In this document: positions 1-64,000 of the stretch, in pieces
Numbering within the stretch: the stretch's first letter is position 1
How the letters are laid out: every line of letters starts with the position of its first letter
Assembly: GCA_035512655.1 (NCBI GenBank)
Contig: DATKDM010000007.1
Location: forward strand, 5,215-69,214
Reading direction: 5' to 3'
Source of the DNA: Sphingomicrobium sp.
Lineage (GTDB): Bacteria; Pseudomonadota; Alphaproteobacteria; Sphingomonadales; Sphingomonadaceae
Length of the DNA: 64,000 nt
The notes under the pieces: generated by a model
Told to the model about the DNA's origin: nothing
Seen by the model: the letters and a program-made list of their open reading frames with translations, nothing else
Databases searched by the model: none
Program-made: the position numbers and the translations under genes

Positions 1-674
1 GCGAGCTCAAGCCGTTTGCCGACCCACTCGGACAGTTCCTGGAACTCGAGTTCCTTTTCGAACACGATTCCGGCGCGGCGGTCGGCGAACCAGCGGACCT
101 GGCCACGGATCGGCCGCAGGCTTTCGACGACGACGATGACGTCCTTGCCGACGCAATATTCCTCGATCGGCTCGACCTTCATCCCGCCCAGCGAGATGTC
201 GTGCACGTCGACGGTATAATAGACCTTGCCGACCCGGATCGACGCCTTGCAGCGGACATCGAGCCGCGGCGGCCGCGGCCGGAAGCCATGGCGCGGCTTG
301 CGTCCCGCCAGAAGCTCGCCGAGGTCGACGTTCTGGGCGAACTTCAAGCCGACGGTACCTTCGCGGATCCACACCACAGTCGACGGAATTTTTTGCGACG
401 AAAGCTCGACCGAGACCTGTTCGCCGACTTGGGGCGGCGCCTGGACGGTATCGCCCATCAGCCCACCGGCGGAGATGTTCCTCACCCGGATCAGTTGCTC
501 GCTGTTGGCGCCAATCAATTTTGCGACCCGAAGCGTCGGCAGCAGCCGGTCGTCTGCCCTCCGCTCGCTCGGCCGCGGCACCGCCGTGCTCAAGGTGAAC
601 GTCGTCGACTCGAAGGTGCCATCCTCGTCGTTCCAGACCGTCGCGGCCTTCTTGCGGATGAGCGAGCCGAACAT
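1..674 (-). CDS. Tandem PilZ-domain protein (3' end runs off the window; absent from the ORF track)
   Basis: Manual translation from ATG 674 (GGAG RBS upstream): MFGSLIRKK...ERRADDRLLPTLRVAKL...VRNISAGGLM...RPRPPRLDVRCKASI...VHDISLGGMKV...GQVRW...AGIVF. This gives two RxxxR + (D/N)xSxxG PilZ motif sets, and the frame is open to position 1. Confidence 0.85.
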   Translation of the reverse strand, partial: MFGSLIRKKAATVWNDEDGTFESTTFTLSTAVPRPSERRADDRLLPTLRVAKLIGANSEQLIRVRNISAGGLMGDTVQAPPQVGEQVSVELSSQKIPSTVVWIREGTVGLKFAQNVDLGELLAGRKPRHGFRPRPPRLDVRCKASIRVGKVYYTVDVHDISLGGMKVEPIEEYCVGKDVIVVVESLRPIRGQVRWFADRRAGIVFEKELEFQELSEWVGKRLEL

Positions 675-808
675 TCGGATTGTCTCCAGGTGCCTGTTAA
701 ACCGCACCAAATCGGGACTTTACGCAGCGCATAGTTAAAAAGCCGTTTCATTCGTTTGACCTCTCCGAGAGAAAGAGCGCAGTTGGCGCGACCGGAGGTG
801 ACCGAATT

Positions 809-1204
809 GTGACATTGAAGCAGCCTCAGCTGCTGCTGGTGGACGATGAGCCGGCGCTTGCCGATTTCATCGCCAACGCCGCGCGTGAATGCGGTTTCGA
901 TGCAGTCGTGACCTCCGATGACGAGCAGTTTCGCGAGCGCTTCCAGGTCGATCGCCCGGATATCGTCGCGCTCGACCTCGGGATGCCCGGCATGGACGGC
1001 GTCGAGCTCCTCCGGTTCCTGGCCGCCGCGGAATTTGATTCGCCGGTGCTAATCATCAGCGGGTTCGACCGCCGGGTCCTCGAAAGCGCCTTTCGCCTCG
1101 GCGAGGCGCTCGGCCTGGCGATGGTCGGGCCGATCGAAAAGCCGGTTCGGCTGGAGGAGCTTGAAGCGATTTTCACCGATTTGAAGGCACCTCGGGTGTC
1201 ATGA
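809..1204 (+). CDS. Single-domain response regulator (REC)
   Basis: LLLVDDEP, VALDLGMPGMDGVELL, IISG, IEKP: canonical receiver residues; GTG start after GGAGG. Confidence 0.9.
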   Translation: MTLKQPQLLLVDDEPALADFIANAARECGFDAVVTSDDEQFRERFQVDRPDIVALDLGMPGMDGVELLRFLAAAEFDSPVLIISGFDRRVLESAFRLGEALGLAMVGPIEKPVRLEELEAIFTDLKAPRVS

Positions 1205-2049
1205 CGCCGCGGCCCGAGCTGGCCCTGGTCGAAGGCTTCGAGCGGGCCTTGATCAACCATCGGCTGCACATGGTCTATCAGCCCAAGGTGCTGATGCGCG
1301 ACGGATCGCTGACCCGGGTCGAGGCGCTGGTCCGCTGGGAAGACGCCGAATTCGGCTCGGTGCCGCCGTCGCGGTTTGTGCCGCTTGCCGAAAAGCACGG
1401 CCTGATCGAGGAGCTGACCCAATGGGGGCTTCGAACCACCCTTCGCCAGTGGCTCAAATGGCGCGAACAGGGGATCGACACCAGCCTCGCCTTCAACATC
1501 TCCGCACTGAGCCTCGCGCAGCTCGACTTCCCAGACCTGGTCGAGCGGATGTGCCGCGCGCTCGATGTCCCGACCGACCGCCTGGTGGTCGAGCTCACCG
1601 AAGGGGCGACGCTGCCGCTGATCAAGCTGATGGACACTCTGACCCGCTTCCGGATCAAGGGCATCGGCCTTGCCATCGATGACTTCGGCACCGGCTACTC
1701 GTCGCTGATGCAGCTTCGACAATTGCCGTTCACCGAAGTGAAGATCGACCGGTTCTTCGTCAACGACGCTGTGACCTCCCAGGACTCGCGGCTGATCGTG
1801 AAGACCATCATCGACCTGGCTCAAGGGCTTGGCCTGACCGCCACCGCCGAGGGCATTGAGACGCGCAAGCAACTCAGGCTCCTGCACGAGCTCGGCTGCG
1901 ACGTCGCCCAGGGCTATTTCATCTCGCATCCGCTGGAGCCGGATAGTCTTCAGGAGTGGAAGCACGAGTTCAGGGCGAAGTGGCCGACGATGATCGAAGA
2001 CGAGGGCCTTGCCCTATGGGGCAACGTCGAAGCGGATTCCCTGCGCTAG
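1201..2049 (+). CDS. EAL-domain c-di-GMP phosphodiesterase
   Basis: YQPKV...VEALVRW, FNIS, VELTE, IDDFGTGYSSL, EVKIDR, AEGIET, GCDVAQGY; ATGA overlap with the REC gene. Confidence 0.93.
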   Translation: MTPRPELALVEGFERALINHRLHMVYQPKVLMRDGSLTRVEALVRWEDAEFGSVPPSRFVPLAEKHGLIEELTQWGLRTTLRQWLKWREQGIDTSLAFNISALSLAQLDFPDLVERMCRALDVPTDRLVVELTEGATLPLIKLMDTLTRFRIKGIGLAIDDFGTGYSSLMQLRQLPFTEVKIDRFFVNDAVTSQDSRLIVKTIIDLAQGLGLTATAEGIETRKQLRLLHELGCDVAQGYFISHPLEPDSLQEWKHEFRAKWPTMIEDEGLALWGNVEADSLR

Positions 2050-3480
2050 AGGCAAGTCCGCGCCGTAATTGATTGTGTTGGTCTGCCGCCGCATGTAGGC
2101 GCGCCAGCTATCGGAGCCGCTCTCGCGCCCGCCCCCGGTCTCCTTTTCACCGCCGAACGCACCGCCGATCTCGGCCCCCGACGGTCCGATATTGACGTTG
2201 GCAATGCCACAGTCCGACCCCGCCGCGGACAGGAACCGCTCGGCTTCGCGCAGGTCGGTGGTGAAGATCGACGATGACAGCCCTTGCGTCACCGCATTGT
2301 TGAGCGCGATGGCTTCTTCCAGCCCGGAGTAACGCAACACGTAGAGGATTGGCGCGAACGTCTCCTCGAGCATTGTCCCCTGCTGCGCCGCAACCTCGAC
2401 GATCGCCGGCCGGACGTAGAAACCGCCCGGCACGGCATCGACCCGCTCGACCGCACCGTCGAGCACTTTGACCATCGCCTCGAAGGCGGCCCCGTCGATC
2501 AACGGGCCGATCAGCGTCCCGGGGTGGCGCGGGTCGCCGATCGAGACGCGCGCGAACAGCCCGCGCAGGCGCTCCACAAGCTCGACGGCGATGCTGTCGT
2601 GGACGATCAGGCGGCGCAGCGTGGTGCACCGCTGGCCCGCCGTGCCCGCGGCCGAAAACAGGATTGCGCGCTCGGCGAGGTCGAGGTCGGCGCTCGGGGC
2701 GACGATCATCGCATTGTTGCCGCCAAGCTCGAGCAGGACCCGCCCGAAGCGCTCCGCGACGCGCGGCCCGACGGCGCGGCCCATCGCCGTCGACCCGGTC
2801 GCCGACACCAACGCGATGCGCGGGTCGTCGACCAGTGCCGCGCCGATTTCGCGGCCGCCCTGGACCAGCTGAAGCAATCCTTGCGGCGCGTCGCCGAACC
2901 GCTCCAGCGCGCGCTCCGCGAGCGCCATCGTCGCGGCGGCGGTCAGCGGCGTCTTCTCGCTCGGCTTCCAGATCACCGGATCGCCGCAGACCAGGGCCAG
3001 CGCCGCGTTCCACGCCCACACCGCGACCGGGAAATTGAATGCGCTGATCACCAGCACCGGGCCGAGCGGATGCCACTGCTCGATCATCCGGTGGTCGGGC
3101 CGCTCGCTGGCGATGGTCAGGCCGTAGAGCTGGCGCGACAGCCCGACCGCGAAATCGCAGATGTCGATCATTTCCTGGACTTCGCCCAACCCCTCCTGGA
3201 CGATCTTGCCCGTCTCGAGCGTCACCAGCCGGGCGAGCGGCTCCTTCGCCCCGCGCAGTTCCTCCGCCAGCAACCGCACCAGCTCGCCGCGGCGCGGCGC
3301 CGGCACCTTGCGCCACTGAAGAAACGCCTGCGAAGCGCGCTCGCACGCGGCGCCAGGATCGCCGAACGCGACGCGCCCGATCGGCTGCCCGTCGATCGGC
3401 GAGACGCTGACCAGCGCGCCGGCGTCTGCGGCGATGCCGAATTGCGCGAGAATCGCGGCAGCCTCGTCGGCGGGGCTCAT
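2014..3480 (-). CDS. Aldehyde dehydrogenase family 7 (piperideine-6-carboxylate / aminoadipate-semialdehyde dehydrogenase-like)
   Basis: ISAFNFPVAVWAWN, WKPSEKTP, TGSTAMG, LELGGNN, AGQRCTT, EETFAP, FGGEKETGGGRESGSD. Start set at MSPADE (3480), overlapping the stop of the aminotransferase. Confidence 0.92.
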   Translation of the reverse strand: MSPADEAAAILAQFGIAADAGALVSVSPIDGQPIGRVAFGDPGAACERASQAFLQWRKVPAPRRGELVRLLAEELRGAKEPLARLVTLETGKIVQEGLGEVQEMIDICDFAVGLSRQLYGLTIASERPDHRMIEQWHPLGPVLVISAFNFPVAVWAWNAALALVCGDPVIWKPSEKTPLTAAATMALAERALERFGDAPQGLLQLVQGGREIGAALVDDPRIALVSATGSTAMGRAVGPRVAERFGRVLLELGGNNAMIVAPSADLDLAERAILFSAAGTAGQRCTTLRRLIVHDSIAVELVERLRGLFARVSIGDPRHPGTLIGPLIDGAAFEAMVKVLDGAVERVDAVPGGFYVRPAIVEVAAQQGTMLEETFAPILYVLRYSGLEEAIALNNAVTQGLSSSIFTTDLREAERFLSAAGSDCGIANVNIGPSGAEIGGAFGGEKETGGGRESGSDSWRAYMRRQTNTINYGADLPLAQGIRFDVAP

Positions 3481-4631
3481 GCGAGCAGCTCCTTGGCCCG
3501 GGCCATCGCGGCGACCCCGGCTTCGATCGTCTCGTCCTTCTTGCCGAAGCACAGCCGGACCAGGCGCCGCGGCGGGTCCGCTTTCGCGAACGCCGACAGC
3601 GGCACGACCGCGACCCCGGCTCGCTCGACCGCAGCCGCGGCGAAGGCTTCGTCGTCGAGGTCGATTCCGGATGCGGCCAGATCGACGCACAGGAAATAGG
3701 TCGAAGCCGCATCGAGCACCGCGAAACCGGCGTCGCGCAGGCCATTGGTCATGCGATCGCGGGCGCGCTCGAAGCGCTGCTTCATCGGCGCGATCCAGGC
3801 ATCGCCCTGGTCGAGCCCGAAGGCGACCGCGGCTTGCAAGTTGGGCGCGGTCGAAAAGGTCAGGAACTGGTGCGCGCGCGCCGCGACGCCGGCCATTTCA
3901 GGCGCCGCCACCATCCAGCCGACCTTCCAGCCGGTCAGCGAGAAGATCTTGCCCGCCGAGCCGATCTTGATCGTCCGCTCCGCCATTCCCGGCAGCGACG
4001 CGAGCGGAGTGAAGCGCTGGCCGTCGAGGACGATATGCTCCCACACCTCGTCGCTGATGACGGTCAAGCCGCGCTCGCGGGCGATCGCCGCGACGATCTC
4101 GAGCTCGTCTCCGTCGAACAGCCGGCCAGCGGGGTTGTGGGGATTGTTGAACAGGATCGCGCGGGTTTTCGGACCCACCGCGGCCTCGAGCGCGGCTCGC
4201 TCGATCCGCCAGCCCGGAGGCTGAAGCGCGACCTCGCGAACAGTCGCGCCCGCGCGCCGGATCATCGGCGCGTAGCAGTCATAGGCCGGGGTCAGGATGA
4301 TGACCTCGTCGCCCGGCTCGACCGTCGCCAGGATCGCCGCGCCGATCGCCTCGGTGGCGCCGCTGGTCACGCAAATGTGATCGGGCCCGATCTCCAGTCC
4401 GTGGTGACGGTTGTAATGCGCTGCGACCGCCTCGCGCAGCCGCGGCAGCCCGCGCGATGGCGGATACTGGTTGGAGCCGTCCTTGAGCGCCCGCGCAGCC
4501 GCGTCGAGAATCTCGTCGGGCCAGCCGAAGTCGGGGAATCCCTGGCCGAGGTTGACCGCATCGTGCTTCACCGCAAGCGCCGACATGCGCTCGAACACGC
4601 TCGTCGCCATTTTCTCGTAAAGCGGGTTCAA
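3477..4631 (-). CDS. PLP-dependent class I/II aminotransferase (YbdL-like)
   Basis: VNLGQGFPDF, NQYPPSRG, VTSGATEA, NNPHNPAG, SDEVWEH, SAGKIFSLTGWKVGW. Start is uncertain (TTG 4631, or a nearby ATG). Confidence 0.88.
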   Translation of the reverse strand: MNPLYEKMATSVFERMSALAVKHDAVNLGQGFPDFGWPDEILDAAARALKDGSNQYPPSRGLPRLREAVAAHYNRHHGLEIGPDHICVTSGATEAIGAAILATVEPGDEVIILTPAYDCYAPMIRRAGATVREVALQPPGWRIERAALEAAVGPKTRAILFNNPHNPAGRLFDGDELEIVAAIARERGLTVISDEVWEHIVLDGQRFTPLASLPGMAERTIKIGSAGKIFSLTGWKVGWMVAAPEMAGVAARAHQFLTFSTAPNLQAAVAFGLDQGDAWIAPMKQRFERARDRMTNGLRDAGFAVLDAASTYFLCVDLAASGIDLDDEAFAAAAVERAGVAVVPLSAFAKADPPRRLVRLCFGKKDETIEAGVAAMARAKELLA

Positions 4632-4749
4632 GCTCGGCCACTCCTCGTCGTCGCCCGACCCCATAGCTGGCGCCGGTCGCCGCTGCGAGTGGTCCGGCAT
4701 TTCACTGCGGGGACTTGTCCTTGGCGCCGTTGCCCGCCTAGTAAATGAA

Positions 4750-6201
4750 ATGACGCGCTCCGAAGACATTCCCGGCATCCTCGACCAGTTGTGCGAGATT
4801 TACGCGGCGTCCGCCGCCGCCCTGCGTGACGCGCTTGCCGCCTATGTCCGCGAAGGCACCCGCCCCGAGACCGGGACGCGCGCCGAAGGCTGCTTCGCCT
4901 ACCCCGAGCTACGCATCGACTACGAGCCTTCAACCGAGCCGCCGACACCGGCGCGGGCGTTCGCTCGCCTCAATCAAGCGGGCACCTATGCCACCAGCGT
5001 CGCTCGCCCGGCGCTGCTGCGAGAGTATCTCAGGGTCCAGCTTGAGCATTTGGTGCGCGATTATTCGGTTCGCATTACGGTCGGGCGCTCGCGCAGCGAA
5101 ATCCCCTATCCCTATGTCCTCGACGGCGCCGAGATCGAGCTTGGCGAGATCGGCGCGGCGGAGCTCTCGCGCTGGTTTCCGTCGAGCGAGTTGGTCCACA
5201 TCGGAGACGAGATCGCCGACGGCGCGTGGGACTTTTCGACCCGGCCGGCGCGGCCGCTGGCGCTGTTCGACGGGCCGCGCACCGACTTCAGCCTCGCCCG
5301 GCTCAAGCATTACACCGGCACCGCGCCCGAGCATTTCCAGCATTTCGTGCTGTTCACCAACTACATCCGTTACGTCGACGAGTTCGTTGACTTCGCGGTC
5401 GACGAGCTCAAGCGGCCGGACAGCCCGTTCACCGCTTTGTCCGTGCCGGGTGGCATCTTTAGGGCGAGCGACTTCGACGATTCCGAGGACCAGGCCGCCG
5501 CCGGCGACTGGCGGCGGCACCAGATGCCAGCCTATCATTTGATGGCCGAGGGCGGCACCGGCATCACGCTCATCAACATCGGCGTCGGGCCGTCGAACGC
5601 CAAGACGATCTGCGACCATGTCGCGGTTCTGCGGCCGGAAGTGTGGCTGATGATCGGCCATTGCGGCGGCCTTCGCCCGAGCCAGTCGATCGGCGATTAT
5701 GTTCTCGCCCACGCTTATCTGCGCGACGACCACCTGCTCGATGACGTGCTCCCGGTGGAAATTCCGCTCCCGGCCATCGCCGAAGTCCAGCAGGCGCTGT
5801 TCGAAGCGGCGATGGGCGTCACCGGAGAGGATGAGGACAGCCTCAAGAAGCGGCTCCGGACCGGCACCGTGGTCACCACCGACGACCGCAACTGGGAGCT
5901 GCGCTACACGCTGTCGGCGCTGCGCTTCAACCAGAGCCGGGCGGTGGCAATCGACATGGAATCGGCGACCGTCGCCGCCCAGGGCTATCGCTTCCGGGTC
6001 CCCTACGGAACCTTGCTGTGCGTGTCGGACAAGCCGCTCCACGGCGAACTGAAGCTGCCCGGCCAGGCCAACGCGTTCTACGAGCGGGCGATCAGCCAGC
6101 ACCTGCGGATCGGGATCGAAACGCTGCAGCTGCTGAAGCGCGAGGGGGATGCGCTGCACAGCCGCAAGCTGCGCAGCTTCGACGAGCCGCCGCTGCGCTA
6201 G
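4750..6201 (+). CDS. amn: AMP nucleosidase
   Basis: LFTNY..YVDEF, QMPAYHL, NIGVGPSNAKTICDH, MIGHCGGLR, DMESAT, YGTLLCVSDKPLHGE, ending FDEPPLR. Confidence 0.95.
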   Translation: MTRSEDIPGILDQLCEIYAASAAALRDALAAYVREGTRPETGTRAEGCFAYPELRIDYEPSTEPPTPARAFARLNQAGTYATSVARPALLREYLRVQLEHLVRDYSVRITVGRSRSEIPYPYVLDGAEIELGEIGAAELSRWFPSSELVHIGDEIADGAWDFSTRPARPLALFDGPRTDFSLARLKHYTGTAPEHFQHFVLFTNYIRYVDEFVDFAVDELKRPDSPFTALSVPGGIFRASDFDDSEDQAAAGDWRRHQMPAYHLMAEGGTGITLINIGVGPSNAKTICDHVAVLRPEVWLMIGHCGGLRPSQSIGDYVLAHAYLRDDHLLDDVLPVEIPLPAIAEVQQALFEAAMGVTGEDEDSLKKRLRTGTVVTTDDRNWELRYTLSALRFNQSRAVAIDMESATVAAQGYRFRVPYGTLLCVSDKPLHGELKLPGQANAFYERAISQHLRIGIETLQLLKREGDALHSRKLRSFDEPPLR

Positions 6202-7964
6202 CCCGCCGTCGGGTCGCGGACGATGTGCAGGCTCTTGACCCGCCCGCCCGTCGGCAGCGGCGGGTTGGTTTTGAGAAAAGCCTCCAGCGCGTCGAGATCG
6301 AGGCCGGCATCGAACCGGTCGGTGCCTTCGGTAAGGACGGTAAAATTGTCGCCACCCGCCGCCAGGAAGCTGTTGGTGGCGACCCGATAGCGGCCGTTCG
6401 GGTCGACCGGTTTGCCGTTGAAACTCATCGCGACGATCCGCTCGCCGGCCGGGCGCCGCACGTCATAGGTGAAGGAAAAGCCGGCCGAGGGCATCAGCAT
6501 GCCAGGCTGTTTGGGGTCGAGGAATTGCTCCTCGAGCAGGCGCTTGAGCTGGGCCCCGGTCAGGGTCATGACAATGATATTGTTGCCGAACGGCTGCAGG
6601 GCGAACATTTGGCCGTAGGTAATTGTGCCGTCGTCGCGAGGCACCAGGTCGCCGCGCACCCCGCTGTTGTTCATGAATGCGATCTGCGCCCCGCCGCGCT
6701 CCTTCGGCCGGGTCCAGCCAAGCTGCGAATCGGCAATCAGCTCGCCGCCCCGGGTGGCGAGGTCCGAATCCTCGGTCTCGCTGACCGTGCCGGCAAGGCG
6801 CGCCACGACCCGCTCCCCCTCGACCCGGGCCGCGGCTGCGTAGCGATCGACGAGCGCCTTGATCGCCGGATCGGCGGGATAGACCGGAAATGCGGTGTCC
6901 AGGGCCGCGGGGCCGCGCGGGCTTTCGAACGGCTCGCCCTGGACGACGGTCAACGCCGCCTGCTTCGACTCCAATGCTTGGGTCACCCCGTTGAAGGTCA
7001 GCCGGATGTCGGTCAGCATCGTCCCGTAGCGGCCGGCGCTGGTCAGTAGGCGCGTTCGACCGTCCGCCATCGGCAGCTCGCAGCGATACGCCCAATGGGT
7101 GTGGCCGGAGATGACCAGCTCGATCGCCGGGTCGAGCTTGTCGAGGATCGGCAGAACGTCTCCGGACAGTCCGGGGCAGGTCGGGTCGTTCCAGTCGCTT
7201 TTGGTATATGCCCCCTGGTGAAGCAGCAGGACGATCGCGTCGGCGCCCTCAGCCTTCAGCTGCGGAACGAGCGCGTTGGCGGTTGACGCCTCCTCGGCAA
7301 AGGTGAGGCCGGCGGCGCCCGAGGGAGTCACCAGCACGCCGGTTTCCTTGAGCGTCATGCCGATGAAGCCGACCCGGACCGGCCCGAACTGCTTGATCGC
7401 GGTGCCGGGAAACAAGGTGCTGCCATTGGCGGTCAGCACATTGGCGGCGAGGAATTCGAAGCGCGCGCCCGTGAACGCCTTGTCGAGAGCGCACGGCTCG
7501 CGGCTGGTGTGCTTTTCGCAGCCTCCCGCCCGCATGCGCTGGAGCTCGACCGAGCCGCGGTCGAATTCGTGGTTGCCGACCCCGTTCAGCTCCAGCCCAA
7601 GCTGGTTCATGGCGACAATGGTCGGCTCGTCGAGGAACATCGCCGATGTCAGCGGGCTTCCGCCGATCAAATCGCCGGCCGACACGGTGATGCTGTGCGG
7701 ACGGCCTTTGCGCAGCAACTCGAGCGCCCCCGCCAGATAAGCGACCCCGCCCGCCGGCACCCACACGTCTTTACCGGACGAATCGCGCGAGCGGACCGTC
7801 AGCTTGGGCGGCTCGAGATTGCCGTGGAGATCGTTGAACGCGAGAATCTGCACTTCGACCGGGGCCGATGGGACCACGGTCGGCGGTGCGGCCGGCGGCG
7901 CGACCGGGACGGCCGCACAGGCCGCAAGCGTGAACAGGAGCGGGACCGGCCAGACCTTCAGCAA
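6198..7964 (-). CDS. Secreted/lipoprotein bifunctional metallophosphatase / 5'-nucleotidase
   Basis: Lipoprotein-like signal (LAAC); NDLHGNLE, SAGDLIG, GNHEFD, LLHQG, ISGHTH; C-terminal domain with NSGVRGDL, QPFGN, TNSFLAAGGD. Confidence 0.92.
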   Translation of the reverse strand: MLKVWPVPLLFTLAACAAVPVAPPAAPPTVVPSAPVEVQILAFNDLHGNLEPPKLTVRSRDSSGKDVWVPAGGVAYLAGALELLRKGRPHSITVSAGDLIGGSPLTSAMFLDEPTIVAMNQLGLELNGVGNHEFDRGSVELQRMRAGGCEKHTSREPCALDKAFTGARFEFLAANVLTANGSTLFPGTAIKQFGPVRVGFIGMTLKETGVLVTPSGAAGLTFAEEASTANALVPQLKAEGADAIVLLLHQGAYTKSDWNDPTCPGLSGDVLPILDKLDPAIELVISGHTHWAYRCELPMADGRTRLLTSAGRYGTMLTDIRLTFNGVTQALESKQAALTVVQGEPFESPRGPAALDTAFPVYPADPAIKALVDRYAAAARVEGERVVARLAGTVSETEDSDLATRGGELIADSQLGWTRPKERGGAQIAFMNNSGVRGDLVPRDDGTITYGQMFALQPFGNNIIVMTLTGAQLKRLLEEQFLDPKQPGMLMPSAGFSFTYDVRRPAGERIVAMSFNGKPVDPNGRYRVATNSFLAAGGDNFTVLTEGTDRFDAGLDLDALEAFLKTNPPLPTGGRVKSLHIVRDPTAG

Positions 7965-8042
7965 CTCAATACTCCACTGTGCAAGTCCACGACTGTCTCA
8001 GGCGCTTGCCCGCGACTCCTGCCACCGCCTAAGGTCAGTTTC

Positions 8043-8483
8043 ATGACAGAGGAAGAGCTTGTCGCCCTCGCCCGGGCCGCGGCGTTGAAGGCTTATGCGC
8101 CCTACTCGGGCTTCCATGTCGGCTGCGCGATTGAATCCAGCGACGGCGAACTCGTCACCGGCGCCAACATGGAGAACGCCTGCTACCGGCTCGGAGTCTG
8201 CGCCGAGCAAAGCGCGCTGACCACCGCCCAGGCTGCGTTCGGGCTCGCCAAGGTTTCTCGTATCGCGGTCGCCGGGGGCCGGATCGCCGGCGGGGCGCTG
8301 GCCGGCGACGCCGTCGTCACTCCGTGCGGCGGCTGCCGCCAGGCGATCCTCGAGGCCGCGCAATTATCCGGCCGCGACATCGAGATTCACTGCGCGAGCG
8401 GCGACGGCGCAACCGTCGACCGCCATCGGATCGGCGACCTCATCCCCCACGGTTTCGGCCCGGCGAACCTGGCAGGCGGCTAG
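8043..8483 (+). CDS. cdd: Cytidine deaminase
   Basis: AYAPYSGFHVGCA, GANMENACY, CAEQSA, PCGGCRQ zinc motif. Confidence 0.92.
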   Translation: MTEEELVALARAAALKAYAPYSGFHVGCAIESSDGELVTGANMENACYRLGVCAEQSALTTAQAAFGLAKVSRIAVAGGRIAGGALAGDAVVTPCGGCRQAILEAAQLSGRDIEIHCASGDGATVDRHRIGDLIPHGFGPANLAGG

Positions 8484-8803
8484 CGCATCATCCCGACCAG
8501 CCGGTCGAACACGGCCGGGTGGATCGGCTTCGCGAACTCGACACCGGCGACGAAATTGTCGACCCAGCAGACCAGTCCCTCGACCGAATCCAGCCCCTCG
8601 AACTTGACCCACACGCGCTCATCGAGGTTGGGGCGCTCGACGAACTCGATCCGGCAGCCGTGCGCGGAAGCGTCATACACCTTGACTCGGTAGCCGTGGT
8701 GGCCGGTGCGCCGGAGGGACACCTCGGCGTCGATAACCGTGCGCGGTTCGCGGGGCCGCATCGGTCGATCCGGGGGAATGCCGCTGTCCAAGTCCTGTCC
8801 CAT
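8480..8803 (-). CDS. Single PilZ-domain protein
   Basis: RPREPR, YDASAHGCRIE, VCWV...AGVEF. Confidence 0.85.
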   Translation of the reverse strand: MGQDLDSGIPPDRPMRPREPRTVIDAEVSLRRTGHHGYRVKVYDASAHGCRIEFVERPNLDERVWVKFEGLDSVEGLVCWVDNFVAGVEFAKPIHPAVFDRLVGMMR

Positions 8804-8891
8804 CGCACGGCCCCCTCAAGGCGATCCACCCTCAAGAGCTTGCTCGCAAAAAGTTACCAGAAACGCAAACTGCACCCGTCGAGCACCGGGC

Positions 8892-9839
8892 TTAGGTCAA
8901 TTTGATCTCGCGCAGCCTCTCCTGGAGGTACGCGTCGGCGGTGATCGGCGGCCATTTGGGCGGCTCGCCGGGCGGTACGGTCCCGGGCAGCGCCTCGATC
9001 AGGAAATCCGAGCGGAAGTGAAGGAAGAACGGCATCGAATAGCGCGAGCGGTTGCGGCGCTCGGGTGGCGGATTGGCGACCCGGTGAGTGGTCGAGCGCA
9101 GCAGGCCGTTGGTCAGCCGCTGCAGCATGTCGCCGATGTTGACCACCAGCTCGCCGGGCTTCGGCGACACGGGGATCCAGCGGCCGTCGCGGGTCAACAG
9201 CTCGAGGCCCGCTTCCTCGGCGCCGAGCAAAAGCGTTATGGTATTGATGTCCTCGTGGGCTCCGGCGCGTACATTGCTCCCCGGCTCGCCCTCGATCGGC
9301 GGGTAATGCAGCAGGCGCAGAACCGAATTGCCGTCGCGGACGGTGTCGATGAAATAATCCTCGTCGATCTTGAGGAACCGCGCGATCGCTTTGAGGATCT
9401 TCAACCCGGTGCGGTCGAAGGTGTTGTAGAGTTTGAGGAACGTGTCCCTGAAGCTGGCGACTTCCTCGGGCCAGACATTGTCGCCCATGTGGCCGCGGAA
9501 CGGGTGTCCGGGGGGCAGCTCGCGGCCGACGTGCCAGAATTCCTTGAGGTCGTGGGCGGCCGCGCCCTTGGCGGTCTCGATCCCGAACGGCGTGTAGCCG
9601 CGCGCCCCGCCGCCGCCCGGGATATGATATTTGCGTTTGACCTCCCCGGGCAGCGTGAAGAAGGCTTTCGCCTTCGCCTCGGCATCGCGGATCAGCGCGT
9701 CGGGGATGCCGTGGTCGGCGATGATCGCGAAGCCATATTCCTCGAAGCTCCGGCCGAGCCTGTCGGCGAAGGCGTCCGCGTCGCGGTCGGCGTCGGCCAG
9801 CGATACCGAGGCGATGGGGTCTGTAGTCAGCGTAGCCAT
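8892..9839 (-). CDS. 2-oxoglutarate/Fe(II) oxygenase (isopenicillin N synthase family)
   Basis: AHEDINTITLL (HxD), VNIGDMLQRLTN, STTHRV, RYSMPFF (RxS). Confidence 0.92.
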   Translation of the reverse strand: MATLTTDPIASVSLADADRDADAFADRLGRSFEEYGFAIIADHGIPDALIRDAEAKAKAFFTLPGEVKRKYHIPGGGGARGYTPFGIETAKGAAAHDLKEFWHVGRELPPGHPFRGHMGDNVWPEEVASFRDTFLKLYNTFDRTGLKILKAIARFLKIDEDYFIDTVRDGNSVLRLLHYPPIEGEPGSNVRAGAHEDINTITLLLGAEEAGLELLTRDGRWIPVSPKPGELVVNIGDMLQRLTNGLLRSTTHRVANPPPERRNRSRYSMPFFLHFRSDFLIEALPGTVPPGEPPKWPPITADAYLQERLREIKLT

Positions 9840-9849
9840 GCGCCGGGTT

Positions 9850-11121
9850 TTAAGCCGAAATCAGCAATCCCGCCAGCGCGGCGCTCATGAGATTGGCCAG
9901 CGAACCGGCGATCAGCGCGCGGATGCCCAGCCGGGCGATCACCGGCCTTTGGTTGGGCGCAAGGCCGCCGGTCACCGCCATCTGGATGGCGATCGAGCTG
10001 AAATTGGCGAAGCCGCACAGGGCAAAGGTGACGATTGCGCGGCTGCGCTCGCTCATCACCGCCGGGCCCATCTGGCCAAGATCGATGAAAGCGACGAATT
10101 CGTTGAGGACGACCTTGGTGCCGAACAGGCCGCCGGCGGTCCCGGCCTCGTTCCACGGCACGCCGATCAGGAACATGATCGGCGCGAACAGATAGCCGAC
10201 CAGCCGCTGGAAGGTCAGGCCCTCGAGACCGAACCAGCCGCCGACGCCGGAAAGGAGCCCGTTGGCGAGCGCCACCAAGGCGACGAAAGCCAGCACCATC
10301 GCGCCGACCGCGACCGCGAGCTTGACGCCGGTCTGGGCGCCCTGCGCCGCGGCCATGATGATGTTGGCCGGCCGCTCGCCCTCCTCGAACGTCTCGGCGA
10401 GGTCGACCTGGTCCTCTTCCACGGCCCCGCCGGCGAGCGGAAGCTCGTCCGCGGCCGGGGGCTCGTCGGGCATGATGATCTTGGCCATCAATATGCCGCC
10501 CGGGGCGGACATGAAGGCGGCGGCGAGCAGATACGGCAAATATTCCTCGCCGAGCAGGCTCGCGTAGGCGGCGAGGATGGTGCCGGCAACTCCCGCCATT
10601 CCGACCGTCATCAGGGTGAACAGCCGCGACGGCGGCAGCGCGGCGAGGTACGGTCGCACGACCAAAGGCGATTCCGACTGGCCGACGAAGATGTTGGCCG
10701 CCGCGCCCAGCGATTCGACCCGGCTGATGCCGGTGATCCAGCCGATCGCCCCGCCGACCCAGCGGACGACCCGCTGCATGATGCCGAGATAATAAAGGAT
10801 CGAGACGATCGAGGCGAAGAAGATGATCACCGGCAGCGCGCCCAGCGCGAAGGTCAGCGCCAGCGGGTTGTTCTCCGACGGGCCGAACAGGAACTCGGTT
10901 CCCTCGTTGGCGTAGCCGAGCAGATTGGCGACCCCGGTCGACATGCCCCGGATCGCCGCTCGGCCCCACGGCGTGTAGATCACCAGCACCGCGATCCCGG
11001 CCTGCAACGCGAACGCGGCGCCGACGACCCGCAGCCGGATCGCCTTGCGGTTCGATGAAAGCGCGAATGCCAGCGCCAGGATGACGACGATGCCGGCAAT
11101 GCCGAGCAGGATCTGATTCAT
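9850..11121 (-). CDS. nupC: Concentrative nucleoside transporter (NupC/CNT family)
   Basis: Polytopic; ESLGAAANIFVGQSE, GMAGVAG, KVVLNEFVAF, FALCGFANFSSIAI. Confidence 0.93.
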   Translation of the reverse strand: MNQILLGIAGIVVILALAFALSSNRKAIRLRVVGAAFALQAGIAVLVIYTPWGRAAIRGMSTGVANLLGYANEGTEFLFGPSENNPLALTFALGALPVIIFFASIVSILYYLGIMQRVVRWVGGAIGWITGISRVESLGAAANIFVGQSESPLVVRPYLAALPPSRLFTLMTVGMAGVAGTILAAYASLLGEEYLPYLLAAAFMSAPGGILMAKIIMPDEPPAADELPLAGGAVEEDQVDLAETFEEGERPANIIMAAAQGAQTGVKLAVAVGAMVLAFVALVALANGLLSGVGGWFGLEGLTFQRLVGYLFAPIMFLIGVPWNEAGTAGGLFGTKVVLNEFVAFIDLGQMGPAVMSERSRAIVTFALCGFANFSSIAIQMAVTGGLAPNQRPVIARLGIRALIAGSLANLMSAALAGLLISA

Positions 11122-11143
11122 GGAAATTTCCGCTCCCGCCGGC

Positions 11144-11722
11144 CTACCAAACCATACCTTGTGCCGCTGTCCCCGCCGCCTCGTCCAGAAGTTTGATCGC
11201 CTCGTCCGGCGTTTGCGCGACGAGCAGCTGCGCGCGCCGGCGTTCGGACAGGAAACCGCTTGCGGTCGCGTGGTCGATGAATTCGACCAGCCCCTCCCAA
11301 AAGCCGGCGACGTTCAACAGGCAAAGCGGCTTCTTATGGTAGCCGAGCGCGTTCCACGACCACGCCTCGAAAAGTTCGTCGAGCGTGCCGATACCGCCCG
11401 GGAGCGCGAGGAAGCCGTCGGCGAGGTCGGTCATCAGCGCCTTGCGCTCGTGCATGTTCGCGACCTTGTGCAATTCGGTCACCCCAGTGTGCGCGACCTC
11501 GAGATCGACCAAAGCGTGCGGGATTACGCCATAGACCCGGCCGCCCAGCTCCAGAACGCTGTCGGCCATCAGCCCCATCAGGCCAAGGCGCCCGCCGCCG
11601 TAAACCAGGTCGATGCCGTTGCCGACCATCGCCTCGGCCATGGCCTGGGCGGCGTTGGAGAAGACCGGGTCGGACCCGATCGCCGACCCGCAATAGACCG
11701 CGAGGCGCCGCAGGTTGCTCAC
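11144..11722 (-). CDS. LOG family (TIGR00730) nucleotide phosphoribohydrolase
   Basis: VYCGS, LVYGGGRLGLMG, MHERKALM, PGGIGTLDELFE; GTG start overlaps the kinase stop. Confidence 0.92.
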   Translation of the reverse strand: MSNLRRLAVYCGSAIGSDPVFSNAAQAMAEAMVGNGIDLVYGGGRLGLMGLMADSVLELGGRVYGVIPHALVDLEVAHTGVTELHKVANMHERKALMTDLADGFLALPGGIGTLDELFEAWSWNALGYHKKPLCLLNVAGFWEGLVEFIDHATASGFLSERRRAQLLVAQTPDEAIKLLDEAAGTAAQGMVW

Positions 11723-12705
11723 AACCGCACCAGCTCCTTGAGGTCGGCTTCGGGGCGCGCGCCGAAATGAGAGATGACCTCCGCGGCGGCGAGCGCGCCG
11801 GCCTCCAGGCACCGCTCGAGCCCGTGGCCTCGGCAGCGGGCGGCGACAAAGCCCGCCGCGAACAGGTCGCCGGCGCCGGTCGTGTCGATCACGCGCTCGA
11901 CCGGCGCCGCACAAATCTCGACCCGCTCGCCGCTCTCGATCCCGATTGCCCCGGCGGGCCCGCGGGTCACGACCAAAGTCGCGATCTTCGCTGACAACTG
12001 CTCCAAGGCGCGCTCGAGGTCGCCGCTCCCGGTCAGGTGCTGAACCTCGTCCTCGTTGGCGAACAACAGGTCGACGGCGCCGGCGTCGATCAGTCCCTGG
12101 ACCCCCTCTCGGCGGCCGGGGATGCACAGGCTTTCCGACAAAGTGAAGGCGACGGCGCGGCCGGCCAAATGGGCGATCTCGGCGGCTCGCAGCATCGCCC
12201 GACGCGGCCGCTCGGGGCCCCACAGATAGCCTTCGAGATAGGTGATCGCGGCCGAGCGGATCAGCTCCTCGTCGAGGGCCTTGGGACCCAGCTCGTGGCT
12301 GGCGCCGGGACAGGTGTTCATAGTCCGCTGCGCATCTGGGGTGACGAGGATCAAACAACGGCCGGTCGGCGGTCCGCCCACCAGCGGCGGAGTGTCGAAC
12401 TGCACCCCGAGCGCGCGCATGTCGTGGGCGAAGATATCGCCGAGCTGGTCGTCGGCGACCAGGCCGATGAAGGCCGCGCGGCCGCCCAGGGCCGCGACCC
12501 CGGCCATGCTGTTGGCCGCCGAGCCGCCACTGGTCTCGCGGGCGCTGCCCATCGCCGCGTACAGCTCGTCGGCCTCGTCGGCGGTCAGCAGGCGCATCGA
12601 GCCCTTCTGCAGCCCCCGCTCCGCCAGGAATTCATCGTCGCACGTCGCAATCACGTCGACGATGGCGTCACCGATCGCAACGATGTCGAGCTTCGGGGAC
12701 GTCAC
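11719..12705 (-). CDS. Adenosine kinase / PfkB family carbohydrate kinase
   Basis: IGDAIVD, GGSAANS, DAQRTMNT, FANEDE, DTTGAGDLFAAGF; GTG start at 12705 inferred. Confidence 0.9.
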   Translation of the reverse strand: MTSPKLDIVAIGDAIVDVIATCDDEFLAERGLQKGSMRLLTADEADELYAAMGSARETSGGSAANSMAGVAALGGRAAFIGLVADDQLGDIFAHDMRALGVQFDTPPLVGGPPTGRCLILVTPDAQRTMNTCPGASHELGPKALDEELIRSAAITYLEGYLWGPERPRRAMLRAAEIAHLAGRAVAFTLSESLCIPGRREGVQGLIDAGAVDLLFANEDEVQHLTGSGDLERALEQLSAKIATLVVTRGPAGAIGIESGERVEICAAPVERVIDTTGAGDLFAAGFVAARCRGHGLERCLEAGALAAAEVISHFGARPEADLKELVRL

Positions 12706-12810
12706 GGCCGAGTGGCGTAGCGTTCGCCTGCATGAACGGTCAATCCGCCCGTGCCACTCCGGTCCGGAACCGGGCGTTGCATCTCCGCCCAAAGCCGTTA
12801 CCCCTCCACC

Positions 12811-13488
12811 ATGACCAGCGAAGTCCAGGCGGCCGCCGAGGCGCCACAATCGGCAGCCATTCCCCGTTCGTTGTTCGTGCTCGCGGTCTTCTACGGCGGC
12901 ATGGTCGTGATCGCCGGGGTGCTCGCCAACAAACAGATCGAACTCGGGCCGCTGGCGGTCGAGGCCGGTATCCTTGCCTTCCTGATGCTCGTCGTCACGT
13001 CGAGCACGGTCGCCGAGCTGTTCGGCCGGCCGGCCGCAAGCCGGCTGGTACTGTTCGGCTTCGTTCCGCTGATCGCCTCGATGCTGCTGGCGTCCCTGGT
13101 GCTGGCGCTGCCGGCGGCGGACGAGATGGACCCCGAGCGTCTCGCCGCGTTCGAGGTGGTGATGGGCGCGACGCCGCGCATCTGGATCGCCGGCATCATC
13201 GCCTATGGTGTGTCGCAGTTCCTCAACGTCACCATCTTTACCCGCCTGAAGTGCGAGACCGGGCGCCTGCTGTGGCTGCGGGCCGGAGTCGCCGGCGTCC
13301 TGTCGCAGGTCGTCGACACCATTTTGTTCATCGGCATCGCATTTTACGGCGTGTTCCCGATCTTCGGCCTGATGCTCGGCCAGATGCTCGCCAAGGTGGT
13401 GCTGTCGGCGGTGATGGTGCCGCCGCTCATCTATTTGTTCGTCGCGATCGGGCGCCGGCTCGACGAAAGAAGCAGCGGCGACGCTTAG
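12811..13488 (+). CDS. yhhQ: Queuosine precursor transporter (YhhQ/VUT family)
   Basis: LANKQI, STVAELFG, YGVSQFLNVTIF, SQVVDTILFIGIAF, QMLAK. Confidence 0.88.
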   Translation: MTSEVQAAAEAPQSAAIPRSLFVLAVFYGGMVVIAGVLANKQIELGPLAVEAGILAFLMLVVTSSTVAELFGRPAASRLVLFGFVPLIASMLLASLVLALPAADEMDPERLAAFEVVMGATPRIWIAGIIAYGVSQFLNVTIFTRLKCETGRLLWLRAGVAGVLSQVVDTILFIGIAFYGVFPIFGLMLGQMLAKVVLSAVMVPPLIYLFVAIGRRLDERSSGDA

Positions 13489-13602
13489 CGCTTGAATTGC
13501 CCGCCCGGAGATGCTGACTTGATCGCCGAGTCGCGGGGGTGGCGGCTTTACTTAGTGTCAAATCTGCAACGGCTTGAGGGATTCCGGCGAAGGCCCAATT
13601 GG

Positions 13603-13634
13603 CTGTCATCGCAATGTCTTGAACCGGCTATAGC
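13603..13634 (+). promoter_or_regulatory. Candidate PhoB (pho) box with a -10-like element upstream of the TonB-dependent receptor
   Basis: CTGTCAT-CGCA-ATGTCTT (11-bp-period direct repeat, first half-site perfect) at 13603-13620, then GCTATAGC at 13627-13634. Confidence 0.55.
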
Positions 13635-13681
13635 TGCCCCCGGGTCTGTAACTGAGTCGTTCGCCTGGGGGATCTGTTTCC

Positions 13682-16600
13682 GTGAAAAAATCTGTTCTGC
13701 TGCGCTCGTGCGCGATCTTTGCCGTGCCGCTCGCCGTCGCGACGGTCATTCCAACCGCTGCCGAGGCGCAGCAGATCACGACCGAGATCACCGGCCAGGT
13801 GACCAGTGAGGCGGGCGCCCCGGTGCCCAACGCGGTCGTTGTCGTCATCGACAATCGCACCGGCTCGACTCGGGAGATCTCGGCCAACAATCAGGGCCTG
13901 TTCAGTGCCCAGAACCTGTCCACAGGCGGCCCGTACACCGTCACCGCGACCGCCGACGGCTATCAGGGCCAAACGGTCGAGGGGATCACCACGACCCTGC
14001 AGGGCGCGACCCAGCTAACCTTCGCGCTGACCCCGGTTTCGACCGCGGAAACGGGGGACACGATCATCGTCACGGCGCAGCGCGCTCGCGTGACCCAGCT
14101 CGAGGTCGGGCCCGGCACGTCATTCGGCGCGGCGGTCCTCGAAACGGCGCCGTCGTTTAACCGCGACGTGCGTGACATCATTCGCCTTGATCCCCGCGTC
14201 AGCCTCGACCGTGAGGACTCGGCGACCGGCGGTTCGGGCGCCGATCGAATTTCCTGCCTTGGCGGCAACGACCGCGGCAACCTCTTCACGGTCGACGGAA
14301 TCGCCCAGAGCGACATTTACGGTCTCAATGACACCGGCTTCTCGTCGCGCAGCTCGACCCCGCTTCCGTACGATGCGGTACGCGAGACGCAGGTCCAGTT
14401 CGCGCCGTTCGACGTCGAATATGGCCAGTTCACCGGCTGCGCCATCAACGTCGTTACCAAGTCGGGATCGAACCGCTTCCACGGCGACGCTTTCTACGAA
14501 TATGCGAGCGACGATATCCGCGGCAACCGGGTCAAGGACGTAACCGCCGCGCCCGTCAAACCCGAGAAGCGTTGGGGCGCGGCCCTCGGCGGTCCGATCT
14601 GGCGCGACCGCCTGTTCTTTTTCGGCGCCTACGAGCATCACGAGGGGGGGTTCGCCCAGGAGGTCGGCCCGACGGGCGGCGGCTATCCCGAAGAAATCGA
14701 GGGCGTCACGGTCGAGCAGTTCAACCAGTTTTCCGATATCCTGAGCAGCGTCTACGGCATCGACACCGGCGGACTGGTCACCAGCCGGCCGTACAAAAAC
14801 GACCGCTACTTCGGTCGGCTCGACTTCCAGATCACCGACGATCACCGCCTCGAGGCAACCTATCAGCGCCTCAAGGAGAGCACGATCCAGTCGGACGACA
14901 ATGCGACCAGCACCTTCTCCAACAACGCGGTCGGCCTGAACACCTTCTACAACAGCGGCACCGACTCACATTATTACTCGGGCCGCCTCTATTCGAACTG
15001 GTCGGACCGCTTCTCGACCGAGCTGCGCTATTCGCGTTCGGACGTTCAGGATATCCAGAACCCGGTCGGCGGCGGCGAAGCCCAGGACGAGAATCCCATT
15101 CCGCGCATCTTCGTTGGCATCGACAATCCCGGCGACGCAGAAGACGGCACGCTCCAGGCGGGTCCGGGTTTTTCGCGGTCGGCCAATGACCTGAAGACGA
15201 AGATCGACCAGTACCGGGCGGTCGCGAACTATGACGCGGGCGACCACCGCATCAAGTTCGGTGTCGAGATCAACAAGGCCGACATCTTCAACCTGTTCGT
15301 GCAGAATGCGTTCGGCGCGCTGTCCTTCCGAAACTTCGCCGATCTCGAAGCAGGAATTCTGTCGCCCGGAACCGGCAATTTCGAAACCTTCCCCTTGCCC
15401 GACAATCTGATCTCGGGCGAAATCGAAGGAGCGTACGGAAACTTCTCGCGGACCGGGGACGTCAACGACGCTGCCGCCGCGTTCCAGCGGACGATCTACG
15501 CGGTGTACGCGCAGGACGACTGGCGCGTGAACGATCGGCTCGACTTGGTCCTCGGCGTCCGCGGAGACTTTTTCACCGGCGACGCCCCCGATGAGAACCC
15601 AGTGTTCGTCCAGCGCTACGGCCACTCGAATTCGGTCGGCTTCAGCGACCTCGATCCGGTGATCCTGCCACGCCTTGCTTTCACCTATGACCTCAGCGAC
15701 TTCGCCTTCCTGTCGCGCTCGAAGCTGCAGGGCGGCGTCGGCATCTTCTCGGGCGGCGATCCCTTGGTCTGGTTCGGCAACGCCTTCCAGAACAACGGCT
15801 TCGGCTTTGCCGAGGGCACAACGCAAGGCGCCGGGTGCCCAGCCGCGCCGATCGATGTCGTGGTCGGCGGCCAGTTCACCGGCGTACCGGAGTGCATCCG
15901 CGCTGTCGGTGCTGCCCGCGCAGCCGCCGGACTAGGCGACGCGCAGTCCATCGATCCGGACATCAAGATGCCGACCGTGTTCCGGTTGAACCTGGGCTTC
16001 CAGACCCAGTTCAACGTCACGCCAACTGGCTTTTTCAGCGGCTGGAACGCGAACGTCGACTATATCTTCAGCCGGTACAAGGATCCGTTCACGGTAGTCG
16101 ACCTGTCGCAGGTTCCCGACCCTCGCCGCGGCCTTAACGGCTTCACGATCGACGGGCGGCCAATCTACCGGGCCATCGATCCGAACGCCGCTGGCTGCGA
16201 TGCAGTGCTGGAAGGGTGGGATCCGGCACCGATCTATTCGGGCGTCACCACCGCATGCTTCAGCACGTCACGCGATGATGAGATCATGCTGACCAACTCG
16301 GGCGGATACGACAGCCATGTCGCCTCGGCGATCCTGTCGAAGAGCTGGGACACCGGCATCTTTACGCCGGGCGGTGGCACGTTCTTCTCGCTAGGCTATG
16401 CGTACACGGATTCGCAGGACCGGCGGAACATGTTCAATTCGACCGCGGGGTCGAACTTTGACAACGTTGCCGCCTTCGATCGGCAGAATCCGGAAGCTTC
16501 GCGCGGATTCTACGAAAGCCGGCACAATATCTCGCTGGCAACGACGTTCCGGGAGCAGTTCCTGCCGGATCTGGATACGGTGTTCGGCTTTAGCTTCGTC

Positions 16601-17176
16601 GCCCGTTCCGGCCGTCCGTACAGCCTGACGTTCCAGGGCAGCGGCGTGTTCAACGACAGCTCATCCGGCAGCAACAACGCCCTCATCTATTTGCCGACTG
16701 GCGTCAACGATCCGAATGTCTCGCCCCTGTCGGACATGACTGCGGTTCAGGGCCTGGCGGACTTCGCAAGCGGTCTCGGCTGCGCGCGTAACTATATCGG
16801 CCGCACGATCGAGCGTAACACTTGCACGAACGAGTGGTTCTACGACCTCGACCTCAGATTCTCGCAGGAACTTCCGGGCCTGTCGCGACTGACCGGTATC
16901 GGCGGGGCACGCGATTCGTTTCGCGTGTATGCAATGTTCGACAACTTCCTGAACTTCCTGAACAGGGATTGGAACGTCCAGTACCGCCGGAACTTCGCGG
17001 GCTTGCAGGAGATCGGCAACCTCGCATCCGGAAATGGAGGAGTCGATGCGCTGGGACGCTACGTCATTACCGCACTGCCGGGCGACACCGCCCAGTCGCG
17101 GTTCGAGGAAGACCGGTTCATCAACGTCTCCTCATCGGTGTGGCGGATGAAGGTCGGCATCAGCTACCAGTTCTAG
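13682..17176 (+). CDS. TonB-dependent receptor (Oar-like, with N-terminal carboxypeptidase-regulatory-like domain)
   Basis: Signal peptide; ITGQVT...PVPNA.V N-domain; NLFTVDG, FDVEYGQFTGCAINVVTKSGSNRFHG plug; C-terminal ISYQF. Confidence 0.95.
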   Translation: MKKSVLLRSCAIFAVPLAVATVIPTAAEAQQITTEITGQVTSEAGAPVPNAVVVVIDNRTGSTREISANNQGLFSAQNLSTGGPYTVTATADGYQGQTVEGITTTLQGATQLTFALTPVSTAETGDTIIVTAQRARVTQLEVGPGTSFGAAVLETAPSFNRDVRDIIRLDPRVSLDREDSATGGSGADRISCLGGNDRGNLFTVDGIAQSDIYGLNDTGFSSRSSTPLPYDAVRETQVQFAPFDVEYGQFTGCAINVVTKSGSNRFHGDAFYEYASDDIRGNRVKDVTAAPVKPEKRWGAALGGPIWRDRLFFFGAYEHHEGGFAQEVGPTGGGYPEEIEGVTVEQFNQFSDILSSVYGIDTGGLVTSRPYKNDRYFGRLDFQITDDHRLEATYQRLKESTIQSDDNATSTFSNNAVGLNTFYNSGTDSHYYSGRLYSNWSDRFSTELRYSRSDVQDIQNPVGGGEAQDENPIPRIFVGIDNPGDAEDGTLQAGPGFSRSANDLKTKIDQYRAVANYDAGDHRIKFGVEINKADIFNLFVQNAFGALSFRNFADLEAGILSPGTGNFETFPLPDNLISGEIEGAYGNFSRTGDVNDAAAAFQRTIYAVYAQDDWRVNDRLDLVLGVRGDFFTGDAPDENPVFVQRYGHSNSVGFSDLDPVILPRLAFTYDLSDFAFLSRSKLQGGVGIFSGGDPLVWFGNAFQNNGFGFAEGTTQGAGCPAAPIDVVVGGQFTGVPECIRAVGAARAAAGLGDAQSIDPDIKMPTVFRLNLGFQTQFNVTPTGFFSGWNANVDYIFSRYKDPFTVVDLSQVPDPRRGLNGFTIDGRPIYRAIDPNAAGCDAVLEGWDPAPIYSGVTTACFSTSRDDEIMLTNSGGYDSHVASAILSKSWDTGIFTPGGGTFFSLGYAYTDSQDRRNMFNSTAGSNFDNVAAFDRQNPEASRGFYESRHNISLATTFREQFLPDLDTVFGFSFVARSGRPYSLTFQGSGVFNDSSSGSNNALIYLPTGVNDPNVSPLSDMTAVQGLADFASGLGCARNYIGRTIERNTCTNEWFYDLDLRFSQELPGLSRLTGIGGARDSFRVYAMFDNFLNFLNRDWNVQYRRNFAGLQEIGNLASGNGGVDALGRYVITALPGDTAQSRFEEDRFINVSSSVWRMKVGISYQF

Positions 17177-17213
17177 CCACCGCGGCCAGGGCAAGGACGG
17201 AGTTGCCGAGCGC

Positions 17214-18782
17214 TTAGGCAAGCAACGAATAGGCGGCGGTGGTGAGGAACTCCGGCGGCTGGTCGGCGGTCACCATGCCGTGGAACAGCCGCGCCGCTTC
17301 GTCGAGACGCGGGCCGCCGCCAAGCGCGGCGAGCTCTTCCTCGAAGAGCTGCTCGAACCGCGCGCGGTCGAGCCGGATGCCGCCGTCCAGCGGCGCTTCG
17401 AAGCGCAGCCATTGCCACAGCTGCGAGCGGCAGATCTCGGCGGTCGCGGCGTCCTCCATCAGATTGTAGAGCGGCACCGCGCCCTTGCCGCCGAGCCAGG
17501 CGGCGAGATACTGCACTCCGACGCGGATGTTCTCGCGGGCCCCGGCTTCGGTTCGCACGCCCTGGTGCAGCTCGAGCATCGCATCGCGGCCCGGTACCTG
17601 CTCGGGCACTTTCGACAATTGGTTGGGACCCTCCATCGCCGCGAAGGCCTCTAGCGCGACCACGACCAGCGCCGGATGAGCGACCCAGGTGCCGTCGTGG
17701 CCATTGGTCACTTCGCGCAATTTGTCGGCGCGCACTTTTTCGAGCGCGGCCGCGTTCGCCGCCGCGTTGCCCTTGACCGGGATGAACGCCGACATGCCGC
17801 CCATCGCATGGGCTCCGCGGCGGTGGCAGGTGGCGATCAGCCGCAATGAGTAAGCGGCGAGAAATGCTCGGTCCATGGTCATCGCCGAGCGGTCGGGGGT
17901 CAGCCGGTCCGGGGTTCGCCCGAGCCGCTTGATGTACGAGAAGATATAGTCCCAGCGGCCGCAATTGAGCCCGACGATGTTGGCGCGCAAAGCGAAGAGA
18001 ATTTCGTCCATCTCGAACGCCGCCGGGATGGTCTCGATGAGCACCGTGGCCTTGATCGCGCCGCGCTCGATCCGCAGCTTGGCTTCGGCGAACGCGAAGA
18101 CGTCGCTCCACAGTTCCGCCTCGTGGCGGTTCTCGAGCTTCGGCAGGTAAAAATAAGGGCCGGAGCCGGCAGCCAGCGAAGCGCGGGCATTGTGCCAAAG
18201 GTAAAGCCCGAAATCGAACAGCGCGCCGGCGATCGGCTGCCCGGCGACGGTCACGTGGCGCTCGTCGAGGTGCCAGCCGCGCGGCCGGACCATCAGCACG
18301 GCGGGATTGTCCCCTATCGCATAATGCTTGCCCCTTGCGGGATCGTCATAGTCGAGCCGCGCGAGCCAGCGGTTGCGCAGGTTCACCTGGCCCTGGACCA
18401 GCTCGTCCCACGCCGGAGCGGTCGCGTCCTCGAAGTCGGCCATGAACACCTTGGCGCCGCTATTGAGCGCGTTGATGATCATCTTGGCGTTGGTCGGCCC
18501 GGTAATCTCGACGCGGCGGTCCTGGAGGTCGACCGGCGCGGGCGCGACGGTCCATTCGGCGTCGCGGACGTCGCTGGTCTCGGCGGGGAAATCCGGAAGC
18601 TCGCCGGCGTCGAAGGCCGCCTGGCGCTCGAGCCGCCGTTCGAGCAAGGCGAGGCGCCGCCTATCGAACCGTTCGTGGAGCTCGGCGAGGAAGTCGAGCG
18701 CGTCGGCCGTCAACACCTCGCCGGCGCCCCGCACGCCGGACGCCGCGGCCGAAACCCGCTGCAGATCGATGATGCCGCTCAC
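17214..18782 (-). CDS. aceB: Malate synthase A
   Basis: DRRVEITGP, FMADFED, VRPRGWHL, YLPKLE, LNCGRWDYIFS, HAMGGM, GHDGTWVAHP, LMEDAATAEICRSQLWQW; GTG start overlaps the DUF4170 stop. Confidence 0.95.
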   Translation of the reverse strand: MSGIIDLQRVSAAASGVRGAGEVLTADALDFLAELHERFDRRRLALLERRLERQAAFDAGELPDFPAETSDVRDAEWTVAPAPVDLQDRRVEITGPTNAKMIINALNSGAKVFMADFEDATAPAWDELVQGQVNLRNRWLARLDYDDPARGKHYAIGDNPAVLMVRPRGWHLDERHVTVAGQPIAGALFDFGLYLWHNARASLAAGSGPYFYLPKLENRHEAELWSDVFAFAEAKLRIERGAIKATVLIETIPAAFEMDEILFALRANIVGLNCGRWDYIFSYIKRLGRTPDRLTPDRSAMTMDRAFLAAYSLRLIATCHRRGAHAMGGMSAFIPVKGNAAANAAALEKVRADKLREVTNGHDGTWVAHPALVVVALEAFAAMEGPNQLSKVPEQVPGRDAMLELHQGVRTEAGARENIRVGVQYLAAWLGGKGAVPLYNLMEDAATAEICRSQLWQWLRFEAPLDGGIRLDRARFEQLFEEELAALGGGPRLDEAARLFHGMVTADQPPEFLTTAAYSLLA

Positions 18783-18976
18783 CGGCGGCCCGGCTCGGCG
18801 GCGATCGAATAGCGTGTCGTCGCTCCGCACCCGTCGCGGAAGGTCAGCCGCTGCCACTCAGTCCGAGCGCGCAATTCATCGCTGAACGGACCGCTGATCG
18901 TCTCGGTGCCGGGCTCGAGCTGCCCGAACGCGCAGTCGCGATAATCGCCGCCGACCACCCAGTAACGCTGTCCCAT
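18779..18976 (-). CDS. Small DUF4170-like protein between aceA and aceB
   Basis: MGQRYWVVGGDY...GPFSDE..AR.EWQRLT...RY.I; GAGGAA RBS; overlaps the aceB start. Confidence 0.7.
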   Translation of the reverse strand: MGQRYWVVGGDYRDCAFGQLEPGTETISGPFSDELRARTEWQRLTFRDGCGATTRYSIAAEPGRR

Positions 18977-18987
18977 GCTTTCCTCCT

Positions 18988-20265
18988 TCATTCCGCGGCC
19001 ACGAACTGCGCGGCTTCGGTCGATTCCTTGAGCGCCACGGTCGACGCCTGCCCGCCCGAAATGGCGGTGGCGATCGCGTCGAAATAGCCGGTTCCGACTT
19101 CGCGCTGGTGGCGGGTGGCGGTGTAGCCCGCCGGCTCCGAGGCGAACTCGGCCTGCTGCAGCTCGGAGTAAGCCGCCATACCGCGGTCGCGGTAGCCGCC
19201 GGCGAGCTCGAACATAGCATGGTTGAGGCTGTGGAAGCCGGCCAAGGTGACGAACTGGAACTTGTAGCCCATCGCCCCGAGCTCGCGCTGGAAGCGCGCG
19301 ATCGTGTCGGCATCGAGCTTTGCCGCCCAGTTGAAGCTCGGGCTGCAATTATAGGCGAGCAATTTGCCCGGATGCTCGCGGTGCACCGCTTCGGCGAAGG
19401 CGCGGGCCTCCCCGAGGTCGGGGTGGCTGGTTTCCCACCACAGAAGGTCGGCGTGCGGCGCGAAGGCGAGGCCGCGCGCGATGCAATGGTCAAGCCCGGT
19501 GCCCTCATTCAGCCGGAAGAACCCCTCCGCGGTGCGCTCGCCGGTCAGGAATGGCCGGTCGCGCTCGTCGACGTCGCTGGTGATCAGCCGCGCACTTTCG
19601 GCATCGGTGCGCGCGACGAGGATGGTCGGCACTCCGCAGACGTCGGCGGCGAGCCGCGCCGCGCCGAGGTTGCGGATCGCCGCCTGCGTCGGGATCAGTA
19701 CCTTGCCGCCGAGATGGCCGCACTTCTTTTCCGAAGCGAGCTGGTCCTCGAAGTGAACGCCCGCCACGCCCGCCTCGATATAGGCCTTCATGATCTCAAA
19801 ACAGTTCAATGGGCCGCCGAAACCGGCCTCGGCGTCGGCCAGGATCGGCGCGAACCAGTCGCGTCTCGCCCCGCCTTCGAGATGCTCGACCTGGTCGGCG
19901 CGTTGCAGCGTGCGGTTGATCCGCCGCGCAAGCTCCGGTCCGGTGTTGGCCGGATAGAGCGACTGGTCGGGGTACATCGCGCCGGCGGTGTTGGCGTCGG
20001 CGGCCGCCTGCCAGCCGGACAAATAAATCGCCTCGAGGCCGGCGCGGACCATCTGCATCGCCTGGTTGCCGGTGACGGCGCCCAGCGCGCGGACCGGCTC
20101 GTCGCGCTTGAGCAGTTCCCACAAGCGCAGCGCTCCCCGTCGCGCCAGCGTATGCTCGACCGGGAACGAGCCCCTTAGCCGAAGCACGTCTTCGACCGAG
20201 TAGCTCCGCTCGATCCCGTCGAAGCGTCCGGGCGGTGCGCTAATGACTTGGCTGAAATCCGACAT
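18988..20265 (-). CDS. aceA: Isocitrate lyase
   Basis: [26 protein letters not shown] catalytic motif, [20 protein letters not shown]. Confidence 0.97.
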
Positions 20266-20340
20266 CCTGATCCCCTGTAGCTGCACTGGGACCAAAGCCG
20301 ATGCGGATCAGAAAAGATGCAGCGAAAAGGGCGCAGTTGT

Positions 20341-20379
20341 CAGAACACGTCTTGTGTTCTGTGTAAATTTCTTCACAAT
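20341..20379. promoter_or_regulatory. Operator region between aceA and its regulator: inverted repeat plus ScfR-type box
   Basis: CAGAACAC-N5-GTGTTCTG (20341-20361) and TGTGTAAA-N4-TTCACAAT (20360-20379), the latter resembling the ScfR-family TTTGCAAA-N4-TTTGCAAA site. Confidence 0.55.
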
Positions 20380-20385
20380 TCGACC

Positions 20386-21795
20386 ATGGCTCAACGCAAG
20401 CTCCTGCTCGGTGCCCGACTGCGGCGCCTGCGCCGTGACCACGGCCTCAACCAGAGCGAGATGGCCGGCCAGCTTGGCATTTCCGCCTCCTATCTGAACC
20501 ATCTCGAGCGTAACCAGAGGCCGGTCACCGCCGGCATCCTGCTGCGGCTCGCCGAGACGTTCGACGTCGACGTCAAAGCGTTCGCCGCCGACAGCGGCGA
20601 AGGGGCCGGGGCGGACCAGCTCAGCGAGATCTTCTCCGACGGAATGCTCGCGGACCTCGGGGTCAGTCGGTTCGAGCTGGTCGAGCTTTCCGACAATGCG
20701 CCTTCGGTCGCCGAAGGCATCACCCGCCTCTACACCGCGCTCCGCGAGCTCCACCGCCGGCCGGCCGGCGAGGAGGGCGCCGACCCGCGGGTGCTGATCA
20801 CCCCCGAAACCTGGGTGCGCGACTACATCCAGGCGCAGCGCAACCATTTCCCCGAGCTCGAGGAAAGCGCCGAGACGCTCGGCGGCGGCCTGAGCGATCC
20901 GTTGTCGGTCGCCGAGCCGCTCCGGCGCCGCTTGAAGGAAGCCTATGGCGTCGAGGCCAAGGTCGTGCCGCCCGAAATGCTCGACGACGCCAGCCAGCAT
21001 TACGACGCCCAGCGGCGGACGCTGATGTTGTCGGGGTTGCTGCGGCCCGAGAACCGCACGTTCGGCCTCGCCTACCAGCTCGCGCTGATGGAGTTCGCGG
21101 GCATCATCCAGCGCCTGGTCGATTCGGCGCGGCCGCCCGACGTTGGCAGCCGCAGCCTGCTGCACATGAGCTTCGCCAACTACGCCGCCGGAGCGATCAT
21201 GATGCCGTACGGCAAGTTCCTCCGTGCCGCCGAAGAGCATCGCTACGCCATCGACCGGTTGTGCGGGCAGTTCGGCGCCAATGTCGAGCAGGTCGCGCAC
21301 CGCTTCACGACGCTCGGCCGCTCCGGCGCGCGCGGAGTCCCGTTCTTCATGCTGCGCGTCGACCCGGCCGGCAACATTTCCAAGCGCTACGCCGGCGACA
21401 GCTTCCCGTTCTCGCACTTCGGCGGCACCTGCCCGCGATGGAACCTGCACGCGGCGTTCCAGACGCCCGGCCAGACCATCCGCCAGATCATCGAGACTCC
21501 CGACGGCCAGCGGTTTTTCACCATCAGCCGCACCATCGAGCGGCCGATCCGCCCCGACTTACGCGACGACAGCCTGCTCGCCATCGGGCTTGGTTGTGAC
21601 CTGCGCCACGCGTCGCGCATGGCTTATGCCGATGGCCTCGACCTGATGAACACTCCGGCGACGCCGGTCGGGCCAGCCTGCGCGATCTGCCCGAGGATGC
21701 AATGCCCGTACCGCGCCACCCCGCCCGCCGGGCGAATGCTCGCGGTTCACGAGAACCGCAAGACGATCTCCCCCTACCCGTTCCTGCCGGCCTGA
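20386..21795 (+). CDS. ramB: Short-chain fatty acyl-CoA regulator (ScfR family; RamB-like XRE regulator of the glyoxylate shunt)
   Basis: XRE HTH (LGISASYLNHLERNQRP), ANYAAGAIMMPY, EQVAHRF, RVDPAGNISKR, GGTCPRWN, C-terminal CxxCxRxxCxxR; divergent from aceA. Confidence 0.88.
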   Translation: MAQRKLLLGARLRRLRRDHGLNQSEMAGQLGISASYLNHLERNQRPVTAGILLRLAETFDVDVKAFAADSGEGAGADQLSEIFSDGMLADLGVSRFELVELSDNAPSVAEGITRLYTALRELHRRPAGEEGADPRVLITPETWVRDYIQAQRNHFPELEESAETLGGGLSDPLSVAEPLRRRLKEAYGVEAKVVPPEMLDDASQHYDAQRRTLMLSGLLRPENRTFGLAYQLALMEFAGIIQRLVDSARPPDVGSRSLLHMSFANYAAGAIMMPYGKFLRAAEEHRYAIDRLCGQFGANVEQVAHRFTTLGRSGARGVPFFMLRVDPAGNISKRYAGDSFPFSHFGGTCPRWNLHAAFQTPGQTIRQIIETPDGQRFFTISRTIERPIRPDLRDDSLLAIGLGCDLRHASRMAYADGLDLMNTPATPVGPACAICPRMQCPYRATPPAGRMLAVHENRKTISPYPFLPA

Positions 21796-22478
21796 AGGCT
21801 ACTGAATTCGGACGCAGCCACCCGGCTGGCGATGGCTGCGCGGCGGCGCACCTGGAGTTTATCGAGAATGTTGTGGACGTGGTTTTTGACCGTCGTCGGC
21901 CCGATGCGAAGGCCTTGCGCTATCTCTTTGTTGGACATCCCCTCGGCGACCATCCCTGCGATTTCGTGCTCGCGCGGTGTCAACGATGGCGATGCTTCAG
22001 AACCGCGGTCGGCAAGACGAGCGAGGCGGGCACACAGGATCGTTGCCACTCGGGGAGAGCAAGTGAATTCGCCGCGAAGCGCGTCCGACACGACTCTGAC
22101 GAGCGCATCGATTGATCCGTTTTGGTCAACAAAGCCGATCACGCCGGCCTCAGCGCAGCCGATTACGTCGGCAGCGGATTCGGAGATACCGAACCCAACG
22201 AGCGGCAGAGTCGGGTCAGCATTCTTGAGCCGCCGGGCAAGCGCAAGTCCTTCCGCAGTGGCAGCGTCGAGGACTACGGCGTCAGGTCGCGTAAACGTCA
22301 CCGCAGCGAGCGTCTCGCTGAGATCTGTGACCGCGACTACTTCGAGCCGGCTATCCCGTGCCAAGCTTGCCGCAAGACCTTCCCGATACAGAAGAATGCC
22401 GCTGGCCACGACGATCCGGGGGGAATTCCCGTTCTGGACCAAAGCGGCGTCGCAAAACTCGCGCCCGTCCACGCTCAT
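21774..22478 (-). CDS. NarL/LuxR-type regulator with atypical receiver domain
   Basis: C-terminal LTPREHEIAGMVAEGMSNKEIAQGLRIGPTTVKNHVHNILDKL; the N-terminal REC lacks the DD pocket (VVASGI) and the conserved Lys (GFVDQ). Confidence 0.9.
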   Translation of the reverse strand: MSVDGREFCDAALVQNGNSPRIVVASGILLYREGLAASLARDSRLEVVAVTDLSETLAAVTFTRPDAVVLDAATAEGLALARRLKNADPTLPLVGFGISESAADVIGCAEAGVIGFVDQNGSIDALVRVVSDALRGEFTCSPRVATILCARLARLADRGSEASPSLTPREHEIAGMVAEGMSNKEIAQGLRIGPTTVKNHVHNILDKLQVRRRAAIASRVAASEFSSLQAGRNG

Positions 22479-22589
22479 TTATGCCTCCGGACCCGAGCGG
22501 AGATTACTTATAGGCAGCGTCGCCGGGCGTAAGTCCGGTCACGTTGTCGACAGTTGAGAGCGTAACAAACGTAAGCGATTCGGGGAAGG

Positions 22590-22650
22590 AAAAATGCGGC
22601 CCCGGCCCGTTGGATGGAGCACCAAGGGGCCAGCGGACCCATCCAAACGA
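22590..22650 (-). ncRNA. Candidate structured RNA (pseudoknot or alternative hairpins ending in a U-tract) upstream of luxR
   Basis: Minus strand TTGGATGG(G)...(T)CCATCCAA stem, with loop GGCCCC able to pair with a downstream GGGGCC followed by ATTTTT. Confidence 0.3.
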
Positions 22651-22652
22651 TC

Positions 22653-22680
22653 TAGACCGAGTGGCTTAGGCTAAAGTCCC
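22653..22680. promoter_or_regulatory. Candidate tandem LuxR/NarL-type binding boxes in the luxR / eCIS divergent intergenic region
   Basis: Imperfect palindrome TAGACC-GAGT-GGCTTA abutting TAGGCTAAAGTCCC. Confidence 0.4.
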
Positions 22681-22842
22681 CGGGCGACATTAAACCACAT
22701 TCATCAGTCGGCCGTGCACTGACGACGCCCGCATTTGCGACGCCGACCGGTCCCCTCCCCAAAAATTTCCGGACCCTCTCCATTCGGGGGATTCCGGCCC
22801 CGCCACAACGCGCGCAAGGTCGCGCGGTTGCGGAGGAATGCA

Positions 22843-23199
22843 GTGGACACAGTGCGGATTCATCTCGCTCACATGTCTCCATTGCTTCGCCGGATGATCA
22901 CCGATCTGCTCGCTGCAGAAGAAGATATTGAGATCGTCGGCAGTGAGGCGAAAACCGGAAATTCCCTACTGGCCGCGCGCGCCCAAGGCGCAAACATGAT
23001 CATCACCCAGGAAGGGGCGGCAGTCGCCGACCAGTGCCTTAATGCGGTTACGCAAAACGTCCCGCTCACTATCCTCGCGATTGCGCCAGGCGGGTCTGCA
23101 GGCACATCCATAAATCTGGTGCGGCGCCAGCTGCGGCTGGATGACGACGGCGCGAAATCGCTGGCCCAGGCAGTCCGCCAAGCGATGGAGCCAGCCTGA
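22843..23199 (+). CDS. Stand-alone degenerate (pseudo-)receiver protein, first gene of the eCIS operon
   Basis: DTVRIHLAHMSPLLRRMITDLLAAEEDIEIVG resembles a NarL REC N-terminus without the acidic residues; GGAGG RBS before GTG. Confidence 0.7.
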   Translation: MDTVRIHLAHMSPLLRRMITDLLAAEEDIEIVGSEAKTGNSLLAARAQGANMIITQEGAAVADQCLNAVTQNVPLTILAIAPGGSAGTSINLVRRQLRLDDDGAKSLAQAVRQAMEPA

Positions 23200-23200
23200 G

Positions 23201-23788
23201 ATGGCCCGCTCGCAAGCAATCGCCGCGGTGAGCGCGACCCTGCTCGGGCTCCTGCGCGATTCCTATCCGCGCGATGAATTCGGTCCCTCTCTTGCCTTCG
23301 AGCTCTATCAACCGCGCAATTTCGAGGACCCGATGCGCGAGGGCATCGCGATTTGCCTTTGGCGTGCTGCTCCCAACGGCAACCGGCGCAATTTCCCAAC
23401 GCGCACTGATCAGTTCGGGCGGCGCCTCCGCGGCTCGATCCCGATCGATCTTTATTATTTGATCGTGCCGTTCGCAGACAAGGCCGAGCGCCAGCAGCGG
23501 CTGCTCGGATGGCTGATCCGGGCAATGCACGAGCTCGGTCCGATGGTGCCGACTCACCTCAACCATTATCTTGCCGAGAGCGATACTTTCGCCGAGGCCG
23601 AAAGCCTCGATGCGGTCCCCGAGGCGCTCTCGGTCGGCGACTATCTTACTTTGTGGGACAGGCTGAAGCGGCTTCCCCCGGCCGCCACCTATCTTGTTCG
23701 ATTACTCCTGATCGACAGCGACAAGCCACTCGACGAATATCCGCTCGTCGAAGAGCGCAACCTCGATTTCGGGACCGTGGCGGCATGA
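23201..23788 (+). CDS. DUF4255 / Pvc16-Afp16-like cap (tube terminator) protein
   Basis: AIAAVSATLLGLL, ICLWRAAPN, PIDLYYLIVP, QRLLGWLIR, YLVRLLLI pattern; position at the head of the eCIS operon. Confidence 0.85.
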   Translation: MARSQAIAAVSATLLGLLRDSYPRDEFGPSLAFELYQPRNFEDPMREGIAICLWRAAPNGNRRNFPTRTDQFGRRLRGSIPIDLYYLIVPFADKAERQQRLLGWLIRAMHELGPMVPTHLNHYLAESDTFAEAESLDAVPEALSVGDYLTLWDRLKRLPPAATYLVRLLLIDSDKPLDEYPLVEERNLDFGTVAA

Positions 23789-24684
23789 GCGGCGCTCTCC
23801 CCGGGTATCGGTTCCTCGAGCGGATTTCGCGGCCGGCCCCGCTTGGCCTCGTCTTCTGGGACTTTGCCACCGGAACGCCGGTCGCGGATGACCTGTCCGT
23901 CTCAATTGCACTGAAAAGCCGTGCTGGCGTAGCGCGTACGCTGATCTCCAACCGCAACGGTGTCTGGCTCGCTCCGGACCTGCCGGGGCGTTCCGCCTAC
24001 GAACTCGCAACGGTCGACTGGGCAGCGCTGCGCCGGACGTATCGTGTTGAAGTGGTCGACCCGCTGGGGCGGTTCCTGCCTCTTGCGTTCGACGCCGAGC
24101 TCCCCTCGCGCGGCCTTTATCACTGGCCCGGCTGGGAGACCCTGCCGACCGAACCGATGACTCCGCTAGGGGCGGATCCTTCGCCGCCGCGCATCAGTCC
24201 GCGGCGCATTCCTCTATTCTCTGCGCCCGGCCGGCCGACACCGCCGGCGCTGGCCGAAGTGCGGTGCCAGCTTGTCGACTCCAGCACCGGCGACGCGGCC
24301 GCCTGGGCTCTGCTGACCGTCGGCCACGACGGCCGGACGCGCGGCATCGGCCTGTCGGACAAAGAGGGCCGCGTCGCGCTGTTGTTCGGTTACCCGGAAC
24401 GGCCGCGGCCGTCGCTCGCCACGTCGCCGCCGGCGATCACCGATTACCGCTGGGAGCTGGACGTCCAAGCCTTCTTCGATCCCACCCCTGGGCCGCCACC
24501 AGCCGTGCCGGACCTCGAGCAGATGATGGCCCAGCTGGATCACCCGCGCGACCTTTTGAAGTCGACGCTTTCACCCCCGGAGCTGCTCCCCTCTCAGCTC
24601 CTGACTTACGGCCGGCCAATGGTCCTGAGGACCAGCCGAACACCAGAGGGATCGTCGTCCAGCCTTTTCCTGGGCCCCGATTGA
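23785..24684 (+). CDS. eCIS-associated hypothetical protein (predicted beta-sandwich / carboxypeptidase-regulatory-like repeats)
   Basis: ATGA-coupled to DUF4255; beta-rich segments (YRVEVVDP.GRFLP, GLSDKEGRVALLF). Confidence 0.7.
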   Translation: MSGALPGYRFLERISRPAPLGLVFWDFATGTPVADDLSVSIALKSRAGVARTLISNRNGVWLAPDLPGRSAYELATVDWAALRRTYRVEVVDPLGRFLPLAFDAELPSRGLYHWPGWETLPTEPMTPLGADPSPPRISPRRIPLFSAPGRPTPPALAEVRCQLVDSSTGDAAAWALLTVGHDGRTRGIGLSDKEGRVALLFGYPERPRPSLATSPPAITDYRWELDVQAFFDPTPGPPPAVPDLEQMMAQLDHPRDLLKSTLSPPELLPSQLLTYGRPMVLRTSRTPEGSSSSLFLGPD

Positions 24685-24703
24685 GCGATCGAGGAGAAGC
24701 CGA

Positions 24704-26572
24704 ATGCCAGAATATCTCGCGCCAGGCGTTTTCGTGGAGGAAGTTTCCTACCGCGCCAAATCGATCGAGGGCGTTTCGACGACCACGACCGGTTTCGTCG
24801 GCCCCGCCCGCTTCGGCCCGCTGAACATCGAGCCCGAGGTGATCACGAGCCTCGTTGAGTTCGAGCGTGTCTATGGCGGCCGTTCGCAACTCGTGTTCGA
24901 GGGAAGTCCGGTCGACAATTATCTTTGGAACGCCGCCCGCGCCTTCTTTGAGGAAGGTGGCAAGCGACTATACGTCAGCCGCATCTTCAACCCGGCGAAC
25001 GGTGACGGCATCGCGCGGCCGCCGGAATCACCACCGGCGCCGATTGCGGTGCGCGCGCGCTTCCCTGGAGAAGCAGGTAACGGGCGGGTCACGATCACGC
25101 TCCAGCTCAGCCCCAACCGGCTGGCAACCACCGATGACGGGCCCGCGCTGCGCGGCGCGCTGCATCGGGATCTCGTGTACATTGGCGGCACTTCGAACGA
25201 CGGTTTCTATCTCGCGCTGCGCGACGACCTTCAGCGCACCTGGCGCTTTTCGAGGACCGGGGCAGACCTCGGCGGCGCCGACTTCGAAATGCAGGCAGAT
25301 CTCGCGGGAGCCGGCGTCTCTGTGCGTACGGTTACGGCGACCGTCACCTTCGAATCCGCCACCGGCGACCTGCCAACGTTCGTTGCGACCGAGTTGCCGC
25401 TCGATCCCGAGCACAGCCTTGCCGGTTCGCCCGATTCCCTCTTTGCCTACTTTGCTGAAGAGCCCTCCAGCCTGTCCCGCGCTCGAAGCATTCCGCTCGT
25501 CCTCACGGCCGCCGACGGATCGACTGGACTCGGGGTGATCAACGCGCTGATCGACGCCTACGAATTGGCGTCCCCGCCGGTCAGTCCGCCGGATCAGGGC
25601 ATCCTCGATAGCCTGACAAGTAACGAGGCGACCCCGATCGCGCGCCGCTCGATCGTGATGATCCTCGAAAACGGCGACGACGGTGCGATCCCGCAGGCCA
25701 CCGATTATGAAGGCGAGGTCGACGACAAGGACCGCCGGACGGGGCTGCGTGCGTTCGAGTCCCTCGAGGACATCTCGATCGTCGCCGCGCCCGGCTCGAC
25801 GCGCAACGACAATCCCCAGAGCAGAGCGGTCATCGGCCTGCTGATCAGCCACGCCGAGCGGATGCAGTACCGGATCGCGGTGATCGACAGCATGCGCGAT
25901 CAGAGCATCGCCGAAGTGCGGGCGTTGCGGGCATTGTACGACAGCAGCCACGCCGCATTTTACTACCCGTGGGTGCGGATCGTCGATCCGACAACGCAGC
26001 AGGAGAACCATTATCCGCCATCGGGCTTCGTGGCCGGCATTTATGCGCGGAACGATATCGAGCGGGCTGTCTACAAAGCTCCCGCAAATGAGGTCGTGAA
26101 CCTTGCGGTCGGGTTCGAGACGCTGCTCAACAAGGCCCAGCAGGAAGTGCTCAACCCCGAAGGCATCAACTGTTTCCGCTATTTTGAAGGGCGCGGCATG
26201 CGCCTGTGGGGCGCGCGCACGATGTCGAGCGATCCCGAATGGAAATATGTCAATCTTCGCAGATACTTCGCCTACCTTGAGCGCTCCATAGACAAGCACA
26301 CGCAATGGGCCGTGTTCGAGCCCAACGGCGAGCGTTTGTGGACCAATGTCCGCAGCACTGTATCCGATTTCCTGCTCAACGAATGGCAAAACGGCGCGCT
26401 GCTCGGCGACAAGCCGGAGAAAGCCTACTTCGTCAAATGCGACCGCTCGACCATGTCGCAAAACGACCTCGACAACGGCCGGCTCGTCTGCCTCGTCGGC
26501 GTAGCCGCCCTGCGCCCCGCCGAATTCGTCATCTTCCGCATCGGCCAGTGGACGGCCGACCGCAAGATTTAA
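24704..26572 (+). CDS. Contractile tail sheath protein 1
   Basis: MPEYLAPGVFVEE, TTGFVGPARFGP, AAFYYPW, PPSGFVAGIYARND, KAPAN, LNPEGINC, LWGARTMS, YVNLRRY, WAVFEPN, PAEFVIFRI. Confidence 0.96.
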   Translation: MPEYLAPGVFVEEVSYRAKSIEGVSTTTTGFVGPARFGPLNIEPEVITSLVEFERVYGGRSQLVFEGSPVDNYLWNAARAFFEEGGKRLYVSRIFNPANGDGIARPPESPPAPIAVRARFPGEAGNGRVTITLQLSPNRLATTDDGPALRGALHRDLVYIGGTSNDGFYLALRDDLQRTWRFSRTGADLGGADFEMQADLAGAGVSVRTVTATVTFESATGDLPTFVATELPLDPEHSLAGSPDSLFAYFAEEPSSLSRARSIPLVLTAADGSTGLGVINALIDAYELASPPVSPPDQGILDSLTSNEATPIARRSIVMILENGDDGAIPQATDYEGEVDDKDRRTGLRAFESLEDISIVAAPGSTRNDNPQSRAVIGLLISHAERMQYRIAVIDSMRDQSIAEVRALRALYDSSHAAFYYPWVRIVDPTTQQENHYPPSGFVAGIYARNDIERAVYKAPANEVVNLAVGFETLLNKAQQEVLNPEGINCFRYFEGRGMRLWGARTMSSDPEWKYVNLRRYFAYLERSIDKHTQWAVFEPNGERLWTNVRSTVSDFLLNEWQNGALLGDKPEKAYFVKCDRSTMSQNDLDNGRLVCLVGVAALRPAEFVIFRIGQWTADRKI

Positions 26573-26583
26573 GGAGCTGAGCC

Positions 26584-27033
26584 ATGGCAACGCTGCGCGA
26601 TCGCCCATACGTCCAATTCAACTTCCTGGTGGATTTCGGCGAAGGCACGGAAGGGCCCGCGGCCGGTTTCCAGGAGCTTTCCGGGATCGGCATGGAAGTG
26701 ACGGTATCCGAGTACCGGACCGGCAATTCCAAGGAAAATTCGGTGATGAAAATCACCGGCATGAACAAGTCGTCCGACGTCACGATGAAGCGCGGCGTGA
26801 TCGGGTCGCTCAATCTGTACAAATGGCTCGACGAGATTCGGAACGGCGACCAAAATGCCATGCGCACGGTCACCGTCACGCTGATGAGCGAAGACCACAG
26901 CCAGCCCGTCATGACCTGGAAGCTGATGCGGGCGCGGCCCATCAAGGTCGTCGACGGCCCGCTGAGTGCCAAGGGCACCGACGTAGCCATCGAGGAAATG
27001 GTTCTCGCCTACGAACGCCTCGAGATGGAGTAG
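26584..27033 (+). CDS. Tail tube protein (gp19/Afp1-like) 1
   Basis: FNFLVD, AGFQELSG, EYRTG, VTMKRGV, WKLMRARPIK, AIEEMVLAYERL. Confidence 0.95.
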   Translation: MATLRDRPYVQFNFLVDFGEGTEGPAAGFQELSGIGMEVTVSEYRTGNSKENSVMKITGMNKSSDVTMKRGVIGSLNLYKWLDEIRNGDQNAMRTVTVTLMSEDHSQPVMTWKLMRARPIKVVDGPLSAKGTDVAIEEMVLAYERLEME

Positions 27034-27036
27034 GCG

Positions 27037-29604
27037 ATGTTCGGCGGTCACCGCCTCCCCGGAATTGCGTTCGAAACGGTCGTTGCGCCGGCTCCTGAAG
27101 CGCTGCCGCCGATGGACGTTGCACTGTTCGCAGGGTTCGCCGCGATGGGGCCGGCACACCGGCCCGTGCCCGTCGAAGATTTTGCACAGTTTCGCCGGGT
27201 TTTCGGCGACACTCATCCGTTGGCATATGACGCCAGCACGGGCGAAACAGTCGGAACCGCTCTCGCCCCAACCGTGCGCGCCTTCTTTGCGAACGGCGGT
27301 CGGCGCTGCTGGATTGTCCGCGTCTTGCGCACCGAGGCGCTGGAAGCAGTCCGCGACGGCTCCAGAAATTTGCCGCCGGAAGGTGACGGTGTCGCTTCAG
27401 TCGGACGTTTCGAGCTGCCGGGGCTGGTCGCCGTTGATTTGGACGGGCAGCTCGTCCCGGCCCGCGCCCAGGCTCGCAGCCTTGGCTCCTGGTCCGACCG
27501 GCTTGGCGTCGCGGCCCGGGTCGAGCGCAGGCCGTTTTCTTACCGCGGCCTCGAAGTCGACGGCACGGAACTGACGCTGAGCGCCAGCCAGCCGCTCGAA
27601 CCCGGAGATCTCGTTGAATTCGAGGACTCGCAGGGCACGATTTACGCCAGGATTGACGAGGTCAACGGTCAACGGGCCAAGGCGTTTCTGATTCCCTTTT
27701 GTCTGCCCGCTCCGCCGCCAGCCAGCCCGCCCGAAGCTAGCCCTCCGATTGCCTCGCCGCCGTCTGGCTCGACGCCGGAGCTGCCGCCCTCCGCCTTGCT
27801 CGAACCGGGTGCACGCGCTCCCATGCCCAATGCCCGGGCGGCTCGGGTCTCGCTCGAACTTCGTGTCAATGACGGCGCCGATCGTTTCACGCTCTCCGGC
27901 ATCGGGCTGACTCCGCTCCACGCGCAAAGCTGGTGGAAGCATCTCCCGGACGATCGCCGGCCCGATGATTTTTCACCGCCAGGCCTGCCGATCGCGGTCG
28001 ACAACGCCGAACTCGACCGGCCACCGTTGGTGTGGCTGCCGGTCGGCCTTACCGGCCAGTTCTCCGAGCCCGTCGCCATCGACCACGACGGCCGCACCGC
28101 ACTCGAGCGCGATGGCCTCTCGCGCCTTGGCGAAGACCTGTTCCTCGACCCGCGGCTCGCGCAGATCGGAACGGGCCGTCTGTTGGAAGACGCCGAGCGA
28201 ATTCTTCAGCTCGACGGTCGGCCATTGTTCGGCATTCACAGCGTGCTCGGCATCAATGATGCGGGCGACTTCAATCCGGTGAGCCTGCTGGCCGTCCCGG
28301 ACGCGGTCCAGCGCGGTTGGATAGAGCGAGACCGCCGCCTCTCGGCACCGCCGGCCAGGTCGAAGATCTCGCCGCCGGCACACTGGTTCGACCATCGTGG
28401 CCCTTGCGCTTCCGTGTCACCGGAAAGTGAGCTGGCTGCCGACCTCGACCGGTCCGCTTTCCTCGACTGCGCGACCCGGGTTCTCGCTTCGCCAATTTTC
28501 GAAGCGGTCGACGAAACCCGCGCCCCCGGAGCCTTGCCGCTGCGCTGGAGCTCGGTCGGTGCCAACTGCACCTACACGCTCGAAATTGCGCGAAGTGCCG
28601 GCTTCGACGATGCTGAAATCGTCTACGAGGGGCCTGAAACCTCGTACGTCATCGATCTCCTGGGCGAGGGTTTTTACTATTTCCGGCTTCGTGCGCGCGA
28701 AGCGGATGAGGTCAGCTTTCCCGCTCTGCTCGCATTGGCCGTCCGCGCGTCTGACTGGACGATGTTATCAGCCGAGGCCTATTCGTCGGCAGCGCTGCTC
28801 GCAGTGCAGCGGGGGCTTTTGCGACTAGCGGCGGCAAGCGGCGACATGTTTGCCTTGCTGTCGCTGCCGCGCCACTACCGAGCGGCCGAAGCGGTCGACC
28901 ATGCCCGGCGGCTGTCCCGCTGGCGCCGTGGCGGCTTTGGCGATTCGACCTTGTTCGACGGAAATGAGCGCCGCACCCTCTCCTTCGGTGCCTTGCATCA
29001 CCCTTGGACCGTTTCGTTTGCGACCGACGAAAAAGTCTTGGTTGCGGCACCGCCGGAAGGCGCGATCGCTGGAGTGCACGCGCGCCGAACGCGGGACCGC
29101 GGCGCCTGGATTGCCGCCGCCAATGAACGCCTGCGTGACGTCGTTGCGCTCGAGCCGGCGATCGGGGACGCCGACTGGCCGGCTTGCGACCTCAACCGGG
29201 TTAACTTGATTCGACGCGACTCGCGCGGGTTCCTGCTGCTTGACGCCGACACATTGTCGGACGAGCCGGAATGGCGGCAGATCAACGTCCGGCGCCTGAT
29301 GAGCCTGCTGCGCAGAGTCTCGATCCGGCGCGGTGCATCCTATGTCTTCGAGCCGAACAGCGACGTTCTCCGCCGAGCCGTCGAGCGCGGCTTTACCGAG
29401 CTGCTCGACCGGCTGTTCCGCCTCGGCGCGTTCGTCGGCCGCATACCGGAACAGGCCTATGGCCTGTCGGTCGCGACCACCGCGGCCGATCGCGAGTCTG
29501 GCCGGCTCGTGGTGGAGATCGGCGTCGCTCCAGCGCAGCCCATGCGGTTCGTCACCGTCCGGCTAGTTCAGTCCGGCGGCCGCTTCGCGGTCGAGGAGGG
29601 CTAA
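27037..29604 (+). CDS. Divergent contractile sheath protein 2 (855 aa, with insertions)
   Basis: N-terminal DVALFAGFAAMGP...FRRVFG...AFFANGGRRCWIVRV; C-terminal LHHPW, PPEGAIAG, RVNLIR, WRQINVRRL, YVFEPN, GVAPAQPMRF. Confidence 0.88.
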   Translation: MFGGHRLPGIAFETVVAPAPEALPPMDVALFAGFAAMGPAHRPVPVEDFAQFRRVFGDTHPLAYDASTGETVGTALAPTVRAFFANGGRRCWIVRVLRTEALEAVRDGSRNLPPEGDGVASVGRFELPGLVAVDLDGQLVPARAQARSLGSWSDRLGVAARVERRPFSYRGLEVDGTELTLSASQPLEPGDLVEFEDSQGTIYARIDEVNGQRAKAFLIPFCLPAPPPASPPEASPPIASPPSGSTPELPPSALLEPGARAPMPNARAARVSLELRVNDGADRFTLSGIGLTPLHAQSWWKHLPDDRRPDDFSPPGLPIAVDNAELDRPPLVWLPVGLTGQFSEPVAIDHDGRTALERDGLSRLGEDLFLDPRLAQIGTGRLLEDAERILQLDGRPLFGIHSVLGINDAGDFNPVSLLAVPDAVQRGWIERDRRLSAPPARSKISPPAHWFDHRGPCASVSPESELAADLDRSAFLDCATRVLASPIFEAVDETRAPGALPLRWSSVGANCTYTLEIARSAGFDDAEIVYEGPETSYVIDLLGEGFYYFRLRAREADEVSFPALLALAVRASDWTMLSAEAYSSAALLAVQRGLLRLAAASGDMFALLSLPRHYRAAEAVDHARRLSRWRRGGFGDSTLFDGNERRTLSFGALHHPWTVSFATDEKVLVAAPPEGAIAGVHARRTRDRGAWIAAANERLRDVVALEPAIGDADWPACDLNRVNLIRRDSRGFLLLDADTLSDEPEWRQINVRRLMSLLRRVSIRRGASYVFEPNSDVLRRAVERGFTELLDRLFRLGAFVGRIPEQAYGLSVATTAADRESGRLVVEIGVAPAQPMRFVTVRLVQSGGRFAVEEG

Positions 29605-29607
29605 GCG

Positions 29608-30069
29608 ATGCTCCCGCCCTATCCTTTCACCGGCTTCAACTTCTCGGTCGAGATCAACCGCGGCCAGGAAGGCGGCCCGCTCGCCGCCGCGCAATTCTCC
29701 GATTGCGACGGCCTTGAAATGACGATGGACGTAAAAACCATCCGCGAAGGCGGGTCGAACGACCATCCGATCCGCGTCTCCGGCGCAGTCAACTATGCCA
29801 ACCTTACCCTCAAGCGCGGAATGACGCGCAATTTCGATCTGTGGAAATGGTTTGAAGATTCGATCGCCGACCCGCGTCTGCGTGCGAGCGCCGAGATCGT
29901 CCTGCTCGGTGCCGACGGCAAGACCGAACAGGCCCGTTTCCAACTCACCCGCTGCGTCCCGATCAAGATGAAGGCCCCGGCCTTCAACGCCAAGGATGGC
30001 GCTGTCGCCATCGAAGAAATGCAGCTCGCCTATGAGCGCCTGAAATTTGTGCCGGGAGTGGGAGCATGA
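29608..30069 (+). CDS. Tail tube protein (gp19/Afp5-like) 2
   Basis: YPFTGFNFSVEI, FSDCDGLE, IREGG, LTLKRGM, FNAKDGAVAIEEMQLAYE. Confidence 0.94.
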   Translation: MLPPYPFTGFNFSVEINRGQEGGPLAAAQFSDCDGLEMTMDVKTIREGGSNDHPIRVSGAVNYANLTLKRGMTRNFDLWKWFEDSIADPRLRASAEIVLLGADGKTEQARFQLTRCVPIKMKAPAFNAKDGAVAIEEMQLAYERLKFVPGVGA

Positions 30070-30842
30070 CGGAGCTCGCCAAGGCCCGGCTGATCGAACT
30101 CGAGCAGGACTTCAAGAAAGAGAAGTCCGGTGGCCAGAACGTCACCGTCCAGTTCAATCCCGACACGCTCAAAGTGACCTTTGCCAACCAGCTCGTCCAA
30201 CCCGAGGGCGGCGACCAGGCGGCGGGCAATACGGGCCGGCAGTTTGTCGGTGCGGGGACGACCAAGCTCGCACTCACATTGTGGTTCGACGTCACTGCAA
30301 TGATCGAAGATCCGGTCGACGATGTCCGACGACTGACCAGCAAGGTTATTTTCTTCATGACCCCGCAAAAGGACAAAAAGGACCCGAAGAAACTGATTCC
30401 GCCAGGCGTCCGGTTCAGCTGGGGGTCGTTCCTTTTTGATGGAATGGTCGAGGGCCTCGACGAGAGCCTCGAGTTCTTTTCACCCGACGGCAAGCCGCTG
30501 CGCGCCAACATCAGCCTGACCCTCTCCCAGCAGAAGATCCTGGTGAGCGAGTTCACCGGCGAAGGGAAAGTCTCCACGCCTGGGCAAGCGCCGCTTAGCG
30601 CCGCCCAATCGGGCGACAGCGTTCAGGGCGTGGCAGCTGCCGGCGGCAAAGGCGGCGACTGGCAGGGGATCGCCGCCGCCAATGGAATAGAGGACCCGCT
30701 GCGCCTGAAGCCGGGCCAATTGCTCAATCTCAATGCAAGCATTTCCGCGGGCGCTTCAATCGGTGTTGCCGGCGGACCGTCGACCTCCGCCTCACTGTCC
30801 CTCCCCGCCACCTCGATCGCCCCACGCTTCGGCGTCAATTGA
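30066..30842 (+). CDS. CIS tube-initiator protein with LysM-like domain (Afp7-like)
   Basis: VQFNPDTL, LWFD, VRFSWGSFLFDG, FFSPDGKPLRA; C-terminal GDSV...WQGIAAANGIEDPLRLKPGQ. Confidence 0.88.
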   Translation: MTELAKARLIELEQDFKKEKSGGQNVTVQFNPDTLKVTFANQLVQPEGGDQAAGNTGRQFVGAGTTKLALTLWFDVTAMIEDPVDDVRRLTSKVIFFMTPQKDKKDPKKLIPPGVRFSWGSFLFDGMVEGLDESLEFFSPDGKPLRANISLTLSQQKILVSEFTGEGKVSTPGQAPLSAAQSGDSVQGVAAAGGKGGDWQGIAAANGIEDPLRLKPGQLLNLNASISAGASIGVAGGPSTSASLSLPATSIAPRFGVN

Positions 30843-30852
30843 AAGGTCTCGC

Positions 30853-31017
30853 ATGCCCGTTCTTATCAATGAGTTCGAAGCGGTGGCAGAGCCCACTGGC
30901 GAGGTGCGCCCTGGAGGCGGCATCGCTCCTAAACCCTCCAAGCGCATTCGGCCCTTCGATCTGCGCCCGCCGCTTCGCATCCTCGCTGCTCGCGCGGCGC
31001 GGGTTCGGTCGCATTAG
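30853..31017 (+). CDS. Small basic eCIS-associated protein (54 aa)
   Basis: MPVLINEFEAV...; AAGG upstream; fills the gap between initiator and hub genes. Confidence 0.6.
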   Translation: MPVLINEFEAVAEPTGEVRPGGGIAPKPSKRIRPFDLRPPLRILAARAARVRSH

Positions 31018-31029
31018 GAGCGGCAGCAG

Positions 31030-32097
31030 GTGCCCGCCTCCAACGTCGCGGTCCTTCCGTCGCGGCCCGCTCGGCCGGCGCTGGAGATTGACGGTGTGCG
31101 GCAGCAGAATCTCGAGGCTGCGCTCCTCACGATGGAATGTTCGGAAGCCGTCGATACCGTGTCTCGCGCCGAGCTCATATTCGGAAATTGGGGCGGCCCC
31201 GATTCCTCCGGCTTCCAGCACTTCGACCGCAAGACGATCGAGTTCGGCAAACGCCTGGTGGTGAAGCTCGGCGACGCCCGCCTGTTCGAAGGCCGGATCA
31301 CAGCCATTCTCGCCGGCTATCCTGACGGCGGGCCACCCACGATCGGCCTGATCGCCGACGACAATTTGCAAGACTTGCGCATGACGCGCCGCTCGCGCGC
31401 GTTCGACAACAAGTCGCTCGGCGACATTGTCCGCCAAATCGCCGGCGAGCACGGCTTGACGGCGGACGTCTCGCTGAGTGGCGGGACGATGAAAGTGGTC
31501 GCGCAAGTCAATCAGAGCGACCTCGCCTTGTTGCACGACCTGGCGCGTCGCGAAGACGCTCAGATCTGGCTCGAGGGCACCAAGCTTCGTGCCGCAAAAA
31601 CCCGGCCCGCAGACAAGGTCGAGCTGCGATGGGCAGGAAGCCTGCGGGAATTCCATGTCGAGGCAGAACTGGCCCATCAACGCAGCGCGTTGGTGGCGAG
31701 CGGCTGGGACGTCGCCGCCAAGACCGCAATCAGCCAGCAAGCCGATCAAGCCGCAATTTCGTCCGAGGCGCACAATCTCGATCTCGGCTCCGCGATACTT
31801 GAGAAAGCCTTCAAGCGCCGGGTCGACACACTCGCCCACCACGTCCCTTTCGACACCCAGGAAGCGAAAGCGATCGCCGAGGCCGGCTATCGGCAGATCG
31901 CGCGGCGCTTCGTTTCCGGCCGCGGAGTCGCCGAGACTCGTCCCGGACTCAAAGTCGGCGCGACACTCGCCTTATCCGGCCTCGGCCAACTGTTTGACGG
32001 CGAGTATCGCGCCACCAGCGTCCACCATCTGTTCGATGCGACCGAAGGGCAACGCAGCGAATTTGGATGTGAACGTCCAGGATTGGGGCGGCCATGA
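31030..32097 (+). CDS. Baseplate hub / phage late control D (gp27-like; Afp8 N-terminal part)
   Basis: FEGRITA, DNLQDLRMTRRSRAF, QVNQSDLALL..LARR, GWDVAAK, G.P.LKVG...L.GLG..FDG.Y. Confidence 0.9.
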   Translation: MPASNVAVLPSRPARPALEIDGVRQQNLEAALLTMECSEAVDTVSRAELIFGNWGGPDSSGFQHFDRKTIEFGKRLVVKLGDARLFEGRITAILAGYPDGGPPTIGLIADDNLQDLRMTRRSRAFDNKSLGDIVRQIAGEHGLTADVSLSGGTMKVVAQVNQSDLALLHDLARREDAQIWLEGTKLRAAKTRPADKVELRWAGSLREFHVEAELAHQRSALVASGWDVAAKTAISQQADQAAISSEAHNLDLGSAILEKAFKRRVDTLAHHVPFDTQEAKAIAEAGYRQIARRFVSGRGVAETRPGLKVGATLALSGLGQLFDGEYRATSVHHLFDATEGQRSEFGCERPGLGRP

Positions 32098-32825
32098 CGG
32101 CGCTGCTCGACCTCGATCGCGCGGACGCGCGGGTCGACGAACGGCTCGGTGGCGGCTGGGGCGGCCGTTGGTACGGAGTCGCGCCCGCCCTTGTCACCGA
32201 CATCAAGGATCCGGACGGCCAGGGCCGAGTGAAGATAAAGCTTCCATGGTCGCCCGATGGAGCCGGTGGTCAGGACTTCGAGGCGTGGGCGCGGATCGCT
32301 GCCCTGTTCGCGGGAGGGAACCGAGGCAGCTGGTTCATCCCCGACGTCGGTGACGAAGTCCTGGTGGCCTTTGAGCATGGCGACGCCCGGCGGCCCTACG
32401 TGATCGGTGGTCTTTGGAATGGCAAGGACAAGCCGCCCGAGCGGATGGACGGGAGTGGGCGGAACAACAAAAAGGTTATCCGGTCGCGGAACGGCGTCAA
32501 GGCGACGTTCGACGACCAGCAGGGTCAGGAGGCCCTGACGCTCGAAACTCCCGGGGGCCAGAAGCTTACGCTCAAGGACGGACCCGGCACGGTTACTTTG
32601 GAAGACTCGAACGGCAACTCGATCAAGTTCGAGGCTTCGGGGATCACGATTACCGCGGCCGCCAAAGTCACCATCAACGCGTCGGCTCAGCTCGCCGTTT
32701 CGTCCGGCATGGTCACCGTTGATTCCGGGATGTCGCGCTTCTCCGGCGTCGTTCAGTCATCCACGGTCATCACCAACACCGTTATTTCGTCGGTCTACAC
32801 GCCCGGCGCAGGAAACATCTGGTGA
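32094..32825 (+). CDS. Baseplate spike (gp5/GpV OB-fold plus short beta-helix)
   Basis: VTDIKDPDGQGRVKIKLPW, WARIA, GSWFIPDVGDEVLVAFEHGD..RPYVIGGLWNG; ends YTPGAGNIW. Confidence 0.93.
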   Translation: MTALLDLDRADARVDERLGGGWGGRWYGVAPALVTDIKDPDGQGRVKIKLPWSPDGAGGQDFEAWARIAALFAGGNRGSWFIPDVGDEVLVAFEHGDARRPYVIGGLWNGKDKPPERMDGSGRNNKKVIRSRNGVKATFDDQQGQEALTLETPGGQKLTLKDGPGTVTLEDSNGNSIKFEASGITITAAAKVTINASAQLAVSSGMVTVDSGMSRFSGVVQSSTVITNTVISSVYTPGAGNIW

Positions 32826-34879
32826 ACCCGGCTCACAACAGGATCGCGTGGCAACCGCCCCGTCCACTGTGGCGCGGCACCACGTCATTCTCGCGCGCGC
32901 CACAGCTGCTGCGGTTCGCATCCGACGAATTCATGGAGCAGATGATCGCGACTCTGGACGAAGATCCGGCCGCGATCTCTCGCCTGGTCGCCAAGCCGGA
33001 AACCTGGCACACGCCGATGGCCGAGAATGAGTCGTCGGACCTGATCCAGCGGGTGCCGATTCCCGCTCCCGTGGCGAACACCAAGCGACGCTTGAGGCTC
33101 GGCATTTCGAGGCCTGCTTCGCCTCCCCCGGCACCGGCCCCCGAAAGCCCGCTCAAGCTCTACCAGCCCGCGCACATGCGCCACTACCTGGTCGCGGGGT
33201 CGCTCACCTGCGCGGTGCCGGGACTGCCCGAGCATATCCTTGCAGGCAGCCAGGAACGCGTCGGCTACGTGATTCGCCGGCTGCTTCCGGCCAGCGCGAG
33301 CCCCAGCGGCGACCAGACAAAGGTCGAGTTCGCCTTCATCCAGGAGGGCGATGAGCAGCGCTGGCAGCGCGTGGCGGATGCCGGCTCGAGCGAAAATGTG
33401 CTGGCGCCGGGCGAAGAAATTCTGCCGCTGTTCCGGCTTCCACATCGGGACGAAGTCGGGCGCGCTCGCGGACTCTGGACTGGCGTTATCCCCGTCGGCC
33501 GGCGCGACGATTATCACGCGAAACCGGTGGACCGAACGGTCGTCGCGCTCGCCGCCGGCCAGCAGGCCGCGCTGCGCCCCGGCGCAAGAGCCGCACCCGC
33601 GCCGTCCAAGTCGGCACGGCTGACGCGGTTCAAGATGGAAGTGGCAGAACCGTGGAAGGCAATGATCCGCGCCGCCGCCAAGGCGTCGGACGACCTGCGG
33701 GCATCGTCGTCGGCAACGGCCCGGCAGCGGTTCGACTTCAACCTCCAGTTCCAGATGCAGTCCTGGCTGATCCTGCTGGATTTGGCCGACTGGCTCGAAG
33801 CCTATCTGCCGCGCGTCTGGACGGCAGTAAAAGCCAGCTCGCCGGATGGGCTGTCCGGCAATGAGTTCACCCTCTTCCAGCGGCTGGAGGCGGCACATGC
33901 CTCCGAACTGGTCGTGCCTATGCGCGATCCGGCCAACCAGTTGAGCACGACTGGAAACCTCAAGCCGATGGCGCCGTCGCTCGTCTCCGCTTTGTCTCAG
34001 GTGCGCGCGGCCGGCGTGCGCGAGATGCTCGAAGGCAAGACCACGCACTATGCGGCCGTTGGGGCACTTGCGCGCGAGGCCGACTGGCCTCCGTTCCATT
34101 TCCCACTGGCGGGGCTGGATACGGCGAACATGGCGAAAGGACCGTTCGCCGGAGTCATTGCCGGCTTGACCGAACCCCAGATCGAAGGCGACGCGGCGGT
34201 AGTCGAGACGCCCGCCGCGATACCGCCCGGCGGTCCTGACCCGGAAGCACTCGACAAATTCACCGCTCTTGTCGGACGCGCCCTGCCTGCGCAGTCGGAA
34301 GCCGATGTCCAGCCGGTCCCGTTCGCGCTCAAGCTCAGGGATTCGCTGATTGCGACGGCGGGCGACGACGGTCTTTTCGTGATCCGCTTCGTGCACCTCA
34401 ACCGCGACTGCGGGCCCCTCCATCCGCCGACTCTGTCCGAGCCGACAGAGAAATTCCGGATGGCGAGCTTCTTCGACCCCGACGCGCCCGTTCGCCCGAT
34501 CCGGATCACGCTTCCGCTCGACACCAGCCCCGCCGGCCTGAGGAAATATGGCCGCGGGACCGCATTCGTCTTGTCGGACATGCTGTGCGGTCAGGTCCAG
34601 CGCGCAAAAGGCCTCGGCCTGGTCGACCTCATTCGCCAGGTGCTGCCAGCCCCGCTCCACAAAGATTTGGACATGGGCAACGGCGGCGGCTGCAAAGGTA
34701 GCGGCGAGGTCGAAATCGGCATGATCTGCTCGCTCTCGATCCCGATCATCACGATCTGCGCGCTTCTTCTGCTGATCATCATCGTGATGCTGCTCGACTT
34801 CATCTTCCGCTGGCTGCCCTGGTTCATCCTCTGCCTGCCGATCCCCGGCCTGAAGGGTAAGAAAGGAGCGACGGCATGA
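32822..34879 (+). CDS. Hypothetical 685-aa protein with C-terminal transmembrane segment(s)
   Basis: Long ORF coupled by 4-bp overlaps to the spike and gp25 genes; hydrophobic tail IGMICSLSIPIITICALLLLIIIVMLLDFIFRWLPWFILCLPIP. Confidence 0.85.
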   Translation: MNPAHNRIAWQPPRPLWRGTTSFSRAPQLLRFASDEFMEQMIATLDEDPAAISRLVAKPETWHTPMAENESSDLIQRVPIPAPVANTKRRLRLGISRPASPPPAPAPESPLKLYQPAHMRHYLVAGSLTCAVPGLPEHILAGSQERVGYVIRRLLPASASPSGDQTKVEFAFIQEGDEQRWQRVADAGSSENVLAPGEEILPLFRLPHRDEVGRARGLWTGVIPVGRRDDYHAKPVDRTVVALAAGQQAALRPGARAAPAPSKSARLTRFKMEVAEPWKAMIRAAAKASDDLRASSSATARQRFDFNLQFQMQSWLILLDLADWLEAYLPRVWTAVKASSPDGLSGNEFTLFQRLEAAHASELVVPMRDPANQLSTTGNLKPMAPSLVSALSQVRAAGVREMLEGKTTHYAAVGALAREADWPPFHFPLAGLDTANMAKGPFAGVIAGLTEPQIEGDAAVVETPAAIPPGGPDPEALDKFTALVGRALPAQSEADVQPVPFALKLRDSLIATAGDDGLFVIRFVHLNRDCGPLHPPTLSEPTEKFRMASFFDPDAPVRPIRITLPLDTSPAGLRKYGRGTAFVLSDMLCGQVQRAKGLGLVDLIRQVLPAPLHKDLDMGNGGGCKGSGEVEIGMICSLSIPIITICALLLLIIIVMLLDFIFRWLPWFILCLPIPGLKGKKGATA

Positions 34880-35265
34880 GCCCGTTCGGTAAAGGCCTGG
34901 GCTTCCCGCCGCAGGTGGGCGCCGACGGTCGGATGCGCTGGTCGGAAGGCGAGTCCAACATCCGAGAATCGATTCGCATCATCCTCAGCACGGAACCGGG
35001 CGAGCGCGTGGCGCTGCCGGATTTCGGCGCCGGCCTGATGAGCTACCTGTTCGAGCCGAACAACGCCGCTACACACGCCAGAATCGCCCAGTCGATTACC
35101 GTTGCGCTGGCCCGCTCGGAACCGCGTGTGACGGTAGAAGCGGTCGATGTCGCTGAGGATGCCGTCGAGTCTGCGAACGCCATCGCCACCATCAACTATC
35201 GCCTTGTCGCCACGGGCGCGCACGAGCGCACCAGCGTCACGATCCCCCTCGGTCCAGTCGGCTAG
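34876..35265 (+). CDS. GPW/gp25 baseplate protein (Afp9-like)
   Basis: GLGFP, NIRESIRIILSTEPGERV..PDFGAGL..YLFEPN, EPRVTV. Confidence 0.94.
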   Translation: MSPFGKGLGFPPQVGADGRMRWSEGESNIRESIRIILSTEPGERVALPDFGAGLMSYLFEPNNAATHARIAQSITVALARSEPRVTVEAVDVAEDAVESANAIATINYRLVATGAHERTSVTIPLGPVG

Positions 35266-35276
35266 GAAGTCCCGCC

Positions 35277-37526
35277 ATGCCCCTTCCCGCGCCACAGATC
35301 GACTCCCGGAATTTCCAGCAGCTGGTCGACGATACGCTCGCGAGAGTGCCGGTACACACGCCGGAATGGACAAATTTCAACGCTTCAGACCCCGGGGTAA
35401 CCTTGGTTCATCTGTTCGCGTTCGTCACCGAGGCCCTGATCTATCGGGCTAACCAGATCCCCGAACGCAATCGGCGTAAGTTCCTGAACCTTCTTGGTAT
35501 CCCGCTCTGCACAGCCAAAGAGGCGCGCGGTCTCGCGGTCATCCGCAACGAAAATGGTCCACCAACCGTGGAGACCCTGGCCTCGAACGTCGAGCTCTTT
35601 GCGGGAGAAATCCCGTTCCGCACGCAACTTGGCCTCGATGTCCTGCCGGTCGAGGGGCGGTTATTCATGAAGCGGCCGATCGACACGCCGGACCCGGCGC
35701 TGCTCGATTACTACCGCTTGCTCTACGCCTCCTATGGTTCGGAGCTCCCGCTCGAGCCGGCGCTGTATGAATCGGTACAAATCGATCCCGGCAAGGACAG
35801 CATCGATCTCGGCCGCACCAGCGACCGTTCGCTGTGGATCGCAATCCTCGCTCGCGTGCCGGAAGAGCGCGACGGGCTGCGCGACACACTCGCCAACCGC
35901 ACCCTGTCGCTGGGCCTCGCGCCACAGACGTACGCGGACACACGTACGCTTTTCCCGGGCGGCGCGGCGCGGCCGCCGCAGGATTTGCTCGCGTTTGAAA
36001 TGCCCCGCGCGGGCGACGATGGGCTGATCAGCTTCGGGCCCGACGGACGGCCCTTGCCCGCCTATCGGCGGCTTGAGGTGCGGACCGATTTCGACCCGCT
36101 TACCGATGCGGGCGTGGTCCAGATCCCGCTTCCGGGCGCTGACGGCCTCCGCAGTTGGGAGAATCTCGATCCCCTGGAGGCCGGAGTTGGAGACCTGCCA
36201 CCGGCGATCGAGGACAGTGCCGCGACCGACCGGCTGGTGACATGGCTGCGGGTGCGAGTCACTGGCGGAGCCGACGTGAAACTGCGTTGGGCGGGCATTA
36301 ATGCGACGCCAATCCGGCAGATCGCACGCGTTTTTGCAGAAGCGCTGAGCGAAGGCGATGGAACGCCGGACCAGATACGCCGGCTGGCGCGCCCGCCAGT
36401 GCTCGAAGGATCGATCAGGATCACCAGCGTCGATGCCGACGGCGAGCATGCTTGGGCCGCGATCGACGACCTAATAGCTGCAGGAGCGGAGGTCCCGGTC
36501 TCCGGCACCAAGCCGAGCGCTGCGCCGACCGATGTTTTTCTCGCTGATTATGAATCGGGGACGATCCGGTTCGGCGACGGACTGGCGGGACGACGGCCGG
36601 CGGCCGGTGCGCAGCTCTTCGCCACCTATCTTTACAGCGAGGGCTTCGAAGGGAATCTCGGCGCGGACGCGATCAAAACTGGCCCGCTCCTTCCGGCTGG
36701 CTTCACTGCAACCAATCCGCTCCCGACGTGGGGAGGAGCGGACGCCGAAAGGGTCGAGGACGGCGAGCGGCACGTCAGGCGCTATCTCCAGCACCGGGAT
36801 CGCCTGGTCACCGCGGCGGACTTCGAAACGATAGCGTGGCGAACGCCCGGCGTGGTGGTGGGGCGGATCGAAGTGCTGCCGGCCTGGCATCCAGCCCTCG
36901 CCCCGGCTGCCCCCGGCTCGGCTCCGGGTGTCGTTACCCTGCTCGCCATCCCCCGCTACGATCCCGCCAATCCCCAGGCGCCGCGCGCGGACCGGCCGTT
37001 CCTCGACGCACTTTGCCGCTATCTCGAACCTCGCCGGCTGATCACCACCGAGCTCGTCCTGCACGGAGCGATCTACAAGGGCATCTGGATTTCGGTCGGG
37101 ATCGAGTCCCTGCCCGGCGCATCGGTAGCAGCCACGTGCGAGGCGGTGCGCCAGCGTCTGCGGGACTTGCTGAGCCCACTGCCGTCGACGGGCTTCGCGG
37201 GGCAGCAGGCGCCGCTCTACGGACCGCCGCCACGCAATGAGCGGCGCGGATGGCCGCTGGGACAAGCGATTCAGTCACGCGTGCTCCTGGCCGAGGCGGC
37301 CCGTGTTCTCGACGTTAAATCTGTCGGCGCGGTCCTCCTTGCCGAGGGATCGGGGCCGGCCGTGGAAGCCGTTCCAATCAACGGCATCGAGCTTCCTGAG
37401 ATCCTGGGAATATCGGTCGTTGCCGGCGATCCGGTTGAGCTGGCCAGCCTTCGTGGGGAACCTGGCCCGCAAGAGCCGGCCGGTACGAAGCGCTTGCCGG
37501 TGCCGGTGGTGGCGGAGACCTGCTGA
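35277..37526 (+). CDS. Baseplate J-like wedge protein (Afp11-like)
   Basis: IDSRNFQQLVDD, PEWTNFNASDPGVTL, YRANQIPE, GTIRFGDG..G.RP, WGGADAE, RLVTAADFE, YLEPRRLITTEL. Confidence 0.92.
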   Translation: MPLPAPQIDSRNFQQLVDDTLARVPVHTPEWTNFNASDPGVTLVHLFAFVTEALIYRANQIPERNRRKFLNLLGIPLCTAKEARGLAVIRNENGPPTVETLASNVELFAGEIPFRTQLGLDVLPVEGRLFMKRPIDTPDPALLDYYRLLYASYGSELPLEPALYESVQIDPGKDSIDLGRTSDRSLWIAILARVPEERDGLRDTLANRTLSLGLAPQTYADTRTLFPGGAARPPQDLLAFEMPRAGDDGLISFGPDGRPLPAYRRLEVRTDFDPLTDAGVVQIPLPGADGLRSWENLDPLEAGVGDLPPAIEDSAATDRLVTWLRVRVTGGADVKLRWAGINATPIRQIARVFAEALSEGDGTPDQIRRLARPPVLEGSIRITSVDADGEHAWAAIDDLIAAGAEVPVSGTKPSAAPTDVFLADYESGTIRFGDGLAGRRPAAGAQLFATYLYSEGFEGNLGADAIKTGPLLPAGFTATNPLPTWGGADAERVEDGERHVRRYLQHRDRLVTAADFETIAWRTPGVVVGRIEVLPAWHPALAPAAPGSAPGVVTLLAIPRYDPANPQAPRADRPFLDALCRYLEPRRLITTELVLHGAIYKGIWISVGIESLPGASVAATCEAVRQRLRDLLSPLPSTGFAGQQAPLYGPPPRNERRGWPLGQAIQSRVLLAEAARVLDVKSVGAVLLAEGSGPAVEAVPINGIELPEILGISVVAGDPVELASLRGEPGPQEPAGTKRLPVPVVAETC

Positions 37527-40336
37527 TGCGGCCCGACCCGACTTTCTTTCACCTGCTTTTGGGCGAGCGTGACTGGGGGCGTTGCCGCATCGGCGAACCC
37601 GGCGGCGAAGCCGTTCTCCAGAGCCTGTGGGTCCTCGACTTCGGAAGTCGCGAGCCGGTGCCGCCGGACTGGGACAGCGATCGTGCAGTCCTCACTTTGC
37701 CCCGGGTCAGGGACATCGTCCCGCCCACCAAGGGCGAGGCTGCGCTCTCGCTCGCCGCTCGGCGGGCCGGCGCTGCCGATGCGAACGGCAACATTTACTG
37801 GATCGGCGACGATGCGCGCCAGCTGTTCGTTCGCTCCGCCGGAACCGGGCAGCCGAGCCGCTTCTGGCCCGATCCACGCGCTTTTCCTGAGCCGGAAGGC
37901 GTATTCGGCCCGCTCGAACCGCCGCGGGCGGACAGCCGTATCTATGCCGGCATGGCAATCACGGACGATGCCTGGCTTCTCGTCGGCTTTGAAGACGGTG
38001 ACGGCCGCAGCGGACTGTCCCTTTTCGACCTCGTTGGAGGCGGCGCGCCAATCGATCGTCTATGGCCGGCCTCTGACCCGGTGCAGGTCATGGACCTGGC
38101 GACGGGGCCGCATGGAACACTGTGGTTGCTCGACGATCAAAAGAGGTTGTTCGAGCTAGATCGGCGTACCGAGATCGCGGGCGCCGCCAACGAGCAGCCC
38201 GCCGCCGAACTTTTCCAGCCCGACAGTGGTGAACCGCGCAGCCACGCCGCGCCGCCCCCACTTCGCTGCCGGGACCTCGGGTCGCTCGATCCGGCGATCA
38301 ACCCAATCGCCATTGAGATGCTCGCCGACGGAGCGGTGGCGATCCTGTCGCGGCAACTCGACCACGGCCTCGTTTATGTGCTTCGCGTGGACGGCGGCGA
38401 AGCTCCGCCTCCCGCCCGGGTCGATTTCAGGCCGCACGACATGTCGCTCGGAAACGCCATGCTGCGTGATCGCGTGCCGGGTTTGCGGCTGATTGTCACG
38501 GGCGGCGCCGGCAACCAGGCAATCGCGTTCCGCATCGATCGGGCAAATGGCGGCGTTCGGCTGGAGCCGACGAGCGAGGTATTTCCGCTTCGGCGCTATG
38601 GCGGCCGAGGGCTCCTCACCGTGCTCGGCGCGATCCACTACGACAGCGGCGACGTTCCGACCTGGACGCCGCTCGCCGAGCGACCGGTCGTGCGCTTCGC
38701 TGCTTCGAGCGAGTTTGTGACGCCGGTCTTCGATGGCGGGATCCCGGCTACGGTCTGGGACAGGGTCCGCATCGACGGGAGCATTCCGCCGGGCACAAAG
38801 GTTCAGATTGCCGCCCGAGCCGGGGACGAGGGCGAGTTCGACCCTGAATTGCTGGGCGAATGGACGATCCAGCCGGAGCCGATTTTGAACGCTGGGGGGG
38901 ACGAGTTCGCCGGCTATGGCCCGGCTGCCGTTCCGCTGACTGACCGCCAACACGGCAAGGGAACGTGGGAGCTTCTCGTCCAGCAAATGCGCGGGCGCTT
39001 CCTGCAGTTGCGCCTGACCCTCTCGGGGAACGAAAATGCGAGCCCCGAGCTGCGCGCGCTGCGGGCCTGGTACCCCAGGCAAAGCTGGTCAGAGCGCTAC
39101 CTTCCGGCCGTCTATCGCGCCGAGCCGAGCCCGGCCGCTTTCCTCGACCGCTTTCTTGCGAACATGGAGGGGACCCTCACCACCATCGAGCGCCGCATTG
39201 TCGACGCACAAGCTATGTTCGATCCGCGAACCGCTCCGGTCGAAGCTCTGGATTGGCTCGCGTCCTGGTTCGATGTCGCCCTCGACCCCTCCTGGTCAGA
39301 AGCGCAGCGCCGGTTGCTGATCGCTCACGCGACGCGCTTCCTGGCCCTCCGCGGCACCAGGCGCGGCGTTGAAACCGCGCTTGCGCTCGCGTTTACACAA
39401 TGCGCGGACGAGCGCCTGTTCGATGCCGCCGATACCGTTCCGACCGGAATTCGGATCGTCGAGAACTTCCTGACGAGGAAATTAGCCGCCCTACCCGCAC
39501 AGGCTGCGCCAGGCGCAGACTACTGGTCGCCCGGCGAAGGTAATGTGGCGCTCGCCGAGCGCATCGCGCGTGCGATGGGAAAAGATCACGCCTCCGAGGA
39601 CGAGCGTGCTCAGCCCGTTCCACTTTTCGTTCCCAAAAGCATCGAGCCCACGAAATGGCGCAAAGCGATGATGGCCGTGCTCGGCTTCGTTCCGGAGGCG
39701 GGCGGAGCCGAGCGTTGGCGTTGGCAGGAGTTCCAGGCGGGGCGCGGCCGCGAGTCGCCGCTTCCGGATCTACCGCGCCACGCAGTTCCGTCAGCTCACA
39801 GAGCGGATTGGCTCGCCTTTGTTTCGCTCGCGTCGCGCTCGCGTCGCCTGTGGCAGGACTTTCTCGAGGGGCGCTACGCCCGCATTGCATCGCTCAACAT
39901 CGCGCACGGCTCGGGGTGGACCAATTTCAGTGAAATCGCTTTGCCGGACCGTCTTCCAAACACAACTGCGGCAAGCAAGGACTGGCGCGATTTCGAGACT
40001 CGCGTGTTGCCGTTCGACGCCGCGGCGCATCGATTCACCGTCCTTCTGCCGGTGCGCGACGTGGTCACCGATTCAGCCGCGCTGACCCGCGACCGAGCCC
40101 TCGCCCGCCGAATCGTGGACCTCGAAAAGCCCGCGCACACGATCTTCGACGTGCGCTTCTATTTCGCGATGAACCGCCTGGGAGAAGCGCGCCTCGGATT
40201 CGATACGACGCTCGGGCAGGGAAGCCGAGCTCCCGAGCTGCTTCCACCCGCGATCCTGGGCCGCAGCTATTTCGGCGAAAGCTTTGTCGGGCGGACTTGG
40301 CCGGAAGAAACCGGGCGCAGGAGGTTGGCATGCTAA
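37526..40336 (+). CDS. Phage tail protein I / gp7-like wedge protein with N-terminal repeat region (Afp12-like)
   Basis: YLPAVYR...FLDRFLANME...DPRTAPVEALDWLASW...RGTRRG; AHRFTV...EKPAHT near the C-terminus. Confidence 0.82.
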   Translation: MRPDPTFFHLLLGERDWGRCRIGEPGGEAVLQSLWVLDFGSREPVPPDWDSDRAVLTLPRVRDIVPPTKGEAALSLAARRAGAADANGNIYWIGDDARQLFVRSAGTGQPSRFWPDPRAFPEPEGVFGPLEPPRADSRIYAGMAITDDAWLLVGFEDGDGRSGLSLFDLVGGGAPIDRLWPASDPVQVMDLATGPHGTLWLLDDQKRLFELDRRTEIAGAANEQPAAELFQPDSGEPRSHAAPPPLRCRDLGSLDPAINPIAIEMLADGAVAILSRQLDHGLVYVLRVDGGEAPPPARVDFRPHDMSLGNAMLRDRVPGLRLIVTGGAGNQAIAFRIDRANGGVRLEPTSEVFPLRRYGGRGLLTVLGAIHYDSGDVPTWTPLAERPVVRFAASSEFVTPVFDGGIPATVWDRVRIDGSIPPGTKVQIAARAGDEGEFDPELLGEWTIQPEPILNAGGDEFAGYGPAAVPLTDRQHGKGTWELLVQQMRGRFLQLRLTLSGNENASPELRALRAWYPRQSWSERYLPAVYRAEPSPAAFLDRFLANMEGTLTTIERRIVDAQAMFDPRTAPVEALDWLASWFDVALDPSWSEAQRRLLIAHATRFLALRGTRRGVETALALAFTQCADERLFDAADTVPTGIRIVENFLTRKLAALPAQAAPGADYWSPGEGNVALAERIARAMGKDHASEDERAQPVPLFVPKSIEPTKWRKAMMAVLGFVPEAGGAERWRWQEFQAGRGRESPLPDLPRHAVPSAHRADWLAFVSLASRSRRLWQDFLEGRYARIASLNIAHGSGWTNFSEIALPDRLPNTTAASKDWRDFETRVLPFDAAAHRFTVLLPVRDVVTDSAALTRDRALARRIVDLEKPAHTIFDVRFYFAMNRLGEARLGFDTTLGQGSRAPELLPPAILGRSYFGESFVGRTWPEETGRRRLAC

Positions 40337-40378
40337 CCGGCGCCACAATGCAGAAATTCAAATTCAGGGAGGCGCATT

Positions 40379-42328
40379 ATGGGATGCTGTAACCATCTCT
40401 CGACCGGACTTTCGACCGGTGCGCTCAACCCGAGCATGCACGTCAACTTCGTCAAAGGGATGGTCCTGGGCGTCGACGACCTGCGGCAGGAGTTCGCCTA
40501 TCTCTCCAACGGCTACCAATGGGCAATCCGCGAGCTAATCGGGTACGGCACGGCCAGCGGCCTGGCCGTCGCCGTCGAGGACGACGGTACCAACGGCCCG
40601 CGAGTGCGCGTTATTCCCGGAGCCGCCGTTCCCCCATCCGGTCGAATGATCTGCGTCGGCGCGCCGCAATGCGGATCCATCAATGCCTGGCTCGCGCAAC
40701 CTGAAGTAGCGTCCGAGCTTACACGGCGGCTGTCCGCCAACTCCCCGCCCGACGACGGCGAGGTCGACGTCTACCTCAAGCTTTGTTTCCGCGACTGTGC
40801 CGTGTTGCCGGTTCCCGTTCCCGGCGAGCCGTGCCGGTCCGACGAGGAGCTGATGAGCCCATCGCGGATCGCCGACGACTATGTGCTGTCGCTCGACTTC
40901 GAGCCCCCCGAACAAAGCGAAGCGGACGCGATCGCGCGCCTGGTCGCGTGGATCGACCTGGTCGCGCTCGACGAAGGTTTATCGTCGCCGCCCGCGGGCT
41001 CATCGCCGCCCGAGGACGAGGAGGCTGTCTGGCGAGAGGCCGTGCTTGAGGCGCTTGGGATCGGCGCCGATGAAGGTTCTCCGCCCGCCAGCCCGCCTGC
41101 GCCAGCCGAGCCACTTACGATTTCCGAGGATCGATATGACGACTTCCTGAAATTCGTCTTCCGGGTCTGGGTGACGGAAATCAGGCCGACCGTCATGGCG
41201 CGCCCGTGCGGCACGGACGCCGACGAGCGCGACGATTGCGTGCTTCTCGCCAGCCTCACGGTACCGGTGCTCAAGGAAGGCGACGCACCGGACCGCGGCT
41301 GGCAGGTCGACGGCGACGCGGCGGCAATCCGCGTCGACGAATCCCGGCGCCCCATGATTGTGCCGTTGCACCTCGTCCAAACTGTACTCGGGATGGCCGT
41401 CGGCGCGGACGAGGACATGGCGTCGCCGCCTGCCGGCCCGCAAGGTGATCCGGGCACCAGCGCCACCATCACGATTGGCGCCGTGACCACACTGCCTCCC
41501 GGAACGCCGGCCACCGTCATCAACTCCGGCACGGCGTCAGCCGCGGTGTTTGACTTCGGCATCCCGCAAGGAAAGGATGGCGATCCGGCGGCCGCCGGCG
41601 CCGGCTCGACCATCGCGGTGGGCGCGGTCACCACGCTGCCTCCCGGCTCGCCGGCTACCGTTACCAACACCGGCACGGCCTCGGCTGCCGTGTTTGATTT
41701 CGCGATCCCGCAAGGAACGCCTGGCGATCCAGGGAGCGCCGGCACAGACCCTACAATCACGATCGGCGCAGTCACGTCGCTGCCCGCCGGGTCAGCGCCG
41801 TCGGTAACCAACACAGGCACGCCATCGGCCGCCAAATTCAATTTCGGCATCCCGCAAGGCAAGGATGGCAATCCAGGAATTGCGGGCGCCAGCGCGACCA
41901 TCGCGGTCGGCGCAGTGACCACCCTGCCCCCAGGATCGCCGGCCACGGTCACCAACAGCGGCACGGCCTCGGCCGCCGTTCTCGACTTCGCGGTTCCGCA
42001 AGGGCCTCCGGGAACTCAGATTGCGTCACCGCTCAGACTCAAGCCGGTCTTCATCTCTACCGATCTGGACATCGACCCGGACAAGGAGATCGACGCCGTT
42101 GTCGCCGAACAACCGGGTCTCACGATCACCATGCCGCCCGCCGACCGGGCCGGCGAAGGACGCGTTTACATCATCCGCTGCCTCGTCCGGTCGGTCACTG
42201 TCCGGGCGCGACGCGGGGACCGGATTGAGGGGCAGACCGGCATCGAATTCAGTCAGGGCGGGGCTGAGATGCTGATGTCCGACGGACGCAACCGCTGGAT
42301 CGGCATGGCCGACCGCCAGCCGCGCTGA
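40379..42328 (+). CDS. Putative tail-fibre protein with four collagen-linked Thr/Ser-rich repeats
   Basis: N-terminal VNFVKGMVLGVDDL..E..Y...GYGTASGLAV fibre-attachment-like motif; four repeats of about 48 aa; short beta-rich C-terminal domain. Confidence 0.75.
   Translation: MGCCNHLSTGLSTGALNPSMHVNFVKGMVLGVDDLRQEFAYLSNGYQWAIRELIGYGTASGLAVAVEDDGTNGPRVRVIPGAAVPPSGRMICVGAPQCGSINAWLAQPEVASELTRRLSANSPPDDGEVDVYLKLCFRDCAVLPVPVPGEPCRSDEELMSPSRIADDYVLSLDFEPPEQSEADAIARLVAWIDLVALDEGLSSPPAGSSPPEDEEAVWREAVLEALGIGADEGSPPASPPAPAEPLTISEDRYDDFLKFVFRVWVTEIRPTVMARPCGTDADERDDCVLLASLTVPVLKEGDAPDRGWQVDGDAAAIRVDESRRPMIVPLHLVQTVLGMAVGADEDMASPPAGPQGDPGTSATITIGAVTTLPPGTPATVINSGTASAAVFDFGIPQGKDGDPAAAGAGSTIAVGAVTTLPPGSPATVTNTGTASAAVFDFAIPQGTPGDPGSAGTDPTITIGAVTSLPAGSAPSVTNTGTPSAAKFNFGIPQGKDGNPGIAGASATIAVGAVTTLPPGSPATVTNSGTASAAVLDFAVPQGPPGTQIASPLRLKPVFISTDLDIDPDKEIDAVVAEQPGLTITMPPADRAGEGRVYIIRCLVRSVTVRARRGDRIEGQTGIEFSQGGAEMLMSDGRNRWIGMADRQPR
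41435..42010 (+). repeat. Four tandem intragenic repeats of about 144 bp (Gxx-Gxx-TI(T/A)(I/V)GAVTTLPPG.PATVTN.GT.SAA.FDF.IPQ)
   Basis: Read directly in protein and DNA; units alternate A-B-A-B (ITIG...FGIPQ versus IAVG...FA(I/V)PQ). Confidence 0.9.
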
Positions 42329-42338
42329 GGAGGGAGAG

Positions 42339-43586
42339 ATGGCAACCACTTTCCCCGCGCTCGACCAACCGCTGCCCGAAGGCGGCATTCGGACGATAAA
42401 CTTCTTCAACGGCAGGCTGCTCACCGGCAGCGACATGGGCCGCGAGCAAGAGGCGCGAAGGGAGGCGGATTCGCGCATCGGCCTCGCCCTCGGCGACGGC
42501 GTCGCCGAGGGGCTCGAGGTTGCGTTCGCCGGCCGGATTGCACCCGGCAACCGTCCGGCCGCGACGATCAGCGCGGGGGTCGCCATCAACCGCGACGGGC
42601 GAACCTTGCGGCTGACACGCGACACGACCGTCGCGCTGTCCCGCAGCGTCGCACAATTTTCAGACGCCATCCCCTGCCTGTTCGACGATTGCCCCGGCCT
42701 CAGCGAAGGCGATTACGTTGCGGGCCAGGGCTTGTACCTCCTGACCATCGCGCCCGCCTTCGTCAGCGAAGGCCGCGCCCGCACCAGTGGCTTCGAGGAG
42801 GGTGGCGCGCGCTGCAACACCGACGCCACCGTTGAAGCCGTTCAGTTCCGCCTGGTCGAGATCGAATCCGCACTTTTCCCCGAAGCCTCGTTCGCAGCCA
42901 CGGACTTCCGCAATCGCGTCGCCTACCGGGCTTTCGGCGAGGGTGTGACGCGCTTCTGGCCCGCCGATCTGCTCGGCTCGAAGCCGCGTGGCGACGATCT
43001 GTTGACGGCGCTGGGGAGCCGTTTGCGCAGGTCCGAGGTCCCGCTAGCGCTACTGGCCTTTACTGGCAGCTTTGACCATCTGTTCACCGACGTCTGGAGC
43101 GTGAGGCGGCCGATCGAGGTGCGCGATCCGAATTCGGTGATCGCCAATTTAACCGAGCGTCGGCGAGAAGGTGTCGGCTGGGCAATGTTCCGGCAGTTCC
43201 AGTCTCAGATCGATTCTCTCGCGGGGCCTAACGGGGCGCTCGCACCCGCGACCGCGCGAGGTCACTTCCGCTGGCTTCCTCCGGCTGGAATCCTGCCCTG
43301 GCTTGATGACGCCGATGCCGCGGCCTTCTTCGCCGGCATGACGGTGCGCGGTCCGCATTACATCGATGCGGCGAGCGTCGAGCCGCTGATCCGCGAGAGC
43401 TTCGTCATGCCGGCGATCGAAACGGACTCGCCCGAGACCGTCTGGCTCTATCGCATCGCCCAAACCGCCTTTGCCGAGTCCGGTCGGGTGATGGTCTTCG
43501 CCAACGGCCATCTCCCCTACCGCGGCGATGCTCGGTTCGACCTCAATTACTGGGACTTCGCCAACTACAGCCTGACAGGAGTGTGA
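42339..43586 (+). CDS. eCIS hypothetical protein, fibre/baseplate-attachment-like
   Basis: N-terminal INFFNGRLLTGSDMGREQ...GDGVAEGLEV motif parallels the previous gene; GGAG RBS. Confidence 0.7.
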   Translation: MATTFPALDQPLPEGGIRTINFFNGRLLTGSDMGREQEARREADSRIGLALGDGVAEGLEVAFAGRIAPGNRPAATISAGVAINRDGRTLRLTRDTTVALSRSVAQFSDAIPCLFDDCPGLSEGDYVAGQGLYLLTIAPAFVSEGRARTSGFEEGGARCNTDATVEAVQFRLVEIESALFPEASFAATDFRNRVAYRAFGEGVTRFWPADLLGSKPRGDDLLTALGSRLRRSEVPLALLAFTGSFDHLFTDVWSVRRPIEVRDPNSVIANLTERRREGVGWAMFRQFQSQIDSLAGPNGALAPATARGHFRWLPPAGILPWLDDADAAAFFAGMTVRGPHYIDAASVEPLIRESFVMPAIETDSPETVWLYRIAQTAFAESGRVMVFANGHLPYRGDARFDLNYWDFANYSLTGV

Positions 43587-43587
43587 C

Positions 43588-44205
43588 ATGGCCAGCGCGT
43601 CGAATCTCATTACCGCCCTTCGGCAGGTCCGGCCGGGCGATCTCATCACGGCGACATTCTTCAACGACATGATCGGCGCAATCTGGGAGCTTGAGGGCCG
43701 AATTTCGGTCCTCGAGGCCGAGGGCCGCTTCGTGGTTCCAGAAGATGGCGGCGAACCCGTCCGCCAGACGCTGGTGATCAAGAGCGTCGTCGCCAGGCGG
43801 CGCGAAACGACGCTGTCGTTCGAAGTGTTCGGGACTGGTCTAAAGCCTGCCGGCCTCAAAAACTTCCTCCTCAACGAAAAGCCGTTCCGACCGACTGACC
43901 TCCAGGGTGATGACGAGCGGATAACCTTCCGCATCGACTTGGCGCGTCTCGAAATCCACGCAGACTTCGGCGAATTCCACGAGACTCGGGACAGCCGCGA
44001 CGCGGGTTCCACTGGTGACAGCGGCGGCATTAGTCGGATGCTGGGAACCATGAGTGGATCGGGGAGCCATTCGACCCGTGCCTTTGGGGGCGTGGGCGAA
44101 CGGATCGTCGAAATAGGCACGCCGACCGAGCCAAACCTGTTGCTCACGATTGAAGCCAGCTCCGGGGCGCGTGCGAGCCGCCGCGTGGAGGTGATCTCAC
44201 GGTGA
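43588..44205 (+). CDS. eCIS hypothetical protein (short coiled coil plus Ig-like segment)
   Basis: VRPGDLITATFFNDMIGAIWELEGRISVLE, then beta-rich FEVFGTGL; 1-bp gaps to its neighbours. Confidence 0.7.
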   Translation: MASASNLITALRQVRPGDLITATFFNDMIGAIWELEGRISVLEAEGRFVVPEDGGEPVRQTLVIKSVVARRRETTLSFEVFGTGLKPAGLKNFLLNEKPFRPTDLQGDDERITFRIDLARLEIHADFGEFHETRDSRDAGSTGDSGGISRMLGTMSGSGSHSTRAFGGVGERIVEIGTPTEPNLLLTIEASSGARASRRVEVISR

Positions 44206-44206
44206 A

Positions 44207-54322: not shown

Positions 54323-54344
54323 CAATATTGCGCAATAATCGATT
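54323..54344. promoter_or_regulatory. Palindrome cluster (operator candidate) upstream of the ternary conflict system
   Basis: Perfect 12-bp TATTGCGCAATA (54326-54337) overlapped by CAATATTG and AATCGATT, about 25 bp before the ATG at 54365. Confidence 0.45.
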
Positions 54345-54364
54345 GGGACAGCGCACGAAAACGG

Positions 54365-55885
54365 ATGGATCGCAACGGTCGTCTCCACTGCCAGGTACGC
54401 CTGCTTGATGAAACCGGGTCGCCGGTTGGCTGCGGGTTCATCTGCGATGATCGGCAAATGATGACGTGCACTCATGTTGTCGCAAGCTGCGTCACTGGTC
54501 CGGTCGACAATGCCGTCGTGGAATGCCGCTTTCCGGGAACGCCAGACCATCGAGCCAGGCTTCGCGTGACCAAAAGCTTTCCGACGTCCGCTGGCGCAGG
54601 AGATCCGCAGGTTCGGTTGCTTCGCGACATCGCAGTGCTTGAGCTCGAGCCGGGGAGTAGCTTCCCTCCGGACTTTCAACCGGTGAGCAGCAGGCTGACG
54701 TCACTCGATCGGCATATGGAGTTCTTCGGAACGGGCATCATGAAGGGCTATCTGGACGGAATACAGATCGCCGGGCAAACCGGGGAACCTGTCGAGTCCA
54801 ACCGGGTGTTTGTGGCTGGGTTTCATCCCGATCAGTCGGTCCAGCCCGGCTGTTCCGGAGCGGCCATTTTTCATGGCCACGAGGGCTTGCTTGGATTGGT
54901 TGCAGAAGTCCAGCAGACCGCCATGGCGCTGATCATCCCGATCGAAATTTTGCGGAAAGTATTGTCGATCCGCGGCGCCAACCCGGCTTCGTCGACCCCG
55001 TCTGGGGGCGAAGCTATCGCCGGCAAGACGGCGGAACCGCTCAACAAGCGGATGCTTCGCGCCTTCAGTGATTTCGATCGCCACGACCAGTCCGCGGACT
55101 TTCGCGATGCCTTCGACCGTAAGTGGAATCAGAATCGCTCGGTGATGCTTTGCGCGATCGCTGGACTCGACGACGACGTGCCGAGCCATTGCCGGGACAA
55201 GTTCAGACATTACGACCTGAAGGATTTTCTGAGGCGCAATAACATCGCCGCGAGCAAGATCGACGCCTTGGAAATTTCGTGGCCGCTCCACGAGCGAAAG
55301 TTTGACGTCGAACGGGTCCTGAAACGGATGAAAGGCGTGCTGGCGGGGCATCTCCACGCTTCGGGCACCGAACCCGGGCAAATCCGGGAGGCGCTGAACA
55401 CCGACCTTCGGCAGCTGATCTTTTACAGCCAGCTCGATCAACGCACGTTCTATAGCCGTCCAAATCAACGGACCTTGGGGAAAAACCAACTCGATCTGCT
55501 ACAAAAATGGGCGGCGTACTTTAACGCAATTGATGATGAGCCGATCGATCGACCATTGATTCATTTTCTCATTATCAAACTGGATCCGGATGACTTCCAA
55601 GCCACGTCCCAGGAGCCGAACGCGCTGCTTACGGCTTTTTATCGCGACCTTATTGCACGCACCAATCGCAAGATGCCGCCAGACTCGGAAATCGAAAATA
55701 CCTCACTGCTCAACTATTTCGATATTGACTTTATCGATAATTGGATTGGGATGAATTCAGAGATCGTTGGACTGGACGAGCAATTGGCGGACGACGTTCG
55801 CGAAGCCGCGCGCGACACCTTTGCCGACGCCCATTACATTCGATTGAAGGACGTGGGGAATTGGATGAAGTCGCTGCCTGGTTGA
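54365..55885 (+). CDS. Trypsin-like serine peptidase fused to an inactive STAND (iSTAND)-like domain
   Basis: Triad TCTHVV / RDIAVL / PGCSGAA; C-terminal DFDRHDQSADFRDAF...CAIAGLDDD resembles iSTAND; adjacent to MoxR and vWA-like genes. Confidence 0.75.
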   Translation: MDRNGRLHCQVRLLDETGSPVGCGFICDDRQMMTCTHVVASCVTGPVDNAVVECRFPGTPDHRARLRVTKSFPTSAGAGDPQVRLLRDIAVLELEPGSSFPPDFQPVSSRLTSLDRHMEFFGTGIMKGYLDGIQIAGQTGEPVESNRVFVAGFHPDQSVQPGCSGAAIFHGHEGLLGLVAEVQQTAMALIIPIEILRKVLSIRGANPASSTPSGGEAIAGKTAEPLNKRMLRAFSDFDRHDQSADFRDAFDRKWNQNRSVMLCAIAGLDDDVPSHCRDKFRHYDLKDFLRRNNIAASKIDALEISWPLHERKFDVERVLKRMKGVLAGHLHASGTEPGQIREALNTDLRQLIFYSQLDQRTFYSRPNQRTLGKNQLDLLQKWAAYFNAIDDEPIDRPLIHFLIIKLDPDDFQATSQEPNALLTAFYRDLIARTNRKMPPDSEIENTSLLNYFDIDFIDNWIGMNSEIVGLDEQLADDVREAARDTFADAHYIRLKDVGNWMKSLPG

Positions 55886-55909
55886 TCGGCGACAAGTAAA
55901 GGGTTTGCC

Positions 55910-57010
55910 ATGGGGTTTGTAGCAGTCAGTCAAGACAGCCCGTTACGGCTGGTCACACCACTCGCTGAGGGACACAAGGCCGCCGGCTCCTACCGCCCCG
56001 CTCAGGGGCTTCGTGAAGCGTTCGACGTTGCGATGATGCTTGGCGTGCCCTTGCTCATCACCGGTGAGCCGGGCACCGGCAAAACGCGGGCTGCCTATTG
56101 GCTATGCCATGAGCTGGGCTTGCCCGCCCCGCAACCGCTTCGGTTCGACGTCAAATCCGGCTCAAGCGGGCGTGACCTCCTGTACAGCTTCGATGAAGTT
56201 GCCCGCTTCCGGGATGCCGCCGCTAATGAGTCTAAGCCTCTGATCGATTATCTGCAGCTCAACGCGCTCGGCGAAGCGATCGTACGAGCAGCGGGGGGTC
56301 AAGGCATCCTCACCGATATTGCAGGCCGGGAACTTAGTGGTGATCGCTTCGCAAGCGCGGAAAAGCTCATCACGCGCGCTTTTGGCGAGGACCTGGTTGC
56401 GGCCGGCGCGGCGCGTGCAGCATGGCTGGTGCCGGAGGATGCTGCGTTCGTCGAAGCGCTCCCTCAGCACTGCGCGGTGTTGATCGACGAACTCGACAAG
56501 GCGCCCCGCGACACCCCCAACGACCTGCTCGCGGAGATCGAAAACATGGGCTTTGCAATCCCGGAGATGGGAATTGCAATTCGATCCGATCCGAGCTTCC
56601 GGCCGATCGTAATTCTCACAAGCAATTCGGAAAAATCGCTGCCTGAGCCATTTCTGCGCCGCTGCGTTTATTTCGACATCCCGTTCCCGGTGGAAGCTGA
56701 GCTGGCCGAAATCGTTCAATCGGCGATCGCCAGTCTGACCAAAGGCAGCCCCCTGGTTACGAGCGCAATTGCGTTATTCGAGGCGATACGTGCCGACCGC
56801 GAGGTTGGCCGAAAGCCCGGCACGGCCGAATTGCTGGCTTGGATCGACATAATTGTTTCGCGGGAAAAGATCAGCGCGGACGAGAATCTCGCGAACCGGC
56901 TGAAGGATCAGCCCGACCTGCTCAATAATAGCTTGAGCGCGCTGCTCAAAACCCGCGTGGATATCGAGGCCGGCAAGCGCGTGCTCAGGGCGGCAGCGGC
57001 AAAAGGCTAG
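55910..57010 (+). CDS. MoxR-family AAA+ ATPase
   Basis: PLLITGEPGTGKT, DLLYSFDEVARFRD, VLIDELDKAPRDTPNDLL.E, TSNSEKSLPEPFLRRCVYFDIPFP, RKPGTAELLAW. Confidence 0.93.
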   Translation: MGFVAVSQDSPLRLVTPLAEGHKAAGSYRPAQGLREAFDVAMMLGVPLLITGEPGTGKTRAAYWLCHELGLPAPQPLRFDVKSGSSGRDLLYSFDEVARFRDAAANESKPLIDYLQLNALGEAIVRAAGGQGILTDIAGRELSGDRFASAEKLITRAFGEDLVAAGAARAAWLVPEDAAFVEALPQHCAVLIDELDKAPRDTPNDLLAEIENMGFAIPEMGIAIRSDPSFRPIVILTSNSEKSLPEPFLRRCVYFDIPFPVEAELAEIVQSAIASLTKGSPLVTSAIALFEAIRADREVGRKPGTAELLAWIDIIVSREKISADENLANRLKDQPDLLNNSLSALLKTRVDIEAGKRVLRAAAAKG

Positions 57011-57015
57011 CAACC

Positions 57016-59646
57016 GTGGCATCCGCGGCCATCGACGAAATCGATTATTTCGATCTTTCGGCAAGCGCTGCGCGACGACTGAAAGTCAGCCCTGCGAGCC
57101 TGATCCGCTTCGAAGCGATTCGCCTTCAGCTCGCGGCGCACGGCATTCGCAAGAGCGACCAGCGCATTCCGCTCTGGATTGCTCCGATGTTCTGCACGAC
57201 GCCGGAAGCGCGCCGGCTTTTCTTCGAAAGCTTCCCCAAAGAGCCGCCGAAGGTCGGACAATTGCCAAAGGACCGCAAGCGCAGCGCCGCCGCGGATCGC
57301 CGGGCCAAGCGCAGGCTCCGCACTCGACCTCGCGTCGGATGGCGAAAAACGCTGCTGGGGGCGATTCTGATTCTGGCTATTGCCGCTTTTGTCGCGCTTG
57401 TCGTCATACCTCAGTTCCGGGCCGAACCAGAGTTCGCCAACCAATCGACCGACCTGACCAACACAACTTCCCCGCCACCCGGTTCGAATTCACCGCCGCC
57501 AACAGAAGAGCCGCCGCGAGGGCCCACTTTACGAACCTGGCTGGCGCTGGGCCTGCCGGCATTGCTGGCCAGCGCTTACGTCATTTGGTTGCGCCGCCGC
57601 CGGCGCATCATCAGGCGCGACCACGCCCCCGCACCCGAACGATCGGTCAGGCTCGCCTTCGCGACCGGCCTCGAAAATTTCCTGGCGGAGCGCTCGCTTC
57701 GCAAGGCGATGGGCAACCTTCGCCGCCATCGCCCGGTCATCTCGTCCAAGCTCAATGTCCCCGCCGCGATCCGCGCCACCATCCGGTCGGCCGGCTTCCC
57801 GCAAATGCGCTACGGATTCCGTCCGCGCAGCCCCGAATATCTCGTGCTCAACGAAAGAGAGTCACCCACCGATCATCTTGCTGTGATCGGCCATGTAATG
57901 GCGAGGCGCATGACCGAGGAGCATGTTGCCCATAGCCGGTACGAATATTTCGGCGACCCGCGCCGGCTCCAGCGGATCGAACGTGGCTCGCCGGCTGGAG
58001 TTTTCCCGCTTTCGACCGAGCTCGCGCGGCATGACGGCGCTCGAGTGATGCTCTTGCAGGAAAGCCATGATTGCTTTGCCGAAGACAACAGCCCCGAGTG
58101 GCTGGCGCGCATCGCGGAAACCGAACGGCCGGTGCTGCTCAACCCCCGGTCGCCGGATGCCTGGGGATCGGCGGAAACCCGCCTGACTTCGCTTGGATTT
58201 GGGATCTTTTCGCCGAACGGCCGCGGAATCGCGGATTATGGCGATTATCTCAACACGACCGGAAACGTGCGGCGCCGGCTCGCCCGAAGCAATGCGACGC
58301 GCTTCGATCTTCCGGAGAGCTTGGCTCGCGACCGGAATTTGCTGCTCGACAACGAACCGCCGCTCGACTCGCTGATCGGCGAGCTGGTCACGGATCTCGA
58401 CCTTTGGCTCGACGAAGGCGGCGGCTACTGGCTGCGCGGCCTGGCGCTATTCCCCTATATCGATCCGGGGTTCACGGTCTTCCTCGGCAAGGCGCTGGTC
58501 GATGGCGACGGTCGGCCGCTGTTGGAGGAAGCCCGCTTCTTCGATCTTGCCCGTTTGCCCTGGCTTCGCGCCGGCCGGATGCCCGATTGGTTGCGCCGTG
58601 CATTGGTGCGAGGCCTCACGCCGGCGCAGCTCGAGGCGGCGACCGACGCCATCCAGGCCTTTCTCATGCCCGCGGACCAGCCCGAAGGCGAGGCCAAGAT
58701 CGACTTTTCGCGCGGCAAGGATCCGCGGCTGCGCAAGCGGCTTCTCGACTGGCTCAAGCTGACGCCGGAAAGCCTGCTGAGCGATCAACTGCTTATCGAG
58801 GCGCTGGGGGGCCGAGCGGCCGAGGAGCTCGGCCTCGAAGCGCCCAAAACGCTCCTGCGCCATTCGCGAAGCCTGTGGGCGAGCAACGAGGCACGTGCCG
58901 TGGCCATCGCCGCCGCGGCGACTATCGTCATCGGCGCATGGCAATGGCCCACGCTTTTCCCTGAACCCACGACGGCTCAAGCTACGACCGAAACGCGTAC
59001 TCCCACTCAAGGGGAAGTCGCTCCCTTCGAGCCTTTGTTTCCTGAAGAGGAGAAGGAACCGATTTTGGACGCCGCTGGCCGTGCGTTGGATGAAGCGGGC
59101 AACACGAGTGACGCCGGCAACGCGAATGCTGACGCCAATGCGTCAAATCTAGCGGGCAGCGCGAACGACGCCAAGGATAACACGAACGCAGCTAAAGATG
59201 CACTTGAAGCGGCCGCCGACGCCGTTGAACGGGCGGCCGAAGCGGCGACGACGTCTGAAACGGAGATCCTAGCTGGCCCGTTTGTATTATTCTTGGACGC
59301 CGACACGACGGTCATCACGCCCGATACCGAAGCAGCGCTCCGGAGAATAGCTGATGCATATAAGAATGAAGTTGGGTCACGGGGGAATATCGAGCCTGGC
59401 CTTGTTCAGATCATAGTCCGAATTTACTCCAATCCATCAGATGGTGCCTTGGGGAGACGTCTCGGGCGGTCGATTGAGGATTGGCTTACGGGACGTGGGA
59501 TACCGCCAAGCGAAATTGTAGTTCAGTCCGTTGGCGGAACAGTTCCGACTAAGGCCAGCATGGTAACGGCGAGCGCAGTGCAAAGGACCCTTCGGGTAGA
59601 AATCTCACTCGTCGCAAACTACGGAAAAGCTCCAACCGCAAACTGA
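57016..59646 (+). CDS. Membrane-spanning vWA-like component of a MoxR ternary system, with C-terminal OmpA-like domain
   Basis: WIAPMFCTTPE..RLFF; LNVPAAIRATIRSAGFP...PEYLVLNERES..DH...YFGDP; three hydrophobic helices; C-terminal LF.D..T...ALRRIA...DWL.GRGIP.SEI...G...P...RVEI. Confidence 0.75.
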   Translation: MASAAIDEIDYFDLSASAARRLKVSPASLIRFEAIRLQLAAHGIRKSDQRIPLWIAPMFCTTPEARRLFFESFPKEPPKVGQLPKDRKRSAAADRRAKRRLRTRPRVGWRKTLLGAILILAIAAFVALVVIPQFRAEPEFANQSTDLTNTTSPPPGSNSPPPTEEPPRGPTLRTWLALGLPALLASAYVIWLRRRRRIIRRDHAPAPERSVRLAFATGLENFLAERSLRKAMGNLRRHRPVISSKLNVPAAIRATIRSAGFPQMRYGFRPRSPEYLVLNERESPTDHLAVIGHVMARRMTEEHVAHSRYEYFGDPRRLQRIERGSPAGVFPLSTELARHDGARVMLLQESHDCFAEDNSPEWLARIAETERPVLLNPRSPDAWGSAETRLTSLGFGIFSPNGRGIADYGDYLNTTGNVRRRLARSNATRFDLPESLARDRNLLLDNEPPLDSLIGELVTDLDLWLDEGGGYWLRGLALFPYIDPGFTVFLGKALVDGDGRPLLEEARFFDLARLPWLRAGRMPDWLRRALVRGLTPAQLEAATDAIQAFLMPADQPEGEAKIDFSRGKDPRLRKRLLDWLKLTPESLLSDQLLIEALGGRAAEELGLEAPKTLLRHSRSLWASNEARAVAIAAAATIVIGAWQWPTLFPEPTTAQATTETRTPTQGEVAPFEPLFPEEEKEPILDAAGRALDEAGNTSDAGNANADANASNLAGSANDAKDNTNAAKDALEAAADAVERAAEAATTSETEILAGPFVLFLDADTTVITPDTEAALRRIADAYKNEVGSRGNIEPGLVQIIVRIYSNPSDGALGRRLGRSIEDWLTGRGIPPSEIVVQSVGGTVPTKASMVTASAVQRTLRVEISLVANYGKAPTAN

Positions 59647-59654
59647 CCCAGCCC

Positions 59655-60542
59655 CTAGACCCCGCACGCCTTTCCAATTGCGGTGGCGATGCGCTTGTCG
59701 GCGAGATAGCCCCCAATGGAGTGCGGATCGTCGAGGTCGTTTTCGACATCGAGCAGGTTTTCGATCCCGTCGGCAAAGGTCGCTTTGTCGAGCCCCTTTC
59801 CCAGGGTGATGAAGTCGTCGGGATCGCCGGCGTTGATCCAGCGCTCGACGCCCGGCGGCCTGGAAAACTCCGGACCGAGCGCCGCCTGCACGGCCATTAG
59901 CGGCAGCGGCGAGCCGACCGTGACGTAAAGCGGAACCGTCACCGGGTTTCCCTCCGAGGCCATCTGCCGAAGCAGCTTGAACGTCACCACGGTGCCGAGT
60001 GAGTGCGCGACGATGATGCTCGGCCCCTGCTCGAGCGCCGGCCCGACGATTGCATCGACAGCCCTCGCCGCTCCCGGTTTCTTCAAATAGGAATGCGCCT
60101 GCTTGAGGATGCGCATCACCAGTTTGCCGTGAAGCGGAGACACACGCTCGAGCAGTCGAACGATGGCGTTGAACCGGCGGTTCATGATCAACCCCTGCTC
60201 GTGGGCGAGGTCGCCGGACTGACGCGCGATCGCGCGTTGCTCGGCCGCGATCGCGGCCGGTCCGATGCCCGCCTCGCTCGCCGTTTCCATCAGCGCGCTG
60301 GCAAGAAACGCCGCTTCATCGGCATCGGGTTTCCCGTCAGGACCCTGCGACACGGCGACGACATCGCTGGTGTCGGACAGGCGCTTGAGCTCATCGCCGT
60401 AGAAAGGCACGTCGATCTCGAGCTGGTCGAGCGCGCCGGCTTTCCCCAGGCCACGGCAAATGTGGCAAACCCAGTCCTTGCGAAGCAATTCCTCGCTCTT
60501 GCCTTGCTGATTGATGCCGTGAACGAGAACCAGCCGGGTCAT
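59655..60542 (-). CDS. Alpha/beta hydrolase (lipase/esterase-like)
   Basis: LVLVHGINQ oxyanion motif, AHSLG nucleophile, TVGSPL, DPDDFIT, HSIGGYL. Confidence 0.85.
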   Translation of the reverse strand: MTRLVLVHGINQQGKSEELLRKDWVCHICRGLGKAGALDQLEIDVPFYGDELKRLSDTSDVVAVSQGPDGKPDADEAAFLASALMETASEAGIGPAAIAAEQRAIARQSGDLAHEQGLIMNRRFNAIVRLLERVSPLHGKLVMRILKQAHSYLKKPGAARAVDAIVGPALEQGPSIIVAHSLGTVVTFKLLRQMASEGNPVTVPLYVTVGSPLPLMAVQAALGPEFSRPPGVERWINAGDPDDFITLGKGLDKATFADGIENLLDVENDLDDPHSIGGYLADKRIATAIGKACGV

Positions 60543-62545
60543 CGATCGTCTCCGAAGATCAGATCGCCGAGGAGCGTCCCGCCCTCGGGCGTGAGAGTTG
60601 TAAACGGCGCGGAAGTGAGATGCTGGCGGATGGTGGCCAGACCTTCCGGCATAAGCTGCGGCTCGCCGTCATCGACCAGCTGCCAGCCCTGCCTCAGCCA
60701 TGGGAAGGTGCCCGCCACGACGCCCTCGACGGCGGGAGTGGCATCATACGCCCATTGGCTGTTCGCTTCGCTTTCGGTCCGTGGTGCACGCTTGGCCACG
60801 GCTGGAATACTCGCCACCACCACGCCGTTGCCACGCTCGGCCTTGATGCGGGCAAGCATCGCCACATCGAAGGGTATCGGCTGGTTTGCATTCGCAAAGA
60901 AATAGGCAATCTGGCGGATGCTTTCGACGTCCCCCTGCGAGTCATAGAGGTAGGCGGCCAGTGCGCCCAACATCGGATCCTGATGCTTCCCGTCTCGAAG
61001 CTCTAGCGCATAATCATAGGCCTCACCGCCTCGAAACATGCCGGCGCGGAGGTTAGCGACCGCCTCTTCCGCTTTCGCCTCGGCGCCCGCCATTCCGATT
61101 GGCCGATAAATGACGCTGACCGCTCCCGTCTCATCGATAGTGAATGTCTGAATGAACTTCGGAATCGCAGTCGTACCGAGCCAGCGACCGTCATCCAGCT
61201 CGACCAGCATGGGCAGCGGTCTTTGGAGTTCGAACTTGTGCGGGTCTCGAATCCGCCACCACTCCGGACTATCATCGTCACGCTCGACGATCTCCGGCTG
61301 ACCGATCAAGCCGCGAACGGCCTTCGCACCGGTTAGGCTGAACCCCGATCCGGTTTCAAAATGGGTCGGCCAATTTTCCGCACGGTAGGAATCGAGGAAG
61401 CCGCGCGCCTTCTCGTCACAGATGGATGCCTCGCGCTCGATCCGGGTGCGCTCTTCCTCGGGCGTTTCGGGTGGCGGCGACTCGGGGGGCGGAGGAGTCG
61501 GCGCCCGGGGAGCGATGCTTGCCGGCATACGCGGCCGTGCCCTGGTTGACGATTCCACACCGGGAACCCAATTGCTTACGCTCCCCGCAAACCCCAGATC
61601 GTTCAAAATAATGGCACCGGGAGTCGGCGCCGTCGCTGGCGCCGCATCCGGTGGCGCGGCTTTGGCTGCCTGCCCCACGGTCGACCAGCCGCGCTTGCCG
61701 CCGGCAGGCGCGCCGCCGTCGGGACCCATGGCTCCTGGCGGAGCAGGCGCGGGCCAGGCTTTTGGCGCCGGAGCCCCGGCGAGCGGCTCGGTGACGTAAA
61801 CGTCATCCGGATCGAGGAAGCCCGAAATGATGTCGGGGCGCAGCTCGACCTTGTAGAATGCGGCCTTGACCGGAACCTCGCTACGAAGATATTTGGCGAG
61901 GCTGCCGCTGGTGATGCGGCGCTGGTTACCAACCATGTGATCCGAAAATGCCGAAGGCTTATGGCCCCACAGCGCTTCCTCGATGACGCCGGTGAAAATG
62001 CAGCGGTCGTCATCCAGAGTGGCGCCCGGTATCATGTATGCAGCGCGGAACTTTGACGATGCCTTGAGCATGTCGATCAAAGGCAAATTTGGATCGTACG
62101 GCCCGCGTCCAAGGACGTTGTCTGACGTCAGGTCGGCCGTATCGGCATCCGCCGGCAGGGATCGGCAAGCATCGGAAATGATTGCGATTTGCTCGATTCC
62201 GAAGCGCTCGAGCTTGCGCTTCAGGCCACCGACGGCGACAGCCTCCTGCTCTTCGTGCCATTGCGACAGCAGCCACAAGTCTTCGGCTGCGTCGCGCGCC
62301 AGGCCGTGGCCGGCGAAATAGAGGATCAGCCTGTCGGTCTTGGTTCCTTGAGGCAGGAGTTTTTGCATTGCCTTTTTGACATCCTCAACGCCGACCGGCT
62401 TCTTGGAGTCGATCAGCAATTTGGTCTCGTACCCGGCCTTTTTGGCCCAGGCGTCCATCGCCTTGGCGCCGTTCACCGCACCCGGCAGATAATCGAGCGG
62501 CGGAGCGTCCGAAATACCGATTGCCAGACATGCCTTGCGTCCCAT
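60539..62545 (-). CDS. Caspase-family (peptidase C14, metacaspase-like) protein with Pro/Ala linker and unknown C-terminal domain
   Basis: LAIGIS...LPGAVNGA..M..W, LILYFAGHG (His), IISDACRS (Cys). Confidence 0.88.
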   Translation of the reverse strand: MGRKACLAIGISDAPPLDYLPGAVNGAKAMDAWAKKAGYETKLLIDSKKPVGVEDVKKAMQKLLPQGTKTDRLILYFAGHGLARDAAEDLWLLSQWHEEQEAVAVGGLKRKLERFGIEQIAIISDACRSLPADADTADLTSDNVLGRGPYDPNLPLIDMLKASSKFRAAYMIPGATLDDDRCIFTGVIEEALWGHKPSAFSDHMVGNQRRITSGSLAKYLRSEVPVKAAFYKVELRPDIISGFLDPDDVYVTEPLAGAPAPKAWPAPAPPGAMGPDGGAPAGGKRGWSTVGQAAKAAPPDAAPATAPTPGAIILNDLGFAGSVSNWVPGVESSTRARPRMPASIAPRAPTPPPPESPPPETPEEERTRIEREASICDEKARGFLDSYRAENWPTHFETGSGFSLTGAKAVRGLIGQPEIVERDDDSPEWWRIRDPHKFELQRPLPMLVELDDGRWLGTTAIPKFIQTFTIDETGAVSVIYRPIGMAGAEAKAEEAVANLRAGMFRGGEAYDYALELRDGKHQDPMLGALAAYLYDSQGDVESIRQIAYFFANANQPIPFDVAMLARIKAERGNGVVVASIPAVAKRAPRTESEANSQWAYDATPAVEGVVAGTFPWLRQGWQLVDDGEPQLMPEGLATIRQHLTSAPFTTLTPEGGTLLGDLIFGDDR

Positions 62546-62729
62546 GACGTCTCACTCCCCTATACCGAGACTTTGGTTTTAGGGCTTGGCTCCAAGCGAA
62601 AGTTTCAATCGCAACACGCGATGATCGGCCCGGCTATGCTGCGACTTTCCGGCGCTCTTGACAACCTGCCGCCGGAAGGGCTTCCTTTGACTCTGCTCGG
62701 CTCTTTCGCATCCACCTCGGGAGGTGCTC

Positions 62730-63503
62730 ATGAGCGTTAATCTTCAACAGGCGCGCAGCTACATCGCAGATGTGGATTTGCCGCCGCGGCCCTCGTCGGG
62801 TGCCATTCCGCAAGACGCAACGCCCAGCGCGCCGGTCTTCGACACCGTCAAGGAGCAGGCCGCCGTGGTCGGTTCCGAAGTCGTTTCGTTCATGGCTGGA
62901 GTCGATGCTGAAACGCGCGCGGCGATCTCCAATTGCGCGCTCCTCGCGCAGCTGGCGGCGAGCAAAAAGGTCGCTGACAAGGAGGATATCTACGCTTGGT
63001 ACGAAGCCTATTTCGACGTGCTGAAGGCGCTCGGCTGGGTGGTCCAGGACGGCGGTTTTGCTGAGTTCTCGGAGAGCAGCCAAGGCTTCGAAGTCCATGA
63101 GAAGATCATGGATGTCGCCGCAGTGCTGCTTGGTCCGGGAGCCGCGGCGTTGGCGGTCATCAAGACCACGCTGGACGCATTGAAGGCGATGAAATCCGAC
63201 AATGGCTGGCTGACCATTTTCCAACGTGAGAGCCAACATGCGAAAGCGGCGCGATTCCAGATCTCGCTGGTTCAACAGAGTAATACTGGCGACGTGATGG
63301 TCAGCATGATGGCGTTTGGAATCGAGGCCAGCAAGACGGTGACCCAGGTGCTGTTCTTCAAAATCAAAAAGAACAAGGCCAAGCTTCGGCACAATTCGGC
63401 CAAGCTTAGCATCGACTCAGCCTCGCTAGTCGATTTGGCGCCGGATATTCGCGACAGGGTCCGCGTTTACCAGCGCGCCTACGTCGCCAGCCTGGAGATC
63501 TGA
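62730..63503 (+). CDS. Evf-like / Cyt-fold putative membrane-active protein
   Basis: VGSEVVSF...SNCALLAQLAASKK...WYEAYFDVLKALGW...FQISL...AF......QVLFF matches my recollection of Evf-family proteins; GGGAGG RBS. Confidence 0.55.
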   Translation: MSVNLQQARSYIADVDLPPRPSSGAIPQDATPSAPVFDTVKEQAAVVGSEVVSFMAGVDAETRAAISNCALLAQLAASKKVADKEDIYAWYEAYFDVLKALGWVVQDGGFAEFSESSQGFEVHEKIMDVAAVLLGPGAAALAVIKTTLDALKAMKSDNGWLTIFQRESQHAKAARFQISLVQQSNTGDVMVSMMAFGIEASKTVTQVLFFKIKKNKAKLRHNSAKLSIDSASLVDLAPDIRDRVRVYQRAYVASLEI

Positions 63504-63517
63504 GGCCGCGAACGACC

Positions 63518-64000: not shown

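Follow-up and report, generated by a model that had tools for sequence, protein, structure and literature searches.

Within the window, the whole 64,000-nucleotide stretch that was analysed (contig DATKDM010000007.1 of Sphingomicrobium sp.), three intact ORFs lie on the + strand with spacers of 24 and 5 nt, in the order and at the coordinates given by an earlier sequence-only reading of this DNA.

54299-54326, + strand: sigma-70-like promoter match (9/12 matches), within a 300-bp, 55% GC gap 5' of gene 1
54365-55885, + strand: gene 1, trypsin-like protease fused to an iSTAND module
55910-57010, + strand: gene 2, catalytically intact AAA+ ATPase (MoxR/midasin clade)
57016-59646, + strand: gene 3, membrane protein with a divergent vWA domain and an OmpA-like end

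The three genes form one operon, and each is alignable over its whole length to homologues. The GC contents of genes 1, 2, and 3 are 56.7, 60.9, and 62.7%, compared with 64.8% for the window, in agreement with the lower GC noticed earlier in the first two genes, and both GC and GC3 of the operon are lower than in its neighbours. Three sigma-70-like sites were seen in the gap region against 1.3 expected, so the promoter match is weak evidence.

Protease and ATPase components

Gene 1 encodes a cytoplasmic protein that joins a trypsin-like protease to an NTPase-dead iSTAND scaffold, and its two parts were located by Pfam together with homologue alignment for the first, and hhalign and HMM comparison for the second.

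54365-54964, + strand: N-terminal trypsin-like (S1) protease head, residues 1-200, triad H37/D88/S164
55040-55885, + strand: C-terminal iSTAND (inactive STAND) module, residues about 226-506

The Trypsin_2 match of gene 1 (E 9.8e-6, 26.8 bits) is slightly below the Pfam cut-off of 27.6 bits, which its homologues exceed. H37 is invariant, and D88 and S164 (GCSGA) are present in every trypsin-headed member, so the triad is intact as first described. In the C-terminal domain, the P-loop position reads LCAIAGLDDDVPSHC and lacks GK[ST]. The PF19995 score of 22.1 bits for the full-length protein misses the cut-off of 24, but that from the genome scan, 25.1 bits, exceeds it. Comparison of the domain with Pfam-verified iSTAND proteins by hhalign scored 99.0% (E 2.2e-18, 254 columns), and an HMM from seven verified iSTAND modules matched it at E 6e-11; the proposed fusion of the trypsin to an iSTAND-like domain is supported by these matches. 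A profile search of PDB gave no match, and the STAND ancestry of iSTAND was not recovered in this analysis.

For gene 2, AAA_5 exceeds the Pfam cut-off, and the family profile matches midasin at 8e-18, whereas the next AAA+ reaches 3e-5. Invariant positions comprise Walker A (G52-T59), Walker B (D193/E194), sensor-1 (T237-N239), and R250/R251. These features agree with the initial naming of a MoxR ATPase and point to a catalytically intact MoxR-clade AAA+ motor. Gene 2 has an insert of approximately 45 residues (about residues 137-185) in common with its closest relatives only.

Membrane topology and domains of gene 3

The predicted parts of gene 3 are listed below, with the evidence for each in parentheses.

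57016-57240, + strand: N-terminal four-helix domain, residues 1-75, cytoplasmic (predicted model)
57334-57591, + strand: TM1 (residues 107-138), Pro-rich periplasmic loop, and TM2 (residues 174-192) (hydrophobicity)
57691-58251, + strand: divergent CoxE-type vWA domain, residues 226-412 (hhalign, AF2 model, fold search)
58252-58893, + strand: conserved all-helical domain, residues 413-626 (alignments, AF2 model)
58900-58956, + strand: TM3 (residues 629-647), moderately hydrophobic (Kyte-Doolittle)
58957-59262, + strand: low-complexity periplasmic linker including an Ala/Asn/Asp-rich stretch (composition)
59263-59646, + strand: degenerate OmpA-like domain, residues 750-876, periplasmic (profile search, model)

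Both TM1 and TM2 are strongly hydrophobic, and basic clusters border their cytoplasmic sides. TM3 is weaker (Kyte-Doolittle 1.46), yet it is the third most hydrophobic stretch of gene 3, and the AF2 models place it in a long helix, so all three helices claimed at the outset were recovered. According to the positive-inside rule, applied to the charges around the three hydrophobic segments, the four-helix domain, the vWA domain, and the helical domain, the latter two lying between TM2 and TM3, are predicted to face the cytoplasm, and the fast-evolving loop, linker, and decayed OmpA-like domain to face the periplasm. The helices of the four-helix domain span residues 11-21, 26-41, 51-59, and 63-70 (block pLDDT 75-87); the domain is 65-72% identical to its two nearest homologues and did not match the CoxE N-terminus in hhalign.

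No Pfam match was obtained for whole gene 3, and no Pfam vWA model detects its vWA domain. With a core alignment of 145 sequences as the hhalign query, residues 226-412 matched CoxE-type vWA proteins at 96.1% (E 3.2e-9). The beta-alpha-beta order of the AF2 core model (pLDDT 79.9, pTM 0.75), read off the DSSP string rather than superposed, fits the vWA topology, and the top PDB fold match of the core is NorD in NorQD, at a marginal E of 2.3e-3 and target TM-score of 0.37. The vWA assignment draws on the profile-profile comparison and this marginal fold match. The LNERES stretch, already read as a degenerate MIDAS, aligns to the MIDAS loop; both acidic positions are Glu (E280, E349), the DxSxS serines are absent, and D286 is invariant. 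Asp and Glu share the two acidic positions across the 145 relatives (D87/E55 and D76/E62). The all-helical domain carries a near-invariant motif, LARLPW.R.G.MPDWLR (residues 511-527), and matched no known family in Pfam and PDB fold searches.

Beyond TM3, the composition of linker residues 689-749 (34% Ala, 13% Asn, 11% Asp) fits its first description. The gene 3 family profile matches Pal/OmpA at E 6e-9, the sequence of this OmpA-like domain alone reaches only E 0.025, and Pfam OmpA was detected in homologues P0006-P0008. Equivalents of the peptidoglycan-binding Asp and Arg of OmpA/Pal are missing, so the C-terminus is indeed degenerate. The periplasm-exposed parts share 14-32% identity with the two nearest homologues (linker 7-23%), compared with 65-83% for the cytoplasmic domains. 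With the OmpA-like binding residues lost, this fast divergence could reflect relaxed constraint rather than an arms race.

Distribution and neighbourhood

The AAA gene immediately precedes the vWA core gene in all 22 related loci holding upstream sequence, and the gene before it has a Trypsin, CHAT, TIR/SEFIR, or DUF4062 head. Pfam iSTAND exceeds the cut-off in six of 10 scanned upstream proteins, and also in L003. Across 42 representatives, the gene 3 tails comprise CarboxypepD_reg, OmpA, pentapeptide, PASTA, WD40, Lcl_C, and IcmF_C types, and relatives with FGE-sulfatase/lectin-fold tails occur. At E<=1e-30, the vWA-protein profile recovers 1174 representative clusters. The family takes in loci from Thiodictyon and Chromatiaceae, and also Cyanobium/Prochlorococcaceae MAGs, which are unicellular picocyanobacteria. 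The host genome studied here is 2.46 Mb. The operon was missing from the 40 related genomes searched (24 of the same genus and 16 of the same order). At distant loci, the flanking genes are unrelated to one another's, indicating that the trio moves as a unit. This mobility, the absence from 40 genomes, and the low GC and GC3 are the behaviour of a conflict system.

Three further genes lie downstream of gene 3.

59655-60542, - strand: convergent 295-aa putative alpha/beta-hydrolase, syntenic in L047 and L048 at 84-86% identity
60539-62545, - strand: caspase-like (Peptidase_C14) protein, 668 aa (Pfam, synteny)
62724-63503, + strand: divergent 259-aa putative Cyt-like protein, syntenic in L047 and L048 at 76-83% identity

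The hydrolase-like protein has no Pfam match. Upstream, gene 1 begins 300 bp after the last gene of an eCIS operon on the same strand. The eCIS AAA, toxin, SUKH, and GT2 gave no tblastn match in the flanks of L001, L002, L005, L047, and L048; judged by these searches, the eCIS neighbourhood of the operon is not conserved.

Proposed mechanism and alternatives

From the homology of all three components, the trio is a clear member of the iSTAND-type MoxR-vWA 'ternary' conflict systems, of a membrane-anchored sub-type. This class was predicted from genomes by Kaur, Burroughs, Iyer, and Aravind (eLife 2020, PMC7159879). Our literature search found no experimental paper on any iSTAND ternary system, consistent with the sequence-only reading, which had called such systems described but largely untested. 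Its observation as a whole is confirmed and holds almost completely. Its class assignment is supported, but its peptidoglycan-binding sensor of phage or CIS puncture is not: the OmpA-like domain has lost the binding Asp and Arg, and the upstream eCIS genes have no counterpart beside the five closest relatives.

The best explanation as a whole, to which we assign a probability of roughly 0.6, is a membrane-anchored iSTAND MoxR-vWA conflict operon with a periplasm-facing sensor and protease release. At rest, the gene 3 vWA domain would grip a partner peptide via its modified acidic site (E280, E349, D286) and keep the protease membrane-tethered and inactive. If the periplasm-exposed part of gene 3 sensed a change, the signal would pass through TM3 to the helical domain, and the AAA+ ring would spend ATP on remodelling the vWA-iSTAND complex as a threshold step. 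The trypsin head, freed or gathered with other copies, would then cleave its targets, and the invaded cell would stop growing or die. An outward-facing sensor is suggested because the periplasmic parts diverge far more than the cytoplasmic ones and the tail type swaps freely, and because the FGE-sulfatase/lectin fold of relatives is the proposed sensor in MoxR-linked loci where DGRs hypermutate it (Dore et al., 2023). Rather than a canonical peptidoglycan binder, the OmpA-like end is probably an anchor close to the wall or a diverged surface for ligand binding.

The same class could be wired differently, as in the published model for such systems, where the third component (iSTAND/VMAP) senses and vWA-fused tails are effectors (Kaur et al., 2020, PMC7159879). 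Here the cytoplasmic iSTAND protein would coordinate sensing of intracellular invaders, MoxR would set the threshold, and the trypsin would cleave the vWA protein, with the OmpA-like tail as a wall anchor or released effector rather than a sensor. A decayed OmpA-like domain suits a passive anchor, and gene 1 evolves fast too (57-70% identity to its closest relatives, compared with 81-84% for the AAA). However, the iSTAND N-terminal heads (trypsin, CHAT, TIR, DUF4062) are typical effector enzymes, the turnover of domain types sits in the extracytoplasmic tail, and OmpA, PASTA, lectin-like, and WD40 tails have no obvious killing activity. We regard this wiring as a tentative possibility.

It is somewhat doubtful that the operon is half of a six-gene system, in which the trypsin head, once activated, would process the caspase-like protein, which would then activate both the hydrolase and the membrane-damaging Cyt-like protein in a two-step protease cascade; such a cascade fits either sensor model. 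Gene 3 and the caspase gene converge in 5/5 closest loci (window, L001, L005, L047, and L048), CHAT/caspase genes flank L002 and L003, and in L047 and L048 the hydrolase and Cyt-like genes are syntenic though gene 3 is only 52-58% identical, with a 4-nt overlap of the gene 3 and hydrolase coding regions. Caspase and alpha/beta-hydrolase partners and protease cascades have been noted in MoxR-vWA systems (Kaur et al., 2020, PMC7159879). However, all five loci belong to a single clade, and their common gene order may have been inherited with an island that carries two independent systems; the neighbours are unrelated at distant loci, and no adaptor domain common to the six proteins was found.

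A housekeeping MoxR-vWA chaperone pair (like RavA-ViaA, NorQ-NorD, or CoxD-CoxE) that matures or inserts an envelope protein, with the trypsin protein as a quality-control protease, would suit the CoxE-type vWA domain, the NorD fold match, and the membrane anchor of gene 3, but is very unlikely given the low GC, the absence from 40 related genomes, the swapping of heads to TIR, CHAT, and DUF4062, the lack of a conserved client gene nearby, and an iSTAND partner specific to conflict systems (Kaur et al., 2020, PMC7159879). An accessory of the eCIS locus, controlling particle release or protecting against re-injection, is close to refuted despite its same-strand position, given the tblastn result and the operon's separate GC dip and promoter-like site.

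Comparison with known systems

The architecture of the trio is not new. The iSTAND ternary systems ('vWA-MoxR subsystem 2') share its three components and their order, the trypsin-like or TIR heads on iSTAND, the N-terminal helical domain and TM segments of the vWA protein, its OmpA, PEGA, or PASTA tail after a TM segment, and an accessory, patchy spread (Kaur et al., 2020, PMC7159879). In contrast to them, both MIDAS acidics are Glu here, the vWA domain has no Pfam match, and the OmpA-like tail lacks the peptidoglycan-binding residues. That census stressed multicellular bacteria and covered 103 organisms, whereas we find a 2.46-Mb host, Cyanobium/Prochlorococcaceae relatives, and 1174 representative clusters with the gene 3 profile. 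The VMAP ternary systems (vWA-MoxR subsystem 1) are alike in the MoxR-vWA pair, the trypsin-, caspase-, or TIR-headed third protein, and the proposed ATP-gated threshold, but they differ in having VMAP rather than iSTAND as the third component, a mostly cytoplasmic location, and additional N- and C-terminal extensions on MoxR (PMC7159879).

CoxD-CoxE, NorQ-NorD, RavA-ViaA, and CbbQ-CbbO likewise have a same-clade AAA+ adjoining a vWA partner, and CoxE-type motifs occur before and inside the gene 3 vWA domain. Unlike the trio, each of these housekeeping pairs serves a fixed client enzyme and lacks an iSTAND, a protease head, and swappable modules. The DGR targets of Thiohalocapsa PB-PSB1 resemble the trio in their trypsin, MoxR, and multi-TM gene order, and their C-terminal domain, a lectin fold hypermutated by DGRs, was proposed as the sensor (Dore et al., 2023, bioRxiv 10.1101/2023.09.22.558884). 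In gene 3 the tail is instead a decayed OmpA-like domain, and no DGR lies close by. The N-terminal part of some PB-PSB1 targets, called 'unidentified' in that study, may correspond to the divergent vWA core described for gene 3.

Operon organization and class membership

The segment from 54365 to 59646 holds three ORFs of 506, 366 and 876 codons on the plus strand, separated by spacers of 24 and 5 nt, which bears out the three-gene operon proposed in the sequence-only reading of this DNA.

54365-55885, plus strand, trypsin-iSTAND protein (gene 1)
55910-57010, plus strand, AAA+ ATPase (gene 2)
57016-59646, plus strand, vWA-OmpA membrane protein (gene 3)

That reading had classified the operon as a trypsin-iSTAND/MoxR/vWA ternary conflict system, and this is supported by iSTAND, AAA+ and vWA homology together with the fixed gene order. 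Each of the three ORFs can be aligned over its full length with its closest homologues, indicating that none is truncated. The database copies of the gene 1 and gene 3 products are shorter than the ORFs (389 and 533 residues), and homologues align from residue 1; the recorded gene calls for these two genes probably start too late. The 300-bp gap 5' of the operon has 55% GC; its one sigma-70-like match, at 54299-54326, is weak.

The lower GC content noticed earlier for the first two genes was also found, with 56.7% in gene 1 and 60.9% in gene 2 (62.7% in gene 3), versus 64.8% in the window, and the GC3 of the operon was about 10 points under that of the neighbouring genes. The core of gene 3 (the conserved part of the protein) was found neither in 24 other species of the same genus nor in 16 genomes of the same order. 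This accessory distribution and the low GC content are indirect indications of the predicted role of the operon in conflict with invaders, by defence or programmed death. Weak partial matches to PADLOC and NCBIfam models (RT-Protease_XI, TRIP13, IetA, MadB) were far under the model cut-offs where one exists, and no membership in these families was assigned.

In the related loci of other genomes, the AAA gene lies directly 5' of the core gene wherever upstream sequence is available (22/22). The taxa of the loci on genome contigs include Allosphingosinicella, Ectothiorhodospiraceae, Chromatiaceae, Methylococcales, Desulfobacteraceae, Acidobacteriota, KSB1, Rhizobium and Cyanobium/Prochlorococcaceae, and the genes flanking the distant loci are unrelated. 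The gene 5' of the AAA gene has 440-540 codons, and its N-terminal enzyme, or head, is a Trypsin, CHAT, TIR/SEFIR or DUF4062 domain; Pfam iSTAND was above the cut-off in 6 of the 10 first-gene proteins scanned, and also in locus L003. The C-terminal tails of the core protein vary as well, comprising OmpA, CarboxypepD_reg, PASTA, pentapeptide repeats, WD40, Lcl_C, IcmF_C, vWA with FGE-sulfatase, and PKD with TPR and FGE-sulfatase. Seven of the related operons (L011, L014-L016, L021-L023) come from MAGs of Cyanobium/Prochlorococcaceae, which are unicellular picocyanobacteria, and the genome of the window's host is only 2.46 Mb. These operons and this host sit uneasily with the enrichment of iSTAND systems that has been reported for multicellular bacteria.

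The trypsin head and iSTAND module of gene 1

The Pfam Trypsin_2 model (PF13365) matched residues 22-176 of gene 1 at E 9.8e-6 and 26.8 bits, 0.8 bit short of the cut-off of 27.6, and iSTAND (PF19995) matched residues 237-404 of the whole protein at E 2.2e-4 and 22.1 bits (cut-off 24). Because both scores are marginal for gene 1 alone, the two assignments were checked through its relatives. Those relatives pass the Trypsin_2 cut-off, and the precomputed Pfam labels of homologues include Trypsin_2. The intact catalytic triad seen earlier holds: H37 (TCTH37V), D88 (D88IAVL) and S164 (GCS164GA) follow in order, with GxSGx around the serine, and in an alignment of the ten trypsin-headed homologues H37 is invariant and D88 and S164 are kept throughout. 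No sequence-level relatives of the trypsin head were found in the PDB.

In a six-frame scan of the genome, the iSTAND stretch of gene 1 reached 25.1 bits, above the cut-off, and it was the sole such domain in the 2.46-Mb assembly. By hhalign, the trypsin-headed subfamily matched the first-gene proteins of related operons, a target set made up mostly of Pfam-verified iSTAND carriers, at 99.0% (E 2.2e-18, 254 columns). An HMM built only from seven Pfam-verified iSTAND modules matched the C-terminal half of gene 1 at E 6e-11. The P-loop position of the module reads LCAIAGLDDDVPSHC, and the same strand-loop position in the TIR-iSTAND protein of L003 reads FLCFVHGDQDECH, both lacking Lys-Ser/Thr. 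With Walker A GK[ST] absent, the iSTAND module of gene 1 is predicted to be catalytically dead. Its STAND NTPase descent rests on a published profile-profile analysis (Kaur et al., 2020; PMC7159879); a profile of 22 iSTAND modules gave no STAND or AAA+ match among PDB sequences (best E 0.97).

The AAA+ ATPase of gene 2

Gene 2 matched Pfam AAA and AAA_5 above their cut-offs (AAA_5 29.4 bits, cut-off 22), and AAA_3, which represents MoxR proper, was not among its matches. The profile of the gene 2 family matched midasin at 8e-18, with the next AAA+ families from 3e-5, and midasin belongs to the MoxR clade (Kaur et al., 2020). In an alignment of 18 operon-linked ATPases, Walker A (G52-T59), Walker B (D193/E194), sensor 1 (T237-N239) and the arginine finger (R250/R251) are invariant. 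Gene 2 is thus predicted to be a MoxR-clade AAA+ ATPase with intact catalytic motifs. Between Walker A and Walker B there is an insert of about 45 residues (about 137-185; window 56318-56464), common only to the two nearest relatives (L001, L002) and missing from 15 other operon-linked ATPases.

A divergent vWA core in gene 3

No Pfam, NCBIfam or PADLOC model matched gene 3. At E<=1, Pfam returned no vWA family (VWA, VWA_2, VWA_CoxE) on the window protein, no vWA model was among the Pfam families listed for 42 of its relatives, PF05762 found nothing in this genome, and PDB searches with sequence profiles of the family gave only OmpA-like matches and no vWA. Word-indexed searches yielded only nine relatives; when a profile of seven sequences was used in a full HMMER scan, 1174 representative clusters were recovered at E<=1e-30, the best 150 of which all have a common core of about 440 residues. 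A by-product for annotation is a family of more than 1000 representative clusters with a vWA domain missed by Pfam.

The vWA reference alignment comprised eight CoxE-type proteins of about 392 residues from related genomes with PF05762 at or above the cut-off; this type was used since only one member of the gene 3 family (P0011) has a C-terminal vWA domain. By hhalign, a 145-sequence alignment of the core matched the reference at 96.1% (E 3.2e-9, 187 columns, residues 226-412) and a separate 23-sequence alignment at 92.2%, with only 42% from an alignment dominated by close relatives. Two acidic positions each come after a hydrophobic strand: of the 145 sequences, 142 are acidic at position 280 (87 with Asp, 55 with Glu) and 138 at position 349 (76 with Asp, 62 with Glu). 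The window has E280 and E349, and D286 is invariant in the 145 sequences. E280 maps onto the Asp of DVGGSMD, D286 onto its last Asp and E349 onto the Asp of VGDAS, and the MIDAS serines (DxSxS) are absent, with R281, E282 and P284 in their place. The canonical MIDAS, with Asp at the ends of strands 1 and 4 and DxSxS, is not present, so gene 3 was filed as a divergent rather than a canonical vWA protein. The suggestion of a vWA-like protein with a degenerate MIDAS therefore stands for the homology and the missing serines, with the refinement that both acidic positions survive as Glu.

AF2 modelling of full-length gene 3 with 7 sequences gave a pLDDT of 52 and an unusable core, and the core fragment was refolded with 23 related-locus sequences (pLDDT 79.9, pTM 0.75). 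The order of elements in this model (strand, helix, hairpin, helix, strand, helix, strand, helix, strand, helix) is consistent with a vWA topology. A Foldseek search of the PDB ranked NorD of NorQD first (E 2.3e-3, probability 1.00, target TM-score 0.37), followed by phosphoribosyltransferases at E>=0.036. NorQ-NorD itself pairs a MoxR ATPase with a vWA protein. The Foldseek match is marginal, in part owing to a helical domain of 200 residues that is also present in the query.

The core (residues 226-626; window 57691-58893) consists of the vWA domain followed by this helical domain, which has no family assignment. The best-conserved stretch of the whole family is LARLPW.R.G.MPDWLR (residues 511-527; window 58546-58596), in which W516, P523 and R527 are invariant in 120 family sequences.

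Membrane topology and the OmpA-like tail

AF2 placed four confident helices at residues 11-70 of gene 3, which hhalign did not align with the CoxE-type N-terminus. The three transmembrane helices reported earlier correspond to three hydrophobic segments: residues 107-138 and 174-192 are strongly hydrophobic, and 629-647, the third most hydrophobic, is weaker (Kyte-Doolittle 1.46). Basic clusters occur before the first segment, after the second (RRRRRIIRRDH) and before the third, and the loop between the first two and the stretch after the third are acidic or Pro-rich. According to the positive-inside rule, the four-helix, vWA and helical domains are likely cytoplasmic and the tail is likely periplasmic.

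The linker described as rich in Ala, Asn and Asp was recovered at residues 689-749 (34% Ala, 13% Asn, 11% Asp). The family profile matched Pal/OmpA at 5.8e-9, and three homologues (P0006-P0008) pass Pfam OmpA (PF00691); the window's own tail had no Pfam match and reached E 0.025 against E. coli OmpA. In the AF2 model the tail has a beta-alpha-beta-alpha-beta-beta fold, with block pLDDT mostly 67-87 and lower confidence in a loop at 840-857. When aligned to E. coli OmpA by HMMER, the tail has IV in place of TD and Leu in place of the second Arg of ERRA, and the family alignment has SN at the TD position. We take the Asp of TD and the Arg of ERRA to be D241 and R256 of E. coli OmpA, which bind diaminopimelate of peptidoglycan. 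Both are kept in P0007, and the Asp only in P0006 and P0008. With the two residues lost, "degenerate OmpA-like" is an accurate description of the C-terminus, and canonical peptidoglycan binding by the tail appears doubtful, which counts against the proposed peptidoglycan-binding sensor.

Divergence of the periplasmic parts and direction of signalling

The periplasmic loop, linker and tail of gene 3 share 14-32% identity with the two nearest homologues, and its cytoplasmic domains 65-83%. The parts exposed to the periplasm thus evolve several times faster than the cytoplasmic core, a second by-product for annotation. Two wirings have been proposed for such systems. Kaur et al. (2020) suggested that the third component coordinates sensing and that the tails are effectors. 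In the model of Dore et al. (2023; bioRxiv 10.1101/2023.09.22.558884), argued from DGR hypermutation of lectin-fold tails, the vWA protein senses through its tail and the partner with the peptidase provides the output. We lean towards the latter wiring for this sub-type, since the iSTAND heads are enzymatic, the tails consist of binding or structural domains whose type changes across the family, and the periplasmic parts diverge far more than the cytoplasmic domains in the window's clade. Relaxed constraint on the periplasmic parts would be expected to leave the same pattern of divergence, and it agrees with the loss of the OmpA binding residues in the tail. The analysis shows the parts of the system, their likely topology, the intact catalytic residues, the fixed gene order and the modular variation, and from these we infer a probable order of events. 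The sequence points to no particular trigger, and the peptidoglycan or CIS damage named earlier is not supported. The core of gene 3 may correspond to the "unidentified N-terminal extensions" described for DGR targets linked to MoxR (Dore et al., 2023).

Neighbouring genes

Three genes follow the operon in the window.

59655-60542, minus strand, putative hydrolase of 295 residues
60539-62545, minus strand, caspase-like protein of 668 residues
62724-63503, plus strand, divergently oriented Cyt-like protein of 259 residues

In the window and each of its four closest loci (L001, L005, L047, L048), the caspase-like gene lies next to gene 3 in convergent orientation. The hydrolase and the Cyt-like protein are also syntenic in L047 and L048, and of the three neighbours only the caspase is present beside the L001 and L005 operons. 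Divergence across these genes is uneven, with the AAA, hydrolase and Cyt-like proteins 76-86% and the trypsin-iSTAND, vWA-OmpA and caspase proteins 52-70% identical to the window.

Table. Identity to the window of the proteins of L047 and L048. The hydrolase-caspase-Cyt-like block lies at 59655-63503 in the window, 6653-10535 in L047 and 5584-9439 in L048.
Protein: identity
AAA: 81-84%
Hydrolase: 84-86%
Cyt-like: 76-83%
Trypsin-iSTAND: 57-70%
vWA-OmpA: 52-58%
Caspase: 58-69%

This synteny and uneven divergence are compatible with a single six-gene system of operon, hydrolase, caspase and Cyt-like protein that would contain a protease cascade, and caspase and hydrolase partners are mentioned by Kaur et al. 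(2020). Against this reading, all five loci belong to one clade, the distant loci lack these neighbours, and no shared adaptor domain was found among the six syntenic proteins; we regard such a system as unlikely. An ORF that runs off the window end (63518-64000, minus strand) shares 82% identity with a gene of 567 residues in the equivalent place in L047 (10551-12254), indicating that the shared island reaches beyond the six genes. A bolder form of the six-gene reading, which we hold to be somewhat less probable still, is a trans-envelope death circuit of the six genes with a cascade started from the periplasm. The fast-evolving periplasmic surface of the vWA membrane protein would detect envelope attack, the MoxR motor would license the trypsin head, the trypsin would activate the caspase, and the caspase would unleash the Cyt-fold membrane breaker and the lipase-like hydrolase. 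If true, this would be a two-protease cascade begun outside the cytoplasm, analogous to the initiator and executioner proteases of animals.

The eCIS genes upstream of the operon (AAA, eCIS_core toxin, SUKH and triple GT2; window 45874-54064) had no counterpart beside L001, L002, L005, L047 or L048, which speaks strongly against a link between operon and eCIS locus and leaves the suggested CIS puncture without support; their adjacency in this genome looks incidental.

Comparison with known systems

The three-gene operon corresponds to a class described by Kaur et al. (2020; PMC7159879), whose core is a MoxR ATPase, a vWA protein and an iSTAND protein. In their account, the vWA protein begins with a four-helix domain, with N-terminal transmembrane segments in about 28%, and ends in a variable C-terminus, most commonly FGS, with OmpA, PEGA, PASTA and Sel1 tails behind a transmembrane segment. 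The iSTAND heads are TIR, DRHyd, caspase-like or trypsin-like, and 103 organisms were counted, with multicellular bacteria stressed. Our literature search found no experimental work on iSTAND ternary systems, nor a bench test of any iSTAND or VMAP MoxR-vWA system. At 5.3 kb, with all catalytic residues intact and clear point-mutant controls, the operon is a reasonable candidate for a first reconstitution, and it is of moderate interest chiefly as a compact subject for a first experimental test. Since Kaur et al. (2020) describe exactly this class, the window operon adds a member to a known, predicted class.

Follow-up and report, generated by a model that had tools for sequence, protein, structure and literature searches.

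A Cyt-fold protein encoded beside a caspase and an α/β-hydrolase: a candidate protease-effector module in Sphingomicrobium

In the 64,000-nucleotide stretch of Sphingomicrobium sp. DNA analysed here (the window), a caspase gene and the gene of a small protein point away from each other. A preliminary description placed the small protein, from motifs, with Evf and the Cyt toxins, which raises the question of whether the caspase cuts it and so releases a membrane-active killer inside the cell. The 257-aa protein (ORF 62730-63503, plus strand), its Pro-rich N-terminal linker and the 184-bp gap to the divergent caspase (ORF 60539-62545, minus strand) are all present as first described. What we computed is the fold of the small protein, its linkage to proteases across the family, its fusions to other domains, the covariation of its linker with protease class, the swapping of partners on the caspase tree and a shared Q-G/D motif. 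The features are as follows (an arrow marks a cut, known or proposed).

59655..60542, minus strand: α/β-hydrolase, 295 aa, second candidate substrate (ORF; weak Pfam matches)
60345-60347 and 60195-60197, minus strand: predicted cleavage sites Q66↓G67 and Q116↓G117 in the hydrolase (homologue conservation)
60539-62545, minus strand: caspase, 668 aa (Pfam Peptidase_C14; PADLOC caspase)
60542..61378, minus strand: caspase C-terminal domain, residues about 390-668, candidate sensor or regulator (conserved; AlphaFold2 model)
61796..62545, minus strand: caspase catalytic domain, clan CD and C14-like, residues 1-250, with His80 and Cys127 (Pfam, PADLOC, Foldseek)
62546..62729, no strand: divergent intergenic region, 184 bp, with the ribosome-binding sites of the caspase and Cyt-like genes (sequence)
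62730..63503, plus strand: Cyt-fold effector candidate, 257 aa (ORF list; GGGAGG Shine-Dalgarno; AlphaFold2 model; Foldseek)
62742..62771, plus strand: N-terminal helix, residues 5-14, proposed pro-peptide or latch (AlphaFold2 model; family conservation)
62772..62840, plus strand: Pro-rich linker, residues 15-37, with the putative site A-I-P-Q28↓D29-A-T, Q28 codon at 62811-62813 (low pLDDT; motif)
63093..63188, plus strand: hydrophobic helix-turn-helix, residues 122-153, core IMDVAAVLLGPGAAALAVI, candidate membrane-inserting hairpin (AlphaFold2; hydropathy)
63518..64000, minus strand: 3' portion of a gene of 567 aa that runs towards the Cyt-like gene (full gene on the contig, L146:1733-3436)

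The Cyt-like reading frame could also start at an in-frame GTG at 62724, giving 259 aa, but the 257-aa start is favoured because GGGAGG sits 5 nt 5' of its ATG. The caspase ATG is preceded by GGGGAG on the reverse strand of the same 184-bp region. A simple scan of this region for the sigma-70 consensus found no promoter; of the shared divergent promoter suggested at first, the gap is thus there and the promoter is read from the gene arrangement only, with co-regulation of the two genes assumed. The Cyt-like gene is present in a single copy in its own genome. Its family has no name and counts over 707 homologues, almost all of them 250-265 aa long and annotated as hypothetical; it amounts to 1,711 representative clusters at 50% identity (E <= 1e-3). 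Neither PADLOC nor NCBIfam has a model for the protein, which is therefore without an independent defence annotation. It has exactly one cysteine, as first noticed, but this Cys68 is a serine in most homologues and not a conserved feature of the family, so that the idea of an Evf-like lipidation site is unsupported.

The AlphaFold2 model of the protein (pLDDT 76, pTM 0.77, with two low-confidence loops) is a single α/β domain of the kind that defines the Cyt superfamily, long antiparallel strands (104-115, 170-183, 189-205 and 217-228) with helix hairpins (helices 60-80, 87-100, 122-133 and 138-153), and a confidently modelled C-terminal helix, 230-254, is part of the fold. The best 12 Foldseek matches in the PDB were to Cyt1Aa, Cyt2Aa, Cyt2Ba, Evf or volvatoxin A2 only, with E values from 4e-7 to 4e-3, probabilities of 0.99-1.00 and TM scores of 0.29-0.45; the Evf structure, PDB 2w3y, is among the matches. 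The similarity is moderate, with 10-18% sequence identity to these fold relatives. The Pfam family Bac_thur_toxin (PF01338) reached 23.4 bits against a gathering cut-off of 25 (E 4.9e-5, profile positions 120-196), over residues 142-218 in the 259-aa numbering, a stretch that begins in the second hairpin helix and spans two long strands, and for 8 of 35 homologues no Pfam family scored better than this one (E <= 0.1). Since the score is under the cut-off and sequence and profile searches of the PDB with the protein found no Cyt protein, it is a fold relative of the Cyt superfamily and not a member of PF01338. The Foldseek matches and the sub-threshold Pfam score bear out the first assignment, and a Cyt-like fold is supported by the model.

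The predicted architecture, helix hairpins against a long-stranded sheet, is shared with the Cyt toxins, volvatoxin A2 and Evf, but the helical hairpin is markedly hydrophobic in contrast to theirs. The Kyte-Doolittle mean over 19 residues peaks there at 2.09 (residues 126-144), the maximum of the protein, and the hairpin motif LLGP..ALAV is conserved among homologues. Ahead of the fold, which starts near residue 40, lies a linker modelled at low confidence (residues 15-40, pLDDT about 54), with the Pro-rich stretch LPPRPSSGAIPQDATPSAPVFD at residues 17-38, and before it the N-terminal helix is modelled well (pLDDT 88-89). The A-R-x-[FY]-[VI] pattern of this helix is conserved across the family, and the helix is retained even in fusions that place the domain after a caspase or a STAND-TIR part. 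Together the hydrophobic hairpin and the propeptide-like N-terminus lend no more than indirect support to a putative lipid-binding and cytolytic or membrane-disrupting activity after proteolytic trimming. Evf binds lipid and is not known as a pore-former, therefore the fold alone is no guarantee of cytolysis. Cyt toxins are activated when proteolysis removes an N-terminal propeptide that aids self-inhibition and masks a lipid-binding surface (PMC7052140); for the protein described here the removal of such a segment is only proposed.

The divergent gene encodes a caspase in which Pfam Peptidase_C14 matches residues 3-130 (E 7.2e-8, 32.8 bits against a cut-off of 21.4) and the PADLOC caspase model matches the 668-aa protein (E 2.3e-11). 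Foldseek matches from 4e-7 onward include the metacaspase Yca1, the MALT1 paracaspase and GSU0716. The caspase/hemoglobinase fold and the His-Gly ... Asp-x-Cys dyad place it in family C14 of clan CD; His80, Cys127 and the motifs FAGHG and SDACR are invariant in all 20 orthologues compared. A disordered Pro-rich linker (residues 270-360) leads to the C-terminal domain, likewise conserved in 20 of 20 orthologues, for which AlphaFold2 gives a confident model that is β-rich at 400-482 and helical at 489-667. No Pfam family covers this domain, and the best 50 PDB fold matches all align to the N-terminal caspase domain, none to the C-terminal one, which may sense the trigger.

Across the family, genes of Cyt-like proteins lie close to protease genes, as the preliminary description had anticipated. 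A protease gene was found within 2 kb in 42 of 65 genomic loci, and the density of proteases was 2.1 per 10 kb at 0-2 kb as compared to 0.05 per 10 kb at 6-10 kb, a difference of about 40-fold; 17 of the 65 loci had no protease nearby. The linked proteases, confirmed with Pfam, are of the classes C14, CHAT with TPR-S, C11 (clostripain), Trypsin_2, S8 (subtilisin) and papain C1, and TIR-TPR neighbours were also found. Fusions of the Cyt-like domain occur in the orders C14-Cyt, Cyt-C14, nSTAND1-TIR-Cyt and Cyt-TIR-TPR-S. This linkage suggests that a protease switches on the Cyt-fold protein as a suicide or defence weapon. The same two-domain caspase as in the window stands at 20 of the 65 loci, divergent in 19. 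Conversely, of 49 caspase loci from metagenomes in which enough upstream sequence was available, about 31 have a Cyt-like gene. Most caspase/Cyt-like pairs have no trypsin neighbour, and nothing implicates the nearby trypsin that was put forward at first as an alternative protease.

It could be argued that the two genes are neighbours in the window by chance, as members of one defence island, with the caspase serving only the hydrolase, and the Cyt-like protein acting independently or with the adjacent cell-wall hydrolase. The two genes are divergent and not co-transcribed, a known type of caspase substrate, the hydrolase, is already downstream, and the nearest relatives of the caspase (L065, L066) carry the hydrolase only. 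Against this, the orthologous pair recurs in at least seven phyla as one clade on both trees, the Cyt-like protein and the caspase of the window both group with pairs from Burkholderiaceae, and besides the fusions there is an operon form: at L149 Cyt-like protein, caspase and hydrolase form a single operon, beside DruA and HsdR. The same three-gene module recurs at L148, beside a trypsin/TIR with nSTAND1 and an integrase. We regard incidental clustering as extremely improbable.

The N-terminal linker, which had been singled out from the window alone, is the part of the Cyt-like protein that varies with protease class. In 44 of 45 members linked to the caspase clade (18/19 genomic, 26/26 metagenomic) the linker has the motif [IVL]-x-[Q/M/L]-[D/G/S]-A, which is absent from all 27 members whose linked protease is of another class. 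CHAT- and C11-linked members carry P-x-R-G in the linker, trypsin-linked members have no Arg, and the window has R-P where P-R-G is frequent among caspase-linked relatives of the same clade. Judged from the motif, a cut in the linker would most likely fall near Q28↓D29. Such co-evolution with the protease would also fit an inhibitor or a docking peptide.

The caspase is translationally coupled to the α/β-hydrolase, whose gene overlaps the caspase stop by 4 bp; this second candidate substrate was overlooked in the preliminary description. The hydrolase gives weak matches to the Pfam families Abhydrolase_6 and Ser_hydrolase, and in 22 metagenome loci a homologue of it comes after a caspase of this family. 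Gln followed by Gly is found in 112 of 117 homologues at the first predicted site (residue 66) and in 101 of 117 at the second (residue 116), the residue before the Gly being occasionally Met or Glu, and the predicted fragments are of 7.4, 5.0 and 19.1 kDa. These sites share their P1 residue with the putative site in the Cyt-like linker. A preference for Gln at P1 would be out of the ordinary in clan CD, and the one relative that has been tested cuts after Arg. A close parallel is LcHydrolase of Lysobacter capsici AZ78, a death zymogen that is cleaved by a caspase at R73↓G and R117↓G into fragments of 8.1, 4.7 and 19.8 kDa (Evans et al., bioRxiv 10.1101/2025.11.14.688446). In both modules a caspase with an intact His/Cys dyad (catalytic Cys127 in the window, Cys129 in LcCaspase) adjoins a hydrolase of about 295 aa; the Q-G motifs at 66 and 116 are tentatively equated with R73↓G and R117↓G by position and fragment size. 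The candidate P1 residue differs, Gln as compared to Arg, and unlike the Lysobacter module that of the window has a third gene, the Cyt-fold protein.

It is conceivable that this third protein regulates the caspase or serves it as an adaptor, for instance as an antitoxin-like pseudo-substrate inhibitor with its N-terminal linker in the active site, or as a membrane- or lipid-sensing activator, and that the real effector is the hydrolase or broad proteolysis. The lipid binding of Evf without known pore formation would agree with such a role, as would the linker pattern above, and effector-free caspase-like proteases are able to defend alone (Evans et al., bioRxiv 10.1101/2025.11.14.688446). However, on the caspase tree 35 of 39 Cyt-linked caspases have no hydrolase or other effector, which would leave them without an executioner unless the caspase itself kills. 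The caspase also switches partner between Cyt-like protein and hydrolase 4-5 times on the tree, as interchangeable effectors do, and the Cyt-like domain takes the effector position in STAND-TIR fusions. Pairing with at least six unrelated protease folds would be hard for a specific inhibitor and easy for a substrate. A regulatory role therefore seems unlikely to us, with a small chance of being right.

Another possibility is that the protein is exported as a toxin of the Cyt/Evf kind or as a colonisation factor, for instance as cargo of an extracellular contractile injection system (eCIS), and that the neighbouring protease only matures it. Those proteins of this fold that have been characterised all target the membranes of other organisms; the Cyt toxins, volvatoxin and Evf are released, and cut by gut proteases of the target, and a putative eCIS operon and a polymorphic toxin lie upstream in the window. 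But the protein has no signal peptide and no recognisable secretion tag, and the family appears to be cytoplasmic, with sensor domains of an immune type and a protease of its own that is linked to it genetically. Its neighbours are parts of intracellular conflict systems (TPR-S, TIR, STAND, CHAT and caspases) and not secretion genes, the eCIS association is seen only in the window and its close relative, and elsewhere the three-gene module adjoins Druantia and restriction genes. We find an exported toxin very unlikely.

The reading that we prefer, and consider rather probable, is that the caspase controls two latent effectors, the hydrolase and the Cyt-fold protein cleaved in its linker, and thereby kills or arrests the cell, in a three-gene protease-effector module of the type used in bacterial abortive-infection and conflict systems. 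The latent 668-aa caspase would be activated by some trigger, perhaps sensed by its C-terminal domain. The first latent effector would be the co-transcribed hydrolase zymogen, which the caspase would cut after Gln66 and Gln116, and the second the divergently encoded Cyt-fold protein, cut likeliest after Gln28 (A-I-P-Q↓D-A) with the loss of an N-terminal helix of 3 kDa. In the remaining core of 24.8 kDa the hydrophobic hairpin and the long β-strands would become exposed, and this core would bind the cytoplasmic membrane and disrupt it from inside, leading to death or arrest. The cleavage, its site, the membrane damage by the product and the defence purpose are what we infer for the module. A broader and more doubtful proposal is that one caspase, with an unprecedented specificity for Gln (or Met) at P1, licenses both the lipase-like hydrolase and the Cyt-fold membrane breaker through [IV]-x-Q↓[G/D], that the Cyt fold is primarily an intracellular suicide effector, and that insecticidal Cyt toxins, volvatoxin and Evf are exported offshoots. 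If true, this would make the Cyt fold a protease-gated effector of bacterial immunity that comprises about 1,700 clusters and also occurs joined to caspase, TIR and NLR-like STAND domains.

We found no description in the literature of a caspase-gated Cyt-fold protease-effector type. Among the ten protease-linked effector families surveyed by Evans et al. there is no Cyt-fold protein (bioRxiv 10.1101/2025.11.14.688446). In that survey Pepco (Trypco) and EACC1 are similarly small non-enzymatic proteins whose genes adjoin those of caspase-like or trypsin-like proteases with various fused sensors; one cleavage frees a pore-forming activity, Pepco being cut in its C-terminal tail and EACC1 losing an autoinhibitory domain (bioRxiv 10.1101/2025.11.14.688446). 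Their families and folds differ from the Cyt-like family, in which Pfam EACC1 gave a single chance-level match among 35 members.

Bacterial gasdermins (Johnson et al. 2022) are also signal-less cytoplasmic proteins of about 260 aa beside proteases of an equally wide range of classes (caspase-like, CHAT, trypsin or subtilisin). A short terminal peptide presumably holds them inactive, and cell death by permeabilisation of the membrane is predicted to follow. The Cyt-like protein shares the linkage to a dedicated protease, but is not itself a gasdermin: its fold is unrelated, with no gasdermin among its Foldseek PDB matches and none in PADLOC or Pfam, and no C-terminal inhibitory peptide is seen in it. 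In gasdermins the element matched to the protease is C-terminal, as compared to N-terminal here, and the conserved N-terminal Cys for palmitoylation is absent from the Cyt-like family.

On its other side, 14 bp away, the Cyt-like gene meets the convergent 567-aa gene. Its product has motifs that we take to be lysozyme-like, SH3-like and Cys/His amidase-like; no signal peptide and no Pfam or PDB sequence match was found. It looks like a cell-wall hydrolase, and its membership in the module is uncertain. As part of the broader and more doubtful proposal above, the Cyt-fold protein may in some loci act like a holin, through which neighbouring cell-wall hydrolases that lack a signal peptide would gain access to the wall. 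In Pseudomonas putida (L050) a homologue of the 567-aa gene is the immediate upstream neighbour of the Cyt-like gene.

The stretch 60539-63503 consists of two divergent genes with 184 bp between their start codons, one encoding a long caspase and the other the Cyt-like protein. Together with their neighbours they are arranged as follows:

54365-59646, forward strand: trypsin-iSTAND protein, MoxR-like AAA ATPase and 876-aa membrane protein, directly adjoining the module
59655-60542, reverse strand: alpha/beta-hydrolase, 295 aa, with a 4-bp overlap with the caspase stop
60539-62545, reverse strand: long caspase, 668 aa
62730-63503, forward strand: Cyt-like protein, 257 aa (2 residues more from an in-frame GTG at 62724)
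63518-64000 and on past the window (L146, the window's own contig, 1733-3436), reverse strand: 567-aa gene, convergent with the Cyt-like gene, 14-bp gap

Strong Shine-Dalgarno sequences precede both divergent genes, GGGAGG 5 nt upstream of the ATG at 62730 for the Cyt-like gene and GGGGAG on the opposite strand for the caspase, and a scan for sigma-70 promoters and terminators across the locus was uninformative. The preliminary description was accurate here: the divergent genes, the 184 bp, and LPPRPSSGAIPQDATPSAPVFD and exactly one Cys in the Cyt-like protein are all present. In most homologues this Cys is replaced by Ser, and it is therefore not a feature of the family. The window's genome has one copy of the Cyt-like gene; it is a small genome, 2.46 Mb in 28 contigs, estimated to be 99.7% complete and with about 60% G+C.

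The AlphaFold2 model of the Cyt-like protein, built on 35 diverse homologues (mean pLDDT 76, pTM 0.77), has a confident N-terminal helix at residues 5-14, a low-confidence linker at 15-40, and an alpha/beta core of two helix hairpins and long strands. When the model was compared with the PDB by Foldseek, the 12 best matches were all to Cyt1Aa (protoxin and toxin), Cyt2Aa, Evf, Cyt2Ba and volvatoxin A2 (E 4e-7 to 4e-3, TM 0.29-0.45), with a sharp fall below them to unrelated folds of low probability. This bears out the Cyt-like fold that had been proposed from motifs. The Pfam model for Cyt toxins, Bac_thur_toxin, scores 23.4 bits against the protein, narrowly under its cut-off of 25 bits, and is the commonest weak Pfam match among the relatives (8 of 35). 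Searches of the PDB by sequence and by profile, with the protein and with the family alignment, gave nothing relevant, only the fold comparison being informative, and neither NCBIfam nor PADLOC has a model covering the protein. As modelled, it is a remote fold relative of the Cyt superfamily and not a Pfam member. Its hydropathy peaks in a conserved helix-turn-helix, IMDVAAVLLGPGAAALAVI (residues 126-144, mean 2.09). Foldseek against viral structures gave only weak matches, to giant-virus and levivirus structures, and no sign of phage homologues. CATASP, Pepco and EACC1 were rejected as the identity of the protein, as their sizes and architectures differ; Pfam has a model for EACC1, and it has no real match to the family.

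The protein has more than 707 close homologues, nearly all of 250-265 aa and annotated as hypothetical, and the family comprises 1,711 clusters at 50% identity (E <= 1e-3). We took 64 loci from species-representative genomes, 65 counting the window, and clustered the neighbouring ORFs; the 64 belong to Actinomycetota, Myxococcota, Acidobacteriota, Planctomycetota, Verrucomicrobiota, Gemmatimonadota, Nitrospirota, Chloroflexota, Thermodesulfobacteriota and Pseudomonadota. An orthologue of the two-domain long caspase adjoins the Cyt-like gene in 20 of the 65 loci, in 19 of them divergently. At the other loci the partners, their classes confirmed by Pfam, are CHAT+TPR-S proteases, small C14 caspases, clostripain C11, Trypsin_2 with TPR-S or metallophosphoesterase, subtilisin S8, a papain C1 protease that occupies the caspase's place (L018, Opitutus), TIR-TPR proteins, and an HExxH protein plus MBL hydrolase with the Cyt-like gene 3' of them (L013, L050). 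The MBL hydrolase is a published type of protease-activated effector, and multi-effector protease modules may therefore be common. The expected linkage to proteases was recovered: 42 of the 65 loci have a protease gene no more than 2 kb away, and protease density declines steeply with distance, being 2.1 per 10 kb at 0-2 kb but 0.05 per 10 kb at 6-10 kb. When the adjoining genes were counted by Pfam family without preselection, TPR-S, CHAT, Peptidase_C14, Metallophos and Trypsin_2 came out on top. That the protein could instead be an exported toxin, like Cyt and Evf, is opposed by these intracellular immune-type neighbours and by its lack of a signal peptide.

Among the longer proteins of the exhaustive family search there are natural fusions (P0242, P0257, P0249, P0314 and P0324), with the architectures C14-Cyt, Cyt-C14, nSTAND1-TIR-Cyt, where the Cyt module is C-terminal, and Cyt-TIR-TPR-S. 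Such a pattern is a signature of an effector domain in bacterial conflict and immune systems. All three fusions that were read (both caspase orders and STAND-TIR) keep the Cyt module's N-terminal helix and its linker. LPRRRRP separates the caspase from the Cyt core in P0242, a motif that suggests self-processing.

The window is not, as was considered, the sole locus with both the Cyt-like gene and the hydrolase. L147, a close relative, has the same synteny; in L148 the hydrolase-caspase pair and the Cyt-like gene adjoin a trypsin/TIR protein, an nSTAND1 NTPase and an integrase; and in L149 and L150 the Cyt-like, caspase and hydrolase genes form one operon, adjoining DruA (Druantia) and a type I restriction subunit. 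Both the operon form and the setting in defence islands speak against the genes being adjacent by chance.

The hydrolase is the second candidate substrate of the caspase. In 80 metagenome loci found with the caspase alignment, the Cyt-like gene is present in about 31 of the 49 with room upstream; the remaining ones have none, also by HMM search. A homologue of the window's hydrolase is directly downstream of the caspase in 22 metagenome loci. On the caspase tree the partner changes between Cyt-like protein and hydrolase 4-5 times, the window being in a mixed clade; the two proteins thus act like exchangeable cargo of a single protease family. In the published pair from Lysobacter, a caspase-like protease (catalytic Cys129) cuts the adjacent alpha/beta-hydrolase between Arg and Gly at R73 and R117, giving fragments of 8.1, 4.7 and 19.8 kDa that kill E. 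coli (bioRxiv 10.1101/2025.11.14.688446). Cuts at residues 66 and 116 of the window's hydrolase would give 7.4, 5.0 and 19.1 kDa, closely matching the published sizes, but where the Lysobacter protein has R-G the window's hydrolase family has Q-G. Among 117 homologues, site 1 (residue 66) reads A-[IV]-A-Q-G, with Q in 112 and G in 113, and site 2 (residue 116) reads V-E-Q-G/S, with Q in 101; both dipeptides stand in otherwise variable loops. The minority residue is Met, at both sites of the same protein (metagenome set). This points to a single protease-effector family in which P1 specificity has changed from Arg to Gln (or Met).

To compare the Cyt-like linkers, the N-termini were aligned by class of linked protease. 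In members linked to the long caspase the sequence is D-L-S-G-T-P-R-G-[IV]-[IVL]-x-[Q/M]-[D/G/S]-A-A, and the window's linker is D-L-P-P-R-P-S-S-G-A-I-P-Q-D-A-T. The motif [IVL]-x-[Q/M/L]-[DGS]-A is found in 18 of 19 genomic and 26 of 26 metagenomic members linked to the long caspase, and in none of the 27 linked to CHAT, C11, short C14, S8, trypsin or HExxH; across all 45 of the former, the variable position is Q in about 37, M in 6 and L in 2. CHAT- and C11-linked members have P-x-R-G instead, and trypsin-linked members have no Arg whatever. Two orphans inside the caspase-linked clade (L019 and L024, Gemmatimonadaceae) have lost the caspase, and with it the Q/M motif of the linker. In a tree of the core only, with the linker excluded, the caspase-linked members form one clade (SH-aLRT 99) spanning at least 7 phyla, and the caspase/Cyt-like pair therefore travels as a unit. 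Mere defence-island neighbourhood of the two genes is contradicted by congruent trees, the fusions and the operon form.

A cut between R and G of P-R-G, by analogy with the published site, was our first choice and was later downgraded, because the window and its nearest relatives read R-P and the Q/M motif is near-universal in the caspase-linked clade. The target of this caspase clade in the hydrolase appears to be [IV]-x-Q/M before G, and the Cyt-like linker offers [IVL]-x-Q/M before D, G or S. All three candidate sites in the window have Gln: Q28-D29 in the Cyt-like protein, and Q66-G67 and Q116-G117 in the hydrolase. This shared Gln motif is our strongest argument for the cut position in the Cyt-like protein; we infer the site from the motif, with the parallel to the published hydrolase drawn from position and fragment sizes. 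The prediction is concrete and could be tested cheaply: a cut at Q-G or Q-D after Q28, Q66 and Q116.

The covariation of linker and protease would also be compatible with the Cyt-like protein being a regulator, pseudo-substrate or sensor. This fits poorly with a family that pairs with six protease folds, with the Cyt domain in the effector position of STAND-TIR fusions, and with its replacement by a known effector. For the Cyt-like protein as effector, we infer a course from trigger and cleavage to membrane activity and a defence phenotype. A trigger would activate the long caspase, the C-terminal domain acting as putative sensor or regulator, and the caspase would then remove the 3-kDa N-terminal helix of the Cyt-like protein. 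Once released, the 24.8-kDa core would, by analogy, open its hydrophobic hairpin and act against the cytoplasmic membrane from within the cell, and activation of the hydrolase would run in parallel.

The long caspase matches Pfam Peptidase_C14 over the cut-off and also the PADLOC caspase model, and His80 and Cys127 are invariant in 20 orthologues. Its model has a metacaspase/paracaspase-like catalytic domain, a disordered Pro-rich linker (270-360) and a confident C-terminal domain (390-668, roughly 280 aa). The latter belongs to no Pfam family, and the top PDB fold matches are all on the caspase domain; it is likely a sensor or regulator. Peptidase_C14 detects just 4 of roughly 19 long caspases (alignment A3, E <= 1e-3), so the clade is largely invisible to routine annotation. 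If true, this would flag a divergent caspase clade mostly missed by current Pfam-based annotation.

The gating of death effectors by proteases is emerging as one of the main principles of bacterial immunity, parallel to caspase-gasdermin pyroptosis in animals, with gasdermin, Pepco, EACC1, MBL nuclease and alpha/beta-hydrolase as examples. The principle of a protease with a latent pore former is already known; new variations on it are the effector family, its proposed N-terminal gating, the apparently Gln-directed caspase and the pairing of two effectors with one protease. Of the ten protease-linked effector families, known or predicted, surveyed by Evans et al. (bioRxiv 10.1101/2025.11.14.688446), none has the Cyt fold, and full-text searches found no paper tying a Cyt-fold protein to protease-gated bacterial systems, an earlier description by the Aravind group being possible (PMC7685563, PMC10681802). 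If true, the large cross-phylum Cyt-fold family would be a further class of pore or membrane effector, and the Cyt/volvatoxin/Evf fold would gain a cellular origin and context. The locus is also a compact test system, with one caspase and two different candidate substrates that apparently have a common cut motif.

The trypsin-iSTAND neighbours may form a sensor and protease cascade upstream of the module, or may merely reflect defence-island clustering. The L147 relative of the 876-aa membrane protein matches OmpA. The same three-gene module adjoins a different trypsin/TIR and nSTAND1 pair in L148, and the caspase/Cyt-like loci of Burkholderiaceae have a trypsin-domain gene 4-6 kb off. On the other side of the module, the 567-aa gene shares no homology with the 588-aa gene that holds the corresponding position in L148, and a fixed fourth component is therefore unsupported. 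The 567-aa product has no signal peptide and no sequence match in Pfam or the PDB; read by eye, its sequence starts with a lysozyme-like motif, is SH3-like in the middle and ends in a Cys/His amidase-like part. Genes related to the cell wall are found repeatedly next to members of the Cyt-like family: PG_binding_1+CHAP in L149, a weak PG_binding_1 in L148, a glucosaminidase/ankyrin giant in L016, L036 and L060, and, immediately upstream of the Cyt-like gene in L050 (P. putida), an SH3+amidase homologue. These may reflect a holin/endolysin-like logic.
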